In this document: piece by piece, positions 1 to 49,446 of the stretch
How positions within the stretch are numbered: position 1 is the stretch's first letter
How the letters are laid out: each line of letters starts with the position of its first letter
DNA from: a virus
Lineage: Duplodnaviria > Heunggongvirae > Uroviricota > Caudoviricetes
Reading direction: 5' to 3' (one strand)
Virus record (IMG/VR): IMGVR_UViG_2563366799_000006
Length of the DNA: 49,446 nucleotides
Made by a program: the position numbers and the translations under genes
Notes under the pieces: generated by a model
What the model saw: only the letters and a program-made list of their open reading frames with translations
What the model was told of the DNA's origin: nothing
Database searches by the model: none

Positions 1-204
1 TCAGTTAATTGGCTGTTTCACACCTTCCCACTCTTTGACTGACTCCGACTTCCAGCGGTTAGGATTACCGGGAAAGTCCGGGGCGGGGAACGGCTTCGCA
101 AAACCCCGCGGCATCGTGTCTGTGCTTTGCCATGACCAAAGGGTTTTACGTGAGATTTTGTATCGACTGGTCAGGTCTGACGTCAGCAAAATATCATCCA
201 TCAT
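1..204 (-). CDS. Excisionase/AlpA-like small DNA-binding protein (putative Xis)
   Basis: 67-aa ORF whose stop is the first codon of the window; GGAG RBS upstream of tandem ATG ATG; small basic protein at the distal end of the leftward early operon where xis normally sits. Confidence 0.45.
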   Translation of the reverse strand: MMDDILLTSDLTSRYKISRKTLWSWQSTDTMPRGFAKPFPAPDFPGNPNRWKSESVKEWEGVKQPIN

Positions 205-246
205 TTTTCTCCAATGGCCCGAACTGGGCCATTTCCAAAAGTAATA

Positions 247-489
247 TCAAGAAACCTGACCAGGCAACGCGCGCAACCGGCGCATACCTGTCATCGCCGT
301 GGCCACGTAGCTAGCCTTACGGTTCACTACCTCCACCCAGACCTTCATACCTTCAACTCTCACCGTGTACGTCTCTTTCATCTTGCTGCGGCCATAGTCG
401 CCGTAACGTTCTGCATGAGTGGCCAGTGCTATGTCGCATGCCTTACGCGCTAACGGGGATTGCTGGTTGCCTCGGTTAATCAGTCGCAT
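247..489 (-). CDS. Hypothetical early protein (ORF track gives longer form 247..558)
   Basis: ORF 247..558; internal ATG at 489 has an AGAAGG RBS and avoids a long overlap with the upstream gene, so the shorter form is preferred. Confidence 0.35.
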   Translation of the reverse strand: MRLINRGNQQSPLARKACDIALATHAERYGDYGRSKMKETYTVRVEGMKVWVEVVNRKASYVATAMTGMRRLRALPGQVS

Positions 490-679
490 GGTCACCGCCT
501 TCTGGATTGGATGGTTGACGGAAAACCGCTCGGGACGGCGACCAATCGCAATATGCATCGGTTTCGGTATGCCCGAAAATTGCCTTACAGCGACGGATAT
601 GGGCGCAGTCGCCGCAGGTCTTACCCTTCGGGAGTTGCATTTTATCGGGGTCTGCCGGGTTATAATTTAGCTCAGTCAT
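476..679 (-). CDS. Hypothetical Cys-rich small protein (CGDC...C...C)
   Basis: 67-aa ORF with GGAGG RBS 6 nt upstream; start overlaps the stop of the upstream gene (coupling); four Cys in a zinc-binding-like spacing. Confidence 0.45.
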   Translation of the reverse strand: MTELNYNPADPDKMQLPKGKTCGDCAHIRRCKAIFGHTETDAYCDWSPSRAVFRQPSNPEGGDHATD

Positions 680-1028
680 TCCAGGCCTCCAGCTCGTTCT
701 GAATCTCTTCGTCTATTTCGTCGTTGCTGGCCTCTTCATTGAGGTAGCTCAGTGCTTCTTTCCTGTACTGCTCACGACGGCTGCTGTCGTACCAAACTGA
801 GAATTCTGGAGACCAGCCACGGTCATCGCCGTTTTCAGCAAAAAAATCATGCATTGCGTTGTTATAGGCCAGGCTCTCTACCATGCATTCAGCAGTTGTC
901 AGGGCGCATTCCCGGATGTAACCGCGAAGGTGGTGTTTGCGCCACCAAGGACTTACTTTCGAATCGCAACGTCCTTTGAACTCAATTTCCCAGCGGCGGA
1001 TGCAGCGTGCGTTTAAAGATTTACTCAT
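672..1028 (-). CDS. Hypothetical early protein with acidic C-terminus
   Basis: 118-aa ORF directly downstream of recT in the same orientation. Confidence 0.5.
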   Translation of the reverse strand: MSKSLNARCIRRWEIEFKGRCDSKVSPWWRKHHLRGYIRECALTTAECMVESLAYNNAMHDFFAENGDDRGWSPEFSVWYDSSRREQYRKEALSYLNEEASNDEIDEEIQNELEAWND

Positions 1029-1062
1029 CTCGTTACCGGGAGGGTTCGCCCTCCCGCCTCCC

Positions 1063-2154
1063 TTAGGCCACGTATTCCGGTTTCATATCCGCCAAGGTGA
1101 TGCTGAACTGATCGTGCAGTTCGTCGCCCAGATGACGTTTCGCCGTTGCAAGAACTCGCTCAACTTCCCCAAACCGTTCAGCTGCATCCGGTTCATCCGG
1201 AGACGGCAGGGAGTTGATCGCGGCTTCAACCTTGTTACGTGAATCAACCAGGTAGTAGCGCTTCACTGCCTTATTCTTCAGCTCGGTGAACAGGGCAGAT
1301 CCGAGCGTGGCCTTCGCGCTTTCGATATCAGCACGCAGTGCTTTGGCGCTATCAACATCCTGTGCTGCCTCGATGCGCTCGCGGAAATCATCGGCAAGAG
1401 CGTCGATATTTACCGACGATTCGTGTGCGCTTTGCGTAGTTGTGACGGTGTCACCTGCGATTTCAGCAACGCTCATTCGTTGGGCTGAGCCAGGGTTAAT
1501 AACTTTTTCTTCTCGTTCTTCGACTTCATCGGCACTGTAAACACCAAGAATCACATCAGGGCAGTACAAGCGAGCCCAGCGCTTTACCGCGAGATAAGCG
1601 AGCTGCTGACGCGGATCACTTGCCCATAGTGTCGAATTACGAACCTGAGCCTGAGAAAGCATGAGTACCAGTTCGCGTGGCTCATCCTCGCCTTTCATCG
1701 TTGCCCACACACGAATTCCTACACCGGCCTCATCCTTTAAATCCCAACCGGGCGCGATGTACTTATTGCCTTTAGAACTGGTTCTCTCTACAAATCGACC
1801 AATGATGTTTTCCCATGGGCCAAACCAATCGTAATGAAGGCGATCTTTTGTAGGCGACATGTTGGTAACAACCGCATTAACCAGTTGAGCTTCGTAACCC
1901 AACACTCCGCTATTACCGACGATGTGGGTCTTCTGAGCTACGGCAAAGGGGTCCATACCCCATCGTGCGGCCTGCATGACCACAGCCATGCAGGCATCTG
2001 GTTTTCCGCGGAAGTGGTCAGGTACAAAAGCGCCACTATTTGCCATCACTGTCGACAAGGTGCGTAGGCGGTCGAAAAGTTCCCCATTAGTCAAAATTGA
2101 GATGTTATCGATCATTTGCGTCTTGTTTTCGTTGGTAGTAATTGCAGTAGACAT
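1063..2154 (-). CDS. recT: RecT-family single-strand annealing recombinase
   Basis: 363-aa ORF starting 12 bp after the stop of the large nuclease gene upstream (recE-recT arrangement as in Rac); sequence recalls RecT/Red-beta annealing proteins; family assignment from memory. Confidence 0.65.
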   Translation of the reverse strand: MSTAITTNENKTQMIDNISILTNGELFDRLRTLSTVMANSGAFVPDHFRGKPDACMAVVMQAARWGMDPFAVAQKTHIVGNSGVLGYEAQLVNAVVTNMSPTKDRLHYDWFGPWENIIGRFVERTSSKGNKYIAPGWDLKDEAGVGIRVWATMKGEDEPRELVLMLSQAQVRNSTLWASDPRQQLAYLAVKRWARLYCPDVILGVYSADEVEEREEKVINPGSAQRMSVAEIAGDTVTTTQSAHESSVNIDALADDFRERIEAAQDVDSAKALRADIESAKATLGSALFTELKNKAVKRYYLVDSRNKVEAAINSLPSPDEPDAAERFGEVERVLATAKRHLGDELHDQFSITLADMKPEYVA

Positions 2155-2166
2155 GTTCTTTTCCCC

Positions 2167-4977
2167 TTATGCCTGAGTACGCAGCGCTTCAAGGCGGCGC
2201 AGGTCGAAGTCGTTCAGTTCGTCGGTGTAATCAGCGGTGATCGGCGCTGGCCATTCGCCAGTGTCAAAGCCGGTAGCGATAGCGCGCATCGCCTTGCGGT
2301 ACTCGAGCATGCCCAGCTCTAGCAGTTCAGCGGATGCCTCGATGATGGCGATCCAGTGGTAGTTCTCGTCTTTGTTGACGAAAATCCAGAAGAACTGGTC
2401 AAGTGCCGCGGTCTCGCAATACATGGCGGCGCTCAGGTGATAGTCACGGTCGATGATTTCCCGGTGCAGTTTGGCGCGCAGACCTTCCTGCTTAATGTTC
2501 CACATGCTGATGGTTTTAAGGTCGGCACCGATGCGTACCCCGTCCAAGTCGATCTCAAGGTCAGGACGCACGCGGACTTCAAGTCCGGTTTCGTCGTCAA
2601 AGCCAAAATAGCTCACCTCAACAGCGCGGCTCGGATGCTGAAGCAGCATCCCGGCGGTTGGGTGCTTTAGCAGGGCTTTCTGAATGGCCAGTGCGGTGCT
2701 CAGCTGCTGGCGGGTGACCAGCACTTTCCCATGCGGATTCTCGCGCCACGCATCCAACAACTCGTCGGCGAATACGGCTTCCGGATTAACAGACTTCACG
2801 GCCTGAATCAGGTCTGATTTGGTACCGGACACTTTCAGTGGTTGGGGCTTCTGCGCCTCCTGTGCAACCAAGTCAGGATTGATGATTGCCAGCTGCTCGA
2901 GCAGCGCGTCACGGCTACCGCTGGTTTTCACCTGCGGCGGCAGGGTGGCGTTGTACTCTTTGATGCAGGCTTTCATCGCCGCTGCGGTCTGCTTCTGGTC
3001 CGCTTCGATCCGCTGGTACTCTTCTGGCAGCGACATGTAGCTCTGGCCAGTTTCCTCGACTGAACCACCCAGTGGCACCTGAGCAGGCAGTGTGGCGTTG
3101 TATTCTTCCAACAACGCTTTGATGTCGTCGGCGCTCAATTGCGCTGGCAGGCTGGCGTTGTACTCATCGATAAACGCGCGGATTGTTGCCGTTGTGGTGA
3201 ACGCGCCTTCCGGGATCATCGGTTCAACGCTGAACTCTTCATCAAGCTGCTCTGGCTGCAACGCAAGGCCGTGCACCAGGTTACCCATGTCCAGTACCGG
3301 AGAACGCTCTTTGGTGATCGTTTTGGCAACGTGGCGCGCATTGAAGTACATCAGCGATACACGCGCATCTTTCACCTGGGTTGAGCTGATACCGTTCGCT
3401 GCGTGATAAACCTCGTTCGGCAACCCTTCATAGCGGCCTGGCTCAAAGTAAGCAGGGTAAACAACAGCCGGTTCGTCAGAATGAGATTCTGGCTCGGTTT
3501 GTGCCGCAACTGGTTCAGTTTGGTTTACAGAATCGCTGTTTTGGCTAACAGAATCCGCATTCTGGTTTACATCGGCCTGCTGGCCGGTATGTGACTCTTC
3601 ACCAGTTTCCAGACTGCTTTCTCCTGACTGCACTTCATCACCAGCCTGTTCTTCATCACTGACAGTTTCTTCCATCTGCACATTGCTGGTGGTTTCCTCA
3701 TTAAGTGGTGAACGGTCATCTGTTTGTGTTTGTTGATCACCCATCAGGCCATCAATGGAGAATACGCCGTTGCCCATGTTGGCGATTTGTGGCTGTTTAG
3801 CAGCTGTTTTCTGCTCTGCAGCGACCTGCTCATTAAACTCATTTTCCCAACTGACGTCCGGCGCATGACCAGCATCAGCCAGCGTTTCTTCTGAGGGGTT
3901 TGAGTGGTCATTTTCGGTTAGATTGGCATTGATATATGCCCGCAACCGCCCAGGAAAGTTAACCAATTCGGATGATGTGCCGCGGATGAGTGCAAAGATG
4001 GCGGCGCGTGAATAGTCCAGGATGCCAGCGGTTTTGCGCAGCGCCTCAGACCATTCGCTGAACGGACTTTCTTTCTTGCTGACAATCTCTTTAGCGCGGC
4101 GGTAGACCCCACCAGGTATGTCGTAGATATTGAAATCCATTGGCAAGGTGGCCAGCGCAATTTCAACATCCAGAGTGTCCAGTGTGTGGACGTAGTCGGT
4201 ATTGCGATCGGTCTTATTTCCACCGCCAGCATTGGTTTTGACGTCAGTGCGTTGAATCTGCACAACACGGTTGCCTTTCTGCCATTCCTTGACCAGCAGG
4301 CCACGGTCGATGTAATCAGTGTTGAACCACACCGTCAGGAACTGGATAACTGTTGCCAGTTCCGGTTTTTTACCGTCGACAGGGAAGGCTTTCTTAACGG
4401 CATTCACGACTTTATGGATATCGTGCTCAATGGCTTTTTTGAATGCTTCCACATTCTCAGCAGCCAGCAGCAGGTTTTGGGCGTACGCGTTATCAGTGTC
4501 CATCTCAAGGCGGACAATCTCGTTTTTCTGACCAGCGTCGACGTGATAGAGATATTCACCATCACCGATGAACTGAGCCAGTACGCGCTGACGGAATGGC
4601 AGGGTGGCAACGACGATCAGGTTCGGCTGCTCTGACTGCTGAGATTCTTCTGCGGTGCTGTCTTCAGTATCCGCGTCGTCGACAGACTCATCTTCAGCCT
4701 GTTGTTTAACATTCCAGGTGCGCTGGTCTTCAGCCAGTTCGTAACGATCGCACCATGTGAAATCAACTTCGCCTTCTTCTGGCAGGTCGTTGTACACCGG
4801 GAAATCAGTGCGAATAGGTTTGGCGTAGTCCTTACCACGGCCGGTTTCGATGCCTGCATCTTCCAGTGCAACATCCAGCTGCAGGTTGGCGCGAGCCTCG
4901 GTTTTCGCAGTGAACCAGACCACTGCATCTTGTTTTCCGGATTTCTGAGTGGCTTTAACCACATTAAAGAATTCCAT
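2167..4977 (-). CDS. recE: RecE-like exonuclease VIII (C-terminal PD-(D/E)xK nuclease domain, acidic linker, internal repeats)
   Basis: 936-aa ORF; C-terminal region has RPD...GADLK, a PD-(D/E)xK-like motif; long D/E/S/Q-rich low-complexity linker; three copies of an EYNA(S/T)LP(A/P)QV peptide motif; immediately upstream of recT. Confidence 0.7.
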   Translation of the reverse strand: MEFFNVVKATQKSGKQDAVVWFTAKTEARANLQLDVALEDAGIETGRGKDYAKPIRTDFPVYNDLPEEGEVDFTWCDRYELAEDQRTWNVKQQAEDESVDDADTEDSTAEESQQSEQPNLIVVATLPFRQRVLAQFIGDGEYLYHVDAGQKNEIVRLEMDTDNAYAQNLLLAAENVEAFKKAIEHDIHKVVNAVKKAFPVDGKKPELATVIQFLTVWFNTDYIDRGLLVKEWQKGNRVVQIQRTDVKTNAGGGNKTDRNTDYVHTLDTLDVEIALATLPMDFNIYDIPGGVYRRAKEIVSKKESPFSEWSEALRKTAGILDYSRAAIFALIRGTSSELVNFPGRLRAYINANLTENDHSNPSEETLADAGHAPDVSWENEFNEQVAAEQKTAAKQPQIANMGNGVFSIDGLMGDQQTQTDDRSPLNEETTSNVQMEETVSDEEQAGDEVQSGESSLETGEESHTGQQADVNQNADSVSQNSDSVNQTEPVAAQTEPESHSDEPAVVYPAYFEPGRYEGLPNEVYHAANGISSTQVKDARVSLMYFNARHVAKTITKERSPVLDMGNLVHGLALQPEQLDEEFSVEPMIPEGAFTTTATIRAFIDEYNASLPAQLSADDIKALLEEYNATLPAQVPLGGSVEETGQSYMSLPEEYQRIEADQKQTAAAMKACIKEYNATLPPQVKTSGSRDALLEQLAIINPDLVAQEAQKPQPLKVSGTKSDLIQAVKSVNPEAVFADELLDAWRENPHGKVLVTRQQLSTALAIQKALLKHPTAGMLLQHPSRAVEVSYFGFDDETGLEVRVRPDLEIDLDGVRIGADLKTISMWNIKQEGLRAKLHREIIDRDYHLSAAMYCETAALDQFFWIFVNKDENYHWIAIIEASAELLELGMLEYRKAMRAIATGFDTGEWPAPITADYTDELNDFDLRRLEALRTQA
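2931..3178. repeat. Three imperfect direct repeats (~22-bp core GGCAGGNTGGCGTTGTAYTC) inside recE
   Basis: Copies at about 2931-2969, 3080-3118 and 3140-3178 on the + strand; they encode the repeated EYNA(S/T)LP(A/P)QV motif. Confidence 0.6.
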
Positions 4978-5116
4978 GTGAGATCCTCATTTTTGGGTGT
5001 TAGAATCCCCGGGCCATTGATAGCGCCCATTGGGTTAACTTTGGTTTTGATGTTGTTTCCGGTGTAACTTTGGTCGGTGCCACCGGACGTAGATCCCGCC
5101 TTGCGCGGGGTGTACG

Positions 5117-5278
5117 TTAGCCTTCGTGAGCCATCTGGTCGTGCGAAGCGCAACGTTTGGAGCAATACTCTTTCTCTTTGCGCGCCAGCAGTGAGCCGTT
5201 GCGATAGAGAAGGGTGCTTTTGATTACCTCTTCCGGTTTAACCGGTTTGCTGCAATAACCGCATTTCTTGTCTTGCAT
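5117..5278 (-). CDS. Small zinc-ribbon-like protein (53 aa, CGYC...C...C), below ORF-track cutoff
   Basis: ATG at 5276-5278 (minus), stop TAA at 5117-5119; hand translation MQDKKCGYCSKPVKPEEVIKSTLLYRNGSLLARKEKEYCSKRCASHDQMAHEG; position matches the small genes between recE and kil in Rac. Confidence 0.35.
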   Translation of the reverse strand: MQDKKCGYCSKPVKPEEVIKSTLLYRNGSLLARKEKEYCSKRCASHDQMAHEG

Positions 5279-5289
5279 GACACTCTCCG

Positions 5290-5655
5290 TTAATGGCTGA
5301 GGCCATTCCCCAGACCGTTCAGATAAACTTCAACCAGCAAATCCCTGGTGTAAGTCATCTCAACGCCGCGATGCAGATACAAACGACCACGAGCATTGGC
5401 TGATGCCGTCCAGGTTGAATCCTTGTGTTTGACGAGCATCCCCGGCTGAACTGCGCCGCGGTTTACTGTCTGTGTACCGTAGTGCTGATGAACCATGATG
5501 TTCTCCACTATTGCTGAGTGAACTTCGCTGGTGGTGCCGTGGTGCTGATCTTCACAGTTGAGCGTTTTAACTCTGCAGTTCACCACCGCGAAACCCACTC
5601 TTATGTGCCTGTCTTTTATCCACTTCAGGCTCGGTGGTATGCTGGTAGTTCTCAC
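5290..5655 (-). CDS. Hypothetical early protein (Kil-position); a shorter 5290..5496 form has a better RBS
   Basis: ORF-track 121-aa form uses a GTG with no RBS; internal ATG at 5494-5496 is preceded by a GGAGA RBS. Confidence 0.4.
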   Translation of the reverse strand: MRTTSIPPSLKWIKDRHIRVGFAVVNCRVKTLNCEDQHHGTTSEVHSAIVENIMVHQHYGTQTVNRGAVQPGMLVKHKDSTWTASANARGRLYLHRGVEMTYTRDLLVEVYLNGLGNGLSH

Positions 5656-5675
5656 ACAGCCAGCAAGGAATAACT

Positions 5676-5969
5676 ATGAAATCAGTAACTAAGCCATGTC
5701 CTATTTGTGGTGAAGATTCTTTGTCTTTTAACCAGACAAATCAGTTGGTTAACATCAAAGTAAAACCACCAACTATTCGTGAAGTTCCATCAGTGGTTTA
5801 CGTTTGCGATACTCACGGATGGTTTTCACTTTCAGAACAGATAAACAGACTCGTCACATCTAATGACGACCCTGCGGCTAAGCAAAAACTGGCTGTTATT
5901 GTCAAAGAGCGATATGTGCCGGAACAGGATCAGCCGTTAGCCCTGAAACCTATTGAGTCGCTCGCATAA
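5676..5969 (+). CDS. Hypothetical zinc-ribbon protein (CPICG...C.THG)
   Basis: 97-aa ORF with AAGGA RBS; rightward gene inside the leftward early region; 3' end overlaps the 3' end of 5950..6219 by 20 bp. Confidence 0.5.
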   Translation: MKSVTKPCPICGEDSLSFNQTNQLVNIKVKPPTIREVPSVVYVCDTHGWFSLSEQINRLVTSNDDPAAKQKLAVIVKERYVPEQDQPLALKPIESLA

Positions 5970-6219
5970 GGTCTTTTCGGCTCTCGCTGCGATATCCCAG
6001 GCGGTACATTTTCACGTAGGCTTTGCCGCGAGGAATGCCGCCTGTTTTGTTGAATCTCTGCTGGGCGCGGCGATGGTGTTTTGCTTCAGGGCTGTTTGAA
6101 CCTTTCCCGCCATTCGATCGAGAACTTGGGAGTTGCATTGGCTTTTGGCGTGAATAGAATTTACGTGCCCAGCATGCTCCAAAGCCGATCATGCCTGTTT
6201 TCTTCGTATTACCTTTCAT
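5950..6219 (-). CDS. Small basic protein, first ORF downstream of the putative PL (N-like antiterminator candidate by position only)
   Basis: 89-aa ORF, GAGGGG RBS, Arg/Lys-rich; lies about 70 nt downstream of the predicted PL start. Confidence 0.4.
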   Translation of the reverse strand: MKGNTKKTGMIGFGACWARKFYSRQKPMQLPSSRSNGGKGSNSPEAKHHRRAQQRFNKTGGIPRGKAYVKMYRLGYRSESRKDLMRATQ

Positions 6220-6298
6220 CTCAATCCCCTCGTTTGCCCTTGTCGCCAGGCCAGCGGAACGTTTGAACTTGATGCGCTTAGTGTTTCTCGATGGGGTG

Positions 6299-6340
6299 AT
6301 GATAGCTAAGGCGATTTATTTTATCAATCGCTTAAACGAT
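6299..6340 (-). promoter_or_regulatory. Putative PL promoter with overlapping OL operator
   Basis: Minus strand reads TTGATA (6322-6327), 17-nt spacer, TATCAT (6299-6304); palindrome ATCGC-TTAA-ACGAT at 6327-6340 matches the OR operator consensus ATCGC-N4-GCGAT. Confidence 0.45.
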
Positions 6341-6663
6341 AATATTGTGATTTTGCCGATTATTATTTGATTTATAAAGTGATTTATTTTTGTATGAGAT
6401 GCGTGATATGCTCAAAAAAACACCAGGCGGGGATATTGATATGGGTTTAGGAATGGATATGTCACGTGATGAGCTGCTGGAAGATCGCGCTGCTTTCATG
6501 GCTGGCGAGATTGGCGGTGCAGTTGTCGAGTAGATAATCAACGGTGTGGTGATAAGTCGAGATGCGATAGTAGATAGCTTGGAGACTAAGCGTCGCGCGG
6601 TTGGAAATGTGATTCACAAAGGAGTGTTGTGGGATGTCACTGCTATGGTGAGAAAAGGAATAT

Positions 6664-6686
6664 GAAAACCGGCATAATGCCGGTTT
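6664..6686 (-). terminator. Hairpin terminator at the end of the cI operon
   Basis: Inverted repeat AACCGGCA-taa-TGCCGGTT followed by a T-rich run on the minus strand, overlapping the stop of 6685..7317. Confidence 0.45.
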
Positions 6687-7317
6687 ACTTTGATTTTTCC
6701 TGTTGGTGAAGTACTCGTGGAGTAGTTGGTTCTTGAGGTAATTGGATGATAACAGGTTGCTGCGCTACTGGTTGAACTACGGGCGGATCACTCTTCAAGG
6801 CAGAAACAAGACTAGGTAATGCAACGACAACCGCAATGATAACGCCAAAAATAGCAAGCCTAGTGGAAATACCTGATTGAATACCGCCAATCGCAGTGTT
6901 TATTCCTGTAATTTGCCCTTGTATACCTTCGAATTTGCCATTGATGGCTTTTACATCCCCATCAACGCTATCCATTTTCCCTTCAATTTTAGAAGAAATA
7001 GAGCTAATAGATGAATTGAGCGATGCCAGCTGAACGTTCATATTCTCGCGTGACAAAGCCATTTCAGCTCTAATCGAAGATGCAATGGACTCCATCTCCG
7101 CCTTATTGGCAGCTAGAAGTGCTTGCATTTCTTCACGGCTAACTGATGACATTTCATTTCCCCCATCAGTTTCATTAGCTTCATCTGTTGATTTGATAAA
7201 GTTAGTATACATTTCTTCTTTATCGACGCGTAGTCTGTTTTGAACATTGGGGTACAGGTCATCTTTATCAATGCCAGAACCGCAGTCTGGGACAGCTTTG
7301 AGAGATGGGCCCATCAC
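6685..7317 (-). CDS. Coiled-coil protein with a single C-terminal transmembrane helix (rexB/sieB position, no recognised family)
   Basis: 210-aa ORF; long heptad-like Ser/Ile/Gly-rich region then hydrophobic segment LAIFGVIIAVVVALPSLVSAL; start overlaps the stop of 7314..7700 (ATGA). Confidence 0.6.
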   Translation of the reverse strand: MMGPSLKAVPDCGSGIDKDDLYPNVQNRLRVDKEEMYTNFIKSTDEANETDGGNEMSSVSREEMQALLAANKAEMESIASSIRAEMALSRENMNVQLASLNSSISSISSKIEGKMDSVDGDVKAINGKFEGIQGQITGINTAIGGIQSGISTRLAIFGVIIAVVVALPSLVSALKSDPPVVQPVAQQPVIIQLPQEPTTPRVLHQQEKSK

Positions 7318-7700
7318 TTCCCATCCTCTCCTTGATCTTCTTTTCTTTTATTAATCAGTGTCCTGGCTTTTTTATAAGAAAAAAGCAGTACATGTGCGCA
7401 GTGATCACACGTGATTCGAAATAGTGGCATACCGCCAGGATATGTCACAGCACTATCAGTATCAGGTTTGTATTGTGCATAACTAAGTGTTTCGATCACA
7501 TGATGTTTTGGCTGATTTTCTTCTACATCAAGATCAAAGGCACCAACTACAGACCATGACTGGTTCCCGCAGATTTGGCAAGTTATTGGTTTTTTGAATG
7601 AATTTATGAAATCAATGAACTCATCCGCTGTGATAATCTCGGAGTTTGCTTCACTATGAAATAATTCCGATTTCATAATTATGATCCTTTTCTGGGCCAA
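7314..7700 (-). CDS. Zinc-ribbon-like protein (CQIC...CDHC), first gene downstream of cI (rexA position, no recognised family)
   Basis: ORF-track 128 aa; likely start is the ATG at 7674-7676 (120 aa) with AAGGA RBS; 20 bp downstream of the cI stop, same strand. Confidence 0.6.
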   Translation of the reverse strand: MAQKRIIIMKSELFHSEANSEIITADEFIDFINSFKKPITCQICGNQSWSVVGAFDLDVEENQPKHHVIETLSYAQYKPDTDSAVTYPGGMPLFRITCDHCAHVLLFSYKKARTLINKRKEDQGEDGK

Positions 7701-7720
7701 AGTAGATAAAAAGTACAGTT

Positions 7721-8404
7721 TTACAATCGGTTATACTTTATTGATTCATGAATCAATGCCTTACCCATTACGTAGAGTTGATCCTGATTACCTTCGTTAA
7801 TGTACCACTTCTCATAAGCTGAGTTATCAGACAAAACTGCCAACCTATCGCCCTGCATCTGCAAGCGCTTCACATGGAAATGTTGTCCGAAAACGAACGC
7901 ATAAACACCGTCGACCTTGAAGTTTCTTACAGAAATATCGAAAAACAATCTGTCACCAGACTGTATAGTTGGACACATGCTGTCGCCATCGACCGTCATT
8001 ACTTTTACGTCTTCCTGAGAACGATTTCCGAAGAGTGAACGAGCGTGTTCGGTTGTGAACTCAATGGCGTGTAGAACCTCAACAAACTCAGAAATCATGA
8101 AAGAACCTGGCCCCGCGCTAAATGTCAGGTCAAGTACGTCAACTCTGAATATGTTTGAGTCTTTTTTTGTCGCGGTAATGGGAGGCGGTAGCTGGCCATC
8201 GTTACGCATCGGTCCGGATCCCGTGGAAAGCCATTCAGGGCGAACATTGAGAACAGAAGCTATCTCGACCGTTTTTCTTGAGCTTGATGCACCATTTAGC
8301 AGCTTGTTAACACTTGACTGTGCCATGCCAACTGCCTTAGCTAGCTTGCCCTGTGTATAACCCGCCTCATTCATTGCGCGATCTAATCGCTCAGAAAAAC
8401 TCAT
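7721..8404 (-). CDS. cI: CI-type prophage repressor (XRE HTH + S24 LexA-like peptidase)
   Basis: 227 aa; N-terminal HTH (QGKLAKAVGMAQSSVNKL); Ala-Gly cleavage site (FSAGPG); Ser in GDSM and Lys in HVKRL; divergent from cro. Confidence 0.9.
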   Translation of the reverse strand: MSFSERLDRAMNEAGYTQGKLAKAVGMAQSSVNKLLNGASSSRKTVEIASVLNVRPEWLSTGSGPMRNDGQLPPPITATKKDSNIFRVDVLDLTFSAGPGSFMISEFVEVLHAIEFTTEHARSLFGNRSQEDVKVMTVDGDSMCPTIQSGDRLFFDISVRNFKVDGVYAFVFGQHFHVKRLQMQGDRLAVLSDNSAYEKWYINEGNQDQLYVMGKALIHESIKYNRL

Positions 8405-8437
8405 TAAAGATACCCCCTAATAACCTTCATAAATATT

Positions 8438-8506
8438 ATCGCCACAGCGATTAATAAGCAAAAAATCGCATAGGCGATTGACATTCGTTAAAGCGATAAA
8501 CATAAT
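8438..8506 (+). promoter_or_regulatory. OR operators and PR promoter
   Basis: Palindromes ATCGC-CACA-GCGAT (8438-8451) and ATCGC-ATAG-GCGAT (8466-8478); TTGACA at 8478-8483, 17-nt spacer, CATAAT at 8501-8506; AGGAG RBS and cro ATG follow. Confidence 0.6.
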
Positions 8507-8533
8507 CAACCTAAATTGATAGAAGGAGCGATT

Positions 8534-8764
8534 ATGAAAAACCCTGCTGTAGAAAAAGCGATTGCAATCGCCGGTAGTCAGAAAGAGCTAGCGAAGCGAT
8601 GTGGTAAGGCCCAATCCACGGTCTGTGACTGGTTAAATGGGAAAAAACAAATCTCCCCGATCCATGTTCCTGTTTTGGTAAAGGCAAGCGAAGGACAGAT
8701 TCAAGCTCATGAATTCCGTCCCGACCTTCCTGAATTGTTTCCGCATCCACATTCAGCCGCCTGA
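8534..8764 (+). CDS. cro: Cro-like HTH regulator (ORF track 8516..8764 uses an upstream TTG)
   Basis: ATG at 8534 with AGGAG RBS; HTH GSQKELAKRCGKAQSTVCDWLNGKK; divergent from cI. Confidence 0.75.
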   Translation: MKNPAVEKAIAIAGSQKELAKRCGKAQSTVCDWLNGKKQISPIHVPVLVKASEGQIQAHEFRPDLPELFPHPHSAA

Positions 8765-8795
8765 CCGGCGGCGCTAACCATCAAGGGAAAGCACT

Positions 8796-9071
8796 ATGCA
8801 ATCACTTACGTTTTACCAGGATACAGGATTGCCGCAGCAGGCGGTGATAAATCGTGCTCAAGCGTGCAAGGGACCTAGCCATGAAGATATTCGTGATGCC
8901 GTTCGCTCATGGGCGGGTGTAGATGGTCAGGATGTCGTTTCTGCTCTGATCATCGAAGAGTACCAGGCGCAGGGTGGTGATGACATCACTTTCCCTGATG
9001 ATCTCTGCCGAAAGCGCCAGAAGCTGTTTCGCTTCCTGGACAACCACTTCAACAGCGAGCGTTACCGCTAG
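8796..9071 (+). CDS. YdaT-like (cII-position) protein, N-terminal part ending at an in-frame amber codon
   Basis: 91-aa ORF ends at TAG 9069-9071; the same frame stays open to 9335; YdaT similarity is from memory. Confidence 0.5.
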   Translation: MQSLTFYQDTGLPQQAVINRAQACKGPSHEDIRDAVRSWAGVDGQDVVSALIIEEYQAQGGDDITFPDDLCRKRQKLFRFLDNHFNSERYR

Positions 9072-9152
9072 AACGTCCGCCAGCTGACTCCGGCAATCCT
9101 CGCTGTCCTGCCGATTGAATACCGCAATCGTCTGCTACCAGAAGACAACGTA

Positions 9153-9335
9153 ATGGCTCGTCTGGCAAGGCTGGAGAAGGAAACCAGCGAAGCGAAGATT
9201 GCTGTCGCAATGGATGCGCCACGTCATCAGAAGCTGAAAGAGTTGAGCGAGGGGATCGTGGAGATGTATCGCGTTGACCCTGGGTTAACCGGTCCGTTGA
9301 TGGAAATAGTGCAGATTATGCTGGGGGCTATATGA
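9153..9335 (+). CDS. Downstream part of the same reading frame as 8796..9071 (possible pseudogene fragment)
   Basis: Same frame as 8796..9071, separated by a single TAG; no convincing RBS before the ATG at 9153. Confidence 0.3.
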   Translation: MARLARLEKETSEAKIAVAMDAPRHQKLKELSEGIVEMYRVDPGLTGPLMEIVQIMLGAI

Positions 9336-9386
9336 CCGGTTCAAAAATGGCGAAAGCCGCGGTGCTCGAACACCAACGGCTTTCAG

Positions 9387-10328
9387 GTGCAAAAACAGTG
9401 CGTAATTGCGGAGAACAGTATGTCAAACACCGCTGAAATAATCAATTTCCCAAATAAAACCGAACAACCGGGAGGTCGTATGACCGACCTGTCGAACGGG
9501 TATACCAAGGTCGCTAACGAGATCCAACAGCTTAAGCCTCGCCTGAGACTGTCAGGCCGGGAATGGCAATGTTTTGAGGCGGTGATCTGGCTTACCTACG
9601 GCTGGAACAAGAAACAGGACCGCGTGACAAATACGGTTATTGCCGAGCTTACGGGCCTGAGCGATACGCATGTATCGGACGCGCTTAAGTCTCTCGCAGA
9701 ACGCAAAATCATCTTTTCACAGAAGCAGGGCATGATGAAAATCGTCGGTGTAAACACTGACCTTTCAGCATGGATTTTAGACAAACCGGAAACGGGAAGA
9801 AAATTCCCGAAAACGGGAAAATCCTTCCCGAAATCAGGAATAACCTTCCCGAAAACGGTAGACACCCAATACAAGAACAAGAACAGTATTAAAAGATCTT
9901 CGTCCGAGAATTCTGACGAATCCTCTGACGCACGTCTGAAGAAATTTTTATCAACTCATCCTGAAGCTGCGGTCTACACACCATCCGGTGCGAAGTGGGG
10001 CTCTGCTGAAGACCTCGAGACAGCTAAGTGGATTTCCTCCAGGGTGAAGCTGATTAACCCAACCTGCAAAGCCCCGGACATGACCTCCTGGTCTAACACT
10101 GTTCGCCTGATGCGCCAGATAGACAACCGGTCGCACCAGGACATCTGCGCGCTGTATGACTGGGCTAGCAAACACCACTTCTGGCAGACCAACATCCTGA
10201 GTCCCGAAAGCCTGCGTAAGCAGTGGGACAAGCTGACAATGCAGCGTAACGCCGGAGGTGAGCAGCGCGCTGTCAAGCCAGATCTGGACTTCAACAACAC
10301 TGACTGGGCCTATGGGGTGATCCGATGA
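9387..10328 (+). CDS. O: Replication initiation protein O (phage_rep_O family)
   Basis: 313 aa; GTG at 9387 or ATG at 9420; N-terminal motif REWQCFEAVIWLTYGW...LTGLSDTHVSDALKSL; ori iterons inside the gene; stop overlaps the P start. Confidence 0.85.
   Translation: MQKQCVIAENSMSNTAEIINFPNKTEQPGGRMTDLSNGYTKVANEIQQLKPRLRLSGREWQCFEAVIWLTYGWNKKQDRVTNTVIAELTGLSDTHVSDALKSLAERKIIFSQKQGMMKIVGVNTDLSAWILDKPETGRKFPKTGKSFPKSGITFPKTVDTQYKNKNSIKRSSSENSDESSDARLKKFLSTHPEAAVYTPSGAKWGSAEDLETAKWISSRVKLINPTCKAPDMTSWSNTVRLMRQIDNRSHQDICALYDWASKHHFWQTNILSPESLRKQWDKLTMQRNAGGEQRAVKPDLDFNNTDWAYGVIR
9786..9861. repeat. Origin-of-replication iterons (about four ~20-bp repeats, core TCCCGAAAACGGGA)
   Basis: Repeats at about 9786, 9805, 9825 and 9845, each with internal dyad TCCCG-N4-CGGGA, followed by an AT-rich stretch to about 9905; located inside O as in lambda. 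Confidence 0.6.
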
Positions 10329-11014
10329 AATCTCTTGCAGAGCAGATGCGTAACCACGACCGCGAGCAGATGAGCCGCATGGCCCATAACCTGCCAGAGC
10401 AGTACCAGGAGTGCGCGCCGGTCGAGCAGGTGGCGCAGGTATTCAACAAGCTGTTCAACGAGCTGCGCGCCGCGTTCCCGGCCAGCATGGCGAACTTCCG
10501 CACCCAGGAAGACCTGAACGAATTCCGCCGTCAGTGGCTGCTGGCGTTTCAGGAGAACGGGATCCACACCATGGCTCAGGTCGATGCCGGCATGCGCATT
10601 GCCCGCCGCCAGGAGCGCCCATTCCTGCCGTCGCCGGGCCAGTTCGTCGCCTGGTGCAAGCAGAGCGGCGGCGCGCTGGGCGTCAACGTTGACCAGGTGA
10701 TCGCCGAATACTGGGACTGGCGTAACCGCTCGTTCGAATTCATCTCCAGCGAGCAATTTCCATGGTCGCAGCCGGTCATGTACCACATTTGCGTAGAATT
10801 GCGCCACCGCAGCACCGAGCGCCAGTTAACGCATGGTGAACTGGCACGCGAGGCAGGCGATCTGCTGGACATGTGGGAAAGGCGCGTCACCGAGGGTAAG
10901 CCAGTGCCGCCGGTACGCCGGGCTATTGCCGCACCAGCTGCCGAGCAAGGGCCGACGCCGATCCAGCTGCTGCTGGCCAAGTACAACCGCAACAAGTCGA
11001 ACGGGATGGTGTGA
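10325..11014 (+). CDS. P: Replication protein P (helicase loader, lambda P-like)
   Basis: 229 aa; recalled similarity to lambda P (REQM.R.A.N.PEQY, VAQ, FPAS.AN, RRQW.LAF.ENGI.TM.QV.AGMR.ARRQ.RPFLPSPGQFVAWC). Confidence 0.9.
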   Translation: MKSLAEQMRNHDREQMSRMAHNLPEQYQECAPVEQVAQVFNKLFNELRAAFPASMANFRTQEDLNEFRRQWLLAFQENGIHTMAQVDAGMRIARRQERPFLPSPGQFVAWCKQSGGALGVNVDQVIAEYWDWRNRSFEFISSEQFPWSQPVMYHICVELRHRSTERQLTHGELAREAGDLLDMWERRVTEGKPVPPVRRAIAAPAAEQGPTPIQLLLAKYNRNKSNGMV

Positions 11015-11015
11015 C

Positions 11016-11360
11016 ATGAACATAACAATCCGTGAGCAGGTGCTGGCAGCCCTGCGCAACAACCCAGGGTTGAACAACGCCAAACTGGCAGGGCTTATCG
11101 GCATGGACACCAAAAAGATATCCGGAACGGTGAGCACGCTGCTGGCAGACGGCCTGATCCGCTGCGAAGGAAAATACGGCCAGCGCCTTTACAGCCTGAC
11201 CAGCTACGGAATGCGCTTCGCCCCTGACACGATACCTGGCATGAAGCAGGGTAAGTCGAAGTTAATTCAGCGGACGGACACAAACGTGATCTGCCAGGAG
11301 TGCCGCAACAGCGCGGCGATGAGAAGGGTATTGATGGTTTGGGGGAGGGTAGGGGTATGA
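11016..11360 (+). CDS. Hypothetical winged-helix-like DNA-binding protein
   Basis: ATG at 11016 (ORF track extends to 10833 in the same frame); 114 aa. Confidence 0.45.
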   Translation: MNITIREQVLAALRNNPGLNNAKLAGLIGMDTKKISGTVSTLLADGLIRCEGKYGQRLYSLTSYGMRFAPDTIPGMKQGKSKLIQRTDTNVICQECRNSAAMRRVLMVWGRVGV

Positions 11361-11554
11361 AAATCGAAGATATCAAAAACGTCGCGGTGTTCTTCAATAT
11401 GAACGGCAAGACAGTAGCGTTACGAATGGATGCTGAGCAGAAGCGGATCGTCGCATTAATGGCGCTTAACACGGCTGATGCTCGGGCAGAACTGATTGAA
11501 GTGCCGCACATGACTTTACCAGCAGACCCAGCCATGGAGGAGGCCGCCCAATGA
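11357..11554 (+). CDS. Hypothetical small protein
   Basis: ATG at 11357 (MKIEDIK...) after a G-rich RBS; ORF track extends to 11300. Confidence 0.45.
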   Translation: MKIEDIKNVAVFFNMNGKTVALRMDAEQKRIVALMALNTADARAELIEVPHMTLPADPAMEEAAQ

Positions 11555-12096
11555 GCAACATCGACAAACGTGGATTACGGGAAGCAGCGGAGAAGGCGAC
11601 GAAAGGCCGGTGGGCTGTTGAGTTCGACGATGAGATTTACTCCACTGACGGCGTGAACCATGAGCAAATAGCCATGGTATTCAGTGAAAACGAAGCGCGT
11701 GATGCTGCATTTATCGCCGCAGCCAACCCCGCCACCGTGCTGGCGCTGCTGGATGAGCTGGAAGCCGCAGAGAAGCGCATAGCAGAACTGGAGGCGCGTT
11801 CATTCAATCCAGCAATTCTGGATGTGGTAGCCGAACGTCAGCGGCAACAGTCGGTTGAAGGATGGACTCCTGAACATGACAACGCATATCAAAATAGCGA
11901 ATTAGCAGATGCAGCGGCTTGTTACGCAATTCATGCGCACAACCAAGGTTTCTCCACTCCAGCACATTGGCCGTGGTCGCCTGATTGGTGGAAGCAATCA
12001 GGAGCACGCTGCGACTTGGTAAAAGCTGGCGCTCTTATTCTGGCAGAAATTGAACGCATTGACCGCGCCGCTGGCATTGGCGTGAAGGGGGAATGA
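11551..12096 (+). CDS. Ead/Ea22-like family protein
   Basis: 181 aa; N-terminus MSNIDKRGLREAAEKATKGRWAVEFDDEIYSTDG recalls Ead/Ea22-like prophage proteins. Confidence 0.55.
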   Translation: MSNIDKRGLREAAEKATKGRWAVEFDDEIYSTDGVNHEQIAMVFSENEARDAAFIAAANPATVLALLDELEAAEKRIAELEARSFNPAILDVVAERQRQQSVEGWTPEHDNAYQNSELADAAACYAIHAHNQGFSTPAHWPWSPDWWKQSGARCDLVKAGALILAEIERIDRAAGIGVKGE

Positions 12097-12097
12097 G

Positions 12098-12475
12098 ATG
12101 GCACTGACGAAAAAACAGCGTGCAGAACTGCGCATGAAGTTTGGCGGTCGCTGTGCTTATTGCGGCTGTGAACTTGGCGATAAGTGGCATGCAGACCATG
12201 TAGAAGCGGTACGAAGAAATATCAGCAACGGCTACGCAATGGACAGGCCAGAAAATGACACGGTCAGCAACATGGTTCCAGCATGCATTCCATGCAACTT
12301 GTTCAAAATGTGCAGCACAGTAGAAGACTTTCGCAGCCGCATAGCCACTCAGGTTGATGTAACTCGCCGTGCGTCAAGAAGTTACCGCACAGCGGAATCA
12401 TTTGGCCTGGTTAAACAGACTAACGCACCAGTTGTGTTCTGGTTCGAGCGGTATCAAGAGGGGGATAACTTGTGA
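12098..12475 (+). CDS. HNH endonuclease
   Basis: 125 aa; CAYCGC...HADH...CIPCN zinc-finger/HNH motif. Confidence 0.8.
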   Translation: MALTKKQRAELRMKFGGRCAYCGCELGDKWHADHVEAVRRNISNGYAMDRPENDTVSNMVPACIPCNLFKMCSTVEDFRSRIATQVDVTRRASRSYRTAESFGLVKQTNAPVVFWFERYQEGDNL

Positions 12476-12690
12476 CCAAAATGTTCCTGAAGAATTATCC
12501 GCGCCAAAGCCGTGTTAAAGAGGCTCTATTTTTCCTTCTCTTTCTTATTTTAATGATTCCAATATCACCGATAGTCCTCATCTGGTTAGCAGGAGAACAG
12601 GCAGAAAAGATAGCTGAGTGGTATAGCTCCATCGTATGGGGGCCATTTAACAAACTGCACAACAAATTAAATCCGTACAGGGAGGACTAA
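12472..12690 (+). CDS. Small hydrophobic membrane protein
   Basis: GTG at 12472 overlapping the HNH stop, or ATG at 12481; hydrophobic core LFFLLFLILMIPISPIVLIWLAG. Confidence 0.45.
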   Translation: MTKMFLKNYPRQSRVKEALFFLLFLILMIPISPIVLIWLAGEQAEKIAEWYSSIVWGPFNKLHNKLNPYRED

Positions 12691-12693
12691 CCC

Positions 12694-13146
12694 ATGACAA
12701 CTAACAACCACCCGGCGCACGGTCCTGTATCACTCGATCGCCTGCACCAGATAAGCGAAATACTCAGCAACGCAGCAGCACAAAGCGACGGCGGTAATCT
12801 CGGCTATGCAATGGCTGATGCTGTGAAGGTGATTGATGGAGTTCTGGAGTCGATGGCCCGTGAGCAAGTACGCCGTGAGCATGCTACATGGTCACAGGCT
12901 ACTTTCGGCGATGTCGGTCCAGTTGGTCCGCTGAAGCACCTTTCCAAAGAAGCGCTCGAGGCGGCAGCTGAACCAAGTGACCTTACCGAATGGGCTGACA
13001 TGCAATTCCTGTTATGGGATGCGCAACGTCGTGCCGGTATCAGTGATGAGCAGATTACCCTGGCGATGGTAGAAAAGTTGGCGGTTAACAAACAGCGCGA
13101 ATGGCCTGAGCCGAAAGATGGTGAGCCGCGTCTGCACATCAAGTAG
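12694..13146 (+). CDS. Hypothetical protein, possibly MazG-like nucleotide pyrophosphohydrolase (DUF550-like)
   Basis: 150 aa; recalled resemblance to prophage dATP/dGTP pyrophosphohydrolase-domain proteins. Confidence 0.45.
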   Translation: MTTNNHPAHGPVSLDRLHQISEILSNAAAQSDGGNLGYAMADAVKVIDGVLESMAREQVRREHATWSQATFGDVGPVGPLKHLSKEALEAAAEPSDLTEWADMQFLLWDAQRRAGISDEQITLAMVEKLAVNKQREWPEPKDGEPRLHIK

Positions 13147-13199
13147 ACTCTTATGGATAATTGAACCCTAATTCATTATGAACATAATAAGGAGTCCTT

Positions 13200-13520
13200 A
13201 TGTCTTACATAATGCCTGAAAAAGGCCAAATGAATGAATATGGAATTGAGGCTTTCGGGATCCCGCTTACCAGTAGGCATGGAGTTGCGATGGAACTGTC
13301 TCAAATGCTACGTTTTTCTTACTATGTAGCTTCAGTTGGGCTTGTAAAATGTATTGAAAGTGTCTTCTATGATTCAGGCTCTTGCTGCTGTAATTTTGAA
13401 TTTATTCCCGGGTTTAATGAGTATTCGGAGGAGGCAGAAAAAATTAGACAGTGCGCGCTACGTTCGATTGGGCAATTTGAATGGTTCGGTATGATTGAAC
13501 ACGGCGACATCAACGGCTAA
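13200..13520 (+). CDS. Hypothetical protein (first gene of the AT-rich insert)
   Basis: 106 aa; GGAG RBS; own terminator downstream; AT-rich by eye. Confidence 0.5.
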   Translation: MSYIMPEKGQMNEYGIEAFGIPLTSRHGVAMELSQMLRFSYYVASVGLVKCIESVFYDSGSCCCNFEFIPGFNEYSEEAEKIRQCALRSIGQFEWFGMIEHGDING

Positions 13521-13548
13521 GTGTTTAACTCCAATAGCAAACGAATAA

Positions 13549-13573
13549 AAGCCTCTAAGTTAGAGGTTTTTTA
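13549..13573 (+). terminator. Intrinsic terminator
   Basis: Stem CCTCT / AGAGG with a 4-nt loop followed by TTTTTT. Confidence 0.55.
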
Positions 13574-13775
13574 TGTCTGAAAGGTAGCATTACCAAGTCT
13601 ATGGTTGCCTAGCTCAGTCAGGCTTGTATTTGGTTGCTTAGCAATCAACTCATGCGACATGAGCGGGATCTTTCTAATCATCATTTTCGGTAAATGATTT
13701 TGGTTGCTTGGTTGACAAAATCGAGAAAATGCGAAAATATATGGTTTACGAATTCCAAAAAAAGCGAAACTTGAA

Positions 13776-14426
13776 ATGAGCGACAACCAGTTAGCACCTT
13801 GTTGGGAATTTCAGCCTTACCTTGCTGAAAGCAATGTTCGTCAGTTGTTAGCGGAAATTGCTAATGTACTCGAGCAATTGTACTACCACAAACACACACT
13901 GGACAGTAACTGGTCCGAAGGTGTAAGGGCTTATGATTGGGTCAGAAATCATTTGATTCAAAGTGAAGGGACACTGCCGGGTCTGGAAATGGTTTCGAAG
14001 GGACTGGATTATGTGGTTGCGTTAAATAAAGTGCCGCTGCAGTTCTCCAAAGATTGCATTAATAACCCGAAGAAGAAGCATCGCCTTCTTCGAAATAGGG
14101 TGGAGCATGAGCAACTTTCATTGTTCGGTGAAACTGAAGCCGAGCAAGATATTACATGGCGGATCATCGCCGAACCATTTTTATCCGATGAAGAAGATGG
14201 CGAGCTGGAATCAACATTGCCTCGCTGGGAAGTGGCTTTAGTTGGGTTTAACGCATATGGTGCCCAGATCAGTATGGTTTCACACCAATCTACTGCTTCA
14301 GCGCCGCTTATGTCTCTTGATACCAACACTCTTCCGGATGAAGCTGAGATTGGCAAAGCCTCTCTTCGCCGCCGTAAAAAAGATCAAGATTTGGATGTGA
14401 GCAGTAATGGAACATCAAGTGAATGA
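13776..14426 (+). CDS. Hypothetical protein, upstream partner of the HTH-ImmA/IrrE metallopeptidase
   Basis: 216 aa; no motif recognised; 3' end overlaps the next gene by 20 bp. Confidence 0.6.
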   Translation: MSDNQLAPCWEFQPYLAESNVRQLLAEIANVLEQLYYHKHTLDSNWSEGVRAYDWVRNHLIQSEGTLPGLEMVSKGLDYVVALNKVPLQFSKDCINNPKKKHRLLRNRVEHEQLSLFGETEAEQDITWRIIAEPFLSDEEDGELESTLPRWEVALVGFNAYGAQISMVSHQSTASAPLMSLDTNTLPDEAEIGKASLRRRKKDQDLDVSSNGTSSE

Positions 14427-15510
14427 CTTTGCTGAGTATCGTGGGGATAAGCTCAAATTAGCCAGAATGGCTGTTGGGCTCTCCTGCGAAGAGTTAGCGG
14501 AGAAAATTGGTAAAACAAAACAATTCGTTAGCAAATTGGAAAAAGGGTTTAAACCATCAGAACAGTTGTTAGAATTAATCTCATCTGCGCTGATGATTAA
14601 ATCTGATTTCCTATTTACTGAACGAAAATATGCTTTAGAAAGCGATGTTTGCCATTTTCGGAGTAAAAAATCGAGAACCCAAACATTAACCAATAGTGTT
14701 CTGGCAAGGGCGGAGATTCTTAACATTATAATCTCTGCCGTTGAGGGAGAAATCGAGTTTCCTGATGTTTGCATACCTGAGCACCCCGGTGCTGAATTGC
14801 TGACTCCAAATGATATTGAACGTGTAGCGGAAGACTGCAGAAGAGCATGGAACTTAGGGCTGGGACCTATATCCTCAATGGTCAAACTGGCTGAGAGTTT
14901 GGGGGTTATTGTTGCTCATGTGACAGGAGTGGATGACCGCGTAGATGCTTTTACTGTTCATAACAACAGGCCAGTAATCATCCGAAATAACGTCAAAAAG
15001 AGTATATGCAGATTCCGATCAGATTTAGGTCACGAATTGGGGCACTTGGTTATGCACGAAGGTATAACCACAGGAGATAAAGTGACTGAATCGCAAGCGG
15101 ATCGTTTTTCAAGCGCGTTGCTAGTTCCTCGATTGTCCTTTATTAAAGAGTTTCCCCGTATACGAGGAAGACAGTTCGATTGGAACGCCCTAGTTGAGTT
15201 TAAGCTTCGGTGGAAGATTAGTCTTAAAATGTGCATTTACCGAGCAACAACTCTAGGCCTGCTGACGCAGGAGCAGGCAAGAACAGGTTATATGCATTTG
15301 AACTCTAAAGGATATACGAAAGTTGAACCAGGAGATGAATTTATTCGCCCGGAAGAACCGAGTATGTTAGCTGAGGCGATTGAAATGCTGGATGATGCAA
15401 CATGGATGAGCATTCTCATGAAAACTGGTTTAAGCCAGGAGTTGGTTAGGGAGTTATTCTCGGTAAACCGCCCACTGTCAAATCCAAGAAATCTACTTCA
15501 ACTGGTTTGA
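14407..15510 (+). CDS. XRE-family HTH fused to ImmA/IrrE-family (COG2856) zinc metallopeptidase
   Basis: 367 aa; N-terminal HTH (LSCEELAEKIGKTKQFVSKLEKG); HEXXH motif HELGHLVMHEG. Confidence 0.8.
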   Translation: MEHQVNDFAEYRGDKLKLARMAVGLSCEELAEKIGKTKQFVSKLEKGFKPSEQLLELISSALMIKSDFLFTERKYALESDVCHFRSKKSRTQTLTNSVLARAEILNIIISAVEGEIEFPDVCIPEHPGAELLTPNDIERVAEDCRRAWNLGLGPISSMVKLAESLGVIVAHVTGVDDRVDAFTVHNNRPVIIRNNVKKSICRFRSDLGHELGHLVMHEGITTGDKVTESQADRFSSALLVPRLSFIKEFPRIRGRQFDWNALVEFKLRWKISLKMCIYRATTLGLLTQEQARTGYMHLNSKGYTKVEPGDEFIRPEEPSMLAEAIEMLDDATWMSILMKTGLSQELVRELFSVNRPLSNPRNLLQLV

Positions 15511-15526
15511 CTCAAAGCTTGTAATA

Positions 15527-15550
15527 AACCCGCTATATGCGGGTTTTTTC
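15527..15550 (+). terminator. Intrinsic terminator
   Basis: AACCCGC-tatat-GCGGGTT followed by a T-run. Confidence 0.7.
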
Positions 15551-15754
15551 TTTCTGGTAGCGCGCTGCGGTAACGCGGTGCCACCGCCGTTCGCTGAAGC
15601 GCTGGTGCGTGCTAATTTGCCGGAACTATGCCAATCGAAACAAATAGCGGCTTAGAGTCTGAGTTTCAGGGCAGGACGTAACAAATCCTGCTACTTCAAT
15701 GACGTAGATTTAAACTTGATATAATTGGGCTCCAATCGACAAAGGAGCTATAAA

Positions 15755-15991
15755 ATGCATCACTATATATTTCCACGCAATAACGGCATAACACTGATTA
15801 AAACTGAGGAATTTATTCCTCAAGGCTCAATTTACGATATAGATGGTGGAGACCATTTGTGTATGCATGTGACGCTTAAAGATGGTACTTACGGGTATCT
15901 TCTACCTGTAGGAACCGCCTACAATCATCAATGGGTCATTGGACAAATAAACGCTGTTCGCCCAAATCCACTGGCATTTGATATCAACTAG
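15755..15991 (+). CDS. Hypothetical small protein
   Basis: ATG at 15755 with AAGGAG RBS (ORF track extends to 15725); TATAAT hexamer at 15720-15725; terminator follows. Confidence 0.5.
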   Translation: MHHYIFPRNNGITLIKTEEFIPQGSIYDIDGGDHLCMHVTLKDGTYGYLLPVGTAYNHQWVIGQINAVRPNPLAFDIN

Positions 15992-16022
15992 CCAGATATT
16001 GAGATGAATATTTGAAAACTAC

Positions 16023-16047
16023 AAAACCGCTTCGGCGGTTTTTCTTT
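16023..16047 (+). terminator. Intrinsic terminator
   Basis: AACCGC-ttcg-GCGGTT followed by a T-run. Confidence 0.65.
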
Positions 16048-16083
16048 GTATAATCCTTCTCAAAGCATTGAGGGGGATTCATC

Positions 16084-16341
16084 ATGTCTAGCCATAACAT
16101 CGCAGCAAAATCAAAAGAAGAACAGGACAAGGTGAACGTTGACCTTGCTGCTTCTGGTGTGGCGTACAAAGAACGCCTAAACATGCCAGTTATCGCTGAG
16201 CAGGTGGCCCGCGAGCAGCCAGAGAATCTTCGCGAATACTTCATGGAGCGCGTTCGTTACTACCGCGAGCAGAGCCTGACGCTGCCGAAAGCATCCGATT
16301 CGCGTTATCTGGATATGGCTGCGCAGAATGAGAAGAAGTAA
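16084..16341 (+). CDS. Hypothetical protein
   Basis: 85 aa; GAGGGGG RBS. Confidence 0.5.
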
Positions 16342-16595
16342 TGGGCTGCCTCATTGTAAGCGGAATCAAGTTTTACGTTCTGGCAGAAGGTGACTCATAT
16401 CCCGATCCGCATAATGATAATCGGTATGTCGGTGCATATGCCGTATTCCCGTTTGAGGGAAAGTGGGTTGCTCAGAAGTATTTCAGGGGAGGACGCTGGA
16501 GTGATATCACCGAACGCCGATTTAACACTGAAAACGAGGCATTCAACTTCACATACGAATACGCGTTTCTCCCGGAAAACCGCTACAAATATTAA
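16341..16595 (+). CDS. Hypothetical protein
   Basis: 84 aa; start overlaps the previous stop (TAATG). Confidence 0.5.
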   Translation: MGCLIVSGIKFYVLAEGDSYPDPHNDNRYVGAYAVFPFEGKWVAQKYFRGGRWSDITERRFNTENEAFNFTYEYAFLPENRYKY

Positions 16596-16696
16596 TCAGT
16601 TCAGCTAAAAGCAACATTTGATTTTCCATTATCAGCTGTACATAATGTCAGTGTCAGCCTGAACAACTGACAACTTGATGCGCCACGGAGAGTACC

Positions 16697-17296
16697 ATGG
16701 CGCACGAACTACAACTCATTAAGCAATCATCAGGAATCCTGATCCCCGCTACGCCGGAGACCAGCGATATTCTGCAATCAAAAATCAAACTCGGCTCCGT
16801 ACTGGTGGCTGAGTTCCGGCAGGTACGCAACCCGGCCTTTCACCGTCGTTTCTTCGCGTTACTCAATCTCGGTTTCGAATACTGGGAACCCACCGGCGGG
16901 GCGATCTCCTCCAACGAGCGCAAACTGGTAACCGGCTACGCCAAATTCCTTGCCTCATTCGCGGGAAGTGAAGCTGCACTCCTGGATGCAGCTGAGCAAT
17001 ATCTGGAGCGTATCGCTGATAAGCGCGCCGGTAGCATTAGCATCTGCAAATCCTATGATGCTTATCGTGCATGGGTGATCATCGAGTCTGGTCACTACGA
17101 CGCCATTCAGCTTCCCGACGGCACCCTTCGCAAACACCCCCGCAGCATTGCCTTCGCCAACATGGACGAAACCGAGTTCCAGCAGCTGTACAAAGCCGCG
17201 CTCGATGTTCTGTGGCGCTGGGTATTGTCCCGGGCATTCAAAGACCAGCGTGAAGCGGAAAACGCCGCCTCGCAGCTCATGAGCTTTGCGGGGTGA
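16697..17296 (+). CDS. DUF1367-like nin-region protein
   Basis: 199 aa; GGAG RBS; motif EFRQVRNPAFHRRFFALLNLGF recalled from DUF1367 prophage proteins. Confidence 0.5.
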   Translation: MAHELQLIKQSSGILIPATPETSDILQSKIKLGSVLVAEFRQVRNPAFHRRFFALLNLGFEYWEPTGGAISSNERKLVTGYAKFLASFAGSEAALLDAAEQYLERIADKRAGSISICKSYDAYRAWVIIESGHYDAIQLPDGTLRKHPRSIAFANMDETEFQQLYKAALDVLWRWVLSRAFKDQREAENAASQLMSFAG

Positions 17297-17502
17297 TGGC
17301 GATGAAGCATACCTGGTTCCATCATACCGATTGCACAACCCAGCAGGCCGAAGAGCTCATGGAGGAATACCAGCGCCGCGGCGTAATGGTAGAGCGCAGC
17401 CTGAACTCCGATTATCTCACCTGGACCGTCAGCGCCCGGCTTCCTGAAGGCAATAAACCACCGCGTATAAATCGCCAGTGGCAAAACCGGATATGGGGGT
17501 GA
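17293..17502 (+). CDS. Hypothetical small protein
   Basis: 69 aa; GTG at 17293 or ATG at 17296 overlapping the upstream stop. Confidence 0.45.
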   Translation: MMAMKHTWFHHTDCTTQQAEELMEEYQRRGVMVERSLNSDYLTWTVSARLPEGNKPPRINRQWQNRIWG

Positions 17503-17786
17503 GCGTGGCTATTTATCGCAGCAAGAAATGGCTCGCCGCCGTCGGGCAGATCGAACGTTGTGTTCTTTGTGGCGCATGGGGAACGCAGGTGGCACACCGG
17601 AACGAAGGGAAAGGCATGGGATTAAAAACTGATGACTGTGCGACAGCTGCGCTCTGCGTTTGCTGTCATGACAGCATTGATAACGGGAATAAGCTGAACA
17701 GGGAAGAGCGCCGGCAGCTTATGGATCGCGCGATTGTTCTGACAGTGATTGAAGTTGCCCGCCGCGGGCTGGTGGTGCCCGCATGA
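17478..17786 (+). CDS. DUF1364/YbcO-like zinc-binding putative nuclease
   Basis: GTG at 17478 or ATG at 17493; motifs CVLCGAWG...AHR...CVCCHD; sits just upstream of rusA as YbcO does in DLP12. Confidence 0.5.
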   Translation: MAKPDMGVSVAIYRSKKWLAAVGQIERCVLCGAWGTQVAHRNEGKGMGLKTDDCATAALCVCCHDSIDNGNKLNREERRQLMDRAIVLTVIEVARRGLVVPA

Positions 17787-18139
17787 AAATTTACGAAATT
17801 ACGCCGATTGGCAAGCCCAGGATGACTCAGCGTGACCGATGGCATAAACGGCCAGCAACGGCAGCGTACTGGGCTTACAAAGAACAGGTCAGGTTGCTCG
17901 GCATCCGTCTGCCTGAGTCCGGATATCACGTCACGTTCGTTATCCCCATGCCAAAGAGCTGGAGTAAGGCAAAGCGGGCGCAATATGTCGGCAAGCCACA
18001 TCGACAAAAGCCGGACAAAGACAACCTGGAAAAAGCTTTGCTGGATGCAGTGTTTGACGAGGATAGCCATGTCTGGGACGGACGGGTTACCAAAATCTGG
18101 GGAGAAACCGGGCAAATCATTATTGAGGAGGCCAAATGA
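17783..18139 (+). CDS. rusA: RusA-family Holliday junction resolvase
   Basis: 118 aa; acidic motif PDKDNLEKALLDAVFD typical of RusA; position before Q. Confidence 0.8.
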   Translation: MKIYEITPIGKPRMTQRDRWHKRPATAAYWAYKEQVRLLGIRLPESGYHVTFVIPMPKSWSKAKRAQYVGKPHRQKPDKDNLEKALLDAVFDEDSHVWDGRVTKIWGETGQIIIEEAK

Positions 18140-18273
18140 AGCCAGAAACGCTTGAGATACTCCGCGCGCGCTGGCAGCGCCTTCGCATTTATCGCTACCG
18201 GGGATCGGTGCTGGTGGATTATCGCATTCTTCGTAATTTTGTTCGTATCTATCATTCAGCAGGAGCAGCCTAA
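18136..18273 (+). CDS. YlcG-like small Arg-rich protein (45 aa), below ORF-track cutoff
   Basis: ATG at 18136 overlaps the rusA stop (ATGA) and its stop overlaps the Q start (TAATG); hand translation MKPETLEILRARWQRLRIYRYRGSVLVDYRILRNFVRIYHSAGAA; same position as ylcG in DLP12. Confidence 0.45.
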   Translation: MKPETLEILRARWQRLRIYRYRGSVLVDYRILRNFVRIYHSAGAA

Positions 18274-19088
18274 TGAACCTCGAAAACACCGTGAAATATC
18301 ACTTCGCCAAGTCGACGCTTATTAGCGACTCTCCGCGCGCCACTGGTTCAGATTCGCTGACCGGGACGGATGTCATGGCGGCCATGGGCATGACCCAGGA
18401 ACGTGCCGCCATGGGATACAGTGCCTTCCTCGGCAAGATGGGCATCAGTTACAACGATCGGGAGAGGGCGATTGAGTTGCTGTCTGAGTACGCGTTAACC
18501 AAATGCGATAAGGTTGCCGCGCTGCGCAAGCTGGACGATGCGGTTAAGCCACTGGTGATGCACCAGTTGGCCACCTTCGCTTTTGAAGATTACTCCCGCA
18601 GCGCTGCGAGCGTTAAGCAGTGTGATTGTTGCAGCGGGCAGGGATTTATTGAGGCCGACGTGTTCACAATGAAATCTCATTATTCAATGAGGATTCCTCA
18701 ATGGGCGAAAGAGCTTGGTCAGTCACCGAGTGATTTCGAGGTTAAACGACAGGTTCGAGAGGTGGTTCGAGTGCTGTGCTCGAACTGCAAGGGGAAGAAG
18801 GTTGTCAGTTGTGCCTGCAATGATTGCCGGGGACGTGGGAAAGCCGTAGACCAGAAGGAAACGAAGAAACAGGGTGTGCCGGTTATGACTGACTGCAAGC
18901 GCTGCGGCGGGCGTGGATATGAACGCATTCCTTCAACTGAGGCCCACGCAGCTGTTTGCCAGATTACGGATGTAATCAGCCTGGATACGTGGAAGAAGTC
19001 CGTTAAACCGTTCTATGATCAGCTGATTACGAAATTCGATATTGAAGAGGCATGGGCAGAAAACCAACTGAAACAAATAACACGATAA
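18273..19088 (+). CDS. Q: Late-gene antitermination protein Q
   Basis: 271 aa; N-terminus SDSPRATGSDSLTGTDVMAAMGM and Cys-pair zinc fingers (CSNCKGKK...CNDCRGRG...CKRCGGRG); located before the lysis genes. Confidence 0.8.
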   Translation: MNLENTVKYHFAKSTLISDSPRATGSDSLTGTDVMAAMGMTQERAAMGYSAFLGKMGISYNDRERAIELLSEYALTKCDKVAALRKLDDAVKPLVMHQLATFAFEDYSRSAASVKQCDCCSGQGFIEADVFTMKSHYSMRIPQWAKELGQSPSDFEVKRQVREVVRVLCSNCKGKKVVSCACNDCRGRGKAVDQKETKKQGVPVMTDCKRCGGRGYERIPSTEAHAAVCQITDVISLDTWKKSVKPFYDQLITKFDIEEAWAENQLKQITR

Positions 19089-19173
19089 CGGCTATGGAAG
19101 TTAATTCCAGCTATTTACTTTTCCCGAATCTGTGTTAATTTTATCCCAACGATGGGTTAATGCCTTCGTTTCA

Positions 19174-19206
19174 AGCCCCGCGGATAACACCGTGGGGCTT
19201 TTGCGT
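19174..19206 (+). terminator. Intrinsic terminator downstream of Q (tR'-like)
   Basis: AGCCCCGCGG-ataacac-CGTGGGGCT followed by TTTTGCGTTT. Confidence 0.55.
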
Positions 19207-19454
19207 TTCTGGAGGGTAAGAAAATGCACGGGTAGAACGGACAGACCGCAGTCGAAAGGCACTGCAGCAGTCATGATGCTGCCCCGAGTCGCGTAATGGC
19301 GAGCCTGTGTAGTGATGGGTAAGGGTTCATAGATCAAAATAAGCTCCGGTAAAGCAGCGTGAATGCCAGATACGCACCGGTTATCAGCGGCGATGACGCG
19401 ACAGCACCTCAAGGGCATGAGCGTGGCCACTCCGGGAAGTGGCAAAGAATTTAT

Positions 19455-19485
19455 AGCCTCGCTTATGCGGGGCTTTTCTATTTCA
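19455..19485 (+). terminator. Intrinsic terminator (AGCCTCGC-N4-GCGGGGCT family)
   Basis: AGCCTCGC-ttat-GCGGGGCT followed by TTTTCTATTT. Confidence 0.5.
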
Positions 19486-19592
19486 GGCCTCACGGGAATC
19501 ATCCGCTACGTGCTTTGTTGATAAATCCAGCCCGTGAAGCCTGACCCTTTTCATACACACACAGCGCCATCCGAAGAATCGGAGGTGAGGCT

Positions 19593-19871
19593 ATGACCAG
19601 AATGAGCACCATTTACAGCAGACTTTCATATGGAACAGGCACCACGCTGACCGGCTGCGGTGTATCAGCGAAGGCATATGCCGAAACAGCAAAAACAGCA
19701 AAAGAGGTGTCCTGGATGTTGGCCGACAGAATTGCAGGGTTAAGCCTGAGCGACTGGGCAATTATTGTCGGTATCGCATGCACGGTAATCACCTGTGCAG
19801 TGAACTGGTATTTCCGCTGGAAAGAACGGGAGGATCGGCGCAATGGCTATGTCTCTAAAGCTGAAGAATAA
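19593..19871 (+). CDS. Holin (two-TM, pinholin-like; MTRM dual-start motif)
   Basis: 92 aa; GGAGG RBS; hydrophobic segments; charged C-terminus [10 protein letters not shown]; immediately upstream of a SAR endolysin. Confidence 0.65.
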   Translation: MTRMSTIYSRLSYGTGTTLTGCGVSAKAYAETAKTAKEVSWMLADRIAGLSLSDWAIIVGIACTVITCAVNWYFRWKEREDRRNGYVSKAEE

Positions 19872-20391
19872 ATTGAGCGCAGCGGTCGTTGGTTTGATTC
19901 TTGCCGGGGCTTCCGCACCCGTGATTCTCGATCAGTTTCTGGATGAGAAAGAGGGTAACAGCTTGACAGCATATCGCGACGGCGGCGGACTCTGGACCAT
20001 TTGCCGTGGTGCAACAATGGTTGATGGCAAGCCAGTAGTACAGGGCATGAAGCTGTCAGCTGAGAAATGCGCCCAGGTAAACGCCATTGAACGCGACAAG
20101 GCGCTGGCGTGGGTTGACCGAAATATCAAAGTACCACTGACCGAACCACAGAAGGTGGGTATTGCATCCTTCTGCCCGTATAACATCGGCCCCGGTAAAT
20201 GCTTCCCATCGACCTTCTATAAGCGCATCAACGCAGGTGACCGCATCGGTGCATGCGAGGCAATCCGCTGGTGGATTAAAGACGGTGGCCGTGATTGCCG
20301 TCTAACCAAAGGCCAGAAGAATGGCTGCTATGGTCAGGTTGAGCGACGGGACCAGGAAAGCGCGCTGGCGTGCTGGGGGTTAGACCAATGA
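19843..20391 (+). CDS. SAR endolysin (GH24 lysozyme with N-terminal signal-anchor-release domain)
   Basis: 182 aa; N-terminal hydrophobic [19 protein letters not shown]; catalytic E-x8-D-x5-T ([16 protein letters not shown]). Confidence 0.85.
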
Positions 20392-20936
20392 TCAGCGAGT
20401 CTGTTAAGACCTGGTGGAAAGCCGCCACGGTTTCAGCGCTTCTCATTGCCTCATTCGCCGCAGGTAGTGTGTGGACGGAACGAGCATGGGAAAAGAAATG
20501 GGCAGATCGTAATAGTGAGGAGTCCTCTCAGGCAGAGAACGCTCAAACGGTTGCCCGTATGATTGAACAAGGGCGTGTAATTGCTCGCGATGAGGCTGTT
20601 AAAAATGCACAAGAACAGGCTGCAAAAGCAGCTGCGAATGCTGCTGGTCTGTCTGCCACTGTTAGCCAGCTGCGCACCGAAGCAACAAAACTTGCCATCC
20701 ACCTGGATGCCGCAAAGCACACCGCAGATCTTGCCGCTACCGTCCGAAGCAAAACAACCGACACCAACGCAGGATTGCTTGCCGACATGCTCGGAGATAT
20801 TGCAGCAGAAGCTAAACGATATGCTGGAATCGCTGACGAACGCTACCGGGCAGGAATGACGTGTGAGCGCGTTTACGACTCGGTGAGAGAGTCAAATAAC
20901 GGGATCTGGCAAAAAGCGGGGACGAATCCCCGCTAG
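20388..20936 (+). CDS. Rz: i-spanin (Rz-like)
   Basis: ATG at 20388 (ORF track 20370); N-terminal TM ([20 protein letters not shown]) then coiled-coil region; contains an embedded +1 lipoprotein ORF. Confidence 0.7.
20638..20859 (+). CDS. Rz1: o-spanin (Rz1-like lipoprotein) embedded in the +1 frame of Rz
   Basis: ATG at 20638; signal peptide with lipobox LASC; Pro-rich mature region; lies entirely within Rz. Confidence 0.65.
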
Positions 20937-20939
20937 CTG

Positions 20940-21155
20940 TTAGCCAACTTTGCGATAAGGGTAGCCAGCTTTTTTGATGTGGGCATCAAAATACTGGCCT
21001 TTTGACGACGCATTCATTAGTGCCGTGTACACGGTAGATGGAACCCGAGAGTATTGATAAATGCCACTGCTATGGAATGCAATTTCCAGCGTCGAAGTGG
21101 CCTGGTCATAACCTACTGATTGGAGATTTGAAGATGAAACAGGTTGACGAATCAA
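20940..21155 (-). CDS. KTSC-domain protein
   Basis: 71 aa; sequence MIRQPVSSSNLQSVGYDQATSTLEIAFHSSGIYQYSRVPSTVYTALMNASSKGQYF matches the recalled KTSC-domain pattern; opposite strand to the late operon. Confidence 0.55.
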   Translation of the reverse strand: MIRQPVSSSNLQSVGYDQATSTLEIAFHSSGIYQYSRVPSTVYTALMNASSKGQYFDAHIKKAGYPYRKVG

Positions 21156-21298
21156 AGCAGTTTCCTCGTTTGAATGGGAAGAGTCCCGAGGAAATCGTAG
21201 AGCTATTCAAAAGTTATAACTTTGTCGATGATCATGGTCATCGACTGGATATGTGCCAGGACTTCAAAGATTTGGTTGAGCTTGCAAGCGATGCCTGA
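21134..21298 (+). CDS. Hypothetical small protein
   Basis: ATG at 21134 with GGAG RBS (ORF track extends to 21038); terminator downstream. Confidence 0.4.
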   Translation: MKQVDESKQFPRLNGKSPEEIVELFKSYNFVDDHGHRLDMCQDFKDLVELASDA

Positions 21299-21325
21299 TG
21301 GCGTTACCGAAGCAGAAAGAAAGCT

Positions 21326-21351
21326 AGCCTCGCATTAGCGGGGCTTTTTTA
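21326..21351 (+). terminator. Intrinsic terminator (AGCCTCGC-N4-GCGGGGCT family)
   Basis: AGCCTCGC-atta-GCGGGGCT followed by TTTTTT. Confidence 0.6.
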
Positions 21352-21377
21352 CGACCAGAAGAAGCAGGAGAAGAAGT

Positions 21378-21578
21378 ATGTTAACAGTAAAAGTAATGTC
21401 GCCTGGTGGCGGCGAAGAGATTCATTGCGGTCTGAGTGTTGGCTTTAACCCTGACCAGCAGAGTATTGCTGTCTCGGGCATGGACCAGAACGTGTTTCTG
21501 AAACCCGGCGAGGTTGCTTATGTGATGAATGCTAACGGTAAGACCATTTCCCGTTACGAATGCCCCGCGCAGTTATGA
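21378..21578 (+). CDS. Hypothetical small protein
   Basis: 66 aa; GGAG RBS. Confidence 0.5.
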   Translation: MLTVKVMSPGGGEEIHCGLSVGFNPDQQSIAVSGMDQNVFLKPGEVAYVMNANGKTISRYECPAQL

Positions 21579-21638
21579 GCATTACAGAAGCCATTCCGAA
21601 GAGTGGCTTCGATAATGTGGCGTTAATATTACTGATTC

Positions 21639-21812
21639 TCAGTAGTCCGACTTAGCGAGAGAGGTTCCGCTGAAAAAACCTGATTTCCGTTCATCTTTTA
21701 CGAACCATTCGCAATAGTACTGATCACGTTCATCATCAAAGTAGCTTACGGTCATCAGGGGGCCACCGGACTTCAATTGGACAACGGTTCCATCTTCCAA
21801 TTTTTCAGACAT
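21639..21812 (-). CDS. DUF2158/YodC-like small protein (57 aa), below ORF-track cutoff
   Basis: ATG at 21810-21812 (minus) with GGAGG RBS; hand translation MSEKLEDGTVVQLKSGGPLMTVSYFDDERDQYYCEWFVKDERKSGFFSGTSLAKSDY; V.LKSGGP.MTV motif recalled from DUF2158. Confidence 0.45.
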   Translation of the reverse strand: MSEKLEDGTVVQLKSGGPLMTVSYFDDERDQYYCEWFVKDERKSGFFSGTSLAKSDY

Positions 21813-21938
21813 TTAATCCTCCATATCAAAAAAGAAATTGATCGTTTTAACTTGTAGATAGGGATGCCATGACGCTAGCGCCCTATTGATTTGCCTAACC
21901 AATATGTACTGACAACCTTATAAAGGCTAGAGATATTT

Positions 21939-22589
21939 ATGGCAAAAACGGCTTCGAGTGATCTTCCGCAACGCCCACTTCCACCAGTTAATTTCATTGG
22001 CCCCGATAACTGGCAGCCCTACACCAGATTAATCCCCGCCAATGAAGCGCATGAGTGGATAAGCCGACAAATCCTCAGCGATAGCGGAAGCATACATAAT
22101 CCTGACCACGCCCATTTAATTGAAGCTGATTTGTGTTTTATGTGGGCTTCAGAATCGTTCGCGAAGAAAGGTCGCTATGTTCTCGGTCAGGCCGAGCAGG
22201 TAATGCTCCGCGCAGGTGGTTGGCAGAAAGCCAGAATGGAACAGCAGATGTATGAATGGTTTGGGCGCATCCCGAAGTTCATCATCACGTTGGCCTCCGA
22301 TTATTGTTCACAATGCAGCGACCTCGAGTTCTGCGCACTGGTAGAGCATGAGCTTTACCACATTGCCCAGGCCACCGATGAGTTTGGCGCTCCGAAGTTC
22401 AACAAAGAGACCGGGCAACCGGTACTGACATTGCGCGGCCACGACGTCGAAGAATTTGTCGGTGTTGTGCGTAGATACGGGGCGAGCACTGAAGTGCAAG
22501 AACTGGTGGACGCAGCCAATCAACCTGCAGAGGTGGCAAAACTTAACATCGCCAGAGCGTGCGGGACGTGCATGCTGAGACTGGCGTGA
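21939..22589 (+). CDS. Putative phage metallopeptidase-like protein (HExxH)
   Basis: 216 aa; motif VEHELYHIAQ; position just upstream of the terminase small subunit. Confidence 0.5.
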   Translation: MAKTASSDLPQRPLPPVNFIGPDNWQPYTRLIPANEAHEWISRQILSDSGSIHNPDHAHLIEADLCFMWASESFAKKGRYVLGQAEQVMLRAGGWQKARMEQQMYEWFGRIPKFIITLASDYCSQCSDLEFCALVEHELYHIAQATDEFGAPKFNKETGQPVLTLRGHDVEEFVGVVRRYGASTEVQELVDAANQPAEVAKLNIARACGTCMLRLA

Positions 22590-22620
22590 ATTTTTGACTG
22601 ATTATGACAGGCGGTAAGCG

Positions 22621-23109
22621 ATGGCTGCATTAAAGGGAGAGGTGAAAGCGTTTATCGTTCAATCGCTTGCATGCTTCGACACGCCGTCGCAAGTGGTCGA
22701 TGCCGTCAAAAAAGAATTTGGCATCACGATCCCCCGTCAGCAGGTTGAATCTCACGACCCGACGAAAGCAAACGGCAAAGGTCTGGCGAAAAAATGGGTC
22801 GAGATGTTCAACGAAACCCGCGAGCGCTTCCAGACGGAAATTGCAGAAATCCCGATCGCTAATAAGGCTTATCGGCTTCGCGTACTGCAACGAATGTCTG
22901 TGACCGCAGAGAACATGAAAAACCTCGGCATGACAGCTCAGCTTCTCGAACAGGCAGCAAAAGAAGTTGGGGATGTCTACACCAACAAACAGAAGGTTGA
23001 GCAAAGCGTTGTTGCCACCCATAACGTTATGCCGGTCCCGTCCTGCGATAACGTCGACGACTGGGAAGCAGCAGCACAGAAACAGCAGAGCGAGGTTCTT
23101 GGTGGATGA
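22621..23109 (+). CDS. Terminase small subunit (putative)
   Basis: 162 aa; stop overlaps the TerL start; N-terminus recalls DUF2280-type small terminase. Confidence 0.55.
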   Translation: MAALKGEVKAFIVQSLACFDTPSQVVDAVKKEFGITIPRQQVESHDPTKANGKGLAKKWVEMFNETRERFQTEIAEIPIANKAYRLRVLQRMSVTAENMKNLGMTAQLLEQAAKEVGDVYTNKQKVEQSVVATHNVMPVPSCDNVDDWEAAAQKQQSEVLGG

Positions 23110-24677
23110 ATTACAAAGCCGTCTGGAAACCTTTGCCGGGATCGCAATCGCTCTCCCTGAGTTGCCCGTGTAACGAAATCCTCTACGAAGGTACGCGAGG
23201 CCCCGGTAAAACCGCCGCGCAACTGGCGCGCTTTCGTCGCCTGGTTGGTCTGGGCTATGGCTCGTTCTGGCGTGGCGTCATTTTCGATACCGAGTATAAA
23301 AACCTCACCGACATCATTACCCAGTCAAAGCGTATGTATCGCCTGTTTAATGACGGTGCACGCTATCTGGCGTCAGCATCTGAATTGCGCTGGGTATGGC
23401 CGACTGGCGAAGAGTTGCTGTTCCGCTTTGGGAAGGAAGAGGGGGATTACTGGGATTACCACGGTCAGGAGTTCCCGTTCATCGGCTTTAACGAGCTGAC
23501 AAAGCAGCAGTCTGCTGAGTTCTACGAAATGATGTTCTCCTGCCGGCGCTCATCGTTCCGGCCGGAGAACTACCCGCTGGCTAACGGCGGTCTGTTGAAG
23601 CCAATCCCGCTCGAAACATTCAGCACGACCAACCCATTCGGCATCGGCCACACCTGGGTGAAGAAACGCTTCATCGAGCCAGCGCCCCGCGGCACCATCA
23701 TTCGTGAAACGCAGCAGGTGTTTAACCCGCAAACTGAGCGCGAAGAGGATGTGACGCTGACGCGCGTGGCTATTCACGGCTCGTTCAAAGAGAACCCGTA
23801 TCTGGATCCCCAGTACATCGCAACGCTGATGGCCATCAAAGACCCGAACCGCCGCAAAGCTTGGGTAGAGGGCTCCTGGGATGTCACCAGCGGTGGGCGC
23901 TTTGACCACCTGTGGAATGCATCGCTGCACGTCATTAAGCCGTTCCGCATCCCGGATAGCTGGACGGTTGACCGTTCCCATGACTGGGGTGAGTCGAAGC
24001 CGTTCTCTAACCTCTGGTGGGCGCGAGCCGACGGTACTGCCGCAGAACTGCCTGATGGTCGCCAGTTCTGCCCGCCTGCCGGGTCGCTGATCCTGATTGG
24101 CGAGTGGTATGGCTGTCCACCTGACGAGCTGAACAAAGGGCTCAATATGAGCTCGACAAACGTCGCCAAGGGTGTGGCCTGGATTGATAAGCGGCTGATG
24201 GGCGAAGAGCTGCCTGAACCTGAAGAGATAAAACTCAATGGGATAACTCAGGGGCAACTGAACATCATGCCCGGTATCTGCAAAAAGGTTGTGCCCGGAC
24301 CTGCTGACGGGGCTATCTACAACACCGGTGATGACGAATTATCTATTGCCCAGAAAATGGAATCCCAGGGCGTTAAATGGGTGCCATCCAACAAGAAGCC
24401 GGGTTCACGCGTGAACGGCGCGGCACTGTTTGCTGACATGCTGGAGGCCGTCATTGAGGGCAAGAAGCTGGAATCAGGTATGCCAGAGAAACCAGCATTC
24501 TACGTGTTTGACTACTGCCGGGGCTGGATTAGCCGTGTTCCGGTTCTCGTTCGCGACAGTAAGAACCCTGACGATGTAGACACACAGCAGGAAGATCACG
24601 ATTGGGATGGCACGCGCTATGCCGTCCTACATTCACCGCCGAAGAAAGTCGGCAAAGTCACCAGCCTGAGGCTCTAA
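23106..24677 (+). CDS. Terminase large subunit
   Basis: 523 aa; Walker A GTRGPGKT; C-terminal nuclease-type acidic motifs (DHDWDGTRYA). Confidence 0.9.
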   Translation: MNYKAVWKPLPGSQSLSLSCPCNEILYEGTRGPGKTAAQLARFRRLVGLGYGSFWRGVIFDTEYKNLTDIITQSKRMYRLFNDGARYLASASELRWVWPTGEELLFRFGKEEGDYWDYHGQEFPFIGFNELTKQQSAEFYEMMFSCRRSSFRPENYPLANGGLLKPIPLETFSTTNPFGIGHTWVKKRFIEPAPRGTIIRETQQVFNPQTEREEDVTLTRVAIHGSFKENPYLDPQYIATLMAIKDPNRRKAWVEGSWDVTSGGRFDHLWNASLHVIKPFRIPDSWTVDRSHDWGESKPFSNLWWARADGTAAELPDGRQFCPPAGSLILIGEWYGCPPDELNKGLNMSSTNVAKGVAWIDKRLMGEELPEPEEIKLNGITQGQLNIMPGICKKVVPGPADGAIYNTGDDELSIAQKMESQGVKWVPSNKKPGSRVNGAALFADMLEAVIEGKKLESGMPEKPAFYVFDYCRGWISRVPVLVRDSKNPDDVDTQQEDHDWDGTRYAVLHSPPKKVGKVTSLRL

Positions 24678-24681
24678 ACCC

Positions 24682-26085
24682 ATGCCTGATATTTCAACCC
24701 CCAATCTGGACTATGGGAACATGGTGCAGGCGTGGGACATCAACGACGCCCTGATGGGCGGCACGCTCTATATGCGACAACTGGGCGAGGCATATCTCCC
24801 GCGCTGGCCGAAAGAAGACAAAGAGGACTATAAAAAACGCCTCTCTGTGGCCACGCTTTTGCCCGCCTACGAAGAGACCATCAACCAGAACGTTGGCCGC
24901 GTATTCGCTGAGCCGATCCAACTGGGCGAGAACGTCCCGGATGCGCTGCGCGAGTTCTCGAAGAACGTTGACCTGGAAGGCAGTCGCCTCGATGTCTGGT
25001 CGCAGGCGTTCTTCAGCCTGGCAATGCAGTATGGCCTTTCGCACGCTCTGGTGGATTATCCCCGGGTGGACGCCGAAAAGGTGAAGACCAAGGCGGATGA
25101 AAAGGCTATCGGCGCGCGGCCGTACGTCACCATGCTAAATCCCCGTCAGGTGATCGGCTGGAAGTCAAAGATAACCGGCGGCAAGGTGGTGCTCACCGAA
25201 CTGCGCATCAAAGAGGTGGTAGTCGAAGACGGCGATGATTTCGGGCAAACAAAGGTCGAGCAGATTCGACTGCTGACGCCCGGGCAGGTGCAGATTTACC
25301 GCAAGGCCACTGGTGCCGACGGCCAGGCGAACTGGACGCTGCACGAGGAATGGCAAACATCCCGCAGGGATATTACCCTGGTTACGCTCTACACCAAGCG
25401 CACTGGGTTTATGTGCGGTTCTCCGCCGCTGTTGAACATGGCGCTGTTGAATGTGAAGCACTGGCAGAGCCAGAGCGAGCAGGACAACATTCTGCACGTC
25501 GCGCGCGTCCCTCTGCTCACGGTATTCGGGCTAGAGGATGGGCAGGAACTGGTAATTGGCTCTTCGTCTGCAACTCAGTTCTCCGATCGACAGAAACAGG
25601 GATTGGAATATGTCGAGCATACTGGAACCTCAATTAGTGCCGGTAAAGAGTCGCTAACCGACCTGGTGGAGCAGATGCGCCAGGCAGGCGCGAAACTGCT
25701 GCGCACTGACAACACCTCAACCAAGTCTGTTGACCAGACCTCAGAAGAGAAGATGCAGGAGCAGTCACCGCTCTACACCATGGCAACCAGCCTAGAGGAT
25801 GCGATCGACAATATCCTGCAGATTATGGCTGAGTACATCGGTGAATCCGAAGGTGGTAACGTCGATGTCCGCACCGAGCTGGATGTCGAGTCGAAAGAGT
25901 TCAATCCTCCTGCTGCACTGGCCATTCAGTCGCTACGTCAGGGCGGTGACCTTCGCCGCATAGATGCGATTAAAGCGCTGCAGAAGCTTAACCTGATTGA
26001 TGCAGACGCAGACCCAGAAAAGGTCCTGGACGAGTTATTGGCTGAATCCTCCTCGCTGGATACCAGAACGATAGGCGAGGTGTGA
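24682..26085 (+). CDS. Portal protein
   Basis: 467 aa; immediately after TerL; size and position typical. Confidence 0.75.
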   Translation: MPDISTPNLDYGNMVQAWDINDALMGGTLYMRQLGEAYLPRWPKEDKEDYKKRLSVATLLPAYEETINQNVGRVFAEPIQLGENVPDALREFSKNVDLEGSRLDVWSQAFFSLAMQYGLSHALVDYPRVDAEKVKTKADEKAIGARPYVTMLNPRQVIGWKSKITGGKVVLTELRIKEVVVEDGDDFGQTKVEQIRLLTPGQVQIYRKATGADGQANWTLHEEWQTSRRDITLVTLYTKRTGFMCGSPPLLNMALLNVKHWQSQSEQDNILHVARVPLLTVFGLEDGQELVIGSSSATQFSDRQKQGLEYVEHTGTSISAGKESLTDLVEQMRQAGAKLLRTDNTSTKSVDQTSEEKMQEQSPLYTMATSLEDAIDNILQIMAEYIGESEGGNVDVRTELDVESKEFNPPAALAIQSLRQGGDLRRIDAIKALQKLNLIDADADPEKVLDELLAESSSLDTRTIGEV

Positions 26086-26086
26086 T

Positions 26087-27190
26087 ATGGCACGCACCGT
26101 CAATGACCGCCTGCAGGACGAGACCATAGCGCATGGCCTTTATGTGACGCGCTACGGCACCGGCGTCGCCCGGCGCATGGTCGCGTTGCTGAATAGGATG
26201 GATGCTGACCTGGCCGCAAAACTGCTGGTGCTGCTGGACGGAAAGCGCGCTGATACCTATAGCGCCCGTCGTCTGGCATCGCTGCTGGCTGGCGTGCGCG
26301 ACCTGAATCAGCAGGCCTATGAACCGGTTAATGCTGCGCTGACGCGCGAACTGACGCGCTACGTTGAATATGAGACCGGGTATCAGCTGGACCTGTTCAG
26401 CAGCATCATCCCTAAACAGATCCTCAAGCATGTGCCGCTCCAGAGCATTGCGGCAGAACAGGTTTACGCCTCAGCAGTGGCGCAGCCCTTTCAGGGGCGG
26501 TTGCTGAAAGAGTGGAGTCAGAAGCTTGAATTGGATCGGCTGGACAAAATCACCAACGCTGTACGCTCCGGTTTCCTCCAGGGCGAAACGGTAGAGCAGA
26601 TTGTCCGGCGCGTAGCGGGTACGCCGCAGAGAAATCGCGAGGACGGGGTGATCAACACATCCCGTCGCGACCTGGCGGTGGTGACCCGCACCGCGGTGAA
26701 TCACATGGCCGCCACGGCGCGTCAGGAATTCGCCCAGGCAAATAGCGATATCGTGAAGGCCAAACAGTGGTCCTCAACCCTGGATACGCATACCAGCCAG
26801 TGGTGCATCATCCGCGACCGCAAACTCTATACGCTCGATGGCAAGCCGCTGGGGCATGAAATTCCCTACCTACGCGGGCCGGGAAAAATCCATTTTCTAT
26901 GCAGGTCCTGCGAAATCCTGCTCACGAAGTCGTGGGAAGAATTGCAGATAGCGTCAGGCGAGCTGAGTAGCGCCACACGCGCCTCAATGGACGGCCAAGT
27001 ACCAGCGCATACCAGCTACGCCGATTGGCTCACCCGGCAGCCATACGCGCGGCAGGAGCAGGTGCTGGGCGTTACCCGCGCCATGATACTTCGGGACGGC
27101 AAAATCACCGTGCCGGAGATGTTCAACGATGCCGGGGAGTTCCTGACCCTGGACGAACTGCGCCGCGTGGATGCATCGGCTTTTGAATAA
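26087..27190 (+). CDS. Head morphogenesis protein (minor head protein, SPP1 gp7-like)
   Basis: 367 aa; follows the portal gene. Confidence 0.6.
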   Translation: MARTVNDRLQDETIAHGLYVTRYGTGVARRMVALLNRMDADLAAKLLVLLDGKRADTYSARRLASLLAGVRDLNQQAYEPVNAALTRELTRYVEYETGYQLDLFSSIIPKQILKHVPLQSIAAEQVYASAVAQPFQGRLLKEWSQKLELDRLDKITNAVRSGFLQGETVEQIVRRVAGTPQRNREDGVINTSRRDLAVVTRTAVNHMAATARQEFAQANSDIVKAKQWSSTLDTHTSQWCIIRDRKLYTLDGKPLGHEIPYLRGPGKIHFLCRSCEILLTKSWEELQIASGELSSATRASMDGQVPAHTSYADWLTRQPYARQEQVLGVTRAMILRDGKITVPEMFNDAGEFLTLDELRRVDASAFE

Positions 27191-27210
27191 CTGAATAAGG
27201 TAATAAAACA

Positions 27211-27675
27211 ATGACTCAACATATTGGCGTGAAGCTCATCAATGCTTACCCGATGACCCGTCTGGCATATAACGACTTTCGTGGTTGGGAGTTACCAAGT
27301 GACGAAAACGGAAGTGATGAAGGTTATCTCGTCGAGTATCTGGATGGCGGAAAGCCAAATACCGATCGCTTCAACGGGTATGTGAGCTGGAGTCCGAAAG
27401 ATGTGTTCGACAAAGCCTACCGACCAGTGGCGGGGCTTAGCTTCGGACTGGCTGTCGAAGCCCTGAAATCAGGCAAGCGTGTCACCCGCGCAGGCTGGAA
27501 CGGCAAGGGCCTGTGGCTTGAGCTGGTCCAGCAGTCGCCATCTGTGGACCTGCCGTACATTCGTTTAATTTATCCGGTGCCGGGCAATGGTGCTATGCCA
27601 TACCCAAATGGCGCTCGCGTGCCTTGGGCACCAAGCCAAACCGACGTCTTGGCTGATGACTGGCAAATTCTCTAA
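27211..27675 (+). CDS. Two-domain protein with C-terminal DUF2829-like (Tad2-like) domain
   Basis: 154 aa; C-terminal half FGLAVEALKSGKRVTRAGWNGKG...WAPSQTDVLADDWQIL matches the recalled DUF2829 signature; extra N-terminal domain of about 75 aa. Confidence 0.5.
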   Translation: MTQHIGVKLINAYPMTRLAYNDFRGWELPSDENGSDEGYLVEYLDGGKPNTDRFNGYVSWSPKDVFDKAYRPVAGLSFGLAVEALKSGKRVTRAGWNGKGLWLELVQQSPSVDLPYIRLIYPVPGNGAMPYPNGARVPWAPSQTDVLADDWQIL

Positions 27676-27698
27676 ACCAGTTGCTTGGGGGGTGGTCT

Positions 27699-27908
27699 AT
27701 GCGAGATGACGATTTTCACCATGTGGGCGATGGCCGCGGTAAGCGCCGAGTGTTCGTTAACGGCAACGAGGTCAAACGCTGCATATGGGCGGATGTTAAG
27801 CGAGGAATCGCATGCTTCTATCCATATCCACTCCGGGTCCACAAGCGCAAGCGGGATGAGGTCTATTCCCGCAAGCTACGCGGCGTAGTAACCGTCGAAT
27901 TTATCTAA
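27699..27908 (+). CDS. Hypothetical small basic protein
   Basis: ATG at 27699 (ORF track 27681 uses TTG); 69 aa, Lys/Arg-rich. Confidence 0.4.
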   Translation: MRDDDFHHVGDGRGKRRVFVNGNEVKRCIWADVKRGIACFYPYPLRVHKRKRDEVYSRKLRGVVTVEFI

Positions 27909-28016
27909 CAGGCTTCCTCCGGGTGGCCTTTTTTATGCCTGCCGCTGAGCGGATGCGACGCGGTGCCCGGGTCGGATGACCCATTACGTATGGCCGGAAG
28001 GCTGGAGCAAAAAACA

Positions 28017-28769
28017 ATGAAACTGAAACTTGATGCTAACGGAAATGTGGTCGTTGAAAACGGTATGCCTGTGTACATCCATGATGATGGCAAAGAGATC
28101 CCGTTCGATGCGGTCGCAGCGATGACCAAAATCACCTCACTGAATGGCGAGGCGAAAACTCACCGCGAAGCGAAGGAAGCGGCGGAAGCCAATCTCGCGA
28201 AATTCTCGGGCATCACCGACCCGGCCAAGGCGCTCGAAGCCCTGGAGATGATGACCAAAATCGACCAGAAAAAACTGATCGATGCTGGTGCCGTTGACCA
28301 GGTAAAGGCGGAGATCACCAAAGTTTTCCAACAGCAGCTGGACGAAGCGAACAGCAAGACCCAGCAGCTGGAAACTCAACTCTACGACGAGATGATCGGC
28401 GGCCGCTTCGGTGGTTCGAAATTCATCTCCGAGAAGATGGCGATCCCGGCTGAGTTCGTGCGCTCCCACTTCGGGCAGAACTTCAAAATCGAAGATGGCA
28501 AGGTCGTGGCTTACGACGGGCAGGGCAATAAGGTGTTCTCCCGTACCAAACCCGGTGAACTGGCTGGCTTCGATGAAGCGCTGGAATCTCTGGTCGAGTT
28601 GCATCCGCAGAAAGACTACATCCTCAAAGCGTCCGGCAACAGCGGCGGTGGTTCTCACCAGTCGCAGCACCAGGCCGGGCAAAAAACCATGAAACGCGAT
28701 GCGTTTGATTCCCTGGATAACGCTGGCAAGCAAGCAGCGCTGAAAGACGGCGTCAGCATCGTCGATTAA
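28017..28769 (+). CDS. Scaffolding protein (putative; alternative start 27963)
   Basis: ATG at 28017 with GGAG RBS; helical, charged protein immediately upstream of the major capsid gene. Confidence 0.55.
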   Translation: MKLKLDANGNVVVENGMPVYIHDDGKEIPFDAVAAMTKITSLNGEAKTHREAKEAAEANLAKFSGITDPAKALEALEMMTKIDQKKLIDAGAVDQVKAEITKVFQQQLDEANSKTQQLETQLYDEMIGGRFGGSKFISEKMAIPAEFVRSHFGQNFKIEDGKVVAYDGQGNKVFSRTKPGELAGFDEALESLVELHPQKDYILKASGNSGGGSHQSQHQAGQKTMKRDAFDSLDNAGKQAALKDGVSIVD

Positions 28770-28786
28770 ATCGAAAGGAGCCATAA

Positions 28787-29926
28787 ATGGCAGGCAATAC
28801 CCTTACTGGTCTGATCCCGACCATCTATACCGCGCTGGACGTAGTGTCCCGCGAGCAAACTGGTTTTATTCCTGCGGTGGCGCGTGACGCGAAAGCGGAT
28901 GCTGCTGCAAAAGACCAGACCGTACGTGCGCCAGTCGCACCTGCAGCCACTACTGAAGATATTGTCCCTGGTCCGTCAGCACCTAATTCTGGCGACCAGA
29001 CCATCGGTGGTGTGGATGTCAAAATCACCAAATCCAAGATGGCCCCGGTCAAATGGAATGGTGAAGAGCAATTGGCTTTGGGCCCGGCTGGTACCTACAA
29101 CACCATCCTGGCTGACCAGTTCAAGCAGGCTTTCCGAGCGCTGGCGAATGAAGTGGATGCAGACCTCGCTGCGCTGTACCTCAACTCCTCCCGCGCTGTT
29201 GGCGTGCCGAAGAATACCCCGTTCAGCATCAAAGACGATCTGACTGATGCTGCGTTGGCGCGTCAAATCCTGACCGATAACGGTGCGCCGACTACTGATT
29301 TGCGTATGGTGCTGGGTGGCGAAGCGATGGCATCCATCCGTGGTAAACAGGCTGTACTCTTCAAAGCGAACGAAGCGGGAACCGACCAGCTGCTGCGTGA
29401 AGGTGTTATCGGTCGCATCATGGGCTTCAACCTCCACGAATCCTTCAGCATCAAGCGTACCGCGAAAAGCGCTGCTGCTGGCTATAAGGTCAATGGCGAG
29501 AAGAAAGAGGGCGATATCATCATCGCTATCTCTGCCGGCACCGGCGGTATTGCTGCAGGTACTGCGGTGAAGTTCGCTGGTGATGACAATCAGTATCTGG
29601 TTGTTGCGGCTACGTCTTCCACTATCACCATCAGCGCGCCGGGGCTCCGTCAGGATCTGGCAGACCAGGCTGATGTCACTGTGTTGAGCGAATTTGTACC
29701 GAACATGGCGTTTGACCGCGGGGCATTCCTGCTGGCCAGCCGTACCCCGGCGATGCCTGAAGGTGGCGATACTGCTGATGACGTCATGAATGTGACCGAC
29801 CCGGTATCTGGCATCACCTTCCAGGTGGCGCTGTACCGCCAGTACCGTCAGGTGCGTTATGAAGTGGGCCTAGCATGGGGTGTGGCTGCTGTGGCGCCAC
29901 GTCATTCCGCCATCATCATGGGTTAA
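28787..29926 (+). CDS. Major capsid protein
   Basis: 379 aa; AGGAG RBS; follows scaffold; hairpin terminator downstream. Confidence 0.7.
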   Translation: MAGNTLTGLIPTIYTALDVVSREQTGFIPAVARDAKADAAAKDQTVRAPVAPAATTEDIVPGPSAPNSGDQTIGGVDVKITKSKMAPVKWNGEEQLALGPAGTYNTILADQFKQAFRALANEVDADLAALYLNSSRAVGVPKNTPFSIKDDLTDAALARQILTDNGAPTTDLRMVLGGEAMASIRGKQAVLFKANEAGTDQLLREGVIGRIMGFNLHESFSIKRTAKSAAAGYKVNGEKKEGDIIIAISAGTGGIAAGTAVKFAGDDNQYLVVAATSSTITISAPGLRQDLADQADVTVLSEFVPNMAFDRGAFLLASRTPAMPEGGDTADDVMNVTDPVSGITFQVALYRQYRQVRYEVGLAWGVAAVAPRHSAIIMG

Positions 29927-29930
29927 CCCA

Positions 29931-29953
29931 GGGGGCTTCGGCCCCTTTGTTTT
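29931..29953 (+). terminator. Hairpin/terminator after the major capsid gene
   Basis: GGGGC-ttcg-GCCCC followed by TTTGTTTT. Confidence 0.45.
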
Positions 29954-29964
29954 CAGGAGGCCCA

Positions 29965-30165
29965 ATGGCCGGATTAACCAAAGAGCAGCGCGCGCAGCGT
30001 GAGGCTGAAAAGCTTGCCGCGCAGAACGGCGCTGAACAAACAGGTATTGAGCTGGTGGCTATGATGCGAGATACCCCGGAGTTCCCCGGCGGTCCGCTGA
30101 GCGCTGAGGTTCACCCTGACGAAGTCGATAACTGGCTGGCGCTGGACTGGCGACTGGAGGAGTAA
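29965..30165 (+). CDS. Hypothetical small head-module protein
   Basis: ATG at 29965 with GGAGG RBS (ORF track extends upstream to 29875). Confidence 0.45.
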   Translation: MAGLTKEQRAQREAEKLAAQNGAEQTGIELVAMMRDTPEFPGGPLSAEVHPDEVDNWLALDWRLEE

Positions 30166-30167
30166 CT

Positions 30168-30479
30168 GTGAGCGATAAAGATATTGAGCAGGAAATTCAG
30201 GCCAAAGGCTTGAACGCGCCGCGCGTTACGCTGGGCGAGTTGAAGGCGAATATTAAGCATGCCGAGATCGTGAAGCACGTATCCGTCACCGGGCAGGTGC
30301 TTCGCTGGGCGGTCATCACCACTCAAAACGGATTCGCAGTAACAGGGAATCCGTCGTGCTCAGTTTCCTCCGCTAACGACAACGCTGAAATTGGCGAGAA
30401 AATTGCTATTGAGAACGCCGAAAGCGAGTTGTGGGCGTTGATGGGATATGCGTTAAAGCAGAAGCTTTTCGAAGCCTGA
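30168..30479 (+). CDS. Head-module protein (gp49-like, hypothetical)
   Basis: 103 aa; tightly packed after the previous gene. Confidence 0.5.
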   Translation: MSDKDIEQEIQAKGLNAPRVTLGELKANIKHAEIVKHVSVTGQVLRWAVITTQNGFAVTGNPSCSVSSANDNAEIGEKIAIENAESELWALMGYALKQKLFEA

Positions 30480-30492
30480 GAGGAGCTCTGAG

Positions 30493-30975
30493 ATGATTAA
30501 TGCCGATCCCCATTCGTCTGACTTCAACAGCTATGCCAGCGTTGGTGATCTGCGCGCGTTCGCTGCGGGGCGCGGATACACCATCCCTGCTGAAGATGGC
30601 GAATGCAGCCAGATGCTGATGCAGGCAATGGACTTTCTGGAAGGGAAGGCCTGGCGCGGTCAGCGTTCCAGCGCATCACAGCCTCTATCCTGGCCGCGTT
30701 CCGGCGTGCGCTTCGATGGTGTTGACCTGTCGAATGATGCGATTCCACAGCGCCTGATTGATGCTCAATGTCGCCTGGCCATCGAATCGCAGGAGATTGA
30801 CCTCACCCCGTCGGTCGCTGGCGGTGGGGCGGTTACGATGGAGCGCGTCGAGGGTGCGGTAACAGTCCAGTATGAGCCGGGAACGAATAAAGCTTCTCCG
30901 TCATTCCCATGGTTCTATTCCGCACTGCGCGGGCTTGTAGTGGGCGGCAACCAGGTCCGGGTCGAAAGGGGGTAG
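30493..30975 (+). CDS. Head-tail joining/connector-type protein (position-based)
   Basis: 160 aa in the head-tail module. Confidence 0.5.
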   Translation: MINADPHSSDFNSYASVGDLRAFAAGRGYTIPAEDGECSQMLMQAMDFLEGKAWRGQRSSASQPLSWPRSGVRFDGVDLSNDAIPQRLIDAQCRLAIESQEIDLTPSVAGGGAVTMERVEGAVTVQYEPGTNKASPSFPWFYSALRGLVVGGNQVRVERG

Positions 30976-30976
30976 C

Positions 30977-31330
30977 ATGGCAATCGACTATCGCCGCATG
31001 CGCGCGACCGCGACCCGACTGCTGACCGAGAACGGGAAGGCATATCAGCTTACCCGCGGCGGCGGCACCATCCGTGACCAGTTCGGCAAAGAGGTCACCA
31101 CCCCGGCCATTACCGCGACCGTAACCGGTGTTATCACCGAATACTCCTCCCGCGAAATCGACGGTTCCCTGATCGCCACCGGCGACAAGAAGCTGGCGGC
31201 CACTTTCGAGACGGAAGTGCGCATCGATGACCGCATCGAAATCGACGGCAAAAAATGGCGCGTGGTGCAGCCGAATCCGGTTAAGCCTGCCGATGTGCTG
31301 ATTTCCTACAACATCCAACTGAGGGCGTAA
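30977..31330 (+). CDS. Head-tail module protein (hypothetical)
   Basis: 117 aa; start 2 bp after the previous stop. Confidence 0.5.
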   Translation: MAIDYRRMRATATRLLTENGKAYQLTRGGGTIRDQFGKEVTTPAITATVTGVITEYSSREIDGSLIATGDKKLAATFETEVRIDDRIEIDGKKWRVVQPNPVKPADVLISYNIQLRA

Positions 31331-31332
31331 CT

Positions 31333-31932
31333 ATGGCAAGTTCTGCTAATCAGCCGTTCCTGGCTGCTATTCAGCTGTTCGTTGATGGCTCAAAGCAGGA
31401 GATTGACGAGGCGGTGCGCCGGACGGGTATCAAAATCCTCGCTCAACTGGTTGAGATGTCCCCGGTGGGCCAACCGGATATCTGGCAGGTCAACCAGACC
31501 GCGACGGCGTACAACACTGCGGTGCGGGAGCATAACGCGACCCTGCGTGATGACCCGGCTAATCTGACCAAATCAGGACGACTTAAGCGCGGCCTGCGCG
31601 TCAACGACTCGATGGACATCAAAAAGCCTGAGGGCTATGTCGGCGGGCGGTTTAAAAACAACTGGTATGTGGGCTTTGACAGCCAGCCAAGCCAATCCAA
31701 CGACACCCCCGACGCTTCCGGCCAGGGTTCCAACTCCCGCGGTCTGGCAGTGCTCGAGGTGTTCCGGGTAGGGCAGGTCAGCTCGATTTTCTTCACCAAT
31801 AATCTGCCATATGCGGCAGCACTGGAGAACGGGCATTCCGGCCAGGCACCCGGCGGCATGGTGGGCATCACTGCGCTGGATGCCGCGCAGTTGTTCCGTG
31901 AGGCAATGAGCGAGGTGCGCAATGGCCAGTGA
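31333..31932 (+). CDS. Tail completion/neck protein (HK97 gp10-like, position-based)
   Basis: 199 aa. Confidence 0.5.
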   Translation: MASSANQPFLAAIQLFVDGSKQEIDEAVRRTGIKILAQLVEMSPVGQPDIWQVNQTATAYNTAVREHNATLRDDPANLTKSGRLKRGLRVNDSMDIKKPEGYVGGRFKNNWYVGFDSQPSQSNDTPDASGQGSNSRGLAVLEVFRVGQVSSIFFTNNLPYAAALENGHSGQAPGGMVGITALDAAQLFREAMSEVRNGQ

Positions 31933-32371
31933 CCAGTCAATGCGAATTGCTGAACTACTGGAGAGCCGCATTGCGGTTATCTGCTTATCGCTTGGGCTGC
32001 CCGTAGCCTGGCCGAACATACCGTTTACTCCCCCGGATAGCTCACCATACGGGCGTGTTTATGTTCTGCCGGCACAGACGGTGGGGCAAGACCTGGAAGG
32101 TCAATTGCGAACCTATCAGGGCATCCTGCAGCTCAACATCATTGCGCCAGCAGGCAGCGGCGTGACGCAGGCCAGAGGGCTGGCTAAATCTGTCGCTGAT
32201 GCGTTTCCTGAAGGGCTTGCGCTGGTGGATGGTGACCTGACTGTTTATATCAATGGGCCGCCGCAGGTGAGACAACCCATCCAGGACCGGCCAACCTCGG
32301 CGTCCAACGGGTCCAGTGGCTCCATAACCTACACCATTCCCGTCAGCATGCAGTACCGCGCTGACTACTGA
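31922..32371 (+). CDS. Tail terminator-like protein (position-based)
   Basis: 149 aa; overlaps the previous gene by 11 bp. Confidence 0.5.
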   Translation: MASDQSMRIAELLESRIAVICLSLGLPVAWPNIPFTPPDSSPYGRVYVLPAQTVGQDLEGQLRTYQGILQLNIIAPAGSGVTQARGLAKSVADAFPEGLALVDGDLTVYINGPPQVRQPIQDRPTSASNGSSGSITYTIPVSMQYRADY

Positions 32372-32417
32372 CCCGCCAGATGGCGGGTTTTTTATTACCT
32401 AAATTCAGGAGAGTGCT

Positions 32418-33350
32418 ATGACATTCGCAATCCCTAACGGCTCGCGTGTTAACGTGGCCAAGGCCTATCAGGCTCCCATCACCTTTACCGCTGCCTCTAA
32501 CGCTACTGAATGCGAACTGACTGTTGCATCTGCCGCTGGCATCCTGGCGGGCGACGTAGTGCAGGTGAGCTCCGGCTGGCTAAAACTCGATAATATGGTG
32601 CTGCGCGTTAAATCCGTAGCCGGTACCAAAATCGTGCTGGATTCGTTCGATACCTCTGACACCACCAAATTCCCGGCAGGCACTGGCGCGGGCACGCTGC
32701 GTAAAATCGACACGTGGATCACGATGCCGCAGGTGATGACCCTCTCCACAGAGGGTGGTGACCAGCAGACCATCAGCGTGCAGTTCCTTGAAGACGATAA
32801 GGCCCGTACCATCCCGACCTTCAAAAACGCCGTGGTGCAGGTCTACACCTTCGCGCACGATCCGCTGCTGGCAATTTACAAGCGTCTGAGTGAACTTGAC
32901 GAATCCAGCGACACCACTGCTGTGTGGTTCCATAACCCGCGCGGCAAAGCGGACCGTTATTACTCTGCCAAAGTGTCTTTCCAGAAGGTGCCTAAGACCG
33001 AAATCAACGCCGTGGAAAGCAACGAAGCGCGCATGAACTTCGAATCGGATATGCAGATTTACCCGATCGCCGATTCATCCGTTACGCCGCTGGCGTTCCT
33101 GACTGATCTGCCATCAACCAAAGCAGTTAGTGTTGGAGATGCGCTCGATTTAGCCGTCGTTATGCAAGGCGGCTCAGCCCCTTACACCTACGTGTGGAAG
33201 AAAGGAAGCTCCGCAATTCCGGGCAAAACCGCCTCGACGTTCAACATTCCATCTGTGGCATCCGGTGATGCTGGCTCTTACACCTGCGAAGTCACTGACG
33301 CGGCGGGCAAAACTATCACCTCTGCTGCTTGCACCGTCACGGTCAGCTAA
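32418..33350 (+). CDS. Major tail protein with C-terminal Ig-like domain
   Basis: 310 aa; C-terminal Ig-like motif GSYTCEVTDAAGKTITSAACTVTVS; precedes the G/GT chaperone genes. Confidence 0.7.
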   Translation: MTFAIPNGSRVNVAKAYQAPITFTAASNATECELTVASAAGILAGDVVQVSSGWLKLDNMVLRVKSVAGTKIVLDSFDTSDTTKFPAGTGAGTLRKIDTWITMPQVMTLSTEGGDQQTISVQFLEDDKARTIPTFKNAVVQVYTFAHDPLLAIYKRLSELDESSDTTAVWFHNPRGKADRYYSAKVSFQKVPKTEINAVESNEARMNFESDMQIYPIADSSVTPLAFLTDLPSTKAVSVGDALDLAVVMQGGSAPYTYVWKKGSSAIPGKTASTFNIPSVASGDAGSYTCEVTDAAGKTITSAACTVTVS

Positions 33351-33357
33351 CCACTCG

Positions 33358-33380
33358 AGCCCGGTACGCCGGGCTTTCTT
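33358..33380 (+). terminator. Hairpin terminator after the major tail gene
   Basis: AGCCCGG-tacg-CCGGGCT followed by TTCTT. Confidence 0.5.
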
Positions 33381-33415
33381 CGCTACTGAAACCAAAGTCT
33401 TTCTTAGGAATCGAA

Positions 33416-33754
33416 ATGACCAAATTTTCCCTGATCCCCAACCCAACTTTTTCTGTGACCGCGAGCATTCCGCGCGCTGGCGCCGAAGACGGCAAGCTGA
33501 CGTTCACTTTCCGCCATAAGACGCTGGGAGAGCTGCGCTCCATGGACGAGAAGCTGCAAAAGGCCGCCGAAGGTAAAAAGGATGCTATCGAGCCACAGGC
33601 CGACTACCTCATGGAAATTGTCGAGGGGTGGGCGCTTCCCGATGAGTTCAACCGCGAAAACGTTATTGTCCTTCTGCGGAACTATCCACGCGCGTTCGAC
33701 AGCATCGGTCTGGCATACACCAAAGAGCTGATGGGTATCCGCGAAAAAAACTGA
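33416..33754 (+). CDS. Tail assembly chaperone G
   Basis: ATG at 33416 (ORF track extends to 33329); ends with the slippery site A_AAA_AAC just before its stop. Confidence 0.7.
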   Translation: MTKFSLIPNPTFSVTASIPRAGAEDGKLTFTFRHKTLGELRSMDEKLQKAAEGKKDAIEPQADYLMEIVEGWALPDEFNRENVIVLLRNYPRAFDSIGLAYTKELMGIREKN

Positions 33755-34059
33755 GGCAGGTCGCCGCAGCATTGTATACGCCGGGACCGACGCTCGCGGA
33801 GCTGAGCGCTTTTGGTTTGACGCCTGAGGACGTGGAGGAAGAGGTGGGGATCCTGCCCTCGGTGTGGAGGTCCTTCACCATCTTCTCTTCCCTGGCGACC
33901 CAGTGGCGAGTCGGCGCGAGCGGGGCGACCGGCCTTGATTACAACGTTCTCCCCTGGATGTTCGAGTTACACGGGGTTGAGGATGCGGCGGCCTGCATGG
34001 CTGACCTTCAAATTATGGAAAGCGAGGCTCTCAAGGTAATGCATAAGGAGACGAAATAA
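33748..34059 (+). CDS. Tail assembly chaperone GT extension (T part, reached by -1 frameshift from G)
   Basis: The -1 frame is open from the slippery heptamer at 33745-33751 to the TAA at 34057-34059; no independent ATG or RBS. Confidence 0.6.
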   Translation, partial: KLRQVAAALYTPGPTLAELSAFGLTPEDVEEEVGILPSVWRSFTIFSSLATQWRVGASGATGLDYNVLPWMFELHGVEDAAACMADLQIMESEALKVMHKETK

Positions 34060-37000
34060 TGACAGACCAGATCGCCTCGATTACTTTGCGGGCCGATGTT
34101 TCTGACCTGAAAACAGCCAGCAACGAACTGGATAAACTCGGCCAGGCGGCGGCCGGTGCTGTAGATAAAGCGGATGATTTAAATAGCGTGTTCCGCGCTG
34201 GGGCTGAATCTGCGAAGCAAGGCAGCGAAGGACTCAAGGAGCAGCAGAACGCGCTCAAAGGGCTGCTGGAGAATATCGACCCGGTTACCAAGGCCTTAAA
34301 CCGCCTGGATGAGCAGCAAGAATCGCTGCGGAAATTCCAGGCCAAAGGTTTCCTGGATACCGATACCTTTCAGGCATACAACAAAATCCTGGATGACACC
34401 CGCCTCAAGCTGACCGACACCGGAGAAGCCGCGGCGCGTGCTCAGGCCGAATTAGCCGCTACCCAGGCGGCAGAGAAGCAGTCCGCAGCGTTAAAGAACC
34501 TTCTTGGATCCATCGACCCGACTATCCGCGCGTTCAATTCGTTGGATGAACAGCACGCACAGCTGGTGGAACATTTCGAAGCTGGGCGCATTAACGGTGC
34601 TCAGTTCGAGCACTTCAACACAATCCTTAACCAGACGCGTGAGCGCCTCTCTGGTGTCGCTGACGTACTACCAGAGGCGCTATCCCGGCAGGAAGCTGCT
34701 GCCCGGCGCGCTGGAATCTCCGTTGGTCAGTACAGCGCAGCAATGCGCACGCTTCCGGCGCAATTCACCGATATCGCCACGCAGCTGGCTGGCGGTCAGT
34801 CGCCGTTCCTGATTCTGCTGCAACAGGGCGGGCAGATTAAAGACCAGTTCGGCTCGGTTCAGGGGGCGCTGTCCGGCGTCGGCGAATACATCCGCAGCAT
34901 GGCTGGGATGATTAACCCTACCACAATCGCACTTGGTGGGCTGATTGGCACGATCGGCCTGCTGGCTGCCGCAGCGTATAACTCCTCGGAGCAATTTGAG
35001 CAGGTGGCACGCTCTGTCATCATGATGGGTGGGGCTGGCTTCTCCTCAATGCAGCAGCTCAACCAGGCCGCTGAGGAAGTGGCTGGCAAGACGAATACAT
35101 CGATTAGCTCCACCGTCGATACGCTGGTTACGTTGAACGATACTGGCAAATATACCGCAAGCCAGATGAAGCAGGTCGCAACGACCATCACCCTCATGGG
35201 TAAGGCCGGAAATGATACCAAAGCGGCAATAAGCGACTTCGGAAAGATTGTCAGCGATCCGGTTAAAGGGCTTGCCAGCCTCAATGAACAATATGGTTTC
35301 GTTGATGAAGCCATGATCAAGCACATTATCCAGCTACGTAAGCAGAAGGGTGAGCAGGCGGCTGTTACCGAAGCTATTGAGCTGTTTGCAGGCGTCATGG
35401 CAAAGCGCGCAGAGGAGACCAACAAAGCGACCGATAATATCGGTCAAACGTGGGAAAACCTTAAAAAGAGCGCTTCTGACACCTTTGGCGATATAGGTAT
35501 TACCGTGCGCGCATGGGGAAACCAGATCATTGATATTTTCGAACTGGTTAAATCCTCGATCAAAGACTTGTTCCTCAATATCACCTCTCTGGACGCCAAG
35601 TTCACCAGCACCATCGCTGGCTGGGCAGACAAAATCCCGGGTGGCGGTGCGCTGGCTAATTTCCTCGGCATGGACGTTGAGGCAATGAAAAAGGCTGGAG
35701 CGGAGGCGGACAAAGAGATTGAGGCGAACAAAAAACGCTATAACGAGCTTTGGAAGCGCGTCACTGCGCCTAACGCACAGGCAAACTATGAGGCTGAAGC
35801 GCGAGGGTCTAACGTAAAAGGTGATGGAGGAACAAGTCGAGAATCAAGAGACGCAGTCTCGAAGCTTGCACAAGACTCAGCCAAAAAGACCAAAGAGGCA
35901 AAAGCCACGCTGGATGCTGGCGATCGCACTCTTGAGAACTACCGCGCCCAGGCCAGAACGTTAACTGAAACACTCGAAACGTTGCGCAAGACTGGGGAGA
36001 CTCAGGTCAGATATACCGAGTTCAGCAAACAGCAATCCCATTTTGCCGAGCTGGACGAGGCTGCTAAGACCCGCGCGCTGACCGCACAGGAGAAATCTCT
36101 TCTATCGAACCGAGAGGCCATCCTCAACGCCGCCAAAGTTGTGGATCAGAAAAATAAGGAAGTCGAGGCCCAGCAGAAGATTAACGGCCTGGCGCAGCAG
36201 GCAAATAAGTATGTTACGCAGATGACTGAAAAGTCTGAGGCATTGCGTAGCGGGGCTGGGTTAAGTAGTCGCATGGCCCAGCGAATGACCGAAGAGGCGC
36301 AGCTTCGGCAGGGCTGGCTAAATGGCGGTGGTAATCTAGAGGATGCTGGCTACGAGAAAGAGCTGGCAGCTCTTCGTAACTACTACGCCGAAGAGGATAA
36401 GCTACGGGGTGACTGGAAAGCAGGGGCAGTTAGTGGCTGGAATGAATATCTTGAGGCCGCCACGAATACCTATGACGCCGTGAAGAACGTCGCCAGCTCC
36501 ACGCTGACCGGCTTGAGCGACATGCTGACTGAGCTGATGATCACTGGCAAAGCATCAGTTAAAGAATTCGGTAAATCCATGCTCAAGATGATCCTGGATG
36601 TTACGAACCGCCTCATGGTTGCCTACGCAGTGCAGGCCGCAATGGGATGGGTAAACGGAGGGGCAGGAGGTGGCAACACACCCGGTGGAGCATACGCGAA
36701 CGCTGCTGCAGGCGTAACGTTCAACGCTAAAGGCGGAGTCTATGAATCGCCGGGCCTAAGCAAGTATGTGAATGGCGTCTACGATTCTCCTCAGTACTTC
36801 ACGTTCCAGGGGGCATCTAAGTTTGCGAAAGGGGGGGTCTTTGGAGAGGCAGGGCCGGAAGCTATTATGCCGTTAGCTAAAGATTCAGCAGGGCGGTTGG
36901 GTGTACGCGCCCAAGGAGGTGGAAGTATTGCTCCTGTAATTAATACCGTCATTAATGTTGAGGCTAATGGTAATGTATCAACCAGCACATCGTCGGATGG

Positions 37001-37112
37001 TGATGCAATGGCGCGTGCTTTAGCCAAGCAGATCAATGATCAGGCAAAAATGATAGTGCTCAATGAGCTTAAGCCTTCTGGCGCTATCTACAACTACATT
37101 AACAAGCGATAA
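34059..37112 (+). CDS. Tail tape measure protein
   Basis: 1017 aa; helical/coiled-coil N-terminal two-thirds, Gly-rich C-terminal region; start overlaps the T stop (TAATG). Confidence 0.9.
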   Translation: MTDQIASITLRADVSDLKTASNELDKLGQAAAGAVDKADDLNSVFRAGAESAKQGSEGLKEQQNALKGLLENIDPVTKALNRLDEQQESLRKFQAKGFLDTDTFQAYNKILDDTRLKLTDTGEAAARAQAELAATQAAEKQSAALKNLLGSIDPTIRAFNSLDEQHAQLVEHFEAGRINGAQFEHFNTILNQTRERLSGVADVLPEALSRQEAAARRAGISVGQYSAAMRTLPAQFTDIATQLAGGQSPFLILLQQGGQIKDQFGSVQGALSGVGEYIRSMAGMINPTTIALGGLIGTIGLLAAAAYNSSEQFEQVARSVIMMGGAGFSSMQQLNQAAEEVAGKTNTSISSTVDTLVTLNDTGKYTASQMKQVATTITLMGKAGNDTKAAISDFGKIVSDPVKGLASLNEQYGFVDEAMIKHIIQLRKQKGEQAAVTEAIELFAGVMAKRAEETNKATDNIGQTWENLKKSASDTFGDIGITVRAWGNQIIDIFELVKSSIKDLFLNITSLDAKFTSTIAGWADKIPGGGALANFLGMDVEAMKKAGAEADKEIEANKKRYNELWKRVTAPNAQANYEAEARGSNVKGDGGTSRESRDAVSKLAQDSAKKTKEAKATLDAGDRTLENYRAQARTLTETLETLRKTGETQVRYTEFSKQQSHFAELDEAAKTRALTAQEKSLLSNREAILNAAKVVDQKNKEVEAQQKINGLAQQANKYVTQMTEKSEALRSGAGLSSRMAQRMTEEAQLRQGWLNGGGNLEDAGYEKELAALRNYYAEEDKLRGDWKAGAVSGWNEYLEAATNTYDAVKNVASSTLTGLSDMLTELMITGKASVKEFGKSMLKMILDVTNRLMVAYAVQAAMGWVNGGAGGGNTPGGAYANAAAGVTFNAKGGVYESPGLSKYVNGVYDSPQYFTFQGASKFAKGGVFGEAGPEAIMPLAKDSAGRLGVRAQGGGSIAPVINTVINVEANGNVSTSTSSDGDAMARALAKQINDQAKMIVLNELKPSGAIYNYINKR

Positions 37113-37125
37113 TTGAGAGGTTTTA

Positions 37126-37338
37126 ATGGACTTAAAAGTTGACGGCATCAATGTTTATGATGATGAGGAAGGAAAGATTGTTTCAGTAACCGTGCATGTA
37201 ATGAGGGATGAATATCGAAGTCATGCAACGACATACGTTGAGCTCCCGTATTCTGATGCGCTGACAATCCATGAAATTCACACGCAGGCGCTCAATGCCG
37301 CCAAAGAGAAACTTAAGCTGATCGCAAGCAGCATCTGA
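37126..37338 (+). CDS. Hypothetical small protein
   Basis: 70 aa; GAGAGG RBS. Confidence 0.45.
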   Translation: MDLKVDGINVYDDEEGKIVSVTVHVMRDEYRSHATTYVELPYSDALTIHEIHTQALNAAKEKLKLIASSI

Positions 37339-37393
37339 TCGTTACATTCTGACATCCCCTGGTTAATATGTAAAAAACCATATTGTTCAGGGG

Positions 37394-37822
37394 ATGATAA
37401 TGAAATTACTCTTCATTAGCGTTGTTGCGTTGTGTTTGGCCGGTTGTGCTACTGAAGCCGTTTTACCAAGCCAGGCGAAACAAGCACCCAAAGAACGATT
37501 GCTCAAGTTCCAGTCGCCAGGTGTAGGGGAACAGGCGAAGCTAATTGTGGTGCGCGATAAAGGATTTCTTGGAAGCGGTTGTTTCGTCGGCGTGTACCTA
37601 AACCAAGAGAAGGCAGCTATTTTGGATCCAGGTGAGAAGGCCGAATTTTACCTCAAACCGGGAGAATGGAATGTTGCTTTAATGGGGGAAGGAAAGATGT
37701 GCATCGCTGACAAGATACCTGCTGGAAGAGACTTTGTGCTCACTGCGAACACTACAAAAGCCGTCCGTTTATTTGCAGATCCGAGCGGAAACACTGACGT
37801 CAAAACACTGCCGAACCAATAG
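37394..37822 (+). CDS. Lipoprotein (cargo gene between tape measure and M)
   Basis: 142 aa; signal peptide with lipobox LAGC; terminator downstream. Confidence 0.65.
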   Translation: MIMKLLFISVVALCLAGCATEAVLPSQAKQAPKERLLKFQSPGVGEQAKLIVVRDKGFLGSGCFVGVYLNQEKAAILDPGEKAEFYLKPGEWNVALMGEGKMCIADKIPAGRDFVLTANTTKAVRLFADPSGNTDVKTLPNQ

Positions 37823-37842
37823 CCCCCAATACCTAATAACCA

Positions 37843-37870
37843 GCCTCGTATCCGCGGGGCTTTTTGTTGT
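37843..37870 (+). terminator. Intrinsic terminator (AGCCTCG...CGGGGCT family)
   Basis: AGCCTCG-tatccg-CGGGGCT followed by TTTTTGTTGTTG. Confidence 0.5.
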
Positions 37871-38283
37871 TGCAGGTGGGCGGGGTGGTTAAAAAGTGAG
37901 CACCACATTCAAGGGGGCCGAAATATTACAGCAATCTTTGTTGTCGTGCATTCCAACCAAGTCATGTATTTTGTGCAAAAAGTGCTATTTATGGCCTTCT
38001 TGAACTCTTCAACCGGATCATAGGCCCAGCCTATCTCCTGAGAACGTGACAATAGTTTACTATTACCTGAGGGGTAACTTCTGCGAAAGTGTGGCTAACT
38101 TGCAAAGTGGCCGCGATAAAATTCGTCGAACATGCATCTATCTTCAGACATAGGCCCATTGCTCAAATATGACGAATGGTATTAAATTGTCCTCAACCAC
38201 TTGAAGTGGTCATTAATTCTTTGGATGTGTTTACATCCTACAATTTGAGAAAGCACTGCCAAACGTGCATGAGGGTGATAATC

Positions 38284-38463
38284 ATGGGTCACGCATTAAA
38301 AAAGGCAGATCGCTTGTACATTCCGCCTCGTGACAAATCCACGGTGGCGAAACCTCGTGCAGCGATCAGCGAAGCATGTTCACACACTGGTCAAGTTAAA
38401 AATGCCTTTGAGTTTGGGTTTGCTCGTTATGAGAAGGCGATGGAAGAACTTTCAAAGGTCTGA
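38284..38463 (+). CDS. Putative antitoxin partner of the Doc-family toxin (family not recognised)
   Basis: ATG at 38284 with GAGGG RBS (ORF track extends to 38176); 59 aa; 10 bp upstream of the Doc gene; perfect palindrome ACCACTT-G-AAGTGGT at 38206-38220 upstream. Confidence 0.45.
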   Translation: MGHALKKADRLYIPPRDKSTVAKPRAAISEACSHTGQVKNAFEFGFARYEKAMEELSKV

Positions 38464-38473
38464 GTAGAAACGG

Positions 38474-38971
38474 ATGACGATAGAGTATGTTGAAGGAGTC
38501 AATTATCTTTCCATTGACGATATCGTTTACATCAATAGGTCTCTGATCGAGACTCAGACGCCAAATGAGCCAATAGGCGTACTGAATCCGAACAACCTCA
38601 GTTCTTCACAGTCCAGACCAAGTACGATTCGATATTATGAGCAGACAGACGATATGTTTCGCCTGTCTGCTGTTCTTATTGAAAGCCTGATCCAGAATCA
38701 TCCATTCGCAAATGCAAACAAACGCACCGCTATGATGGCTGGATACGTATTCCTGTTGCTGAATGGATATGAGCTTACAGCACCCAGTGATGAGGTCGTA
38801 ACCATCGCAGAGGGTTTGGCTCGTAAGGATTACTCAGTGGAAGACCTGGAAAATTGGTTATGCCACTGGTCCCGAGAGTACGATTCCAGAACGTTATGTG
38901 CAACAGGCGGAAATTCGCTTCAGGCTCTCGTGGCGACTTCACACTACATCCGAATCATATCGAATAACTGA
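38474..38971 (+). CDS. Doc (death-on-curing)/Fic-family toxin
   Basis: 165 aa; motif HPFANANKRTA (compare P1 Doc H.F.DANKRTA). Confidence 0.75.
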   Translation: MTIEYVEGVNYLSIDDIVYINRSLIETQTPNEPIGVLNPNNLSSSQSRPSTIRYYEQTDDMFRLSAVLIESLIQNHPFANANKRTAMMAGYVFLLLNGYELTAPSDEVVTIAEGLARKDYSVEDLENWLCHWSREYDSRTLCATGGNSLQALVATSHYIRIISNN

Positions 38972-38972
38972 A

Positions 38973-38993
38973 TCCGCTAAGAGGCGGTTTTTT
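38973..38993 (+). terminator. Intrinsic terminator after the Doc gene
   Basis: Short stem CCGCT/GGCGG followed by seven T. Confidence 0.5.
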
Positions 38994-39015
38994 TGCCGAC
39001 CAATACTGAATTATA

Positions 39016-39038
39016 TAACCCGCTTCGGCGGGTTTTTT
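39016..39038 (+). terminator. Intrinsic terminator (second of a tandem pair)
   Basis: AACCCGC-ttcg-GCGGGTT followed by TTTTTT. Confidence 0.65.
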
Positions 39039-39050
39039 TATGGAGCAAAT

Positions 39051-39401
39051 ATGGCCGTTGAAACATACAACTGGCGATCTCAGCTCGGGGCTGGCGCGAT
39101 TGAATATAGTCAAACGGTGCGTGCTGCGCAGTTTGGCGATGGCTACGAACAGGTGGCCGAGAACGGCATCAACTCCACGGCGATCCAGGTGCCAATGAAA
39201 CACGTTGGCAGTGAGTCTGAGGTAAACGCAGTGCGCGACTTCCTCCTGGCTCATACCGTTAAAGCTTTTATCATCACGCCGCCCGGCGAAGCGAAGGGGC
39301 TTTATCGGGTAGTCGCCGATTCCGTACGGAAAAATCAGATCAGCAGCAAGTTTGCTGAGCTGACGTTCACCATCAAACGGGCTTACGGAGTGTATGCATA
39401 A
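39051..39401 (+). CDS. M: Minor tail protein M
   Basis: ATG at 39051 with GGAG RBS (ORF track extends to 38898); FGDGY motif shared with lambda M; gene order M-L-K-I-J. Confidence 0.7.
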   Translation: MAVETYNWRSQLGAGAIEYSQTVRAAQFGDGYEQVAENGINSTAIQVPMKHVGSESEVNAVRDFLLAHTVKAFIITPPGEAKGLYRVVADSVRKNQISSKFAELTFTIKRAYGVYA

Positions 39402-40171
39402 TGGCATTAGTCGATCAGGCGGCGATGCTGGCACCGGGTGGCAGAGTTCGCCTGGTTGAAGTTGACGCCTCAGAGTTCAGTGGCGGTATTCACCGTTTCC
39501 ACTACGCACCTTTCCCCCATACACCGGAAGAGATCGACGCTGCCAATGGTGATGAAGAAAAGCTCGGACCAAAGCCAATCGTATTCGGTGGCAATACCTA
39601 CGATTTTTGGCCGTTTCAGGTAGCAGGCCTGGAGCTTTCAACAGACCAGGCCGCAGAGCCGACACTCAGCGTTTCCAACCTCGACGGTCATATCACGGCG
39701 CTATGCCTGCAATTTAAAGACATGGTTAATGCCAAAGTGAGCATTATCGACACCTATTCGGTTTACCTCGATGCCGTGAATTACCCTGGTGGGGTGAACC
39801 CGACCGCAGACCCGTCGATGTTCACGCTTCAGACCTTCTGGCTTGACACGAAAACCTCCGAAGACGACGAAGTGGTTTCATGGTCACTCAGTAGCCCCGC
39901 AGACTTGCAGGGGCTTGTTATCCCAACCAGACAAATCACCTCGCTCTGTGAATGGGCGCTACGCGGGCAGTACCGGAGCGGCGATGGATGCACCTATAAC
40001 GGTACGGCATATTTCGACGCGAAGGGGAACCAGGTTTCAGATCCTGCCCTTGATGTATGTGGTGGATGCTTCAGTGACTGCCGTAAACGATTTGGCGCCG
40101 GCCTGGCAGATCCTAACGCGGCAATTCTCGACTTTGGCGGCTTTCCGGCAACCGTTCTCTTCACCCGATAA
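39401..40171 (+). CDS. L: Minor tail protein L
   Basis: 256 aa; motifs PTLSVSNL, YLDAVN, C-terminal Cys cluster, DFGGF, as in lambda L. Confidence 0.85.
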   Translation: MALVDQAAMLAPGGRVRLVEVDASEFSGGIHRFHYAPFPHTPEEIDAANGDEEKLGPKPIVFGGNTYDFWPFQVAGLELSTDQAAEPTLSVSNLDGHITALCLQFKDMVNAKVSIIDTYSVYLDAVNYPGGVNPTADPSMFTLQTFWLDTKTSEDDEVVSWSLSSPADLQGLVIPTRQITSLCEWALRGQYRSGDGCTYNGTAYFDAKGNQVSDPALDVCGGCFSDCRKRFGAGLADPNAAILDFGGFPATVLFTR

Positions 40172-40183
40172 CCGGACATAGCA

Positions 40184-40915
40184 ATGAATAAAACCATATT
40201 GGCAGCTATCCGTGCTCATGCGCTGGAGGAATCCCCGCGCGAGAGCTGCGGATTCGTTATTCAGTCTGGCCGTCGCCAGCGCTATATTCCTGTACCAAAC
40301 ACTCACGAAAATCCAACAGAGCATTTCCGCATCGATGGCGAGCATTGGGCGAACGCCGAAGATATCGGGACGATTGTGCGCGTCATCCATTCCCATCCTG
40401 GCGATGGAGCAAGGCCGATTCCATCCGATCTGGACCGCCAGCAATGCAACAACTCCGGCGTGGTCTGGGGTATTTACGCGCCGGATAGCGACGAATACGC
40501 TGAGATAATGCCGGAGGCGGTACCCCTTATCGGGCGTCCGTTTATTCTGGGCTCAAATGACTGCTGGGGGCTGGTAATGGATTGGCATGCCACCCAAGGC
40601 GTGAAGCTGAACGATTTTCGCGTCGATTACCCGTGGTGGGAAAGCCAGTACCCGGACAATCTCTATTTCGAAAACTGGGAGCGGGAAGGGTTTGTCGAAT
40701 GCGATCCGGCACCAGGCTGTATGGTCATCATGCAGGTTGAATCCAGTAAGTGGAACCACGCGGGGATCATTACCGAGGAAGGTGAACTGCTTCACCATCT
40801 GTATGGGCAGCCATCCTGCATCACGCCGTATGCGCGTGGTTATTTCAAAGACAGGACGATGATCTGCGTCCGTCACAAGGACCTGCCACAGGAGATAAAG
40901 CCATGGCGCGTTTAA
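40184..40915 (+). CDS. K: Tail assembly protein K (JAMM/MPN + NlpC/P60)
   Basis: 243 aa; HSHPGDGARPIPSDLD JAMM motif; Cys/His peptidase motifs. Confidence 0.85.
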   Translation: MNKTILAAIRAHALEESPRESCGFVIQSGRRQRYIPVPNTHENPTEHFRIDGEHWANAEDIGTIVRVIHSHPGDGARPIPSDLDRQQCNNSGVVWGIYAPDSDEYAEIMPEAVPLIGRPFILGSNDCWGLVMDWHATQGVKLNDFRVDYPWWESQYPDNLYFENWEREGFVECDPAPGCMVIMQVESSKWNHAGIITEEGELLHHLYGQPSCITPYARGYFKDRTMICVRHKDLPQEIKPWRV

Positions 40916-41502
40916 CCACTATTCGTCTGTATGGCGCACTGGGCGCCCGGTTCGGGCGCGTGCATAAACTGGCAGTGCAGACATCTGCCGAAGCGGTCAA
41001 AGCCCTGTGTATCAACTTCGACGGACTGGAAGACTATCTAATGAATGCAAAAAAAAATGGCATGACCTTCGCGGTGTTTCGCGGTAAGCGCAACATAGGC
41101 GTGCAGGACTTCCAGGAGCTGGCAGGCGATAGCGATATTCGCATAGCGCCGGTTATGGAGGGGGCGAAGAAGGCGGGTATGTTCCAGACCATCTTGGGGG
41201 CAGTGATGGTGGTCGCCGGTATTATCGTCGGCGTGGCGACCGGCTGGACCGGTGTAGGTCTCACCTTTGGTGCCGGACTTATCATGTCGGGCGCGTCAAT
41301 GATGGCTGGTGGAATTTACCAGATGCTTTCGCCCCAGCCCAAAGGACTACAGGGGCGAGACGATCCTGACAATAAACCATCATATGCCTTCGGTGGCTCG
41401 GTGAATACCCTTGCGATGGGTAACCCGGTCGCGCTTCTTTATGGTGAGCGCGAGATTGGCGGCGCCATCATCAGTGCCGGCATAGTCGCAGAAGACATCT
41501 AA
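40903..41502 (+). CDS. I: Tail assembly protein I
   Basis: 199 aa; overlaps K; hydrophobic Gly-rich central segment as in lambda I. Confidence 0.8.
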   Translation: MARLTTIRLYGALGARFGRVHKLAVQTSAEAVKALCINFDGLEDYLMNAKKNGMTFAVFRGKRNIGVQDFQELAGDSDIRIAPVMEGAKKAGMFQTILGAVMVVAGIIVGVATGWTGVGLTFGAGLIMSGASMMAGGIYQMLSPQPKGLQGRDDPDNKPSYAFGGSVNTLAMGNPVALLYGEREIGGAIISAGIVAEDI

Positions 41503-41521
41503 AACTCCTTTCTGAATATCA

Positions 41522-41546
41522 AGCACCCAATTGGGTGCTTTTTTTA
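41522..41546 (+). terminator. Hairpin plus T-run between I and J
   Basis: AGCACCC-aatt-GGGTGCT followed by TTTTTTT. Confidence 0.55.
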
Positions 41547-41556
41547 TGGATGTAAT

Positions 41557-44500
41557 ATGGAAGCGATCACTGGTGCAAAGGGTGGCAGCCAGAAGCAGCA
41601 CACACCTGTAGAACAGCCCGATTCGGCTCAGTCAATGGCGCGCTGCCGCATGCTGCTGGCGCTCGGGGAGGGGGAGTTTGCTGGTGGCCTGGATGCGACC
41701 CGGATATTCCTGGACGGTACGCCGTTGGGAAACCCCGACGGAACGATGAATTTTGAAAATGTGTCATGGGATTTCCGGCCTGGCACACAGACCCAGACAC
41801 CAATACCGGGATTCCCTGCAGTCGAGAATGAAACTACGGTTGGGGTATCGCTGACAAAGGCCACACCATGGACCCGCGCACTGAGTAACACCCAGATTGA
41901 CGCGGTGCTGGTTCGTATTGGCATCCCTGGGTTACAGCAGCAGGAAAACGATGGGGATATTGTCGGCACTACGGTTCAGTACCATATTGATCTGGCGGTG
42001 GACGGTGGCGCTTACTCGACAGTCATGACGAAAACCGTCACAGAGAAGCTCAGCTCGCTCTATGAACTAACCCACCGTATTAATCTTCCCAAAGCCAGCA
42101 CTGGCTGGCAAATTCGAGTGGTGCGTGACACCGATGACAGCACCAGCCAGATGCTGCAGAACAAAACGCAGGTGCAAGCGATTACTGAAGTGATCGATGC
42201 TCGCCTGCGATATCCACACACAGCGCTGCTGTACGTGTCCTTTAACGCAAAGTCATTCAACAACATCCCTAAGATTTCCTGCATGCCGAAGGGGCGCATC
42301 ATCCGAATCCCTTCGAACTATGATCCAATAGCGCGGACTTATAGCGGAACATGGGACGGGACGTTTAAATGGGGCTGGACGAATAACCCGGCGTGGATTT
42401 GGTTCGATGTTCTGACTGAGCCGCGCTTCGGCCTTGGGCGCCGCGTGACGCCAGAAATGCTCGATAAGTGGGAGCTCTATCGCATCGCCCAGCGCTGCGA
42501 CCAGAAGGTACCCGACGGGAAAGGCGGAAGCGGTACCGAGCCACGCTTCATGTTTGACGTTTACATCCAGTCCCAGGCTGATGCCTGGCAGGTGATTAAA
42601 GATATTGCCGCGGGCTTCAACGGAATGACTTTCTGGGGCAACAACATGTTCAATGTTGTCTCTGACATGCCGGCGGACACTACGAAGTTGCAGATCCTCA
42701 CTCGCGCATCAGTGGTGGGTAAGCCGGTGTACTCGAGTGGCAGTGAGAAAAACCGATTCTCCAGCGCGCTGATTAACTTCAGCGATCCGGATAACCACTA
42801 CCAGGACCGCACCACGGCAGTGATGTTTCCGGAACTGGTAAGGCAGTTCAAGTTTAAGCAGACACAAATCACTGCGATCGGTTGTACGCGTGAGAGCGAG
42901 GCGCAGCGGCGTGGCGGGTGGGCGGTGTATTCCAACTCCCTTGACCGCATTATCACGCTTCAGACTGGACTTGATGGCTTTGTATTCGTGCCGGGCACCG
43001 TATTTGCGTTTGCAGATGAACGCCTGTCAGGGCGCGTTTACGGCGGGCGTATCACCGGGTATAACGCTGGTCTTAAGGCCGTGACCATTGACCGGGGCAC
43101 CAGTGCGGTGGCGGGCGATACGCTGATGATTCGCACCCAGGGCGGTACCGTTGAAAGCCGGGTGATACAGGCCGTAAATGGCACGCAGCTGATCCTGTCC
43201 ACGCCGTTCACGGCGGCGCCATTACCTAATGCCGTATTCGTCATTGATGCTGGTCAGCTGCGCCTGCAGTATTTCCGGGTAACGAACCTAAAATTTGATG
43301 ATGAGGAAAACACCTTCACCATTACCGGTGCGGAGTATAACGCGTCGAAATACGACGCCGTTGATAACAATGCTCGCCTCGATACTCCTCCGATAAGCCT
43401 GATTCCGACCGGGCTAGTTAACCAGCCGACCAACATCGTGGTATCGAGCTATGATGCGGTTCGCCAGGGGCAACGCGTGGCCACGCTAACCGCCTCGTGG
43501 GATGCGCCAATTGATAAAGACGGCAAACTGCAGTCGGACGTAATAGCGTACCGGGCACAGTGGAAGCGCGGAAATAACGAATGGGTAAACGTGCCTGAAA
43601 CCGGGTTACGAAATATCGAAGTGCCTGGCATTTTCGAGGGCGATTACCTTGTGCGCGTCCGTGCGATTAACTCTGGGGGAGCGTCCAGCCTTTGGGCCAC
43701 GTCTGCGTTGACCCATCTTACCGGCCGCACCGGTGAAGTGCCCAAACCTGTCGGACTAACAGCAACAGAGGATGTTGTATTTGGGATCAACATTACATGG
43801 GGTTTCCCCGCAGATACCGCCGACACCCTGAGCACGGAACTGCAATACAGCGCTTCAGTCGATGGGGCAAATCCAATGCTTTTGGCGTCGGTGCCGTATC
43901 CTCAGAAACTCTATCAGCAGATGGGGCTGAAGGCAGGGCAGGAATTCTGGTACCGGGCACGGCTGGTTGACCGCATCGGGAATCAGAGCGACTGGACAGA
44001 CTGGGTGCGCGGGCAGGCCAGCATCGATGTTTCCGATATCACCGATGCAATCCTGGAGGACATGAAAGGCTCCGATACGTTCAAAGACCTGATCGAGAAC
44101 GCGGTGGACAGCAATGAAAAAATTGCTGGCATGGCTGACGAAATTAAAAACCATGCCGACGAACTCGAGCAGCAGGCGAAAGACATCCTGGAGAACGCTG
44201 ACGGGCTGGCTCAGGCCGAAGTGAAGATCGACGAGATTTCTGTGTCGATGGACGGCATGACGGGAGGAGTGAAGAACTCGGCAATCGCGATTATTCAGAA
44301 TGGGCTGGCGCAGGTGGTAAGCCGTCGCTCGCAGACCGCCACGAACGCCGGGAACAGTGCCAGTATAGACAGAGTGGATACTACGATTGCCGATACCAGC
44401 CAGGCGGTCGCACGCGCGCTGGTCACACTGGATGCAGAAGCTGGTGGCAATATCTCTAACTCAACGGACCTGACAGAAACTCTTGCTGATTTCACCCAGG

Positions 44501-45036
44501 CTTCGGCAACAAAAATCAACACTCTGACTGTTAAATCAGGCGAAAACAGTGCAGCGATAAACGTCAACGCACAGGCTATAGCAGATGTAAACGGTAACCT
44601 CAGCGCGATGTATAACATCAAGGTGGGGGTGTCCAGTAACGGGCAGTATTACGCTGCCGGGATGGGTATTGGGGTTCAAAATACACCCTCCGGCATGCAG
44701 TCACAGGTAATCTTCCTGGCAGACCGTTTCGCCGTGACTACTATGGTCGGCGGGACTGTAACACTGCCGTTCGTTATCCAGAATGGCCAGGCCATTATCA
44801 GGGATACAGTCATTGGCGACGGGACCATAAGCAATGCAAAAATTGGCAATTACATCCAGTCGAACAATTATGTTGCCGGCTCTGTTGGCTGGAAACTGGA
44901 TAAGTCCGGGACGTTTGAGAACTACGGTTCGACAGCTGGGGAGGGAGCCATGAAGCAGACCAACCAGACAATCAGCGTCAAGGATGGCAACAACGTTCTG
45001 AGAGTGCAGGTTGGCCGATTAACGGGGGTGTTCTGA
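41557..45036 (+). CDS. J: Host specificity protein J (central tail fibre/tip)
   Basis: 1159 aa; follows I; size and position. Confidence 0.9.
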   Translation: MEAITGAKGGSQKQHTPVEQPDSAQSMARCRMLLALGEGEFAGGLDATRIFLDGTPLGNPDGTMNFENVSWDFRPGTQTQTPIPGFPAVENETTVGVSLTKATPWTRALSNTQIDAVLVRIGIPGLQQQENDGDIVGTTVQYHIDLAVDGGAYSTVMTKTVTEKLSSLYELTHRINLPKASTGWQIRVVRDTDDSTSQMLQNKTQVQAITEVIDARLRYPHTALLYVSFNAKSFNNIPKISCMPKGRIIRIPSNYDPIARTYSGTWDGTFKWGWTNNPAWIWFDVLTEPRFGLGRRVTPEMLDKWELYRIAQRCDQKVPDGKGGSGTEPRFMFDVYIQSQADAWQVIKDIAAGFNGMTFWGNNMFNVVSDMPADTTKLQILTRASVVGKPVYSSGSEKNRFSSALINFSDPDNHYQDRTTAVMFPELVRQFKFKQTQITAIGCTRESEAQRRGGWAVYSNSLDRIITLQTGLDGFVFVPGTVFAFADERLSGRVYGGRITGYNAGLKAVTIDRGTSAVAGDTLMIRTQGGTVESRVIQAVNGTQLILSTPFTAAPLPNAVFVIDAGQLRLQYFRVTNLKFDDEENTFTITGAEYNASKYDAVDNNARLDTPPISLIPTGLVNQPTNIVVSSYDAVRQGQRVATLTASWDAPIDKDGKLQSDVIAYRAQWKRGNNEWVNVPETGLRNIEVPGIFEGDYLVRVRAINSGGASSLWATSALTHLTGRTGEVPKPVGLTATEDVVFGINITWGFPADTADTLSTELQYSASVDGANPMLLASVPYPQKLYQQMGLKAGQEFWYRARLVDRIGNQSDWTDWVRGQASIDVSDITDAILEDMKGSDTFKDLIENAVDSNEKIAGMADEIKNHADELEQQAKDILENADGLAQAEVKIDEISVSMDGMTGGVKNSAIAIIQNGLAQVVSRRSQTATNAGNSASIDRVDTTIADTSQAVARALVTLDAEAGGNISNSTDLTETLADFTQASATKINTLTVKSGENSAAINVNAQAIADVNGNLSAMYNIKVGVSSNGQYYAAGMGIGVQNTPSGMQSQVIFLADRFAVTTMVGGTVTLPFVIQNGQAIIRDTVIGDGTISNAKIGNYIQSNNYVAGSVGWKLDKSGTFENYGSTAGEGAMKQTNQTISVKDGNNVLRVQVGRLTGVF

Positions 45037-45037
45037 T

Positions 45038-45340
45038 ATGGCTTATGGAATACAGACCTGGGATGCTTCGGGAAACCCCAACAACTACGGAATCAAGCCC
45101 GTTTCCGTTGTTGGACGTATACAACTTGCCGCCGGACAAAACTCCGGCAGCTGGTCTTTCACTGTACCCTCAGGAATGAAGGTCGGTTTTGCGCTCTCAC
45201 TTGATGAAGGAGGTAACAGCGTAGGGAGGAGCATTGTCGCGTCAGGGAACACAATAACCGTAACCGCAGCCTCTTCTGTGGGCCTGGGTAATTACCCGGC
45301 CTCTAAATGTGAGGTGGTCGTTTTCATGGAGAAAGCATAA
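45038..45340 (+). CDS. Hypothetical tail-associated protein (WDASG motif)
   Basis: 100 aa; start 2 bp after the J stop. Confidence 0.5.
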   Translation: MAYGIQTWDASGNPNNYGIKPVSVVGRIQLAAGQNSGSWSFTVPSGMKVGFALSLDEGGNSVGRSIVASGNTITVTAASSVGLGNYPASKCEVVVFMEKA

Positions 45341-46014
45341 TGGCCGAATTTGGCGCGATGATATTAATGGATAACGGGAATCCCTTTGTAACGCCACAAT
45401 CAACGCCTTTCTGTCTTTACGGGAAGTATACCTTCAATTCATCCGCGAATGGCAGTTCTCAGCAGGTTGCTCAAAATATCGCTTTAAACGCTGATTACCC
45501 AGTGATGGTTTTTATCAAAACCACCAATACAGCACAGCCCACTCCGGTTATGTCTTACAGGAACGGCGGTAATGTGTATGTTGCTGGTGTTAATCCCTAC
45601 AACCAAAGTTTCACTTTAACGGCGTACGTTTTTGCCATATTCCCGCAGATATTACCGAAATGGGGTTTGGCAATATGGGATGCGAGCGGAAAGCTTGTGT
45701 TAACTAATGAGTCCCGTGTGCTATCAGACCTGCAGACGGTTGGCACGCCTGGTGCAAACGGCGGGATAAATATTGACCAGACGCTGAGCGGGTCATGGGC
45801 CGTTGCACCTGCTCAGTTGGGTCAGACCATCATTGTGAATAATTCAACCCAGCCTCCGACTATCTACACGATAAATGCTTATTCTTCATGCAGGTTTGAC
45901 GGGGCCAATACGAGGATAAACGCAGGGGGGACCTCCACTGGGGCAGGTTCACCTGGAGGGGGAACGAATACTGGCATTTCATTAACCGCCATAAATACAG
46001 CGGCCTATGATTGA
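45340..46014 (+). CDS. Hypothetical tail-associated protein (WDASG motif, paralogous segment to the previous gene)
   Basis: 224 aa; start overlaps the previous stop. Confidence 0.5.
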   Translation: MAEFGAMILMDNGNPFVTPQSTPFCLYGKYTFNSSANGSSQQVAQNIALNADYPVMVFIKTTNTAQPTPVMSYRNGGNVYVAGVNPYNQSFTLTAYVFAIFPQILPKWGLAIWDASGKLVLTNESRVLSDLQTVGTPGANGGINIDQTLSGSWAVAPAQLGQTIIVNNSTQPPTIYTINAYSSCRFDGANTRINAGGTSTGAGSPGGGTNTGISLTAINTAAYD

Positions 46015-46125
46015 TTGATCGTTTTTAGCGATCAATAACATAATATTGATCTATCCAATCAATTATACCCACCAGAATTGTATTGGTATCGTCTAAGATA
46101 CTGAATTCCTCTGGATACTATCAAA

Positions 46126-46359
46126 ATGAGAAAACTGATTATCTGCATGGCAGGCGCTGTCATGCTTACAGGATGCGCTGGCGTAATTGAGAAACAGGAA
46201 CCAGTTTGCAGCGGCACTGCAATCGTTGGCGGTCAGGAAACTACGGTTCAGATTTACGGTGTGCGTAAACAAAACAACCAGACGCAGTACCGGGCTGGAT
46301 ATCCTTTCAGCTGGCGCTGGGTAAGTGCGAATACATTTACCGAAACAACCTGCAAATAA
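46126..46359 (+). CDS. Small lipoprotein (Cor-like superinfection-exclusion candidate by size and position)
   Basis: 77 aa; lipobox LTGC; between J and the tail fibre; terminator downstream. Confidence 0.6.
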   Translation: MRKLIICMAGAVMLTGCAGVIEKQEPVCSGTAIVGGQETTVQIYGVRKQNNQTQYRAGYPFSWRWVSANTFTETTCK

Positions 46360-46382
46360 CCCACTACGCTTAAACATAAACC

Positions 46383-46403
46383 TCGCTCCGGCGGGGTTTT
46401 TTT
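46383..46403 (+). terminator. Intrinsic terminator
   Basis: CTCGC-tccg-GCGGG followed by TTTTTTT. Confidence 0.5.
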
Positions 46404-46419
46404 ATTGCCTGGAGAAAAT

Positions 46420-47685
46420 ATGCTTTATAACACCGGCACCATCGCCATTAATGGAAATACCGCCACCGGGACGGGTACAAACTGGACGGCACCGGCCAGC
46501 CAGGTCCGCGCTGGCCAGACGATCATCGTCATGTCTAACCCGGTGCAGATGTTCCAGATTTCATCTGTGAACAGCGCCACGTCAATGACGGTTACGCCTG
46601 CTGCTTCCCCGGCGCTGAGCGGCCAGAAGTATGGAATCCTGGTGTCCGATAACATCTCTGTCGACGGACTGGCGCAGGCGATGTCGCAGCTCATCAAAGA
46701 GTATGACGAGAACATTGGCGCGTGGGAGACATTCGCCACTACCTCAGCAAACCAGACCATCACCGTTACCATCAACGGAACCTCCGTTAATATTCCAAGT
46801 ATTGGCGCGCTTGCCAGAAAGGGGTCCAACAACGATATCACCGAGCTGAAAGGGCTCACAACTGCGCTTTCTGTTGCACAGGGCGGGACTGGGGCAAAGA
46901 CCGAAGCTGACGCTCGCACAAACCTCGGTTTAGGAGACAGCGCCACAAGGAACGTCGGAACGGCGGCCGGAACCGTGGCAGCTGGCGACGATTCACGGCT
47001 TGGAAGCGTTAACGGTAAAACGGGGGGGACGATTTCATCTGCTGTGACGATCAACGGTGTTGGTGGCGGAGCAACTGACTGGCATACAAATGCCGGCGGT
47101 GGTTTAGGGGTCAGAAAGGGAAGTGGCGGTGATAACTCCATTGAGATGAATAATACGACAAATGATTCATCTCAGGGCAATTATGTAAACCAGATAGTTG
47201 GTAAGTGGTATAGCGGTTCATGGGCGCTAGGTGCAATACGGAGCGGCTCGACTCCACTTGATCGTGTTCAGTTAAATGTGATAGCGGAATCTGGTGGGGC
47301 AGCCGCATCGTTTATGTTTTACCCTGATGGTCGTGGCACTGGTGGTCAATGGGTATCGCTCTCAGATGCGCGTATAAAAAAAGACATCGCGCGCATATCC
47401 GATCCTCTCATAAAGATGAAAGCCATTAAAGGCTGCTTTTGGGAGCGTATAGACAATGAAACTACGGGTTACGGCTTTATTGCACAGGACGTTGAGCAAG
47501 TATTTCCCGAAGCTGTTAAAGGTGGCTATGATATTACTCTGGAGGACGGAACAGTTATTCCTGATGTGAAAACTGTCGATACTTACGGGGTTGCTGCAGC
47601 TTTGCACCATGAGGCAATTCTGGCCCTAATGGTTAGGGTCGATAATTTGACGAGTAAGGTGGAAAAACTGGAACAAGGAAGCTGA
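46420..47685 (+). CDS. Side tail fibre with C-terminal S74-type intramolecular chaperone domain; C-terminal part lies in an invertible segment
   Basis: ATG at 46420 with GGAG RBS (ORF track 46405 uses TTG); C-terminus ...SDARIKKDI...GFIAQDVEQVFPEAV; crossover site inside the gene at 46913-46938. Confidence 0.8.
   Translation: MLYNTGTIAINGNTATGTGTNWTAPASQVRAGQTIIVMSNPVQMFQISSVNSATSMTVTPAASPALSGQKYGILVSDNISVDGLAQAMSQLIKEYDENIGAWETFATTSANQTITVTINGTSVNIPSIGALARKGSNNDITELKGLTTALSVAQGGTGAKTEADARTNLGLGDSATRNVGTAAGTVAAGDDSRLGSVNGKTGGTISSAVTINGVGGGATDWHTNAGGGLGVRKGSGGDNSIEMNNTTNDSSQGNYVNQIVGKWYSGSWALGAIRSGSTPLDRVQLNVIAESGGAAASFMFYPDGRGTGGQWVSLSDARIKKDIARISDPLIKMKAIKGCFWERIDNETTGYGFIAQDVEQVFPEAVKGGYDITLEDGTVIPDVKTVDTYGVAAALHHEAILALMVRVDNLTSKVEKLEQGS
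46913..46938 (+). other. gix/hix-like inversion crossover site (left)
   Basis: CTCGCACAAACC-TC-GGTTTAGGAGAC, imperfect 12-2-12 dyad with AAACC..GGTTT core. Confidence 0.55.
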
Positions 47686-47692
47686 ATAATTT

Positions 47693-47721
47693 GCAGCCCG
47701 TAATTTGCCGGAACGGGCTGC
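47693..47721. terminator. Hairpin between the convergent fibre cassettes (possible bidirectional terminator)
   Basis: GCAGCCCG-13 nt-CGGGCTGC; AT-rich flank on the minus-strand side. Confidence 0.35.
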
Positions 47722-47738
47722 AGTTGAATGCTCAGGAT

Positions 47739-48818
47739 TCATGATGCCGCTATTTTTAGCTTAAGCTCCTGGAGCTCTTTCTGTGTTGTCTCCAGCTGTT
47801 TAATGACGTAGTTCAATGCCAGCACGGTATCAAGCATGATGACGTTGTTATCCAGTGCCAACGTATCATCAGCATCAACCCTGTTTCCTTCACTATCAAA
47901 CTTTGGCGCAGCAGGGACCAGCTTTACGTACTCACTATCAATCTTCATGACGTCCTGAGCGATTACACCTCGGCGAACTCTCTCACGAGGGTCATCGTTG
48001 TAGACGTAAGTTGCTGGCAGGAATTTCCTGATATTCTCGTATGACTGATAACCATCATCATATTTAATATCGTGCTTCAGCGTAATGTCACAGTTAGGCT
48101 GCTTCTGGAAAATATAGTTCCCGGAAAGATTCCCACCAGCGTTGGCATATATATCACCGTTTGCTGTCGTGAATTGAAATATACGCTGACCGGCAGAGCC
48201 ACCATCCCCAAGTGTTGTTATTGCCACATCCGCCCACGGACTAGGCCCGGTAGCTATAGAACCAAGCCCTACCGTTGAAGAATATCCGCCACTGCATTGA
48301 CTATGCCAGCGGGCAAAGGGAATGAAACCAGCATCATTATTAACTGCAACATTACCCCTAAAAAAAGATATATTTCTTTGCCATGTATTAATGTCTGACC
48401 AGGAGCCACCATATCCAGCTCCATTTGCTCCACACGAAGATGATTTGAATCTCTCATCAGGGTAAAATAAAAATGAACCCGCCGTACCAGTTCCGCTATT
48501 TACATTTAACTGCGCTCTGTCTAAATTAGTCCCACTCCCCCGAACGCCGCCAAGAGACCAGTTCCCATTATACCAAGCTCCTCCCACAGCGTTTACATAA
48601 CTTCCGACAGTCCCATCCCCTGTAATGTTGTATAGCTTAACAGCCTTATCACCACCTTCCTGCGTGGATACTCCAATACTATTTCCCTGAGTTACCATCA
48701 AACTGCCGGTAACATTTCCCCCTGTTTTTTTATCGACAGTATTCAACCGCGAATCATCCCCGGCTGCCACGGTTCCGGCCGCCGTTCCGACGTCCTTCGT
48801 CGCGCTACTTCCTAAACC
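47739..48818 (-). CDS. Alternative tail-fibre C-terminal cassette (promoterless; expressed only after inversion)
   Basis: Minus-strand frame open from the right crossover site to the stop at 47739-47741; begins SATKDVGTAAGTVAAGDDSRL, parallel to the + fibre; own C-terminal chaperone-type domain (RGVIAQDVMKIDSEYV); ORF track 47739..48770 uses an internal GTG. Confidence 0.65.
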   Translation of the reverse strand, partial: GLGSSATKDVGTAAGTVAAGDDSRLNTVDKKTGGNVTGSLMVTQGNSIGVSTQEGGDKAVKLYNITGDGTVGSYVNAVGGAWYNGNWSLGGVRGSGTNLDRAQLNVNSGTGTAGSFLFYPDERFKSSSCGANGAGYGGSWSDINTWQRNISFFRGNVAVNNDAGFIPFARWHSQCSGGYSSTVGLGSIATGPSPWADVAITTLGDGGSAGQRIFQFTTANGDIYANAGGNLSGNYIFQKQPNCDITLKHDIKYDDGYQSYENIRKFLPATYVYNDDPRERVRRGVIAQDVMKIDSEYVKLVPAAPKFDSEGNRVDADDTLALDNNVIMLDTVLALNYVIKQLETTQKELQELKLKIAAS

Positions 48819-48832
48819 GACGTTTTATAGAT
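48807..48832 (-). other. gix/hix-like inversion crossover site (right, inverted)
   Basis: Reverse complement reads ATCTATAAAACG-TC-GGTTTAGGAAGT; right half matches the left site 10/12, same central TC. Confidence 0.55.
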
Positions 48833-48888
48833 TGCTCTCGAGCGGCCTGGCCGATAACTTCACCTGATTTTTTTGCAGAAATAACTGG

Positions 48889-49446
48889 GTGAAAAATATG
48901 CAAATTGGCTATGTCAGAGTGTCAACAAATGACCAAAATACAGATCTCCAGCGCCAAGCTCTCGAACGCGCAGGATGTGAACAGGTTTTTGAAGAAAAAA
49001 TGAGCGGGACGGTAGCGAACCGGCCAGCGCTCAAAAAGCTTCTGCGGACTCTGAATGCGGGCGATACACTGGTGGTGTGGAAGCTGGACAGGATAGGCCG
49101 CAACGTTCTGCATGCGCTGTTGATGTTCCAGCAGTTACAGGAAAAGGGTATCAACTTCCGCAGTATTACCGATGGCGTGGATCTCAAAACAGCCAGCGGC
49201 CGCTATAACTTTCGTAACATCCTTTCCGCAGCACAATATGAATCTGATCTTAATAGCGAACGTACCTTAGCAGGGCTGGCCGTAGCCAGGGCAAAATGGC
49301 GAGTTGGTGGTCGCAGGCCTAAGTTCACGGATGAGCAATGGCGGGAAATGGGGGAGCGGATGGCAACCGGTGAATCACGACAAAGCGTATCAAAAACGTA
49401 TGGAGTAGGGCTCTCAACTCTGTATAAAAAGTTTCCAGCTAGCTGA
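48889..49446 (+). CDS. Serine DNA invertase (Gin/Hin/Pin/Cin family)
   Basis: 185 aa; N-terminus IGYVRVSTNDQNTDLQRQAL with catalytic Ser; GDTLVVWKLDRIGRN; C-terminal HTH GVGLSTLYKKFPA; stop codon is the last three bases of the window. Confidence 0.9.
   Translation: MKNMQIGYVRVSTNDQNTDLQRQALERAGCEQVFEEKMSGTVANRPALKKLLRTLNAGDTLVVWKLDRIGRNVLHALLMFQQLQEKGINFRSITDGVDLKTASGRYNFRNILSAAQYESDLNSERTLAGLAVARAKWRVGGRRPKFTDEQWREMGERMATGESRQSVSKTYGVGLSTLYKKFPAS

What the first reader, a model, noticed from the sequence alone, without database searches (positions are those of the whole stretch)
2931..3178. Triplicated peptide motif and DNA direct repeats inside the RecE-like nuclease gene
Three ~22-bp imperfect direct repeats encode three copies of a ...EYNA(S/T)LP(A/P)QV motif located between the acidic linker and the nuclease domain. 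Repeats inside a recombination gene may be a protein-interaction module or a substrate for repeat expansion and contraction.
Basis: seen in the sequence. Interest (0 to 1): 0.35.

Follow-up and report, generated by a model that had tools for sequence, protein, structure and literature searches.

The report
Expanded SAP-like repeats inside RecE nuclease
The three repeated peptides are real, and they are duplicated halves of a small SAP-type (helix-loop-helix) DNA-binding motif that has grown, with varying copy number, inside the DNA-capturing rim loop of a prophage RecE recombination exonuclease.

Summary
Three direct repeats (cores at 2939-2958, 3086-3105 and 3146-3165; 0 expected by chance) encode TIRAFIDEYNASLPAQL, DIKALLEEYNATLPAQV and AMKACIKEYNATLPPQV in a 936-aa RecE-family gene on the minus strand (2167-4977), next to recT.

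The repeats lie inside the PD-(D/E)XK nuclease domain, not between the linker and the domain. They sit in a 174-aa insert (aa 582-755) that replaces the 34-residue disordered rim loop of Rac RecE (residues 665-698), which is thought to capture dsDNA.

The insert has the order A1-A2-spacer-A3-B1-B2. Unit A corresponds to helix 1 of a SAP motif and unit B to helix 2. Small homologues carry a Pfam-significant SAP domain at the same site, and profile-profile comparison links the window's units to it (probability 87-98%; controls below 0.5%). AlphaFold models the insert as confident helices (pLDDT 96.6).

Copy number varies among homologues, from 1A/1B to 3A/2B, 4A/2B and 4A/3B. However, the DNA copies share only 60-68% identity, so this is occasional unit duplication, not a slippage-prone locus.

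The most likely role is a dsDNA-binding crown at the channel mouth. This is inferred, not shown. I rate it a new variant of a known kind, of moderate interest.

The parts
2167..4977 (-). RecE-family exodeoxyribonuclease gene, 936 aa
   Evidence: ORF. Pfam Exonuc_VIII (121.6 bits) and DUF3799 PDDEXK (44.3 bits). PHROG 607. Annotated 'RecE family exodeoxyribonuclease' in E. coli homologues.
4471..4968 (-). N-terminal Exonuc_VIII (PF06630) domain, aa 4-169
3235..3450 (-). N-terminal part of the PD-(D/E)XK nuclease domain (aa 510-581). It holds VYHAANGISS and LDMGNLVH, the His equivalent to Rac RecE His-652.
   Evidence: phmmer alignment to 3H4R chain 5-63. Invariant or near-invariant Y20, H21, G25, S27, G61 and H65 in the 82-sequence alignment.
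2713..3234 (-). 174-aa helical insert (aa 582-755) replacing the Rac RecE rim loop 665-698. Order: A1-A2-spacer-A3-B1-B2-trailing helix.
   Evidence: Split alignment to 3H4R. Insert-length classes among homologues. AF2 helices with pLDDT >90. Loop description in PMC11611040 section 2.3.
3133..3192 (-). Unit A1 (aa 596-615, TATIRAFIDEYNASLPAQLS); corresponds to SAP helix 1 and is orthologous to the helix 1 of single-SAP relatives
3073..3132 (-). Unit A2 (aa 616-635, ADDIKALLEEYNATLPAQVP), in tandem with A1
2986..3072 (-). 29-aa acidic spacer (aa 636-664) with one short helix
2926..2985 (-). Unit A3 (aa 665-684, AAAMKACIKEYNATLPPQVK)
   Evidence: hhalign of A3+B1 against SAP inserts
2836..2928 (-). 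Unit B1 (aa 684-714, KTSGSRDALLEQLAIINPDLVAQEAQKPQPL); corresponds to SAP helix 2, with conserved G687 and R689
2743..2835 (-). Unit B2 (aa 715-745, KVSGTKSDLIQAVKSVNPEAVFADELLDAWR); SAP helix 2 with conserved G718 and K720, and a weak direct Pfam SAP hit
2170..2712 (-). C-terminal part of the nuclease domain (aa 756-936) with the catalytic E787, D806, D819, K821 and Y846
2939..2958 (+). DNA repeat core, copy 3 in gene order (GGCAGGGTGGCGTTGTACTC)
3086..3105 (+). DNA repeat core, copy 2
3146..3165 (+). DNA repeat core, copy 1
1063..2154 (-). recT (RecT-family annealase), the partner gene immediately downstream
   Evidence: Pfam RecT, 140.9 bits

Best explanation
The triplicated EYNA(S/T)LP peptide is the C-terminal cap of helix 1 of a SAP-type helix-extended-loop-helix (HeH) motif. 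One SAP motif sits in the rim loop of the RecE nuclease domain in some relatives. In this lineage its two halves were duplicated in register: three helix-1 units (A1, A2, A3) and two helix-2 units (B1, B2). The result is a 174-aa, all-helical, well-folded sub-domain containing about three overlapping SAP-like motifs: A1-A2, A3-B1 and B1tail-B2. The sub-domain replaces the 34-residue disordered loop of Rac RecE (residues 665-698), which projects from the rim of the tetramer's central channel. In a tetramer, four copies would therefore form a crown at the mouth where dsDNA ends enter. I infer that the crown binds the duplex ahead of the active site through a conserved basic patch (K669, K673, K684, R689, K720, K728) on an otherwise acidic module, helping end capture and/or processivity. 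Shown here: the repeats, their position in the fold, their SAP ancestry, the confident helical structure, purifying selection, and copy-number variation among homologues. Inferred: DNA binding, the crown geometry, and any effect on activity.
For: Position. The 3H4R nuclease domain aligns in two pieces, query 522-629 to chain 5-111 and query 750-914 to chain 92-252. With His-652 at chain position 51, RecE 665-698 is chain 64-97 ([34 protein letters not shown]), which is exactly the segment replaced. [quoted passage not shown]

SAP ancestry. The small homologues P0242, P0245 and P0248 carry a Pfam SAP domain above the gathering score (29.6-34.4 bits against 23.9) at the same site, and P0245 is precomputed as PF02037+PF12684. 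A graded series links SAP to the window: P0248, then P0193, then P0147 (one A plus one B), then the window. hhalign of the window-class segments against those SAP inserts gives A3+B1 93.5% (E 2e-7) and 92.5%, A1+A2 87% and B1tail+B2 98%. Three nuclease-core control segments give 0.1-0.4%. There is also a weak direct Pfam SAP hit on B2 (E 0.02) and a FANC_SAP hit.

Structure. AF2 with an 82-sequence alignment gives pLDDT 96.6 and pTM 0.82. Helices fall at model positions 92-105, 112-125, 136-144, 161-172, 185-195, 197-204, 216-226 and 233-242, between stem strands 78-80 and 248-250.

Conservation over 31 representatives (24-88% identity). N607, N627 and N676 are 100% conserved, G718 is 97% conserved, and G687, R689, K720, K684 and K669 are 84-90% conserved. 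Against E. coli homologues, synonymous codon differences exceed non-synonymous ones in the insert (53-61 against 23-29 of 174 codons).

Copy-number classes are documented.
Against: The window's own sequence does not reach Pfam's SAP threshold (14.9 bits against 23.9), and isolated A3+B1 segments do not hit SAP individually. The SAP link therefore rests on profile-profile comparison and on homologues. The SAP template alignment includes orthologous flanks, which inflate the A1A2 and B1B2 scores; A3B1 is the cleanest test. The insert is net acidic in every representative (-11 in the window, -2 to -13 overall), which is unusual for a DNA-binding module. I could not see model coordinates or predicted aligned error, so the packing of the units and their orientation to the channel are not verified. 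DNA binding by the Rac RecE loop is itself described only as 'presumably' in the literature. No experiment bears on this protein.
Confidence: 0.6

Rival explanations
1. The repeat module is a protein-docking platform. The repeated amphipathic A helices would bind the partner annealase RecT, host SSB or another factor, so that a RecE tetramer loads several RecT molecules onto the emerging 3' strand.
For: RecE and RecT interact specifically through the RecE C-terminal region (Muyrers 2000, as cited in PMC11611040). recT lies immediately downstream. The insert is net acidic (-11), and A1, A2 and the spacer lack the SAP Gly-Lys signature, which suits protein contacts better than DNA contacts. The RecE-RecT interface is structurally unknown.
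Against: RecE relatives with only a short basic loop (Rac RecE) or a single SAP also pair with RecT, so the repeats cannot be the general RecT site. E. coli homologues with the same 3A/2B insert sit next to recT genes of three different lengths (1041, 1092 and 1113 nt). The site is homologous to a loop assigned to DNA capture and to true SAP domains.
Confidence: 0.15
2. The module is a structural decoration only. A once-functional SAP has degenerated into a helical scaffold that stabilises the tetramer or shields the channel, without binding DNA or partners specifically.
For: The module is acidic overall. SAP similarity is sub-threshold in Pfam. Non-synonymous divergence is higher than in the catalytic core (13-17% against 5-7% of codons).
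Against: The SAP-signature Gly and the following basic residue are conserved in both B units, and a set of basic positions is conserved across 24-88% identity. There is clear purifying selection. Expansions recur independently in distant lineages such as P0161 and P0166, which suggests a selected function.
Confidence: 0.15
3. The repeats act at the DNA level, as a slippage-prone contingency tract or as binding sites (iterons or regulatory repeats) embedded in the gene.
For: There are three direct repeats against 0 expected by chance, and unit number differs among homologues.
Against: The copies share only 60-68% nucleotide identity, with exact matches of 10-13 nt at most. Tandem Repeats Finder does not report them as an array. 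Differences from homologues are mostly synonymous in the minus-strand frame. 103 of 119 close clusters have the identical arrangement. The extra units in other alleles are themselves only about 73% identical in protein to their neighbours, so they are old events.
Confidence: 0.03

Closest known systems
Rac prophage RecE (exonuclease VIII) nuclease domain, PDB 3H4R
   Same: It has the same PD-(D/E)XK fold (Foldseek E 4e-9, probability 1.0), the same catalytic residues, the same N-terminal Exonuc_VIII domain and the same recT neighbour. The insert occupies the position of RecE loop 665-698 at the channel rim.
   Different: Rac RecE has a 34-residue disordered basic loop there, while this protein has a 174-residue folded helical module built of repeated SAP halves. 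It scores far below the NCBIfam equivalog cut-off for exonuclease VIII (531 against 1269 bits).
SAP domain (Pfam PF02037; HeH motif) as found inserted in small DUF3799 nucleases (P0242, P0245, P0248)
   Same: It has the same insertion site, the same helix-extended-loop-helix pattern and the conserved Gly plus basic residue at the start of helix 2. The profile-profile match is 87-98%.
   Different: The window has three helix-1 and two helix-2 units instead of one of each. The inter-helix loop is 6 residues longer (ATLPPQ). Asn replaces Gly as the helix-1 C-cap. Pfam's threshold is not reached.
FAN1 (eukaryotic SAP plus PD-(D/E)XK VRR-nuc nuclease) and the Ku70 C-terminal SAP
   Same: From general knowledge, these combine a SAP DNA-binding motif with a DNA-end or structure-specific repair protein, and in FAN1 with a PD-(D/E)XK nuclease. 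A weak FANC_SAP Pfam hit was seen (E 0.08).
   Different: In those proteins the SAP is a separate single domain outside the catalytic fold. Here it is nested in a loop of the nuclease domain and internally multiplied. There is no evidence of direct homology beyond the SAP motif.
RecE-like nucleases with 'GKPENQxLKPSDK' repeats at the same site (e.g. P0181, P0191)
   Same: They have the same hypervariable insertion point and also a variable number of short repeats (84-221 aa).
   Different: The repeat sequence is unrelated and rich in Lys and Pro, with no SAP signature.

Membership tests
RecE / exonuclease VIII family (PF06630 + PF12684) | N-terminal Exonuc_VIII domain above the Pfam gathering score | tested here: met
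   121.6 bits against cut-off 25, aa 4-169
RecE / exonuclease VIII family (PF06630 + PF12684) | C-terminal PDDEXK (DUF3799) domain above the gathering score | tested here: met
   44.3 bits against cut-off 26, matched in two stretches split by the insert
RecE / exonuclease VIII family (PF06630 + PF12684) | Conserved catalytic residues (His, Glu, Asp, DxK, Tyr) | tested here: met
   E283, D302, D315, K317 and Y342 are invariant and H65 is >=90% conserved in 82 sequences. These correspond to aa 787, 806, 819, 821, 846 and 569.
RecE / exonuclease VIII family (PF06630 + PF12684) | Fold similar to the solved RecE nuclease domain | tested here: met
   The top Foldseek PDB hit for the AF2 model (pLDDT 96.6) is 3H4R, E 4e-9, TM (target) 0.60.
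RecE / exonuclease VIII family (PF06630 + PF12684) | Equivalog of E. coli exonuclease VIII (NCBIfam NF007259) | tested here: not met
   531.5 bits against cut-off 1269; only the N-terminal 390 aa align. It is a family member but not an equivalog of Rac RecE.
RecE / exonuclease VIII family (PF06630 + PF12684) | Adjacent RecT-family annealase gene | tested here: met
   recT at 1063-2154, Pfam 140.9 bits; the same gene order in other contigs
RecE / exonuclease VIII family (PF06630 + PF12684) | Processive 5'->3' dsDNA exonuclease activity and a toroidal tetramer | not testable with these tools
   This needs biochemistry, or structure determination of the oligomer.
SAP domain (PF02037, HeH clan) | Score above the Pfam gathering threshold | tested here: not met
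   Best score 14.9 bits (E 0.02) against 23.9, covering only helix 2 of B2. One of 18 A3+B1 segments hits SAP, at E 0.14.
SAP domain (PF02037, HeH clan) | Homology to bona fide SAP domains by profile-profile comparison | tested here: met
   hhalign against SAP inserts of homologues that pass Pfam: 93.5%; 87%, 92.5% and 98% for the three motifs against 0.1-0.4% for controls
SAP domain (PF02037, HeH clan) | Two helices joined by an extended loop, with a conserved Gly and basic residue at the start of helix 2 | tested here: met
   AF2 helices at 161-172 / 185-195 and 197-204 / 216-226. G687, R689, G718 and K720 are conserved at 84-97%.
SAP domain (PF02037, HeH clan) | Three-dimensional superposition on a solved SAP domain | not tested
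SAP domain (PF02037, HeH clan) | Binds double-stranded DNA | not testable with these tools
   This needs EMSA or a similar assay.
Slippage-prone (contingency) tandem repeat | Near-identical head-to-tail DNA units | tested here: not met
   60-68% nucleotide identity, longest exact match 13 nt, and only two of the three copies adjacent. TRF does not report them.
Slippage-prone (contingency) tandem repeat | Copy number differs among very close relatives | tested here: inconclusive
   103 of 119 close clusters are identical in length and 16 carry extra units. However, the extra units are diverged (about 73% aa identity). No within-strain data are available.

The most novel reading that the evidence does not exclude
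The rim loop of RecE-family exonucleases may be an evolvable cassette site where phages swap and multiply small DNA-binding repeats: a basic loop, one SAP, 3-4 half-SAP units, or the unrelated GKPEN repeats. Unit number would tune end capture, processivity or substrate choice. Alternatively, the acidic A units would serve as multivalent docking sites that set the stoichiometry of RecT loading. If so, repeat number would be a natural dial for recombination efficiency, and it could be exploited for recombineering.
Probability: 0.12. Interest if true: 0.6.

Novelty: new variant of a known kind. Interest (0 to 1): 0.4.

Why it matters
RecE/RecT is a workhorse of recombineering, yet how RecE captures DNA ends and hands the strand to RecT is unresolved. 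The relevant loop is disordered in the only crystal structure. This widespread prophage allele is found in lambdoid phages such as HK225, mEp237, SPN3UB and Gifsy-1/2, and the exact protein occurs in hundreds of assemblies. In it, a confidently folded module of recognisable ancestry replaces that floppy loop. That gives a concrete, testable handle on the DNA-entry side of the enzyme: mutate R689/K720, or swap 1-, 3- and 4-unit versions. It is also an unusual example of a tiny domain growing by duplicating its half-units. The practical consequence is modest unless the repeats prove to change activity.

Tried and rejected
- Single-sequence AlphaFold gave a useless model (pLDDT 37). It was replaced by the run using an alignment.
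- Foldseek of the whole model against the PDB and against viral predicted structures returned only RecE, Cas4 and MGME1-type nuclease cores. Nothing was informative for the insert.
- Direct Pfam scans of the insert and of 18 isolated A3+B1 segments stayed below the SAP threshold.
- Literature searches for 'exonuclease VIII' plus 'SAP domain' found nothing. The first 'RecE' search was swamped by 'receptor'. The original RecE structure paper (PMC2688778) is not held.
- A search with the SAP-bearing homologue P0245 showed that most of its relatives lack SAP. SAP at this site is therefore sporadic, and the search added little else.
- Plus-strand ORFs antisense to the repeats (2819-3040, 2842-3063, 3092-3406, 3139-3384) were rejected as coding. 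All family hits are on the minus strand, and substitutions are synonymous in that frame.
- DNA-level roles (iterons, slippage tract) were rejected for the reasons given under the rival explanations.
- The first codon-comparison script crashed. In its replacement, two of the five loci were out of register at the C-terminus and were ignored.
Full report
**1. What is in the sequence**

The finding lies in a 936-aa ORF on the minus strand (2167-4977).
- Pfam assigns an N-terminal Exonuc_VIII domain (aa 4-169, 121.6 bits) and a C-terminal PDDEXK/DUF3799 domain (44.3 bits), the latter matched in two separate stretches. The next gene downstream (1063-2154) is recT.
- PHROG 607 and the annotation of E. 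coli homologues ('RecE family exodeoxyribonuclease') agree.
- The gene context in other assemblies is cI-like repressor, KilR, YdaE, RecE, RecT, DUF4060, integrase. This is a Rac/lambdoid early-left operon.

**2. Check of the observation**

- The repeat finder reports one family of three 61-nt direct repeats (2929-2989, 3076-3136, 3136-3196) at 66-70% identity.
- The 20-nt core GGCAGNNTGGCGTTGTAYTC occurs exactly three times, against 0.00 expected in shuffles.
- In the gene's frame the copies encode TATIRAFIDEYNASLPAQLS (A1, aa 596-615), ADDIKALLEEYNATLPAQVP (A2, aa 616-635) and AAAMKACIKEYNATLPPQVK (A3, aa 665-684). A1 and A2 are in tandem. A3 follows a 29-aa acidic spacer.
- I also found a second, unreported pair of 31-aa units directly after A3: KTSGSRDALLEQLAIINPDLVAQEAQKPQPL (B1) and KVSGTKSDLIQAVKSVNPEAVFADELLDAWR (B2).

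**3. Where the repeats sit in the protein**

That is not so.
- The only solved relative, the Rac RecE nuclease domain (3H4R), aligns in two pieces: query 522-629 to chain 5-111, and query 750-914 to chain 92-252.
- The conserved N-terminal motifs of the domain (VYHAANGISS; LDMGNLVH with the active-site His) lie upstream of the repeats. The catalytic E787, D806, D819-x-K821 and Y846 lie downstream.
- Taking His-652 of RecE as chain position 51, chain 64-97 ([34 protein letters not shown]) equals RecE residues 665-698. This is precisely the segment replaced by window aa 582-755.
[quoted passage not shown] - Consistent with this, Foldseek reports only 219 modelled residues for the 265-residue chain.

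**4. What the repeats are**

A search of 1.84 billion cluster representatives found 2,655 relatives. I aligned 81 representatives with the window sequence. The segment between the conserved L(E/Q)PE helix and the GK-x-(I/L/V)-(I/V)-(T/S) strand falls into length classes:
- 45-57 aa: a basic loop plus helix, as in Rac RecE.
- 89-99 aa: a single motif.
- 194-199 aa: the window's class.
- 247-249 aa.
- A separate series of 84-221 aa with unrelated GKPENQxLKPSDK repeats.

In the 89-90-aa members P0242, P0245 and P0248 the motif is a bona fide SAP domain, scoring 34.4, 33.4 and 29.6 bits against the Pfam gathering score of 23.9. P0245 is precomputed as PF02037+PF12684.

A graded series connects these proteins to the window:
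- P0248: ...GALSTTEDIKAVLKECGEKVSGNKPELIERLKAVRPEAVIADE...
- P0193: ...GALIKTEDYKAAIRSHNESTGEKVKLTGTKPELASRIKEFNPDVIFADE...
- P0147: ...NAFTTTDSLKAFIREYNADKPKAEQLKLTGKKEELQDAIRAVSPEAIFADE...
- Window: GAFTTTATIRAFIDEYNAS...[A2-spacer-A3-B1]...KVSGTKSDLIQAVKSVNPEAVFADE

From this series I conclude that unit A is SAP helix 1 and unit B is SAP helix 2. EYNA(S/T)LP is the C-cap of helix 1 plus the start of the extended linker, with Asn in place of the usual SAP Gly. A1 and B2 are the orthologues of the single SAP's two helices.

Profile-profile comparison supports this.
- A3+B1 segments from 18 homologues against five SAP inserts give 93.5% probability, E 2.3e-7, with a 6-residue longer loop.
- In a second run, A1+A2 gave 87%, A3+B1 92.5% and B1tail+B2 98.1%. 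Three nuclease-core control segments gave 0.1-0.4%.
- The window itself has only a sub-threshold Pfam SAP hit on B2 (E 0.02) and a faint FANC_SAP hit. Isolated A3+B1 segments do not hit SAP on their own.

I therefore call the module SAP-derived, not a Pfam SAP member.

**5. Structure**

- AlphaFold2 with the 82-sequence alignment gives pLDDT 96.6 and pTM 0.82, with no low-confidence segment.
- The insert is entirely helical. In model numbering (aa minus 504) the helices are 92-105 (A1), 112-125 (A2), 136-144 (spacer), 161-172 (A3), 185-195 and 197-204 (B1), 216-226 (B2) and 233-242.
- The insert springs from two short strands, 78-80 (FSV) and 248-250 (VLV), which form its stem.
- Each helix-loop-helix has SAP-like dimensions.
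- The whole model's best PDB match is 3H4R (E 4e-9).

**6. Conservation and selection**

- Across 31 representatives of the window's class (24-88% identity), the Asn of all three A units (N607, N627, N676) is invariant.
- The SAP-signature Gly and the following basic residue are 84-97% conserved in both B units (G687/R689, G718/K720). K684 and K669 are 84-87% conserved, and K662, K673 and K728 hold a basic residue in at least 80% of the representatives.
- The insert is net acidic in every member (-2 to -13; -11 in the window).
- Against E. coli homologues of about 86-90% nucleotide identity, codon differences in the insert are mostly synonymous (53-61 synonymous against 23-29 non-synonymous of 174 codons). 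The peptide is therefore under purifying selection. Selection is somewhat weaker than in the catalytic core (46-54 against 9-12 of 181 codons).

**7. Copy-number variation**

- Of the 120 closest clusters (>=75% identity), 119 could be measured. 103 have the window's spacing. 15, mostly from Klebsiella (also P0007 from E. coli), are 51-52 aa longer, with one extra A in the tandem array and one extra B. One (P0021) has a duplicated 49-aa spacer+A block.
- Distant lineages (P0161 and P0166, 37-39% identity) also show 4A/3B, but with a B2-like rather than B1-like extra unit. This suggests independent expansion.
- P0147-type proteins, 69% identical in the core, have only one A and one B.
- Whether the single form is ancestral or a deletion cannot be decided from these data.

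At the DNA level the window's copies share 60-68% identity, with exact matches of 10-13 nt at most. Extra units in other alleles are only about 73% identical in protein to their neighbours. These are occasional, old, in-register duplications, not an active slippage tract.

**8. Mechanism**

Shown here:
- a folded, conserved, SAP-derived repeat module nested in the rim loop of a RecE-family nuclease;
- variable unit number among homologues.

Inferred:
- in the tetramer, four modules ring the channel entrance;
- the conserved basic patch on A3-B1-B2 contacts the duplex, aiding end capture or processivity;
- the acidic A1-A2-spacer part is structural, or available for protein contacts.

The main rival is RecT or partner docking. 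It is favoured by the acidity and by the unknown RecE-RecT interface. It is disfavoured because relatives lacking the repeats also work with RecT, and because the same insert accompanies three recT length variants. A purely structural role and a DNA-level role are less likely.

**9. Comparison with what is known, and novelty**

- The protein is a member of the RecE/exonuclease VIII family. All testable family features are met except the NCBIfam equivalog score.
- The module works like, and descends from, a SAP/HeH motif, but it fails Pfam's threshold.
- SAP plus a PD-(D/E)XK nuclease has a precedent in FAN1 (general knowledge). There the SAP is a separate single domain.
- The held literature contains no paper combining 'exonuclease VIII' with 'SAP domain'. 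The structural review of RecE never mentions SAP (0 occurrences).
- I classify the finding as a new variant of a known kind. It is a tidy and testable structural observation, of moderate interest to people working on phage recombination and recombineering, and it is not a surprise of principle.

Noticed in passing
Homologues P0175, P0181, P0182, P0184, P0185, P0188, P0191, P0206, P0207 (same insertion site as window aa 582-755): A different, Lys/Pro-rich repeat family (GKPENQ(S/N)LKPSDKxIxxVExW and GKPEPY(K/S)GKPTDKQIxxY) occupies the same rim-loop site, with insert lengths of 84, 127, 165, 174-176 and 221 aa. The site appears to be a general hotspot for repeat expansion in RecE-like nucleases.
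   Followed up: partly
window 3519-3571 (minus-strand gene, about aa 470-487): A 21-nt tandem repeat (2.5 copies, 75% matches) lies in the acidic low-complexity linker and encodes NADSVSQ/NSDSVNQ. Gene length among E. coli homologues ranges from 2811 to 3390 nt, with the differences in the N-terminal half and linker. Many database entries for this protein are 'partial' and begin in this region.
   Followed up: no
L003 (E. coli HCP8S3_I1, NZ_CM149866.1) 1491-4856; L006 (E. coli EC09) 1-3398: The recE homologue in L003 is truncated at its 5' end next to an IS1A element. In L006 recE is split into two pseudogene pieces and recT is frameshifted. These are examples of decay of this module in cryptic prophages.
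   Followed up: no
window 2167-4977; loci L007-L009: The exact 936-aa protein is indexed in 637 blocks of the public assembly collection, always in the order repressor, KilR, YdaE, RecE, RecT, DUF4060, integrase. No complete E. coli genome has better than 93% DNA identity over the full gene. The host species of the window was not determined.
   Followed up: partly
window 2819-3040, 2842-3063, 3092-3406, 3139-3384 (+ strand): Open reading frames of 73-104 aa run antisense to the repeat region and, because of the DNA repeats, themselves contain repeated peptides (GRVALYS, GRLALYSS). No family support was found, and the substitution pattern fits the minus-strand frame, so they are probably not genes.
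   Followed up: partly

Follow-up and report, generated by a model that had tools for sequence, protein, structure and literature searches.

The stretch of viral DNA analysed here (hereafter the window; 49,446 nucleotides, IMG/VR record IMGVR_UViG_2563366799_000006) carries a pair of short convergent genes in its early-left region. The rightward gene (5676..5969, + strand) starts with ATG behind the Shine-Dalgarno sequence AAGGA (5665-5669) and encodes a 97-aa zinc-ribbon protein. The leftward gene (5950..6219, - strand) starts with ATG behind GAGGGG (6231-6226) and encodes a very basic protein of 89 aa. At their 3' ends the two coding regions share 20 bp (5950..5969). Such a pair had been proposed in an initial annotation of this DNA, and both reading frames, the AAGGA site and the shared segment were reproduced. 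The surroundings are those of a Rac-like lambdoid prophage, with RecE, YdaE and KilR-like genes on the left and, on the right, a LexA/cI-type repressor gene (7721..8404, -) followed by cro/YdaS-like, YdaT and O/P replication genes.

A PL-like promoter (TTGATA 6327-6322, a 17-nt spacer and TATCAT 6304-6299) faces leftward into the basic gene and is flanked by operator-like palindromes of the form ATCGC-N4-GCGAT (6302-6315 and 6327-6340); promoter and operators together occupy 6299..6340 on the - strand. The same palindrome recurs at 8438-8451 and 8465-8478, at PR/PRM between the cI-like and cro-like genes. Because this promoter and its palindromes precede it, the basic ORF heads the early-left transcript, as had been supposed. 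Between promoter and gene lies a conserved PL-leader element, ACGTTCCGCYRGCC(N)GGCGAYAAGG(G)CA (6235..6262, -), which is found directly upstream of the first leftward gene in several other cassettes (L002, L003, L024, L056, L071, L088 and others). No second copy occurs in the 49-kb window, even when three mismatches are allowed. Within the leader, a small stem (CGCYR-GCC-YGGCG) varies between C-G/A-T pairs and T·G/G·T pairs on the leftward strand, a pattern that would be compatible with an RNA hairpin forming in the transcript from PL.

Several neighbouring features were also recorded. Downstream of the repressor, in the rexA/rexB position, lie a gene for a coiled-coil protein of 210 aa, membrane-anchored at its C terminus (6685..7317, -; phrog_5820), and one for a 128-aa CxxC...CxxC zinc-ribbon protein (7314..7700, -; phrog_4293), both of which are probably prophage-expressed cargo; in other loci this place is taken by HipA-like kinases, a protein kinase, an SDH-type protease or ASCH proteins. 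Between recE and ydaE, the segment 5019..5114 (+) gives a sub-threshold Rfam match to isrB, an Hfq-binding sRNA (27 bits against a gathering threshold of 35, E 0.058). In the Rac prophage of K-12, the sRNA kilS (6406..6503 of locus L018, -) lies between kilR and the sieB-type element described below; window positions 5497..5601 have only short motifs in common with that stretch.

Both short ORFs are genes, as the initial annotation assumed. They give full-length PHROG matches (phrog_31519, E 1.7e-60, and phrog_29236, E 1.5e-56; the function of both families is unknown), both are called by PGAP in E. coli MSB1_9D, as hypothetical proteins, and start, ribosome-binding site and length are conserved among relatives, the lengths across the Enterobacteriaceae. 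Outside the overlap, synonymous sites are near saturation, with dN/dS of 0.06-0.3 and pS of 0.4-0.8 in the informative pairs, and purifying selection acts on both genes. Divergence is concentrated at the third codon position (identity by position 0.77/0.85/0.51 and 0.85/0.79/0.54 for the two ORFs), while the overlap bases have a mean pairwise identity of 0.90 vs 0.71-0.73 across the remainder of the genes. That one ORF is a chance opposite-strand frame or an annotation artefact might be suspected from their shortness and from the fact that neither has a characterised homologue. Neither ORF can be the shadow of the other, however, because they share only 20 bp, and the third-position bias, the low dN/dS and the conserved length, start and ribosome-binding site in both leave this explanation a negligible chance.

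Most loci have an overlap of 20 bp. It is longer, 56-68 bp, where the basic ORF lacks its usual stop and runs on to a later one, and in a single degraded Pantoea copy the two genes are separated. Rightward genes at the same slot in other phages generally overlap a convergent gene at the 3' end, by 4-83 bp, so the 20-bp overlap is not exceptional there. No terminator was found between the two genes, whose convergent arrangement is fixed; a terminator-like hairpin inside the rightward gene (5851-5869, minus strand) is not conserved and was set aside as probably due to chance.

The two proteins

The assignment of the rightward product to the zinc-ribbon type is borne out by its invariant Cys2-Cys-His/Asp residues, namely C8-P-I-C11 and C44-x-x-H47-G-W-F, with Asp instead of His in one subfamily. 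In an AlphaFold model of high confidence (pLDDT 91), two zinc knuckles close a sheet of four strands, and two helices follow. The protein is soluble. Its family comprises 22 clusters at 90% identity, nearly all of equal length, and is confined to the Enterobacteriaceae; when 1.8 billion representative proteins were searched with a profile made from its alignment, only four related clusters were found. The same search returned, as a separate observation, a 523-aa protein (P0058) in which six YICDYFGW copies match profile residues 38-60 (E 6.6e-5); the similarity of this repeat protein is probably at the level of the motif only.

Neither protein could be linked to a characterised family. Pfam, NCBIfam and PADLOC searches gave no family match at a meaningful score for either, the anti-phage defence models of PADLOC-DB 2.0 matched neither at E <= 1, sequence-profile searches of the PDB returned nothing significant, and tblastn of both against 50,697 phage records produced zero matches. 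Foldseek comparison of the confident zinc-ribbon model with the PDB and BFVD yielded no significant fold match (E > 0.07), and no link of either protein to defence, exclusion or anti-defence families was found by homology or fold. One named candidate was Lar, the restriction alleviation protein, which matches weakly at the N-terminal CPxCG (Pfam PF14354, E 0.03; TIGR03655, E 0.023). We rejected this identity, as the score of 15 bits compares with cut-offs of 28.6 (PF14354) and 39.6 (TIGR03655), and the match covers only residues 5-25, the first zinc knuckle. What the protein shares with Lar and Ral is small size, phage origin, the zinc-ribbon type and a place in the early-left region. There was also a weak CarD/Mfd-like lead for the zinc-ribbon protein, which would point towards RNA polymerase.

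The leftward product contains 22 Lys and Arg vs three Asp and Glu residues (pI 11.5). Its structure model has a pLDDT of only 58, too poor for a fold search, and on this ground the protein is probably disordered on its own. The family comprises 32-44 clusters at 90% identity, again nearly all of equal length and confined to the Enterobacteriaceae.

A small, basic and probably disordered protein encoded directly after PL/OL recalls lambda N and P22 gene 24, and the initial annotation had raised the question of an N-like antiterminator. Under such an explanation, a divergent N-like protein would carry PL transcription to recET and the rightward gene would be incidental. The position and size, a basic helix around residues 44-58 and the conserved hairpin-containing leader just upstream all speak for it. 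Against it, profile comparison gave an hhalign probability of 0.1% each with lambda N and P22 gp24, with no sequence similarity either; the N terminus (MKGNTKKTGM...) is not arginine-rich, so the motif expected there is missing; and the leader element is single-copy, with no nutR-like counterpart, unlike the nutL/nutR pair of lambda and P22. Near-identical prophages, moreover, keep the leader and the downstream operon but lack the gene, which is therefore dispensable cargo and does not belong to the core circuit that sister genomes would share. The antiterminator idea is not supported by these comparisons, and we consider it very unlikely.

The cassette and its strict pairing

Alignment with two E. 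coli relatives, whose flanks are 95-100% identical to those of the window, delimits an optional two-gene cassette of ~630 bp (5602..6230) that is missing from both. The relatives retain the PL-leader element, which forms the right flank of the cargo site. The cassette was found in two of 5426 complete E. coli genomes. Its position is constant whatever the immunity or repressor type, between the variable cargo on the repressor side (the immunity region) and kil/ydaE/recE. It thus resembles the morons and cargo hotspots of other phages in being optional and in lying between a conserved left (sieB-type) and a conserved right (PL-leader) element. It differs from typical morons in that its cargo consists of two convergent genes in a fixed combination, not separated by a terminator, and that the left flank is more than a promoter, being a bipartite element with a covarying hairpin.

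The two genes are strictly paired: both are present and convergent in all 16 examined loci that carry either one, of E. coli, Citrobacter, Klebsiella-type, Atlantibacter, Kosakonia, Phytobacter and Pantoea origin, and the pairing is kept in the most diverged pair found (L019 and L020, ~35-40% protein identity). In the loci examined, the zinc-ribbon family is paired only with the basic family, whereas some other families of first PL genes are found beside a wide variety of rightward genes. The two proteins do not diverge at the same rate. In loci L011-L013 the zinc-ribbon protein is 34-42% identical vs 71-78% for its basic partner; faster divergence of the former would fit an arms-race role without proving it, and the lack of obvious co-divergence at these loci would count weakly against a tight physical partnership. 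In locus L070 the same slot holds a 91-aa protein distantly related to the zinc-ribbon domain (hhalign 90%, E 1.5e-6), and its neighbour is a YdaF-like gene in place of the basic gene.

These data bear on two other accounts of the pair. One is that the genes are functionally independent, an interchangeable first PL gene and an unrelated moron that are kept together by their overlap and by flanks favouring recombination. Other first-PL-gene families (partner families 2 and 4) do combine with many rightward genes, both conserved flanks could mediate cassette exchange, and the L070 relative exists without the basic gene. The rightward family, on the other hand, was found with no other leftward family, even in the most diverged loci sampled (L019/L020), and neither gene stands alone at any of the 16 loci examined; independence is thus rather unlikely.

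The other is a toxin-antitoxin-like addiction pair, in which a harmful, nucleic-acid-binding basic toxin made from leaky PL would be neutralised by a constitutive zinc-ribbon protein. Strict co-occurrence, the highly basic and probably disordered nature of the leftward product, a converging layout that would lead to reciprocal expression, and the toxic early genes carried by Rac-type prophages (e.g. kil and ralR) are all in keeping with this account. But neither protein matches a toxin or antitoxin family, known protein-protein toxin-antitoxin pairs are co-directional operons, and the zinc-ribbon protein can be exchanged for a version 34-42% identical with the basic protein staying 71-78% identical. 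We judge an addiction pair unlikely. As to the established types, the pair has neither the co-directional operon nor the recognisable toxin or antitoxin fold of a type II module, and a type I system, in which a small hydrophobic peptide toxin is paired with a non-coding antisense RNA, was rejected since both partners are conserved proteins under purifying selection and neither is hydrophobic.

The sieB slot and its upstream element

The initial annotation had described a rightward gene embedded in the leftward early operon as unusual. This cannot be upheld, as lambda, P22 and the Rac prophage of K-12 place sieB identically. Lambda sieB (34482..35036, +) is directly adjacent to N (35037..35438, -), the sieB gene of P22 is convergent with gene 24, and that of Rac K-12, located between kilR and racR, overlaps ydaF by 4 bp. 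Because these three share the layout, convergence of a rightward gene with the first PL gene is canonical for sieB. The zinc-ribbon gene likewise lies between the first PL gene and ral/kil, runs rightward in a leftward operon and converges on and overlaps the first PL gene. Its product is of another kind. SieB is a membrane protein of 160-190 aa, and Esc, the escape factor, is an internal in-frame product of sieB; when PL fires in P22, the sas RNA silences sieB. The 97-aa soluble zinc-ribbon protein is unrelated to SieB in sequence (Pfam, PHROG and NCBIfam give no SieB match for it) and, unlike sieB, its gene has no internal in-frame Esc product and always comes with a separate leftward basic gene.

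The likeness to sieB extends to the DNA in front of the gene. The ~70 bases preceding the rightward ORF are far more conserved than the genes themselves and nearly invariant even in the most diverged loci, L019 and L020. They begin with an invariant core on the + strand (5607..5637), which consists of hairpin 1, GCCTG-N14-CAGGC (5607-5630), and the heptamer TCGGTGG (5631-5637). This core is an exact 31-nt match to lambda 34397-34427, upstream of sieB, and to 12 other loci. Hairpin 2, TGCTGG-N14-CCAGCA (5640..5665), follows and abuts the Shine-Dalgarno sequence. The window therefore has GCCTG-N14-CAGGC-TCGGTGG directly upstream of a rightward gene in the PL operon and, directly after TCGGTGG, a second repeat of the sieB type, which is variable but complementary (5-8 bp with an 11-17-nt loop). 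The element recurs at lambda 34397-34456 (1398-1457 of locus L017), at P22 29650-29709 (L023) and at ~6562-6625 of L018 in Rac K-12, where hairpin 1 is compensated to GCCCGG/CCGGGC. A blastn search located it in 140 records of phages, among which are lambda, P22, ST104, HK620, SfII, several from Klebsiella and one from Aeromonas. Of 143 instances detected by scanning viral contigs, 98 are distinct. No Rfam family covers it.

Hairpin 2 keeps its position while its sequence changes. It occurs in 21 stem variants if perfect pairing is demanded and in 27 if one wobble or mismatch is allowed, among them TTCTCG/CGAGAA, TACTGG/CCAGTA, TCTTGG/CCAAGA and TCCTTTTA/TAAAAGGA. At least five perfect pairs are formed in 75 of 82 distinct sequences. 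Among the class representatives (n=21), 76% reach five pairs, vs 19% of chimeras and 12% of shuffles; chimeras, which join arms from different stem classes, and shuffles served as the comparison because the MAFFT alignment is out of register between classes. Single-sequence folding energy of the element is no more stable than that of shuffles on either strand, so that the case for hairpin 2 rests on covariation. Counts of G·T vs C·A pairs did not reveal the folding strand.

The element comes in two arrangements. In class A, which includes lambda, P22 and Rac, a promoter of the type mapped in P22 follows hairpin 2. In P22, positions 29650-29684 adjoin, just upstream, the annotated sieB promoter (29690..29720), and the RNA starts at 29727. 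In class B, to which the window belongs, the motif TGG+TATNCT overlaps the 5' arm of hairpin 2, the Shine-Dalgarno sequence abuts its 3' arm, and the start codon lies 28-35 nt past the hexamer. Irrespective of the stem sequence, this motif persists in 58 distinct elements of class B, although positions 1, 2, 3 and 6 are partly fixed by the class definition; the variant hexamer of L019, CATACT, retains A2 and T6. In the window, TGgTATGCT (5635-5643; TG at 5635-5636, hexamer at 5638-5643) is predicted to be the extended -10 of a promoter for the rightward gene (5616..5643, +), together with a -35-like TTATCC (5616-5621) and a 16-nt spacer. A standard two-hexamer promoter scan did not call it. 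The geometry differs from that of P22, where the mapped promoter lies downstream of hairpin 2. The suggestion that positions 5497-5675 may hold divergent promoters is not supported: 5607..5675 alone contains the conserved element with its promoter-like extended -10, and 5497..5601, in which no leftward promoter was detected, is also present in relatives devoid of the cassette.

Behind this element lie rightward ORFs of at least 26 unrelated families. The most numerous is SieB with 29 instances, followed by the zinc-ribbon family with 16. Most of these families have a convergent leftward partner. The locus thus combines conserved flanks with exchangeable contents. In the Klebsiella phage 5 LV-2017 (L024), a class B element is followed by a 76-aa CxxC...CxxC ORF (2572..2802, +), and a PL-leader element with a ribosome-binding site is followed by a 102-aa ORF (2575..2883, -); the two overlap on opposite strands over nearly their full length, and the same is seen in L034, L048, L055, L078 and L081. 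Here there is either a fully antisense gene pair or one spurious frame.

Proposed expression, function and significance

P22 sieB is among the genes expressed from the prophage (PMC10461980), and since the zinc-ribbon gene has the position and upstream element of sieB, a prophage-expressed accessory role is to be expected for it. The initial annotation had further suggested antisense interference between PL transcripts and the rightward gene. As far as the layout goes this holds, for PL transcription necessarily crosses the entire + gene: the genes being convergent and overlapping, any transcript from PL that extends to kil, ydaE, recE and recT is complementary to the zinc-ribbon mRNA from end to end, ribosome-binding site included. 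A precedent exists in P22, where translation of sieB is switched by the antisense RNA sas (PMC7067206, citing Ranade and Poteete 1993), and antisense interference is a plausible reading of the locus.

From this arrangement we infer promoter activity, a timing of expression, antisense silencing and an exclusion and escape function, as follows. In the lysogen, with PL repressed, the zinc-ribbon gene would be transcribed from the extended -10 inside the sieB-type element, and by analogy with SieB/Esc/sas its product may act as an exclusion or defence-type factor. Upon induction or infection, the basic protein would be the first product of the PL transcript, and could serve as the phage's own early partner, either an Esc-like escape factor or a co-effector. 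The firing of PL would shut off the zinc-ribbon gene by collision and antisense pairing just as the basic protein is made. We give about even chances to this reading as a whole, that is, a prophage-expressed accessory cassette in the sieB slot, silenced by PL and made up of an exclusion or defence-type zinc-ribbon factor and its early partner. Several observations count against it: the standard scan missed the predicted promoter; the mapped P22 sieB promoter lies downstream of hairpin 2 and not where the promoter is predicted here; neither protein could be linked by homology or fold to defence, exclusion or anti-defence families; the zinc-ribbon protein is soluble and unrelated to SieB; the two proteins do not obviously co-diverge; and the distant zinc-ribbon relative in L070 has a YdaF-like neighbour and no basic gene.

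A broader version may be entertained, in which the sieB-type element and the PL leader form a general cargo-exchange site, the hairpins act within the PL RNA as a sas-like antisense or processing module that silences whichever lysogeny gene is installed once the phage turns lytic, and the present pair is a hitherto unrecognised two-protein exclusion-and-escape system. This remains a doubtful proposal, and we put it forward tentatively. As for the cassette itself, the cargo proteins are new and uncharacterised, and the architecture is a variant of a known one; the overlap of rightward and leftward genes is in itself ordinary for this genomic slot.

The significance of the locus lies in its contents and its borders. 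The two uncharacterised, strictly paired families occupy the classic sieB position and are for that reason promising candidates for a superinfection-exclusion or defence function of a new kind, in which the self-escape partner is built in. The element upstream of lambda and P22 sieB is portable and highly conserved; it serves at least 26 unrelated cargo genes, and its second hairpin is kept by compensatory changes. Hotspots of P2 and P4 have already been mined for defence genes. Together, the sieB-type element and the PL leader mark a searchable cargo hotspot of lambdoid prophages, which could be mined for defence and counter-defence genes in the same way.

What the first reader, a model, noticed from the sequence alone, without database searches (positions are those of the whole stretch)
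6290..6345. OL/PL: operator-like palindrome overlapping a leftward promoter between the cI cassette and the early-left genes
ATCGC-TTAA-ACGAT at 6327-6340 matches the OR consensus with one mismatch and overlaps a minus-strand TTGATA-N17-TATCAT promoter. This mirrors lambda PL/OL and would drive the leftward operon that includes the RecE/RecT module and xis.
Basis: seen in the sequence. Interest (0 to 1): 0.35.

Follow-up and report, generated by a model that had tools for sequence, protein, structure and literature searches.

The report
Leftward early promoter with two repressor operators
This is the ordinary "PL/OL" switch of a lambda-like E. coli prophage: a leftward promoter covered by two binding sites for the phage repressor. 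It keeps the recombination, kil and excision genes silent until the repressor is destroyed.

Summary

**What is there**
- ATCGCTTAAACGAT (6327-6340) is one mismatch from the 14-bp palindrome ATCGC-N4-GCGAT, which occurs twice perfectly in OR (8438-8451, 8465-8478).
- It abuts a minus-strand TTGATA-N17-TATCAT promoter (6327-6299). This is one of only three promoter matches of at least 10/12 in the 49-kb window.

- A second operator, ATAGCTAAGGCGAT (6302-6315), covers the -10.
- Two such sites in this 240-nt spacer arise in 1 of 200,000 shuffles.

**Comparative support**
- Six related viral contigs carry the same repressor recognition helix. All 20 half-site bases are invariant in them, while the central N4 bases and the flanks vary.
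- The same scaffold recurs in phage HK639, where GenBank annotates a "putative pL", and in other relatives. Their half-sites (ATAAC, ATAGC, ACAAC) change together with the repressor helix. In the scaffold, OL2's last T starts the -35 and OL1's last TAT starts the -10, with 25-bp spacing.
- A prophage with an unrelated repressor keeps the transcribed leader but replaces exactly this block.

**Amendments**
- There are two operators, not one, and no convincing third.
- I found no nut or put element in the leader.
- The first DNA downstream is a rare 620-bp inserted cassette, followed by kil, ydaE, recE, recT and xis.

**Verdict:** an ordinary new member of a known kind. No binding or transcript data exist.

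The parts
6327..6340 (.). OL2 operator, ATCGCTTAAACGAT (ATCGTTTAAGCGAT on the minus strand). It has one mismatch to ATCGC-N4-GCGAT. Its terminal base 6327 is also the first T of the PL -35.
   Evidence: The half-sites are invariant in 6 related loci while the N4 bases vary. The geometry is the same in HK639 and other specificity classes.
6302..6315 (.). OL1 operator, ATAGCTAAGGCGAT (ATCGCCTTAGCTAT on the minus strand). It has one mismatch. Its last three bases on the minus strand (TAT, 6304-6302) are the first three of the PL -10.
   Evidence: The centre-to-centre distance to OL2 is 25 bp.
6322..6327 (-). PL -35 hexamer, TTGATA
   Evidence: Invariant in related loci.
6299..6304 (-). PL -10 hexamer, TATCAT (TATTAT in locus L064)
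6220..6292 (-). Predicted PL transcript start (A at about 6292, inferred from the -10 spacing) and the untranslated leader. The start-region motif CCCATCGA is shared with HK639 and other relatives. The leader holds no boxA/boxB and no put-like element.
6347..6360 (.). A degenerate half-site only (ATCGG on the minus strand), at the position where HK639 has OL3. It is not a convincing operator.
   Evidence: The partner half is variable and unmatched.
7721..8404 (-). cI repressor, 227 aa. It has a 434-like HTH N-terminal domain with helix-3 residues Q29-S-S-V-N-K34, and an S24 self-cleaving C-terminal domain.
8438..8497 (.). OR operators that define the consensus: 8438-8451 (perfect), 8465-8478 (perfect) and 8484-8497 (TTCGTTAAAGCGAT, 2 mismatches, inside the PR spacer).
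8478..8506 (+). PR promoter, TTGACA-N17-CATAAT (11/12), driving cro (8534-8764).
1..6219 (-). Leftward operon presumed to be driven by PL: orf89 (5950-6219), kil (5290-5496), ydaE (5117-5278), recE (2167-4977), recT (1063-2154), orf118, orf67, DUF4060 (247-558) and xis (1-204).
   Evidence: Only one weak minus-strand terminator-like site lies in it (5869-5851).
6666..6686 (.). Bidirectional hairpin terminator that closes the cI operon and the convergent pseudo-orf68. It marks the right edge of the OL spacer unit.

Best explanation
The feature is the early-left promoter-operator region (PL/OL) of a Rac-like/lambdoid E. coli prophage.

A sigma-70 promoter, TTGATA(6327-6322)-N17-TATCAT(6304-6299), fires leftwards from about 6292. 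Two 14-bp operators of the ATCGC-N4-GCGAT type sit on it. OL2 (6327-6340) shares its last base with the -35. OL1 (6302-6315) fills the spacer and shares TAT with the -10.

In the lysogen, dimers of the 434-like, LexA-type cI repressor (7721-8404) are inferred to occupy both sites and exclude RNA polymerase. They probably bind cooperatively, given the 25-bp spacing. After SOS-induced self-cleavage of cI, PL would transcribe orf89, then kil, ydaE, recE, recT, small ORFs and xis. Cro, which reads the same operators, would later turn PL down.

Shown here: the sequences, their statistical excess, co-inheritance with the repressor's recognition helix, half-site conservation, and positional homology to HK639 pL.

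Inferred from the lambda/434 paradigm: binding, cooperativity, the start site, SOS induction, and the extent of the transcript.
For: - **Sequence and statistics.**: the promoter scores 10/12, and two 1-mismatch operators lie on its -35 and -10; it is one of only 3 promoter matches of at least 10/12 in 49 kb; two or more operator matches in the local 240 nt arose in 1 of 200,000 shuffles.
- **OR defines the consensus.**: OR carries two perfect copies and one 2-mismatch copy.
- **Same-specificity relatives.**: six IMG/VR loci have cI 89-93% identical with an identical recognition helix. They keep both OL sites at varying distances from cI. None of the 20 half-site positions varies, against 2 of 8 N4 positions and 51 of 176 other aligned positions overall.
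- **Other specificity classes.**: HK639 (cI 72% identical, GenBank 'putative pL') and relatives keep the same scaffold. Their half-sites are ATAAC, ATAGC or ACAAC, and these track changes in helix 3.
- **Immunity swap.**: prophage L003, with an unrelated repressor, keeps the leader at about 95% identity up to the -10. It replaces exactly 6305-6400 with operators that match its own OR.
- **Module boundary.**: three E. coli genomes (hits H5-H7) match the query only rightwards from about 6233. The one I read, L002, shows that the DNA missing to the left is the cassette.
- **Repressor type.**: the N-terminal domain aligns to the 434 repressor DNA-binding domain, whose operators are also 14 bp. S24 peptidase domain.
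- **Downstream genes.**: the downstream genes are kil, RecE, RecT and excisionase.
Against: - There is no experimental evidence of binding, repression or a transcript 5' end.
- A sigma-70 consensus match alone is weak evidence in A+T-rich DNA. In the local scan the count of matches of at least 9/12 was not above the shuffles.
- Both OL sites carry a mismatch, and there are two rather than the three of lambda, 434 and HK639.
- No antitermination element was found, so I cannot show that transcription reaches xis about 6 kb away.
- A weak terminator-like hairpin (5869-5851) and a convergent gene (orf97) lie in the path.
- The conservation test rests on few, closely related sequences.
Confidence: 0.85

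Rival explanations
1. The operators are real, but the PL transcript is short. It would express only the inserted cassette gene orf89, and perhaps kil. Intrinsic or Rho-dependent termination, or collision with convergent orf97 transcription, would stop it. recET and xis would then need another promoter or an unidentified antiterminator.
For: No nut or put element was found in the leader. A terminator-like hairpin lies on the minus strand at 5869-5851, and the convergent orf97 lies in the path. Relatives do carry boxA (L005, L008) or an annotated putL-like RNA (HK639), which suggests that antitermination normally matters in this phage group.
Against: No other minus-strand promoter of at least 9/12 exists between 1 and 6300. 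The genes are tightly packed on one strand. The hairpin is weak (7 pairs, 3 G-C). In sister prophages without the cassette, PL is followed directly by kil-ydaE-recE.
Confidence: 0.12
2. The two sites serve mainly as the distal partner for long-range cI looping to OR, or as control sites for the divergent rightward orf68 promoter. They would not act as a gate on a leftward promoter.
For: A conserved extended -10-like TGnTATGCT lies at 6404-6412 upstream of orf68 in three immunity types. OL and OR are about 2.1 kb apart, as in lambda.
Against: The sites overlap the minus-strand hexamers base for base. That overlap geometry is conserved across the ATCGC, ATAAC and ATAGC classes, with a 1-bp shift in the ACAAC class. 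The orf68 -10 lies more than 60 bp from OL2, and orf68 is a pseudogene here.
Confidence: 0.03
3. It is a chance palindrome and a chance promoter-like hexamer pair in A+T-rich intergenic DNA.
For: Promoter-like matches of at least 9/12 are no more frequent in the region than in shuffles. About 2.4 operator matches with at most 1 mismatch are expected in 49 kb.
Against: Two sites 25 bp apart in this spacer arose in 1 of 200,000 shuffles. The half-sites are invariant in relatives. They covary with the repressor helix in other phages.
Confidence: 0.01

Closest known systems
Bacteriophage lambda PL/OL
   Same: A leftward sigma-70 promoter lies just beyond the end of the cI operon. It is overlapped by repressor operators of the same consensus as OR, sits about 2 kb from OR, and drives the recombination, kil and xis genes. 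Adjacent operators are spaced about 24-25 bp centre to centre.
   Different: The operators are 14 bp (5-4-5) rather than 17 bp. There are two convincing operators rather than three. No N gene or nutL follows the promoter. The recombination module is RecE/RecT (Rac type), not Exo/Bet.
Escherichia phage HK639 putative pL/OL (GenBank NC_016158, annotated promoter 34386-34414)
   Same: The scaffolds are homologous and align without gaps from OL2 through the start region. OL2's last T is the first T of the -35, OL1's TAT begins the -10, and the spacing is 25 bp. A CCATCGA start-region motif follows. The cI C-terminal domain is nearly identical, and cI is 72% identical overall.
   Different: The half-site is ATAAC rather than ATCGC, and the recognition helix is QPAIQKM rather than QSSVNKL, so the immunity differs. 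HK639 has a third OL site and an annotated putL-like antiterminator RNA downstream; this window has neither.
Phage 434 repressor and its 14-bp operators (PDB 2OR1, 1RPE, 1PER)
   Same: The N-terminal domain of cI aligns with the 434 repressor DNA-binding domain (E = 4e-5). Operators are 14 bp and symmetric, begin with A, and have a non-contacted centre. A sister class in this family uses ACAAC-N4-GTTGT, almost the 434 sequence.
   Different: The half-site is ATCGC rather than ACAA(G/T). The helix-3 residues differ: 434 has Q-Q-S-I-E-Q and this cI has Q-S-S-V-N-K. No structure or binding data exist for this protein.
Rac prophage early-left region (kilR-ydaE-racC-recE-recT)
   Same: The downstream operon content (kil, ydaE, recE, recT, xis) and its orientation relative to the repressor are the same.
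   Different: As far as I recall (not checked here), Rac uses the unrelated, non-cleavable repressor RacR. Here the repressor is a LexA-like cleavable cI with 434-type operators.

Membership tests
Lambdoid PL/OL early-left promoter-operator | A sigma-70-type promoter that points away from cI towards the early-left genes, in the spacer after the cI operon | tested here: met
   TTGATA-N17-TATCAT on the minus strand at 6327-6299 scores 10/12. It is one of 3 such matches in 49 kb.
Lambdoid PL/OL early-left promoter-operator | Multiple operators with the same consensus as OR that overlap the promoter hexamers | tested here: met
   OL1 (6302-6315) and OL2 (6327-6340) are each 1 mismatch from the two perfect OR palindromes. 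They overlap the -10 and the -35.
Lambdoid PL/OL early-left promoter-operator | Belongs to the immunity module: inherited with the repressor specificity and replaced when the repressor is replaced | tested here: met
   The same OL sites occur in all 6 loci with the same helix. Different, self-consistent OL/OR sets occur in HK639, L005, L008, L069 and L003. The identity break with L003 falls exactly at 6305-6400.
Lambdoid PL/OL early-left promoter-operator | Downstream early-left genes for recombination, host killing and excision on the same strand | tested here: met
   kil is phrog_294, RecE is PF06630, RecT is PF03837 and the excisionase is phrog_1553.
Lambdoid PL/OL early-left promoter-operator | Repressor binds the operators and represses the promoter; the transcript starts downstream of the -10 | not testable with these tools
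   This needs EMSA or footprinting, reporter fusions, and 5'-RACE.
Lambda-type N/nut antitermination at PL | boxA plus a boxB hairpin in the PL leader, and an N gene as the first gene | tested here: not met
   No boxA lies between 6292 and 6220. The only boxA-like 9-mer lies at 5911, beyond orf89. No nutR-like boxA with at most 1 mismatch lies right of PR. orf89 has no Pfam match and its PHROG family has unknown function. The relatives L005 and L008 do carry boxA in their leaders.
HK022/HK639 put RNA antitermination at PL | A put-like structured RNA downstream of PL | tested here: not met
   There is no similarity to the HK639 putL-like region. The leader does not fold better than its shuffles, z = +0.7. 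Rfam has no put model, so that search is uninformative.
434-type repressor-operator system | A 434-like HTH domain that recognises 14-bp symmetric operators | tested here: met
   phmmer matches the 434 repressor DNA-binding domain at E = 4e-5 over residues 2-62. The operators are 14-bp 5-4-5 palindromes. Actual recognition was not tested.
HK639 immunity group (same specificity) | The same operator sequence and the same recognition helix | tested here: not met
   The half-sites are ATCGC here and ATAAC in HK639. The helices are QSSVNKL here and QPAIQKM in HK639.

The most novel reading that the evidence does not exclude
The window's cI/operator pair may be one allele of a natural specificity series of 434-like repressors. 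The classes are ACAAC with helix QAAIQK, ATAAC with QPAIQK, ATAGC with QPS(V/I)WK, and ATCGC with QSSVNK. The members sit on a nearly fixed PL scaffold and a near-identical C-terminal domain, so single helix-residue changes would map onto single base changes in the half-site. If so, it is a ready-made system for reading out or re-engineering an HTH recognition code and for building orthogonal repressor-promoter pairs.
Probability: 0.5. Interest if true: 0.35.

Novelty: new member of a known kind. Interest (0 to 1): 0.2.

Why it matters
It fixes the left boundary of the immunity region of this prophage and identifies the control point for its recET, kil and xis genes. It adds an uncharacterised operator specificity (ATCGC-N4-GCGAT) to the 434/HK639-like repressor family. 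The practical value is for prophage annotation and possibly as an orthogonal repressor-promoter pair. It does not change any concept.

Tried and rejected
- **nutL.** I searched for boxA (CGCTCTTTA, up to 2 mismatches) on the PL and PR sides. Nothing lies in the leader. The only hit is CGCTCTTTG at 5911, beyond orf89 and antisense inside orf97. There is no nutR.
- **put RNA.** blastn of the HK639 putL-like region against the leader and the PR side gave only chance words. The leader fold is not better than its shuffles. Rfam reported nothing relevant, but it also failed to flag the putL-like RNA annotated in HK639, so it has no model for it.
- **orf89 as an N analogue.** It is basic and sits in the N position. 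However, it has no Pfam hit, its PHROG has unknown function, tblastn found no match in 50,697 phage records, and sister prophages lack it. I did not pursue it further.
- **A third OL operator at the HK639 OL3 position.** Only a half-site is present, and its partner half varies among relatives. Rejected.
- **Homology of the orf97/orf89 cassette to e14 YmfI/YmfJ.** There is none at the protein level. Only the 70-nt upstream segment is shared.
- **King et al. 2011 (HK639 paper, PMC3187212).** It is not held in the library, so the HK639 pL rests on the GenBank annotation only.
- **Close DNA relatives in the phage collection.** There are none for this immunity region.

Full report
**Where the window comes from.** The immunity region (5900-8800) is 100% identical to prophages in two complete E. 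coli genomes, NZ_LT883142.1 and NZ_LR890349.1. Three further genomes match at 99.8-99.9% from position 6233 rightwards.

RefSeq annotation and my family scans give the following map.
- On the minus strand, right to left: orf89 (5950-6219), kil (5290-5496), ydaE (5117-5278), RecE (2167-4977), RecT (1063-2154), three small ORFs, and an excisionase (1-204).
- The spacer that holds the finding.
- A pseudogene, orf68 (plus strand, 6459-6665), and a bidirectional terminator (6666-6686).
- The cI operon on the minus strand: orf210, orf128 and cI (7721-8404).
- OR/PR, then cro (8534-8764) and a cII/YdaT-like gene.

It is a Rac-like lambdoid prophage with a LexA-type cleavable repressor.

**The observation.** ATCGCTTAAACGAT lies at 6327-6340. 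On the minus strand, TTGATA (6327-6322), 17 nt and TATCAT (6304-6299) score 10/12. The cI-cro spacer holds two perfect ATCGC-N4-GCGAT palindromes (8438-8451, 8465-8478). It also holds a 2-mismatch copy (8484-8497) inside the spacer of PR, TTGACA-N17-CATAAT. So "one mismatch from the OR consensus" is correct.

Of the five sites with at most 1 mismatch in 49 kb, four lie in OL or OR.

**Chance.** Shuffling the local 240 nt 200,000 times gave two or more such sites once. Only three promoter-like matches of at least 10/12 exist in the whole window on both strands, and PR and this site are two of them. The promoter match alone would not be convincing, because matches of at least 9/12 are no commoner here than in shuffles. 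The case rests on the combination and on comparison with relatives.

**Anatomy.** Read on the minus strand, the sequence is ATCGTTTAAGCGA**T**TGATA-aaataa-ATCGCCTTAGC**TAT**CAT-cacccc-A.
- The last base of OL2 is the first T of the -35.
- The last three bases of OL1 are the first three of the -10.
- The operator centres are 25 bp apart.
- The likely start is the A at about 6292. This is inferred from the spacing and is not measured.

**Relatives with the same specificity.** A scan of IMG/VR with the cI protein returned 80 loci. Six of them (L013-L017, L064; cI 89-93% identical) have exactly the recognition-helix segment of the window, LAKAVGMAQSSVNKLLNG.
- All six carry both OL sites, at different distances from cI. 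The accessory genes between cI and OL therefore differ, but the operators travel with the repressor.
- In an alignment of the window with four of them (L013, L014, L017, L064), none of the 20 half-site positions varies.
- By contrast, 2 of 8 central N4 positions, 1 of 8 hexamer-only positions, 16 of 80 upstream positions and 31 of 74 leader positions vary.
- The two "mismatches" (ATCG**T** in OL2, GC**T**AT in OL1) are themselves conserved. They look like tuned features rather than decay.

**Relatives with other specificities.** Phage HK639 cI is 72% identical. The C-terminal domain is almost invariant, and the differences concentrate in the HTH.

HK639 has ATAAC-N4-GTTAT operators, three at OR and three at OL. 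GenBank annotates a "putative pL" at exactly the homologous place. The four PL regions (window, HK639, Enterobacter L005, Mixta L008) align without gaps from OL2 through a shared CCATCGA start-region motif. The operators and hexamers fall in register.

An unbiased scan for this geometry recovered it in every class examined.

| Half-site | Recognition helix | Loci |
|---|---|---|
| ATCGC | QSSVNK | window, L013-L017, L064 |
| ATAAC | QPAIQK | HK639, L007 and about 30 others |
| ATAGC | QPS(V/I)WK | L005, L018, L019, L021, L008 |
| ATAGC/ATACG | QPTIWR | L006, L022, L071 |
| ACAAC | QAAIQK | L065, L069, L073 (24-bp spacing) |

The ATAGC class also has just two OL sites.

**An immunity swap.** E. 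coli prophage L003 has an unrelated XRE-type repressor. It shares the transcribed leader with the window at about 95% identity up to the -10. It then diverges completely across 6305-6400 and carries operators that match its own OR. Similarity resumes at the orf68 promoter. The finding therefore sits exactly at the left edge of the immunity-specific block, as PL/OL should.

**The repressor.** The N-terminal domain aligns with the 434 repressor DNA-binding domain (E = 4e-5). This places Q29-S-S-V-N-K34 in the recognition helix. It also fits the 14-bp operator length, which from memory is also the length of the 434 operators. The C-terminal domain is an S24 peptidase. Its Ala-Gly (SAG/PG), GDSM and VKR motifs are visible in the sequence, so RecA-stimulated self-cleavage is the expected induction route. 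This is inferred.

**Mechanism.** cI dimers on OL1 and OL2 would occlude the -10 and the -35. Loss of cI would release leftward transcription of kil, recET and xis. Cro (YdaS-like HTH) would re-repress. I found no other minus-strand promoter of at least 9/12 between 1 and 6300. Only one weak terminator-like hairpin lies there, at 5869-5851.

**What does not fit lambda.**
- There is no boxA/boxB in the leader and no nutR. There is no similarity to HK639 putL. The leader has no significant fold, and Rfam reports nothing. The relatives L005 and L008 do have a canonical boxA (CGCTCTTTAACAA) in their leaders.
- There is no convincing OL3.
- The first 620 bp downstream (5612-6232) are a cassette. 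It occurs in 2 of 5,426 complete E. coli genomes and is absent from L002, the sister prophage with identical immunity that I read. It holds orf89 and the convergent orf97.

Whether PL transcription reaches xis unaided is therefore the main open point.

**Verdict.** It is a new, uncharacterised specificity within a well-known type of switch. Nothing here would surprise a phage biologist. The natural helix/half-site series is the only aspect with some wider use.

Noticed in passing
window 5612-6232: A 620-bp cassette is inserted between PL and kil. It holds two convergent ORFs that overlap by 20 nt: orf97 (plus strand, 5676-5969; Cys-rich, with a weak Lar-like Pfam hit at E = 0.03) and orf89 (minus strand, 5950-6219; very basic, no Pfam hit). 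It is present in only 2 of 5,426 complete E. coli genomes and is absent from L002, the sister prophage with the same immunity that I read.
   Followed up: partly
window 5601-5670; L093 2501-2569: The 70 nt upstream of orf97 contain TGgTATGCT, an extended -10-like motif. They are 94% identical to the segment upstream of ymfI in prophage e14 of E. coli K-12 and occur in 918 of 5,426 genomes. In e14 a non-homologous convergent, overlapping pair (ymfI/ymfJ) sits in the same place next to the repressor. It looks like a portable promoter/5'-UTR with exchangeable cargo.
   Followed up: partly
window 5899-5911, minus strand: CGCTCTTTGACAA matches 12 of 13 bases of the boxA in the PL leader of relative L008 (CGCTCTTTAACAA). 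It lies downstream of orf89 and antisense inside orf97. A weak terminator-like hairpin follows it at 5869-5851. I did not resolve whether it is chance or a displaced nut-like element.
   Followed up: partly
window 6404-6665: orf68 (plus strand, phrog_3975) is convergent with the cI operon and shares the terminator at 6666-6686. It is a pseudogene here, with TAG at 6531-6533 where L003 has TTG. It is annotated as intact in L003 and L004, and HK639 has a small convergent gene in the same position whose homology I did not test. A TGnTATGCT extended -10-like motif (6404-6412) is conserved upstream of orf68 in three different immunity types.
   Followed up: partly
window 9069-9071: The cII/YdaT-like gene (8796-9335) carries a premature TAG here, where NZ_LT883142.1 has GAG. 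This truncates the protein to 91 of 179 aa. It is a second amber codon in the regulatory region, which suggests a decaying prophage.
   Followed up: yes
window 8559-8572: GCGATTGCAATCGC lies inside cro. It has the operator half-sites in swapped order (GCGAT-N4-ATCGC). The scan also flags it as a terminator-like hairpin on the minus strand. Its significance is unknown.
   Followed up: no
window 8433-8461, minus strand: A weak PRM candidate, TTGCTT-N17-TAATAT (7/12), has the 8438-8451 operator in its spacer and the 8465-8478 operator 3 bp upstream of its -35. This fits repressor-activated cI transcription. I read it by eye only.
   Followed up: no
L005 about 6150-6180; L008 about 6320-6358: The PL leaders of two relatives with ATAGC-type operators contain a canonical boxA (TGCTCATTAACAA, CGCTCTTTAACAA). 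A hairpin follows it in L008. HK639 has a putL-like RNA annotated at the same place. Closely related PL scaffolds are thus coupled to different antitermination systems.
   Followed up: no

Follow-up and report, generated by a model that had tools for sequence, protein, structure and literature searches.

The interval between the cI repressor gene and the leftward promoter PL is the earliest known home of prophage defence, lambda carrying rexAB there directly after cI, and most of what fills this slot in other lambdoid phages is unannotated. Two genes in this position in the stretch of E. coli prophage DNA analysed here (the window; 49,446 nucleotides, IMG/VR record IMGVR_UViG_2563366799_000006) raise the question of what they contribute to the lysogen. 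The repressor gene upstream of them (7721..8404, minus strand) encodes a 227-aa cI-type prophage repressor with an N-terminal HTH_3 domain (Pfam, 8.1e-8) and a C-terminal Peptidase_S24 domain (5.2e-17) with the GDSM...K motif; it matches PHROG 4 (transcriptional repressor) at 1.1e-57, is labelled 'LexA family transcriptional regulator' in RefSeq and is presumably the first gene of the PRM operon. A cro-like gene (8534..8764, plus strand; 'transcriptional regulator' in RefSeq) diverges from it and marks the right edge of the immunity region. Downstream of cI, the ORF list and the independent RefSeq PGAP calls agree with the first-pass annotation on two minus-strand genes, here termed A (7314..7676, 120 aa, WP_016247090) and B (6685..7314, 209 aa, WP_016247089). 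Both are real genes rather than chance reading frames, because each has clear homologues, A matching phrog_4293 (E 2.5e-33, profile positions 3-123 of 124) and B matching phrog_5820 (E 1.3e-70, profile positions 2-198 of 200). The cassette is poorer in GC (38-42%) than the window as a whole (52%). On the coding strand the A/B junction reads GTGATG, so that the overlap described earlier stands while its description as ATGA does not: the TGA stop codon of A (7316-7314) shares one nucleotide with the ATG of B at 7314, or four (GTGA) if B begins at the alternative GTG at 7317. This overlap implies translational coupling, and AGGAG-type Shine-Dalgarno sequences lie upstream of both starts. The distance from cI to A had been given as 20 bp on the assumption of a start at an in-frame TTG at 7700, which is probably not used; measured from the ATG at 7676, which PGAP also chose and which a Shine-Dalgarno sequence precedes, the gap is 44 bp. 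Terminator and promoter scans of the window detect neither kind of signal between cI and the A-B pair, and we infer that A and B are co-transcribed with cI from PRM.

The cI-A-B unit is closed by an intrinsic terminator hairpin analogous to Timm (6666..6686, minus strand), found by terminator scan and RNA folding, in which a 9-bp G+C-rich stem begins within the stop codon of gene B and is followed by UUUUCAUAUU. Its predicted fold has a stability of -14.9 kcal/mol (z = -4.33; none of 200 shuffled sequences is equally stable), and in phage HK244 an annotated Timm follows the B homologue in the analogous place. The hairpin reported in the first-pass annotation is therefore present. It does not lie just before OL/PL, as had been thought, because operator-like sites at 6302-6315 and 6327-6340 (one mismatch each), overlapped by a candidate minus-strand promoter (TTGATA-17-TATCAT, 6327-6299), place the OL/PL candidate at 6299..6340 on the minus strand, about 325 bp beyond the terminator. 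The space between is occupied by a plus-strand pseudogene (6459..6665; RefSeq pseudo CDS, locus L001) of a 68-aa small protein, which carries an internal stop, converges on B, partially matches phrog_3975 and lies outside the cassette; in E. coli H6 the gene is intact (L054 4441-4647). The terminator looks bidirectional and common to this convergent pseudogene. On the other side of cI, pattern search and promoter scan place the OR region at 8438..8506, with two perfect ATCGC-N4-GCGAT palindromes (8438-8451 and 8465-8478), a third with two mismatches (8484-8497), and a plus-strand PR (TTGACA-17-CATAAT, 8478-8506) that agrees with the consensus at 11 of 12 positions. The PRM expected to drive cI-A-B must be located in this OR region, and it was not detected by the consensus promoter scan of the window. 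A search against Rfam at E <= 1 gives no credible non-coding RNA between 5800 and 8800.

A, a predicted cytoplasmic protein of zinc-ribbon type, is the variable component of the cassette. The earlier description of a zinc-ribbon-like protein of about 120 aa with paired cysteines is borne out by Cys33, Cys36, Cys90 and Cys93 (CxxC...CxxC), which are invariant in 14 homologues down to 23% identity. These two conserved CxxC pairs lie in a protein for which AlphaFold2 (AF2) gives a confident, beta-rich model, so that A qualifies as a zinc ribbon for which metal binding is predicted. No structural relatives of this model were found, and the sole hmmscan match of A in Pfam-A at E <= 1 is zinc-ribbon noise at 0.33. 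The protein is acidic, with 13 Lys and Arg residues against 18 Asp and Glu. B, the constant component of the cassette family, begins with a variable, disordered N-terminal extension (residues 1-55), continues in a conserved heptad coiled coil (approximately residues 57-152) whose register runs unbroken into a transmembrane (TM) helix at residues 153-173, and ends in a low-complexity, Pro/Gln-rich tail of about 35 residues. Residues 153-173 form the only hydrophobic segment of the protein (Kyte-Doolittle 2.66), and the AF2 model, with a mean pLDDT of 57, consists of one long helix from 60 to 174. Hydropathy, heptad register and this helix thus agree with the coiled coil and single C-terminal TM helix proposed at the outset, and with no signal peptide and the bulk of the protein N-terminal to that helix the predicted topology is tail-anchored. 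Among 18 homologues, the most divergent at 42% identity, the tail motif QP(V/I)IIQ(L/V)P is conserved to the same degree as the core. HK97 gp48 keeps it, and the distant members L042 and L039 have lost it. Searches of A and B with hmmscan against Pfam-A at E <= 1 give no match to RexA, RexB or SieB (PF14163), in line with the earlier view that neither A nor B has the size or architecture of these proteins. A true SieB gene is found a few genes from the cassette in a Proteus locus.

A and B had been treated as a fixed pair, a view that the comparison of loci overturns: B is conserved, whereas the partner encoded upstream of it can come from at least three unrelated families, of which A represents one, namely the zinc ribbon (103-120 aa), T2 (143-162 aa) and T3/4 (84-101 aa). 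The N-terminal extension of B co-varies with the partner type and is absent from the sole partnerless B (loci L039 and L052), which adjoins a RelB/YafQ pair. B remains intact in the IMG/VR loci L006 and L008, whose partner reading frames are broken or shortened. The four types of alternative partner, together with A and B, give only coiled-coil noise against Pfam, NCBIfam and PADLOC. At a further locus (L044), a distant A homologue is followed by a 96-aa tail-anchored protein with a weak XhlA match; a comparison with B gave no sign of homology (hhalign probability 5%), and the protein is kept only as an architectural parallel.

The first-pass annotation had recognised neither family and proposed an undescribed module. 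The family is in fact already present in PHROGs (4293 and 5820), in HK244 and HK542 (EF120457/EF120458) and in HK97, and every database label on A and B is 'hypothetical'. HK97 gp49/gp48 and HK244 HK24405/HK24404, which correspond to the two HK542 ORFs, belong to the same cassette family, with gp48 (29% identity to B of the window over 146 aa, E 7e-13) and HK24404 (approximately 77% identity over the core) as the B homologues. As in the window, these pairs lie between cI and N, and their B gene overlaps that of a small upstream partner, which is T3-like in HK97 (88 aa) and T2 in HK244/HK542 (144 aa), as against the zinc ribbon of the window. The N-terminal extension of B differs in step with the partner, and the coiled coil of gp48 is about 25 residues shorter than that of the window. 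HK244 and HK542 have true lambda cI, OR, OL, PL and N, and carry the B homologue and its partner between cI and the annotated Timm in place of rexAB, which confirms the earlier assignment of the cassette to the rexAB slot. In the literature searched we found no functional study of these phage genes, all of which are annotated as hypothetical, no exclusion phenotype of gp48/gp49 in spite of the decades for which HK97 has been studied, and no mention of the accessions or locus tags of A and B.

Megablast against phage genomes found nothing, and protein-level searches were needed. The B homologues formed 31 and then 159 clusters, so that the family, clustered at 90% identity, comprises 159 clusters or more. 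Proteins identical to A and B of the window occur on approximately 800-900 public contigs. The HK542-type cassette is shared at >= 95% nucleotide identity by 51 E. coli genomes, and approximately 1% of the complete genomes of this species carry it. In some 50 Enterobacterales loci examined, from Escherichia, Klebsiella, Enterobacter, Cedecea, Kosakonia, Yersinia, Salmonella, Proteus and Providencia, B almost always follows a repressor gene, either directly or after one to three inserted genes such as a DUF3024 ORF (L009) or membrane ORFs (L037 and L047). The repressors that precede it are diverse, making up 13 or more clusters when grouped at 60% identity, and the HK542-type cassette by itself stands behind at least six different repressor clusters in IMG/VR loci. 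The exceptions are L051, where a homologous pair lies beside tail-fibre assembly and invertase genes in a myovirus-type prophage, and L052, where the B homologue lies in an immI-like region outside the immunity region.

Defence-system annotators such as PADLOC had been named as a check, and no defence-system model of PADLOC-DB v2 is matched by A, B or the alternative partners, the only hits being noise from PbeC (0.019) and LmuB (0.013) on coiled-coil segments. The accessions and sequence fragments of A and B are likewise absent from the searchable part of the DefensePredictor supplements. A mechanistic lead, weak at the level of sequence, may be provided by the ClyA-family alpha-pore-forming toxins (alpha-PFTs). 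The NCBIfam model for MakE is matched by 12 of the 18 B family members (best E 2.9e-6); the score, 20.6 bits against a cut-off of 360, covers only profile positions 98-216 of 352. In a profile search of PDB sequences, which gave only weak matches (SmhB, apolipoprotein and haemagglutinin coiled coils), SmhB matches B at E 0.02 with 57 residues aligned, and the B segment running from GINTAIGGIQSGIST to LAIFGVIIAVVVALPSLV is paired with the SmhB segment GINAAIDGAIAGIVVGGLLVIGGAIVTAIGAVAGLV. The local likeness of B to MakE, MakA and SmhB consists of a helix rich in Gly, Ile and Ala that leads into a hydrophobic, membrane-inserting one. These toxins, however, are secreted proteins with a helical hairpin head and a helical-bundle tail domain of approximately 350 aa, whereas B would be an inner-membrane-anchored phage protein with one hydrophobic helix and no bundle. 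The similarity could reflect shared composition, with a coiled coil leading into a hydrophobic helix, and does not amount to membership of the family. The CCDC90-like/DUF1640 proteins and PBSX XhlA are likewise built from a cytoplasmic coiled coil at the N-terminus and one TM helix near the C-terminus. Some distant B homologues have precomputed PF07798 (CCDC90-like/DUF1640) matches, B of the window reaches neither model at E <= 1, and the functions of these proteins (mitochondrial MCU regulation and lysis accessory, respectively) offer no direct guide to B. Nine of the 18 B family members match the archaeal S-layer stalk protein SlaB. Two further identities were rejected. A holin or spanin is contradicted by the separate lysis cassette elsewhere in the prophage and by the lysogenic position of the pair, and the tape-measure matches in PHROG (E ~0.01) that might indicate a tape-measure fragment involve the heptad segment only.

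What might such a cassette do? Its position and architecture suggest defence or abortive infection, and we regard it as a good candidate for a new anti-phage module. We favour, with a little less than even confidence, a RexAB-like protection of the lysogen against other phages by a soluble sensor and B as membrane effector. In favour of it we count the rexAB slot, the linkage to many kinds of repressor, the cargo-like behaviour of the cassette (low GC content, replacement by other genes, one pair beside tail-fibre genes), the combination of a constant B with variable partners, the RexAB-like gene order and the weak alpha-PFT similarity. The cassette would be a moron that spreads horizontally and shares the transcript of the repressor in the lysogen. 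B would be tail-anchored, its cytoplasmic coiled-coil stalk running straight into one TM helix, and A and the other interchangeable partners would contact it by docking on the variable N-terminal extension. The soluble partner would serve as the specificity or sensor subunit and B, presumably oligomeric, as the effector, aborting the infection by depolarising the inner membrane or making it permeable; both this membrane mechanism and the defence phenotype are what we would predict from the architecture. A wider proposal, doubtful as it stands, is that the cassettes of HK97, HK244/HK542 and the window make up one large, unrecognised Enterobacterales defence family, in which a probably trimeric, alpha-PFT-like tail-anchored effector is combined with swappable sensors (zinc ribbon, T2, T3/4) that plug into matching N-terminal docking peptides, perhaps implying a plug-and-play Abi system with an origin separate from that of RexAB, whose slot it shares.

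B has a single TM helix where RexB has four, which speaks against the abortive reading in that such an anchor might have no effector function, and the conserved periplasmic motif (QPIIIQVP) hints at a periplasmic interaction that fits an entry block better than suicide. Also counting against this reading are the missing PADLOC match, the acidity of A and its lack of the nucleic-acid-binding character of RexA, the undetected PRM, and the failure to find an exclusion phenotype for the HK97 pair. HK97 gp15, P22 SieA and T4 Imm block genome entry, and B, as a membrane protein encoded in the lysogeny operon, might exclude superinfecting phages without abortion, blocking genome entry from the inner membrane by its periplasmic tail and/or TM helix while the partner stabilises, targets or regulates it. 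Entry blockers are common prophage cargo (PMC3594210; see also PMC10883804). We nevertheless think such exclusion unlikely, since the prediction puts approximately 150 of the 209 residues of B in the cytoplasm together with the entire partner protein, since it is not obvious what an entry block would need a variable cytoplasmic partner and a docking peptide to match it for, and since the short, low-complexity tail can lose its motif. The swapping of partners against a constant downstream protein could also be that of antitoxins, and a small upstream gene overlapping its neighbour is the classic type II layout. B would then be a membrane-damaging toxin and the partner its coupled antitoxin, stabilising the prophage or its immunity region with defence at most as a side effect. 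Docking co-variation is compatible with direct neutralisation, and one B homologue does lie beside RelB/YafQ. That same solo B, however, would be a toxin with nothing to neutralise it, which makes this reading awkward, and an intact B next to a broken or shortened partner frame also counts against it; moreover, no partner has a DNA-binding autoregulatory domain and the promoter scan gives A-B no promoter of their own, so that we consider a toxin-antitoxin pair very improbable.

A role for the prophage itself or for its host would better explain why linkage to the repressor is near-absolute across many repressor types, most defence systems being linked more loosely. RexA and RexB have also been reported to act in the lysis-lysogeny switch and induction, ElaB and YqjD are tail-anchored proteins with a stress or envelope function, and the tail-anchored coiled-coil architecture is known from non-defence proteins (CCDC90-like/DUF1640, SlaB). 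The cassette might accordingly tune the lysis-lysogeny decision or induction, tether a regulator at the membrane, or have an ElaB/YqjD-like stress or envelope function. Set against this are the two loci outside the immunity region and the fact that lambda itself manages without the cassette. In addition, its low GC content and its replacement by unrelated genes, a related prophage having different genes in the same cI-adjacent slot, indicate dispensable cargo rather than core regulation. We therefore judge a prophage or host role rather unlikely and retain protection of the lysogen by sensor and membrane effector as our working model.

The cassette family is common, with its 159 or more clusters, yet it is invisible to current defence annotators, and its modular design of a constant membrane protein, swappable partners and matching docking peptides is unusually legible. 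Because the family occurs in model phages, including HK97, clean genetics is possible at once. Should the cassette prove defensive, the known systems would gain a new one with a membrane effector, together with a natural experiment in sensor exchange; should it not, a conserved membrane function that lysogens express and that is linked to the repressor operon would have escaped notice for 25 years.

The cassette has several counterparts among known systems. Stk of phage 933W is another defence gene placed downstream of cI. The cI-N interval is a mosaic hot spot that holds the Abi systems rexAB and bstA (Owen et al., PMC8585504). Like the cassette, bstA of the Salmonella prophage BTP1 is a lysogen-protecting gene behind a highly transcribed repressor with a Rho-independent terminator at its end (PMC8585504), if the cassette is indeed protective. 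BstA, however, works as one cytoplasmic protein, which localises to phage DNA replication sites (PMC8585504), and its self-immunity element is encoded in DNA; it has neither a membrane component nor homology to the cassette. The likeness to RexAB is closer. Both cassettes lie directly after cI on the same strand, ahead of the terminator and OL/PL; both consist of a gene for a soluble protein followed by one for a membrane protein, with coupled translation; and both are presumed to be driven by PRM in the lysogen. The proteins themselves differ. The four TM segments of polytopic RexB contrast with the one C-terminal TM helix that follows the long coiled coil of B, and the counterpart of RexA, a DNA-binding protein of approximately 280 aa, is an acidic zinc ribbon of only 120 aa without a nucleic-acid-binding signature. 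The function of Rex, exclusion of T4 rII and other phages with depolarisation of the membrane on infection, is demonstrated, whereas that of the cassette is a prediction. The best reading of these sequences is that the cassette is analogous to RexAB rather than homologous to it.

The cI repressor gene (8404-7721, minus strand; 227 aa, HTH_3 and Peptidase_S24 domains) is followed on the same strand by gene A (7676-7314, 120 aa) and gene B (209 aa), which runs from an ATG at 7314, or an alternative GTG at 7317, to 6685. An AAGGA Shine-Dalgarno sequence lies 8 nt 5' of the gene A ATG, and the RefSeq product is likewise 120 aa, giving a distance of 44 bp from cI; the 20-bp gap in the first-pass annotation rested on an in-frame TTG at 7700 that is probably not the start. 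The tight coupling of A and B noted there holds, but the junction is GTGATG rather than ATGA, and gene A, ending in TGA, overlaps gene B by one base if B starts at the ATG or by four if it starts at the GTG. A hairpin (6666-6686), the putative terminator, begins within the B stop codon and has a 9-bp G+C-rich stem followed by UUUUCAUAUU; RNA folding gives -14.9 kcal/mol (z = -4.3 relative to shuffled sequences). The hairpin had been placed just before OL/PL, and although it does end gene B, about 325 bp intervene. OR (8438-8497) contains the operator consensus ATCGC-N4-GCGAT, that of this immunity type, as two perfect copies and one imperfect copy, overlapping a PR promoter (11/12 match), and two operators at 6302-6340 with one mismatch each overlap a minus-strand promoter (10/12 match), which is taken to be PL. 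These positions of operators, promoters and genes give the order known from lambda: PR/OR, cI, A, B, terminator, ~325 bp, OL/PL. Scans for terminators and promoters found no such site on the coding strand of the cI-A-B interval, and Rfam gave no credible match in the cassette and immunity region (5800-8800). Judged from the sequence, A and B are placed for read-through from the repressor promoter. Both genes are AT-rich (38% and 42% GC versus 52% for the window).

The interval between terminator and OL/PL is filled by a plus-strand pseudogene (6459-6665; phrog_3975, function not assigned) that is convergent on gene B and ends exactly at the common hairpin. Its 68-aa ORF has an internal stop at 6531-6533 and is intact in E. 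coli H6 (locus L054, 4441-4647); small opposite-strand genes resembling it also lie 3' of B in loci L045, L053 and L003. The first ORF past the PL candidate (5950-6219, minus strand; phrog_29236) encodes a strongly basic 89-aa protein without a Pfam match, in the position of the N antiterminator, and a 97-aa CxxC ORF oriented against the PL operon (5676-5969, plus strand; phrog_31519) matches the Lar restriction-alleviation family weakly (E 0.03).

The earlier descriptions of both products, CxxC pairs in A and a coiled-coil-like region with a single C-terminal transmembrane segment in B, were accurate. The Cys pairs of the mildly acidic protein A (C33-x2-C36 and C90-x2-C93) are invariant in 14 homologues with identities down to 23%. 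Run exhaustively against 1.8 billion representatives, phmmer yielded only 13 relatives. A confident AlphaFold2 model (pLDDT 84, pTM 0.71) predicts a short N-terminal helix, a β-sheet bearing both Cys knuckles and a C-terminal helix. In protein B, an acidic, disordered and variable region (residues 1-55) precedes an uninterrupted heptad repeat (57-152), in the final six heptads of which both core positions are occupied by Ile, Val or Phe and a fixed flanking position by Gly; the heptad unit is confirmed by insertions among homologues of exactly seven residues. The sole hydrophobic segment (153-173; Kyte-Doolittle 2.66) is followed by a Pro/Gln-rich tail of 35 residues, and AlphaFold2 models residues 60-174 as a single helix.

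The exact A and B sequences are present in about 830 and 920 public contigs, respectively, always labelled hypothetical, and five of 5426 complete E. coli genomes carry the 1.9-kb region with 100% identity, in a Rac-like (RecE/RecT) lambdoid prophage. Searches for the B family gave 31 clusters and then, with a profile, 159, all of them from Enterobacterales. In all of about 50 loci examined (from IMG/VR, NCBI, Logan and PLSDB), with two kinds of exception, B is co-oriented with a prophage repressor gene that lies 5' of it, and the small gene in front of B has its stop codon only a few bases from the B start (mostly a 4-nt overlap, with a few loci up to 15-36 nt apart). Clustered at 60% identity, the repressors give at least 13 groups, with S24-type as well as short CI-type proteins among them. 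Phages HK244 and HK542, in which repressor, operators, PRM, PR, PL and N are lambda's own, have the cassette precisely in the interval from cI to the annotated Timm, which is the place of rexA-rexB in lambda and agrees with the slot originally proposed for the window. A more distant family member is HK97 gp49/gp48, which is flanked by cI (gp50) and N (gp47). One exception, in Morganella morganii (L051, 2705-4102), is a T3-type partner and B homologue far from any repressor, located 3' of baseplate, tail-fibre and tail-fibre-assembly genes and 5' of a Hin-like invertase in a myovirus-type prophage, and represents a second type of insertion site for the same cassette. The other, in Xenorhabdus bovienii (L039, 3992-4432; L052, 3001-4306), is a partnerless 146-aa B homologue located after an immI-like Arc/Arc/ORF6N antirepressor cluster and before a RelB/YafQ toxin-antitoxin pair.

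Unexpectedly, B is the constant component of the cassette and its partner varies. Zinc-ribbon partners like A (103-120 aa) occur in the window, L005-L008, L042, L045 and, distantly, L044; T2 partners (143-162 aa) in HK244/HK542, Klebsiella, Cedecea, Proteus and perhaps Salmonella L048; and T3/4 partners (84-101 aa) in Kosakonia, Salmonella L053, Morganella, Yersinia, Providencia and, weakly, as HK97 gp49. No similarity was detectable among the three types. The N-terminal extension of B reads L(K/R)V(V/I)GGSDF in T2 cassettes and L(K/R/Q)AV(P/D) in zinc-ribbon cassettes and is long and different with T3/4 partners; partnerless B has no extension, only six residues before the conserved core. Because the extension varies with the partner and is absent without one, we infer that it would serve as the partner's docking site. 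A distant zinc-ribbon homologue (P0041, 30% identity) downstream of a short CI-type repressor (L044, 1617-2220; L043, 442-1045) precedes the gene for a 96-aa tail-anchored coiled-coil protein with weak XhlA-like matches and no detectable homology to B (hhalign probability 5%): the architecture is kept, the effector is another one.

We rate the cassette as putative lysogen-expressed cargo of the cI-PL slot. In the closely related Rac-like prophage of E. coli H6, a KilA-N-domain gene and a gene for a 113-aa hypothetical protein (L054, 4678-5439) replace A-B between the repressor and the window's left flank (RecE, YdaE, small ORFs), and this retention of the flank around other genes marks the slot as a cargo hot spot, as noted by Owen et al., citing Degnan et al. 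2007 (PMC8585504). The RecE-family gene encodes 936 aa in the window (2167-4977, minus strand) versus 1129 aa in L001 (7617-11006), which represents E. coli genomes with an identical cI-A-B region, and the two also differ by about 630 bp in the YdaE-to-cassette interval. These differences around an unchanged block of immunity and cargo genes make the prophage a mosaic. Elsewhere, in many IMG/VR prophages, a 113-aa DUF3024 gene of unassigned function (L009, 2996-3337, and L010-L018, L020, L025; Pfam E 2.4e-31, phrog_3467) lies between repressor and T2-partner/B cassette as a third co-oriented cargo gene. In Yersinia-type loci, the repressor is separated from partner/B by one or two additional ORFs for small membrane proteins (L037, 2562-3207; L047, 2714-3088), which suggests that the cargo region has larger, multi-gene versions.

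A and B are thus real, coupled, conserved and horizontally mobile genes, and a defence function for them is a conjecture. As first reported, neither resembles RexA/RexB or SieB, and Pfam and PADLOC searches related them to no Rex, SieB or catalogued defence protein. We tentatively lean towards a RexAB-like two-component exclusion system, in which the cytoplasmic partner would supply specificity and an oligomeric, tail-anchored B, once triggered, would compromise the inner membrane. This reading draws on the slot, the gene order (soluble, then membrane), the logic of variable sensor and constant effector, and a weak but recurrent likeness of B to the membrane-inserting region of ClyA-family proteins. 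The near-absolute linkage to repressor genes would also suit a role outside defence, either in the switch of the prophage itself or in the physiology of the envelope, which we consider rather unlikely; non-abortive entry exclusion, to which the conserved and predicted periplasmic QPIIIQVP motif of B points, is unlikely, and a toxin-antitoxin or addiction pair is distinctly improbable.

The likeness of the Gly/Ile helix and transmembrane segment of B to ClyA-family pore-forming toxin subunits (MakE is matched by 12 of 18 B family members, best E 2.9e-6; SmhB, E 0.02) is far below family thresholds and may be compositional. No paper naming or testing A- or B-family proteins was found in a literature search outside which Degnan 2007, Brenes & Laub 2025 and Juhala 2000 lay. 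The first-pass annotation did not recognise the family, and the labels are indeed all hypothetical, but the cassette is a member of an existing, functionally blank family that includes PHROG 4293 (A) and PHROG 5820 (B), neither with an assigned function, HK97 gp49/gp48 and the HK244 and HK542 ORFs. The finding is solid, widespread and modular, and direct tests are possible in model phages. With respect to RexAB, the cassette has its place, but both sequence-based membership tests set the two apart; by analogy, it perhaps works like RexAB.

Follow-up and report, generated by a model that had tools for sequence, protein, structure and literature searches.

What is the 129-bp gap that separates two divergent genes, cI and cro, in the virus IMGVR_UViG_2563366799_000006, and which proteins read the palindromes within it? 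We examined the gap in the context of a 49,446-nucleotide stretch of this virus, the whole of which is referred to here as the window. A sequence-only reading had taken the gap for a right operator region (OR) in which palindromes overlap the PR promoter, and had predicted that their half-site defines the binding consensus of CI (and Cro) for this immunity type. The palindromes and PR are real, and that observation is confirmed. From the comparisons given below, we assign a probability of about 0.85 to the gap being a genuine lambdoid prophage OR, with 434-like 14-bp operators read by both CI and Cro. The gap and its flanking genes are arranged as follows.

7721-8404, minus strand: cI repressor gene, 227 aa, with Pfam HTH_3 and Peptidase_S24 domains
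8405-8533: intergenic gap between cI and cro (129 bp), with divergent genes on either side
8534-8764, plus strand: cro, 76 aa, YdaS-type HTH, recognition helix Q-S-T-V-C-D-W

The neighbors are cI and cro, as had been claimed. A CI-type repressor gene diverges from a YdaS-type cro across a short regulatory gap, the arrangement of a lambdoid immunity region. The cI product matches HTH_3 at 32.6 bits (Pfam cutoff 23) and Peptidase_S24 at 62.1 bits (cutoff 23.3), and its translation contains the predicted self-cleavage residues A97-G98 (in FSAGPG), S142 (in GDSM) and K179 (in HVKRL). The serine and lysine are 37 residues apart, as they are in LexA. With the domain pair above both cutoffs, an Ala-Gly pair and a Ser/Lys dyad, CI has the hallmarks of an S24 self-cleaving repressor. 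These residues are kept in 16 of the 17 relatives of CI that were aligned, which were drawn from species-representative genomes and IMG/VR; the exception, L009, has another C-terminal domain. Cro matches YdaS_toxin (PF15943) at 53.9 bits (cutoff 30) and HTH_3 at 26.6 bits, and has a match to the transcriptional repressor family phrog_35. Downstream of cro lie a YdaT-like ORF, a replication protein O homologue and a lambda P homologue. The YdaT-like ORF is only a weak match to YdaT_toxin (20.4 bits versus a Pfam cutoff of 21), and its product is named ‘toxin YdaT domain-containing protein’ in RefSeq. The gene order is that of a lambdoid immunity and replication region. PADLOC returned no match for the two genes between cI and the left operator, and an Rfam scan of the whole window returned none.

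The prophage carrying this immunity type is rare in E. coli: the 1.1-kb immunity region occurs at ≥99% identity in 5 of 5,426 complete genomes. When the region was compared with 50,697 phage records by megablast, no match was returned, and relatives were reached only by protein searches and sensitive DNA searches.

Within the gap, two perfect palindromes, a degenerate site and a candidate fourth site are spread over and around two promoters, one near-consensus and one weak and predicted.

8438-8451: OR3, ATCGCCACAGCGAT, perfect palindrome, within the predicted PRM spacer
8465-8478: OR2, ATCGCATAGGCGAT, perfect palindrome, adjoining the PR -35
8484-8497: OR1, TTCGTTAAAGCGAT, degenerate (left half with two mismatches), within the PR spacer
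8519-8532: O4, ATAGAAGGAGCGAT, candidate fourth site with two mismatches, over the cro Shine-Dalgarno
8478-8506, plus strand: PR, TTGACA (8478-8483), 17-nt spacer, CATAAT (8501-8506)
8461..8456, minus strand: predicted PRM -35, TTGCTT, 3 bp from the OR2 edge
8438..8433, minus strand: predicted PRM -10, TAATAT, with one base in common with OR3

The two palindromes with identical half-sites are present as described, although the second starts at 8465 and not, as had been stated, at 8466. It does overlap the -35 hexamer of PR, but by a single base, T8478. OR1 begins directly after that hexamer and has an A+T-rich spacer, and the apparently isolated GCGAT at 8493-8497, noted earlier as a third half-site, is its right half. 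The description of PR as near-consensus, with a 17-nt spacer and a CATAAT -10, also holds: with 11 of 12 consensus matches, it is the best promoter-like site found by a promoter scan of positions 5000-10000, and both of its hexamers are ≥90% conserved in relatives. On the minus strand, a PRM of the form TTGCTT-17-TAATAT can be placed such that its spacer contains OR3. This is a predicted promoter. Its -35 hexamer agrees with the consensus at 3 of 6 positions, and it falls below detection in the promoter scan. Support for it comes from 29 unique related sequences, in which a GCAAA block between OR3 and OR2 and three bases of the -10 (T1, A2 and T6) are ≥90% conserved, and Klebsiella phage Mulock has TTGCTA-17-TAGGAT at the same place. 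Thus, the gap contains what is expected of a lambdoid OR, a repeated dyad operator that overlaps elements of PR and of the predicted PRM.

Had the palindromes arisen by chance, pairing of this kind would be very rare. Two exact copies of ATCGC-N4-GCGAT occur in the window, 27 bp apart, versus ~ 0.05 expected per window from base composition and 0.065 in first-order Markov simulations. Allowing one mismatch or fewer, there are 5 sites versus 2.3-2.4 expected, and 4 of these 5 form two tight pairs, one at OR and the other at the left operator (OL), whereas a pair within 40 bp arose in none of 200 simulations. The half-site itself is highly concentrated in and around the gap, with 11 occurrences of GCGAT or ATCGC in 8376-8600 versus 0.76 expected (Poisson P = 6e-10).

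The second pair came to light when the rest of the window was scanned for the motif, as had been proposed, and it lies about 2.1 kb away (2.15 kb between OL and OR) at a leftward promoter.

6302-6315: OL1, ATAGCTAAGGCGAT, one mismatch, on the spacer and -10 of PL
6327-6340: OL2, ATCGCTTAAACGAT, one mismatch, with a one-base overlap with the PL -35
6327..6299, minus strand: PL, TTGATA (6327..6322), 17-nt spacer, TATCAT (6304..6299)

With 10 of 12 matches, PL is the second-best promoter-like site in 5000-10000. Operator and promoter are joined in the same way at PR and PL, where GCGAT|TGACA and GCGAT|TGATA share one T between half-site and hexamer. A lambdoid phage is expected to have a second operator cluster at its leftward early promoter, and two good sites are found there. 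A search of the window for a third left site yielded only the poor matches GTGATTTTGCCGAT (6347-6360) and ATTTATAAAGTGAT (6370-6383). OL1 is conserved in the IMG/VR relatives L010-L014 and L061 and in Klebsiella phages, and OL2 is conserved in relatives too. By its sequence, this region looks as the OL/PL of a lambdoid phage is expected to look, and the recurrence of both the motif and the promoter junction provides independent support for the OR interpretation.

If CI and Cro read these sites, genomes with the same recognition helices should keep them. L010-L014 and L061 have CI N-terminal domains identical or nearly identical to that of the window, and all four strong sites are kept, with few substitutions, which fall in the N4 spacers. 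The distance between OL and cI varies among them because the intervening genes differ. More distant are four Klebsiella phages, Mulock (MN098327), ST11-VIM1phi8.1, ST512-KPC3phi13.1 and ST13-OXA48phi12.5, in which both recognition helices, that of CI and that of Cro, are the same. The N-terminal domain of their CI shows 81% identity to that of the window and has an identical helix, GMAQSSVNKLLNG, whereas the remainder of CI is more divergent. Within the gap, the only part that aligns with these phages by blastn is 8437-8508, from OR3 to the PR -10. Their records lack operator annotation, and we place the sites as follows.

OR3: ATCGCCACAGCGAT or ATCGCCAAGGCGAT
OR2: ATCGCATAGGCGAT, then TGACA
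OR1: ATCTCTTTTGCGAT
O4: ATAGCTGAGGTGAT
OL1: ATAGCCAAGGCGAT
OL2: ATCGCTAAAACGAT
OL3: ATCGCAAAAGTGAT

The Klebsiella phages differ from the window in having a clear OL3 and in encoding a lambda-type cII instead of a ydaT-type gene. Given the same helices and the same OR3, OR2, PR and OL sites, they probably share the immunity specificity of the window.

A pattern scan of IMG/VR with ATCGC-N4-GCGATTGACA returned 120 stretches. These were filtered for the helix motifs AQSSV (CI) and/or AQST (Cro), together with the presence of OR3. The filter removed 68 stretches as chance matches, and L182, in which the AQST motif is coincidental, was also set aside as a chance match. An AQSSV and/or AQST helix is encoded in 51 of the 120, and 50 of these 51 contigs have a perfect OR3 exactly 27 bp upstream of OR2. 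Since OR2 is fixed by the scan pattern, and OR3 was itself a selection criterion for the set of 29 unique sequences, independent evidence on OR3 comes from the 50 in 51. Among the 29, the N4 spacer of OR3 takes 10 different forms (0.85 bits per spacer column). OR2 is either identical or altered in its N4 spacer alone, both among IMG/VR relatives and in the Klebsiella phages. OR1 is imperfect in every lineage, for example TTCGCTAAAGTGAT at this position in other lineages, and fits the pattern [T/A]TC[G/T/A][C/T]-N4-G[T/C]GAT in 28 of the 29 unique sequences, the exception being ATAGATAAAGCGGT. O4 fits ATAG[C/A/T]-N4-G[T/C]GAT in all 29.

Which proteins read the sites is best addressed by relatives whose recognition helices differ. 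Of the 17 aligned relatives, 15 have a CI C-terminal domain with 85-89% identity to that of the window. In L006 the figure is 79%, and the N-terminal domains outside the window's type are 40-71% identical. Five groups of CI relatives have another half-site in the same layout of 14-bp 5-N4-5 sites. In all groups, the sites are centered ~ 90, 63-68 and 40-44 bp upstream of the cro start codon, although the middle site is degenerate, or is not found at two mismatches, in some groups. Center-to-center spacings are 27 and 19 bp in the window versus 24-25 bp in the sister types. The half-sites and recognition helices are listed below.

ATCGC: CI QSSVNKL, Cro QSTVCDW (window)
ATAGC: CI QPSVWKL, Cro QPSVWAW (L003)
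ATACG: CI QPTIWRL, Cro QPTVWRW (L004)
ATAAC: CI QPAIQKM, Cro QPAVHKW (HK639)
ACAAC: CI QAAIQKL, Cro QAAVQKW (L062)
ACAAC, with a GTTTT-type right half: CI QAAIQKI, Cro QQAVYKW (L066)

In every immunity type, the first three helix residues are equal or nearly equal between CI and Cro, and the paired openings (QSS/QST, QPS/QPS, QPT/QPT, QPA/QPA and QAA/QAA) shift with the half-site. When each OR was scanned with the half-sites of the other types, there were essentially no matches, except between half-sites that are one base apart. L009 is informative in this regard. Its CI C-terminal domain is unrelated to that of the window (21% identity), yet it has the QPSVWKL helix and ATAGC sites, which indicates that specificity follows the N-terminal domain. 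The prediction that the palindromes define the consensus of this immunity type is thus supported by comparison: the half-sites are constant where the helices are the same and shift with the helices in sister types. No other computational evidence that both proteins read the sites is as strong as this co-variation of CI helix, Cro helix and half-site.

The correlation between Cro helices and OR half-sites is known, and the present family is an instance of it. Hall, Lefevre and Cordes (2005) reported that changes in the Cro recognition helix track the OR consensus half-sites across lambdoid types (as cited in PMC6649833). As summarized in PMC6649833, the ‘evolutionary code’ concerns Cro only, whereas CI and Cro both correlate with the half-site in the family of the window, and neither ATCGC nor GCGAT occurs in PMC6649833.

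A weaker case can be made for O4, which would lie at about +7 to +20 of PR. In three of the six immunity types, a site with an exact right half of the type's own kind is centered 8.5-9.5 bp before the cro ATG (the examples are GGAGCGAT, GGAGCTAT and GGAGGTTGT). Three own-type five-base matches at one position are unlikely by chance (by a rough estimate, ~ 0.01 per type), and a match that changes with the immunity type argues for function. The argument is weakened by overlap with the Shine-Dalgarno sequence, since the O4 half in most lineages of the window's type is GTGAT and forms part of GAGGTGAT, a sequence that doubles as an extended ribosome-binding site. On balance, the comparisons tilt slightly towards O4 being functional. 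An OR with four repeats has also been reported for CP-933P (PMC8630535).

Related sequences also extend into the coding regions. The first codons of cro include a near-copy of O4, GTAGAAAAAGCGAT, at 8549-8562 and an outward-facing palindrome, GCGATTGCAATCGC, at 8558-8571. Surplus half-sites are also present in the first codons of cI.

Could only one of the two proteins use the sites? CI might bind ATCGC-N4-GCGAT, for example, with Cro binding an overlapping but different motif or a subset of the sites. The two belong to different HTH families, 434-like and YdaS-type, and the half-sites and the near-copy of O4 inside cro could belong to one protein. Work on CP-933P could not distinguish the sequences bound by the repressor PaaR2 from those bound by YdaS, and it found repeats of two kinds (PMC8630535). 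However, the CI and Cro helix openings in the present family are alike in every type and shift together with the half-site, and such parallel changes are expected if both proteins read the same bases. We consider use by one protein unlikely, although it carries more weight than the other alternatives. Binding by a different regulator, such as a host factor, the downstream winged-helix protein or the YdaT-like protein, might be entertained given that further DNA-binding proteins are encoded nearby. This is very improbable, as the half-site goes with the N-terminal domain of CI and with the helix of Cro, including in the natural swap represented by L009. In addition, matches to the published YdaT site, TTGATT-N6-AATCAA, show no enrichment in the window (3 versus 2.3 expected), and none of them is near OR or within it.

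The palindromes could, alternatively, be chance occurrences or RNA structures (hairpins or terminator-like stems) and not protein sites at all. A terminator scan lists OR2 and OR3 as short stem-loops with T-rich tails on the minus strand, and the OR2 RNA has predicted folding energies of -5.5 to -6.6 kcal/mol (z-scores between -2 and -3.2). However, the stems are weak, at only 5-6 bp, and the hairpin or terminator reading was rejected as weak. Sister types retain the layout with A+T-rich half-sites (ATAAC, ACAAC), the motif recurs at PL, and the sites lie on promoter hexamers. RNA structure would also leave the co-variation of half-site and protein helix unexplained, and we give this explanation the least credence of all. 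Recognition of the same operators by both CI and Cro remains the interpretation that we favor.

How might an OR of this kind work? From sequence and by analogy, we infer binding, an order of site filling, PRM activation, OL-OR looping and repressor cleavage. CI dimers and Cro dimers would recognize the 14-bp ATCGC-N4-GCGAT through 434-like helix-turn-helix domains. As OR2 and OR1 bracket the PR -35 and fill the spacer, repressor bound at them would exclude RNA polymerase, and repression of PR would silence cro, the ydaT/cII-like gene and the replication genes O and P. Occupancy of OL2 and OL1 would repress PL in an equivalent manner, with O4, the weak site at the ribosome-binding site of cro, probably reinforcing the repression of PR. 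By analogy with lambda, cI would be transcribed from the weak divergent PRM, and this promoter would be stimulated by CI bound at OR2 and turned off by either CI or Cro bound at OR3. As in lambda, looping would be possible across the 2.15 kb that separates OL from OR. Induction may involve RecA-stimulated self-cleavage of CI at A97-G98 by S142 and K179. With OR3 and OR2 perfect and OR1 always imperfect, the order of filling and the logic of PRM may differ from those of lambda, and the order of occupancy may depend on cooperativity or on 434-type spacer effects.

Taken jointly, these patterns raise the possibility, which we hold tentatively and regard as rather doubtful, that the CI/Cro family constitutes a natural specificity series with a layer of the switch beyond the three sites of lambda. 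The series would comprise at least six types with a near-constant CI C-terminal domain and a fixed 14-bp operator layout, which differ by two to four helix residues (in CI and in Cro) and by two to three half-site bases. The extra layer may consist of the weak conserved fourth operator and the surplus half-sites in the first cI and cro codons, and the latter could extend the repressor-DNA complex or tune the order of occupancy. If true, the series would be a directly readable and experimentally convertible recognition code.

The more immediate gain is an operator consensus, ATCGC-N4-GCGAT, for an immunity type found in rare E. coli prophages, several sequenced Klebsiella phages and many metagenomic viral contigs. 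With this consensus, homoimmunity among the carrier phages can be predicted. Rules of protein-DNA recognition and orthogonal repressor-operator pairs could be tested in the wider family, as a near-constant C-terminal domain is combined with variable CI and Cro helices and matching half-sites. The OR finding leaves the understanding of how the lambdoid switch works unchanged. Literature searched on HK639, Mulock, the motif and lambdoid heteroimmunity did not describe this operator.

So, how does this element compare with characterized operators? In structural terms the closest relation is to phage 434. The best solved-structure match of the CI N-terminal domain by phmmer is the 434 repressor (2r63, 1per and 2or1), although similarity is low (25-26 bits, E = 4e-5 to 1e-4, residues 2-64). 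This 434-type HTH similarity includes an aligned recognition helix, Q29-S-S-V-N-K-L, in which Q29 of CI is aligned with Q28 of 434. In 434 complexes, Q28 contacts the outer adenine of the operator. All six types keep the outer A of the operator, the Gln at the start of the helix and the operator length of 14 bp without variation. From the 434 similarity, the operator length and the invariant A and Gln, we infer a 434-like docking of CI on its operator. 434 also has 14-bp operators (ACAA-N6-TTGT) and a repressor and Cro with similar recognition helices, and the sister type with ACAAC-N4-GTTGT sites and the helix QAAIQKL is near the 434 site. Unlike 434, where the helix is QQSIEQL, the window has QSSVNKL and the half-site ATCGC, and its Cro has no detectable homology to 434 Cro.

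Among named phages, HK639 has the closest cI homologue (72% identity). The identity is carried by the C-terminal domain (88%, versus 51% for the N-terminal domain). The OR/OL layout and the 5-N4-5 form of the sites are shared, but the sites of HK639 are ATAAC-N4-GTTAT and its helix is QPAIQKM. HK022 CI is 45% identical to that of the window, and HK022 was rejected as a model for the sites, its annotated operators being 15 bp, TGAAC-N5-GTTCA (X16093).

The prophage CP-933P of E. coli O157:H7 provides a precedent for the Cro of the window, in that its YdaS protein acts as Cro with a footprint that overlaps that of the repressor (PMC8630535). As in the window, YdaS occupies the Cro position and YdaT the CII position (PMC8630535, PMC9986795), and PL has matching operators. 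In contrast to the window, the repressor is PaaR2, followed by a toxin-antitoxin pair, its gene is leaderless, and the repeat consensus is GTTTAGTAA within 18-bp palindromes.

The parallels with lambda are extensive. In both, cI and cro diverge with three operators between them over PR and PRM, a second operator cluster lies ~ 2 kb away at PL, the repressor has an S24 autopeptidase domain, and cII-like, O and P genes lie downstream. Unlike the 17-bp sites of lambda, those of the window are 14 bp (5-N4-5), the DNA-binding domain of CI is 434-like, and Cro has a YdaS-type HTH in place of the lambda Cro fold. It is OR3 and OR2 that are perfect palindromes, the reverse of the affinity order of lambda CI, a probable fourth site overlies the cro ribosome-binding site, and cI is not leaderless. 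Regardless of these differences, this is an ordinary lambdoid OR whose specificity is not described in the literature searched, and what goes beyond the textbook switch is limited to the possible specificity series, the candidate fourth site and the extra half-sites at the start of cI and cro.

The S24 (C-terminal) domain of CI is 85-89% identical in nearly all CI relatives (L003-L089), across at least six immunity types, whereas the N-terminal domains of types other than the window's share 40-71% identity. The relative L009 presents the opposite pattern, with the N-terminal type kept and an unrelated C-terminal domain. The constant C-terminal and varied N-terminal domains, and their reversal in L009, point to recombination inside cI, close to the linker. 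The features of the surrounding immunity region are listed by position.

Features around cI, OR and PL (window positions)
5950-6219, minus strand: 89-aa ORF, the first after PL, phrog_29236, no function assigned
6685-7676, minus strand: two genes, phrog_4293 and phrog_5820, between cI and OL, no function assigned
8378 and 8386: extra half-sites in the first cI codons
8404-8430, minus strand: mini-ORF ATGAAGGTTATTAGGGGGTATCTTTAA, peptide MKVIRGYL*, read upstream of cI
8550-8563: TAGAAAAAGCGATT, 86% copy of the candidate O4 site
8558, 8567 and 8596: extra half-sites in cro
8558-8571: GCGATTGCAATCGC, perfect outward-facing palindrome over the KAIAIA codons of cro
8796-9335, plus strand: ydaT/cII-like gene, in-frame TAG at 9069-9071

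The mini-ORF begins 7 nt past OR3 and ends in a TAA that overlaps the ATG of cI (TAATG). In L014 and L061, which share the window's immunity type, one added base joins it in frame to cI (MKVIRGVSL-MSFSERL), a fusion suggesting that the real cI start, or translational coupling, may not be alike among lineages. Between OR3 and OR2 lies a conserved A6 tract (8460-8465, approximately -53 to -48 relative to PR) that could act as a UP-like element for PR; its complement is the T-run ahead of the predicted PRM -35. GCGAT/ATCGC half-sites within 8376-8600 exceed the number required by the four proposed operators. Extra half-sites in the flanks of 14 lineage groups average 2.86 per 186 bp versus a background of 0.63, a comparison confounded by conserved peptides and shared ancestry.

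In E. coli MSB1_9D the codon corresponding to this TAG of the ydaT/cII-like gene is GAG, and the 179-aa product is intact. The difference implies an amber mutation, E92*, in the window's copy of the presumed CII equivalent.

The phrog_4293 and phrog_5820 genes, which are followed by a hairpin (6666-6686), have no Pfam match above family cutoffs and no PADLOC match; in lambda, rexAB occupies their position. The OL-to-cI distance varies among relatives of the same immunity, which indicates that this cargo is exchangeable.

Rfam families gave zero matches across the whole window. Upstream of OL2, at the OL3 position (6347-6383), the window keeps only degenerate remnants, GTGATTTTGCCGAT and ATTTATAAAGTGAT, whereas the related Klebsiella phages have a good OL3 there, ATCGCAAAAGTGAT. 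The phrog_29236 ORF contains a basic stretch, KHHRRAQQRFNK, and matches no known family. Its place, first after PL, is that of the N gene in lambda; HK639, the closest named phage by CI, uses put-like antiterminator RNAs instead.

Follow-up and report, generated by a model that had tools for sequence, protein, structure and literature searches.

YdaT and CII-like activators of lambdoid prophages

The YdaT proteins of the cryptic prophages CP-933P and Rac are the only members of their family shown by experiment to form tetramers, bind an inverted-repeat operator and activate a leftward establishment promoter (PMC9986795, PMC11879457). YdaT is functionally equivalent to lambda CII and activates the leftward establishment promoter; CII itself is dispensable after lysogeny has been established (PMC9986795). 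YdaS and YdaT have been argued to be Cro- and CII-like regulators and not a toxin-antitoxin pair (PMC5917428, PMC11879457). Operator binding by the CP-933P protein requires oligomerisation through helix 6, and its fragment 1–96, with a complete POU domain, folds as a monomer and fails to bind the operator (PMC9986795). Proline mutants of helix 6 in Rac YdaT have likewise lost oligomerisation (PMC11879457).

Here, we describe a relative of these proteins in a 49,446 nt stretch of prophage DNA (hereafter, the window). As in CP-933P and Rac, the gene lies between a YdaS-type cro, which it directly follows, and the replication genes. Its product also resembles YdaT of both prophages in having a significant Pfam match to the family and a predicted POU-like helix-turn-helix (HTH) followed by a long helix. 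It differs from them in sharing ~30% identity and in its length (179 aa compared with ~141 aa), with the subfamily to which it belongs having 25 disordered residues at the N-terminus and two more helices at the C-terminus. These differences from the studied YdaT proteins concern the family, and not the finding reported below, namely that, unlike in CP-933P and Rac, the gene in the window is interrupted by an amber codon.

The CII-like activator of phage mEp237 (YP_007111414.1; PHROG 163) belongs to the same 179-aa subfamily, and the C-terminal halves of the two proteins are nearly identical. The gene order of repressor, cro, CII-like gene, O, P and ren is shared with mEp237 and with a RefSeq family of “toxin YdaT domain-containing proteins” found in Enterobacteriaceae prophages. 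In mEp237 and in the RefSeq family, however, the genes are intact and encode a glutamate at residue 92, the position of the TAG in the window. A point nonsense mutation in a lysogeny-establishment activator encoded between cro and O also recalls the amber mutants of lambda cII, and, as in those mutants, prophage maintenance is expected not to need the lost function (PMC9986795). The protein families are nevertheless unrelated in sequence. Furthermore, the mutation in the window is natural and is carried by a resident prophage instead of having been selected in the laboratory, and its phenotype is only predicted.

The immunity region of the prophage

The locus is the immunity region of a lambdoid E. 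coli prophage. A CI-type prophage repressor of the LexA family is encoded at 7721–8404 on the minus strand, with Pfam HTH_3 and Peptidase_S24 domains, and its counterpart in E. coli MSB1_9D is annotated as “LexA family transcriptional regulator”. A pR-like promoter candidate, recognised by consensus match only (TTGACA-17-CATAAT, 11 of 12 positions), lies at 8478–8506 on the plus strand, upstream of cro. The Cro-like gene (8534–8764, plus strand) encodes a 76-aa protein of the YdaS family (Pfam YdaS_toxin, 53.9 bits, together with HTH_3), the relatives of which carry the annotation “transcriptional regulator”. The next gene of the rightward operon after the interrupted one encodes an O-type replication initiator (9420–10328, plus strand; Pfam Phage_rep_O), and the O/P-type replication genes share 99.3–99.6% identity with those of phages phi80 and HK225. 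The interrupted gene is therefore found in the position typical of the YdaT family, which is directly 3′ of a YdaS-type cro, opposite a CI/RacR-type repressor, and followed by O and P.

Inverted repeats resembling operators (ATCGC-N4/5-GCGAT) are present at 8438–8452, 8464–8478 and 8557–8572. Two of them flank the pR-like promoter between the repressor gene and cro, while the third is found inside the start of cro. All three are probable CI/Cro operators for this immunity type. At the junction of cro and the ydaT-like gene, we found no convincing inverted repeat or reverse promoter that could be the target of the activator, the only repeats being the operator ones near pR. A minus-strand promoter-like match at 9344–9315 agrees with the consensus at 9 of 12 positions, which is not above the level of shuffled sequences. 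In contrast to CP-933P, no TTGATT-N6-AATCAA box was found near the gene; the window contains three matches to this box with two mismatches, against 2.3 expected. The 179-aa subfamily may have a recognition sequence different from the CP-933P box.

A 34-codon ORF (9332–9436, plus strand) starts with an ATG that shares bases with the TGA ending the ydaT-like gene (ATGA), and reaches into the beginning of the O gene. It is annotated by some gene callers, but not by RefSeq, and could be a translational-coupling ORF, or nothing.

A YdaT-family gene interrupted by a single amber codon

Translation of positions 8796–9335 (plus strand) gives 180 codons with a single internal stop, TAG at 9069–9071, and a terminal TGA at 9333–9335. 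The ORF listing presents this region as two ORFs in one shared frame, 8796–9071 (91 aa) and 9153–9335 (60 aa). An earlier reading of the window from its sequence alone (the sequence-only reading) had described the frame as free of stops apart from this TAG. Our translation agrees, although the joined product, given there as 180 aa, is 179 aa long (91 + 1 + 87). The geometry of the ORFs is in itself at chance level, as the window contains 16 adjacent pairs of stop-free stretches, each of at least 85 codons. The case for a split gene consequently rests on homology.

Codons 1–91 of the YdaT-family/CII-like gene (8796–9068, plus strand) encode the disordered N-terminus, helices 1–3 and the first turn of helix 4. 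In the helix map of the structural model described below, the predicted recognition helix falls within helices 1–3 and so within these codons. The amber codon (9069–9071, plus strand) takes the place of a GAG codon for Glu92 through a G>T transversion at 9069. Beyond it, codons 93–179 and the TGA (9072–9335, plus strand) encode the remainder of helix 4, helix 5 and three C-terminal helices, and no further disabling changes were seen here in alignments with relatives. The 60-aa ORF (9153–9335, plus strand), which has been called as a gene of its own, starts at what is the internal Met120 of the intact protein. It has been deposited as a hypothetical protein of E. coli KTE108 (EOW21263.1).

The resemblance to YdaT, which the sequence-only reading had proposed, is borne out by both sequence and predicted structure. 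The joined protein matches Pfam PF06254 (YdaT_toxin) with 88.5 bits (cut-off 21) over residues 67–154, across the stop, and this match holds with any residue placed at position 92. It also matches PHROG 163 (CII-like transcriptional activator) over all of its 168 positions (1–168; E = 1.6e-54). Taken separately, the 91-aa piece covers positions 1–76 of this profile and the 60-aa piece positions 109–168. Searches with phmmer gave matches to the solved YdaT structures 8bt1 and 3c4r, in which the Glu92 codon is aligned with a YdaT glutamate.

An AlphaFold model was obtained for an intact relative that is 94% identical to the window protein, and is of moderate confidence (mean pLDDT 75, pTM 0.50). 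In this model of the relative (P0001), residues 1–25 are disordered and helices are predicted at residues 29–43, 45–58, 70–82, 88–104, 107–110, 119–138, 143–160 and 162–178. The first five form a POU-like HTH (29–110), which is followed by the long helix 119–138. A Foldseek search with the same model returned 3c4r and 8bt1 as the sole good PDB matches (probability 1.00, TM (target) 0.60–0.65). Apart from the stop, the sequence comparisons confirm the split gene as a full-length member of the YdaT/CII-like family. Its frame, which would be uninterrupted in a functional member of that family, is broken, and the window copy is a nonsense allele.

Intact relatives encode glutamate at the amber position

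In E. coli prophages, the corresponding slot is filled by intact genes of 540 nt, annotated as “toxin YdaT domain-containing protein”. The plaque-forming phage mEp237 likewise has an intact counterpart in this slot, annotated as “CII-like transcriptional activator”, with GAG/GAA at the codon in question. In DNA alignments, all four of the four intact E. coli alleles carry GAG or GAA at the TAG of the window, which answers the question, raised by the sequence-only reading, of what codon the TAG replaces. Position 92 is a glutamate in 37 of 38 sampled relatives and an asparagine in the remaining one, and it is the sole residue private to the window when compared with these 38. The family as a whole comprises 717 clusters from Escherichia, Citrobacter, Salmonella, Klebsiella, Enterobacter and other genera, with full-length top matches of 178–180 aa.

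Over stretches that include the amber position, two intact sequences differ from the window at that position only. Between positions 7000 and 9107, the sole difference between the window and E. coli MSB1_9D is at 9069. A human-gut metagenome contig, found by a DNA pattern scan of metagenomes, is identical to window positions 6086–9300 (3,215 nt) except for a G at 9069. The exact Glu92 protein has moreover been recorded on 503 contigs. Together, these observations indicate that the lesion is one G>T change on a background that is still circulating intact.

Among the possibilities raised by the sequence-only reading, a nonsense-inactivated pseudogene is best supported by the intact 540-nt homologues with GAG/GAA at the TAG. 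We estimate a probability of about 0.85 that a recent and real G>T change (GAG, Glu92, to TAG) truncates a CII-equivalent YdaT-family factor and leaves the gene functionally null. It is a nonsense allele of a known and annotated family, at a known position and with a known kind of consequence, and is in this sense an ordinary loss-of-function mutation.

The 3′ half of the ydaT-like gene contains a mosaic patch (9108–9317) with 22 differences from MSB1_9D, in which the window matches the mEp237/2022CK-00450 type instead. From 9318 to 10788, the window is again nearly identical to MSB1_9D. The boundary of the patch places a recombination junction ~40 nt downstream of the amber codon. A 215-aa predicted protein from a Logan assembly (P0123), whose N-terminus is identical to window codons 1–91, shares 101 N-terminal residues, with Glu at position 92, and then continues in unrelated sequence. 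A chimeric assembly or a rearranged prophage is its probable source.

Predicted consequences of the truncation

The proposed course of events would begin with the G>T change at 9069, turning Glu92 into an amber codon in the 179-aa gene that follows cro. The 91-residue product would retain helices 1–3 of the POU-like HTH, and would lose the larger part of helix 4 together with helix 5 and every C-terminal helix. According to the model, the stop falls in helix 4 (88–104) of the predicted DNA-binding domain, and helix 119–138 is taken, by its position, to be the oligomerisation helix. Such a product would be unable to oligomerise or to bind its operator. Given that the published YdaT(1–96), a milder truncation, fails to bind, the 91-aa product should be inactive and should not bind DNA.

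A CII-type activator would be needed for establishing lysogeny and not for maintaining it, so that the mutation would be free of cost to the lysogen and would be inherited clonally. In turn, the phage that such a lysogen releases would lysogenise poorly, like the clear-plaque mutants of lambda cII. Nonsense mutants of lambda cII are classical clear-plaque mutants. With a CII equivalent that is dispensable in the lysogen, the mutation is probably neutral for prophage maintenance and probably impairs, or even cripples, the establishment of lysogeny by released phage, in agreement with its strictly clonal distribution. The O/P genes could also be affected by nonsense polarity, as ~350 nt would be left untranslated before O at 9420.

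Expression beyond the amber codon

The allele could instead be leaky, with functional protein made by readthrough, either by an amber-suppressor tRNA of the host or because the weak UAG-A is decoded by a near-cognate tRNA. Full-length protein made in this way would probably have Gln, Tyr or Lys at position 92. The 87 downstream codons are undamaged and contain no other private substitution, and the base after the stop is an A, which in E. coli termination is a weaker context than U. Undamaged downstream codons are, however, equally expected of a very recent mutation, given that all copies are identical. ARAGORN found no tRNA genes in the window, and TAG is the terminator of at least six other called genes in it, which would make general suppression costly. 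Strong amber suppressors are also rare in natural E. coli isolates. Finally, the stop is absent from all relatives, with GAG/GAA in the four E. coli alleles and in mEp237, and hence there is no conserved recoding site of the kind expected for programmed readthrough. We therefore regard functional expression by readthrough as unlikely. Other forms of decoding were considered and rejected. Reassignment of TAG is rejected given its use as an ordinary terminator in the window, and ARAGORN found no phage-borne suppressor tRNA there. Decoding as pyrrolysine or selenocysteine was dismissed, this being the wrong organism group and the stop not being conserved.

The first canonical in-frame start past the stop is the ATG at 9153, 81 nt downstream, which corresponds to the conserved internal Met120. 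The sequence-only reading had seen no convincing ribosome-binding site here, and this proved correct. The region upstream of this ATG pairs with the 3′-end of 16S rRNA at −1.0 kcal/mol, which is the second weakest of 51 window starts tested, and its Shine-Dalgarno pairing is weaker than that of 71% of all ATGs in the window. With Shine-Dalgarno pairing essentially absent, ATG 9153 was rejected as an independent start. Taken together, the lack of a tRNA gene in the window, the normal use of TAG as a terminator, the unconserved stop and the weak ATG at 9153 leave programmed readthrough and separate C-terminal expression unsupported. Expression of the truncated product, or low-level suppression, is possible but has no positive support.

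Distribution and origin of the amber allele

The N-terminal amber product has been recorded on 28 and 39 contigs (91-aa and 80-aa start calls, respectively), and the C-terminal 60-aa product on 69 contigs. The truncated products are indexed in 46 and 64 blocks, with ~67–69 contigs on record. E. coli KTE108 (EOW21262.1/EOW21263.1) and GCA_005384705.1 are among the carriers of the amber allele, as are many metagenome and SRA assemblies, with several submitters represented among those from ENA and Logan. The six amber loci that we fetched all have a T at 9069 and are 100% identical to the window over 3.3–19 kb. Judging from these identical loci in separate assemblies, the amber allele is real and has a single recent clonal origin. 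Its spread to ~67–69 contigs fits neutrality in a successful clone, and could also be due to selection.

Selection is central to a further explanation, in which the split is adaptive. The amber allele would then represent a selected “domestication”, through loss of a toxic, host-regulon-rewiring CII-like factor or through a new role for a fragment. For example, the 60-aa helical C-terminal piece or the 91-aa HTH piece could be dominant-negative against the YdaT-family proteins of co-resident or superinfecting phages. If true, this would be of benefit to an E. coli clone whose prophage is otherwise intact, and could explain the presence of the allele in dozens of samples. Rac YdaT is indeed toxic on expression and rewires the host RcsA regulon (PMC11879457), and the C-terminal ORF aligns with the last third of the PHROG 163 profile. 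The allele is also present in many samples, but all copies are one clonal sequence with a single origin, recurrence was not seen, and the intact allele is about seven times commoner (503 versus ~67–69 contigs). In lambdoid phages generally, a gene in this position is repressed in the lysogen anyway. The C-terminal piece is moreover unlikely to be made, since its ATG lies well past the stop without a ribosome-binding site. On balance, we consider an adaptive split quite improbable, and the same applies to domestication in either form.

Sequencing error was another explanation offered by the sequence-only reading, and we find a sequencing or assembly error, with GAG as the true codon and an intact gene, highly improbable. 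In its favour, the window differs from intact alleles by a single base, and the TAG-bearing sequence was found in none of 5,426 complete E. coli RefSeq genomes and in no GTDB species representative or IMG/VR contig. Against this, the exact truncated products have been called in the NCBI isolate assemblies of KTE108 and GCA_005384705.1 and in many independent ENA and Logan assemblies, and the T is found in every locus fetched, each a perfect match to the window. The error explanation was rejected because independent assemblies, from isolates and from metagenomes, carry the identical allele.

A natural two-gene arrangement, in which homologues stop at codon 91 and are followed by a separate small gene (the counter-case named by the sequence-only reading), is almost certainly incorrect, for although gene callers give two hypothetical proteins, EOW21262.1 and EOW21263.1, the full-length relatives are all single proteins of 178–180 aa, and one Pfam domain and one PHROG profile both span the stop.

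Implications for annotation and prophage decay

EOW21262.1 and EOW21263.1 should be combined into a single entry marked as a nonsense-disrupted YdaT-family/CII-like pseudogene. The nonsense allele illustrates cleanly, in a natural setting, how prophage decay begins, with one base changed in an otherwise intact 49-kb prophage. The gene that was hit serves horizontal spread alone, through the establishment of lysogeny, and its exact intact ancestor still circulates. Carriers of the amber allele and their Glu92 counterparts constitute a ready isogenic pair for studying the uncharacterised 179-aa YdaT subfamily.

Other features of the prophage

On reading the sequence, we noticed several close copies of a TCCCGAAAACGG(G/T)A-like motif at window positions 9770–9860, within the O-type gene. 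These copies look like origin iterons inside the initiator gene, as in the lambda ori. The start of the window corresponds to position 1173 of the sequence L009, ~8 nt short of the annotated 3′-end of the prophage integrase gene (L009 1–1180). The integrase gene is thus almost wholly outside the window, and the left end of the prophage and its attachment site are absent from it. The early-left region is Rac-like, with RecE/Exonuc_VIII, RecT, YdaE and KilR, while the capsid module is of the P22 type and the tail includes a lambda J-type host-specificity protein.
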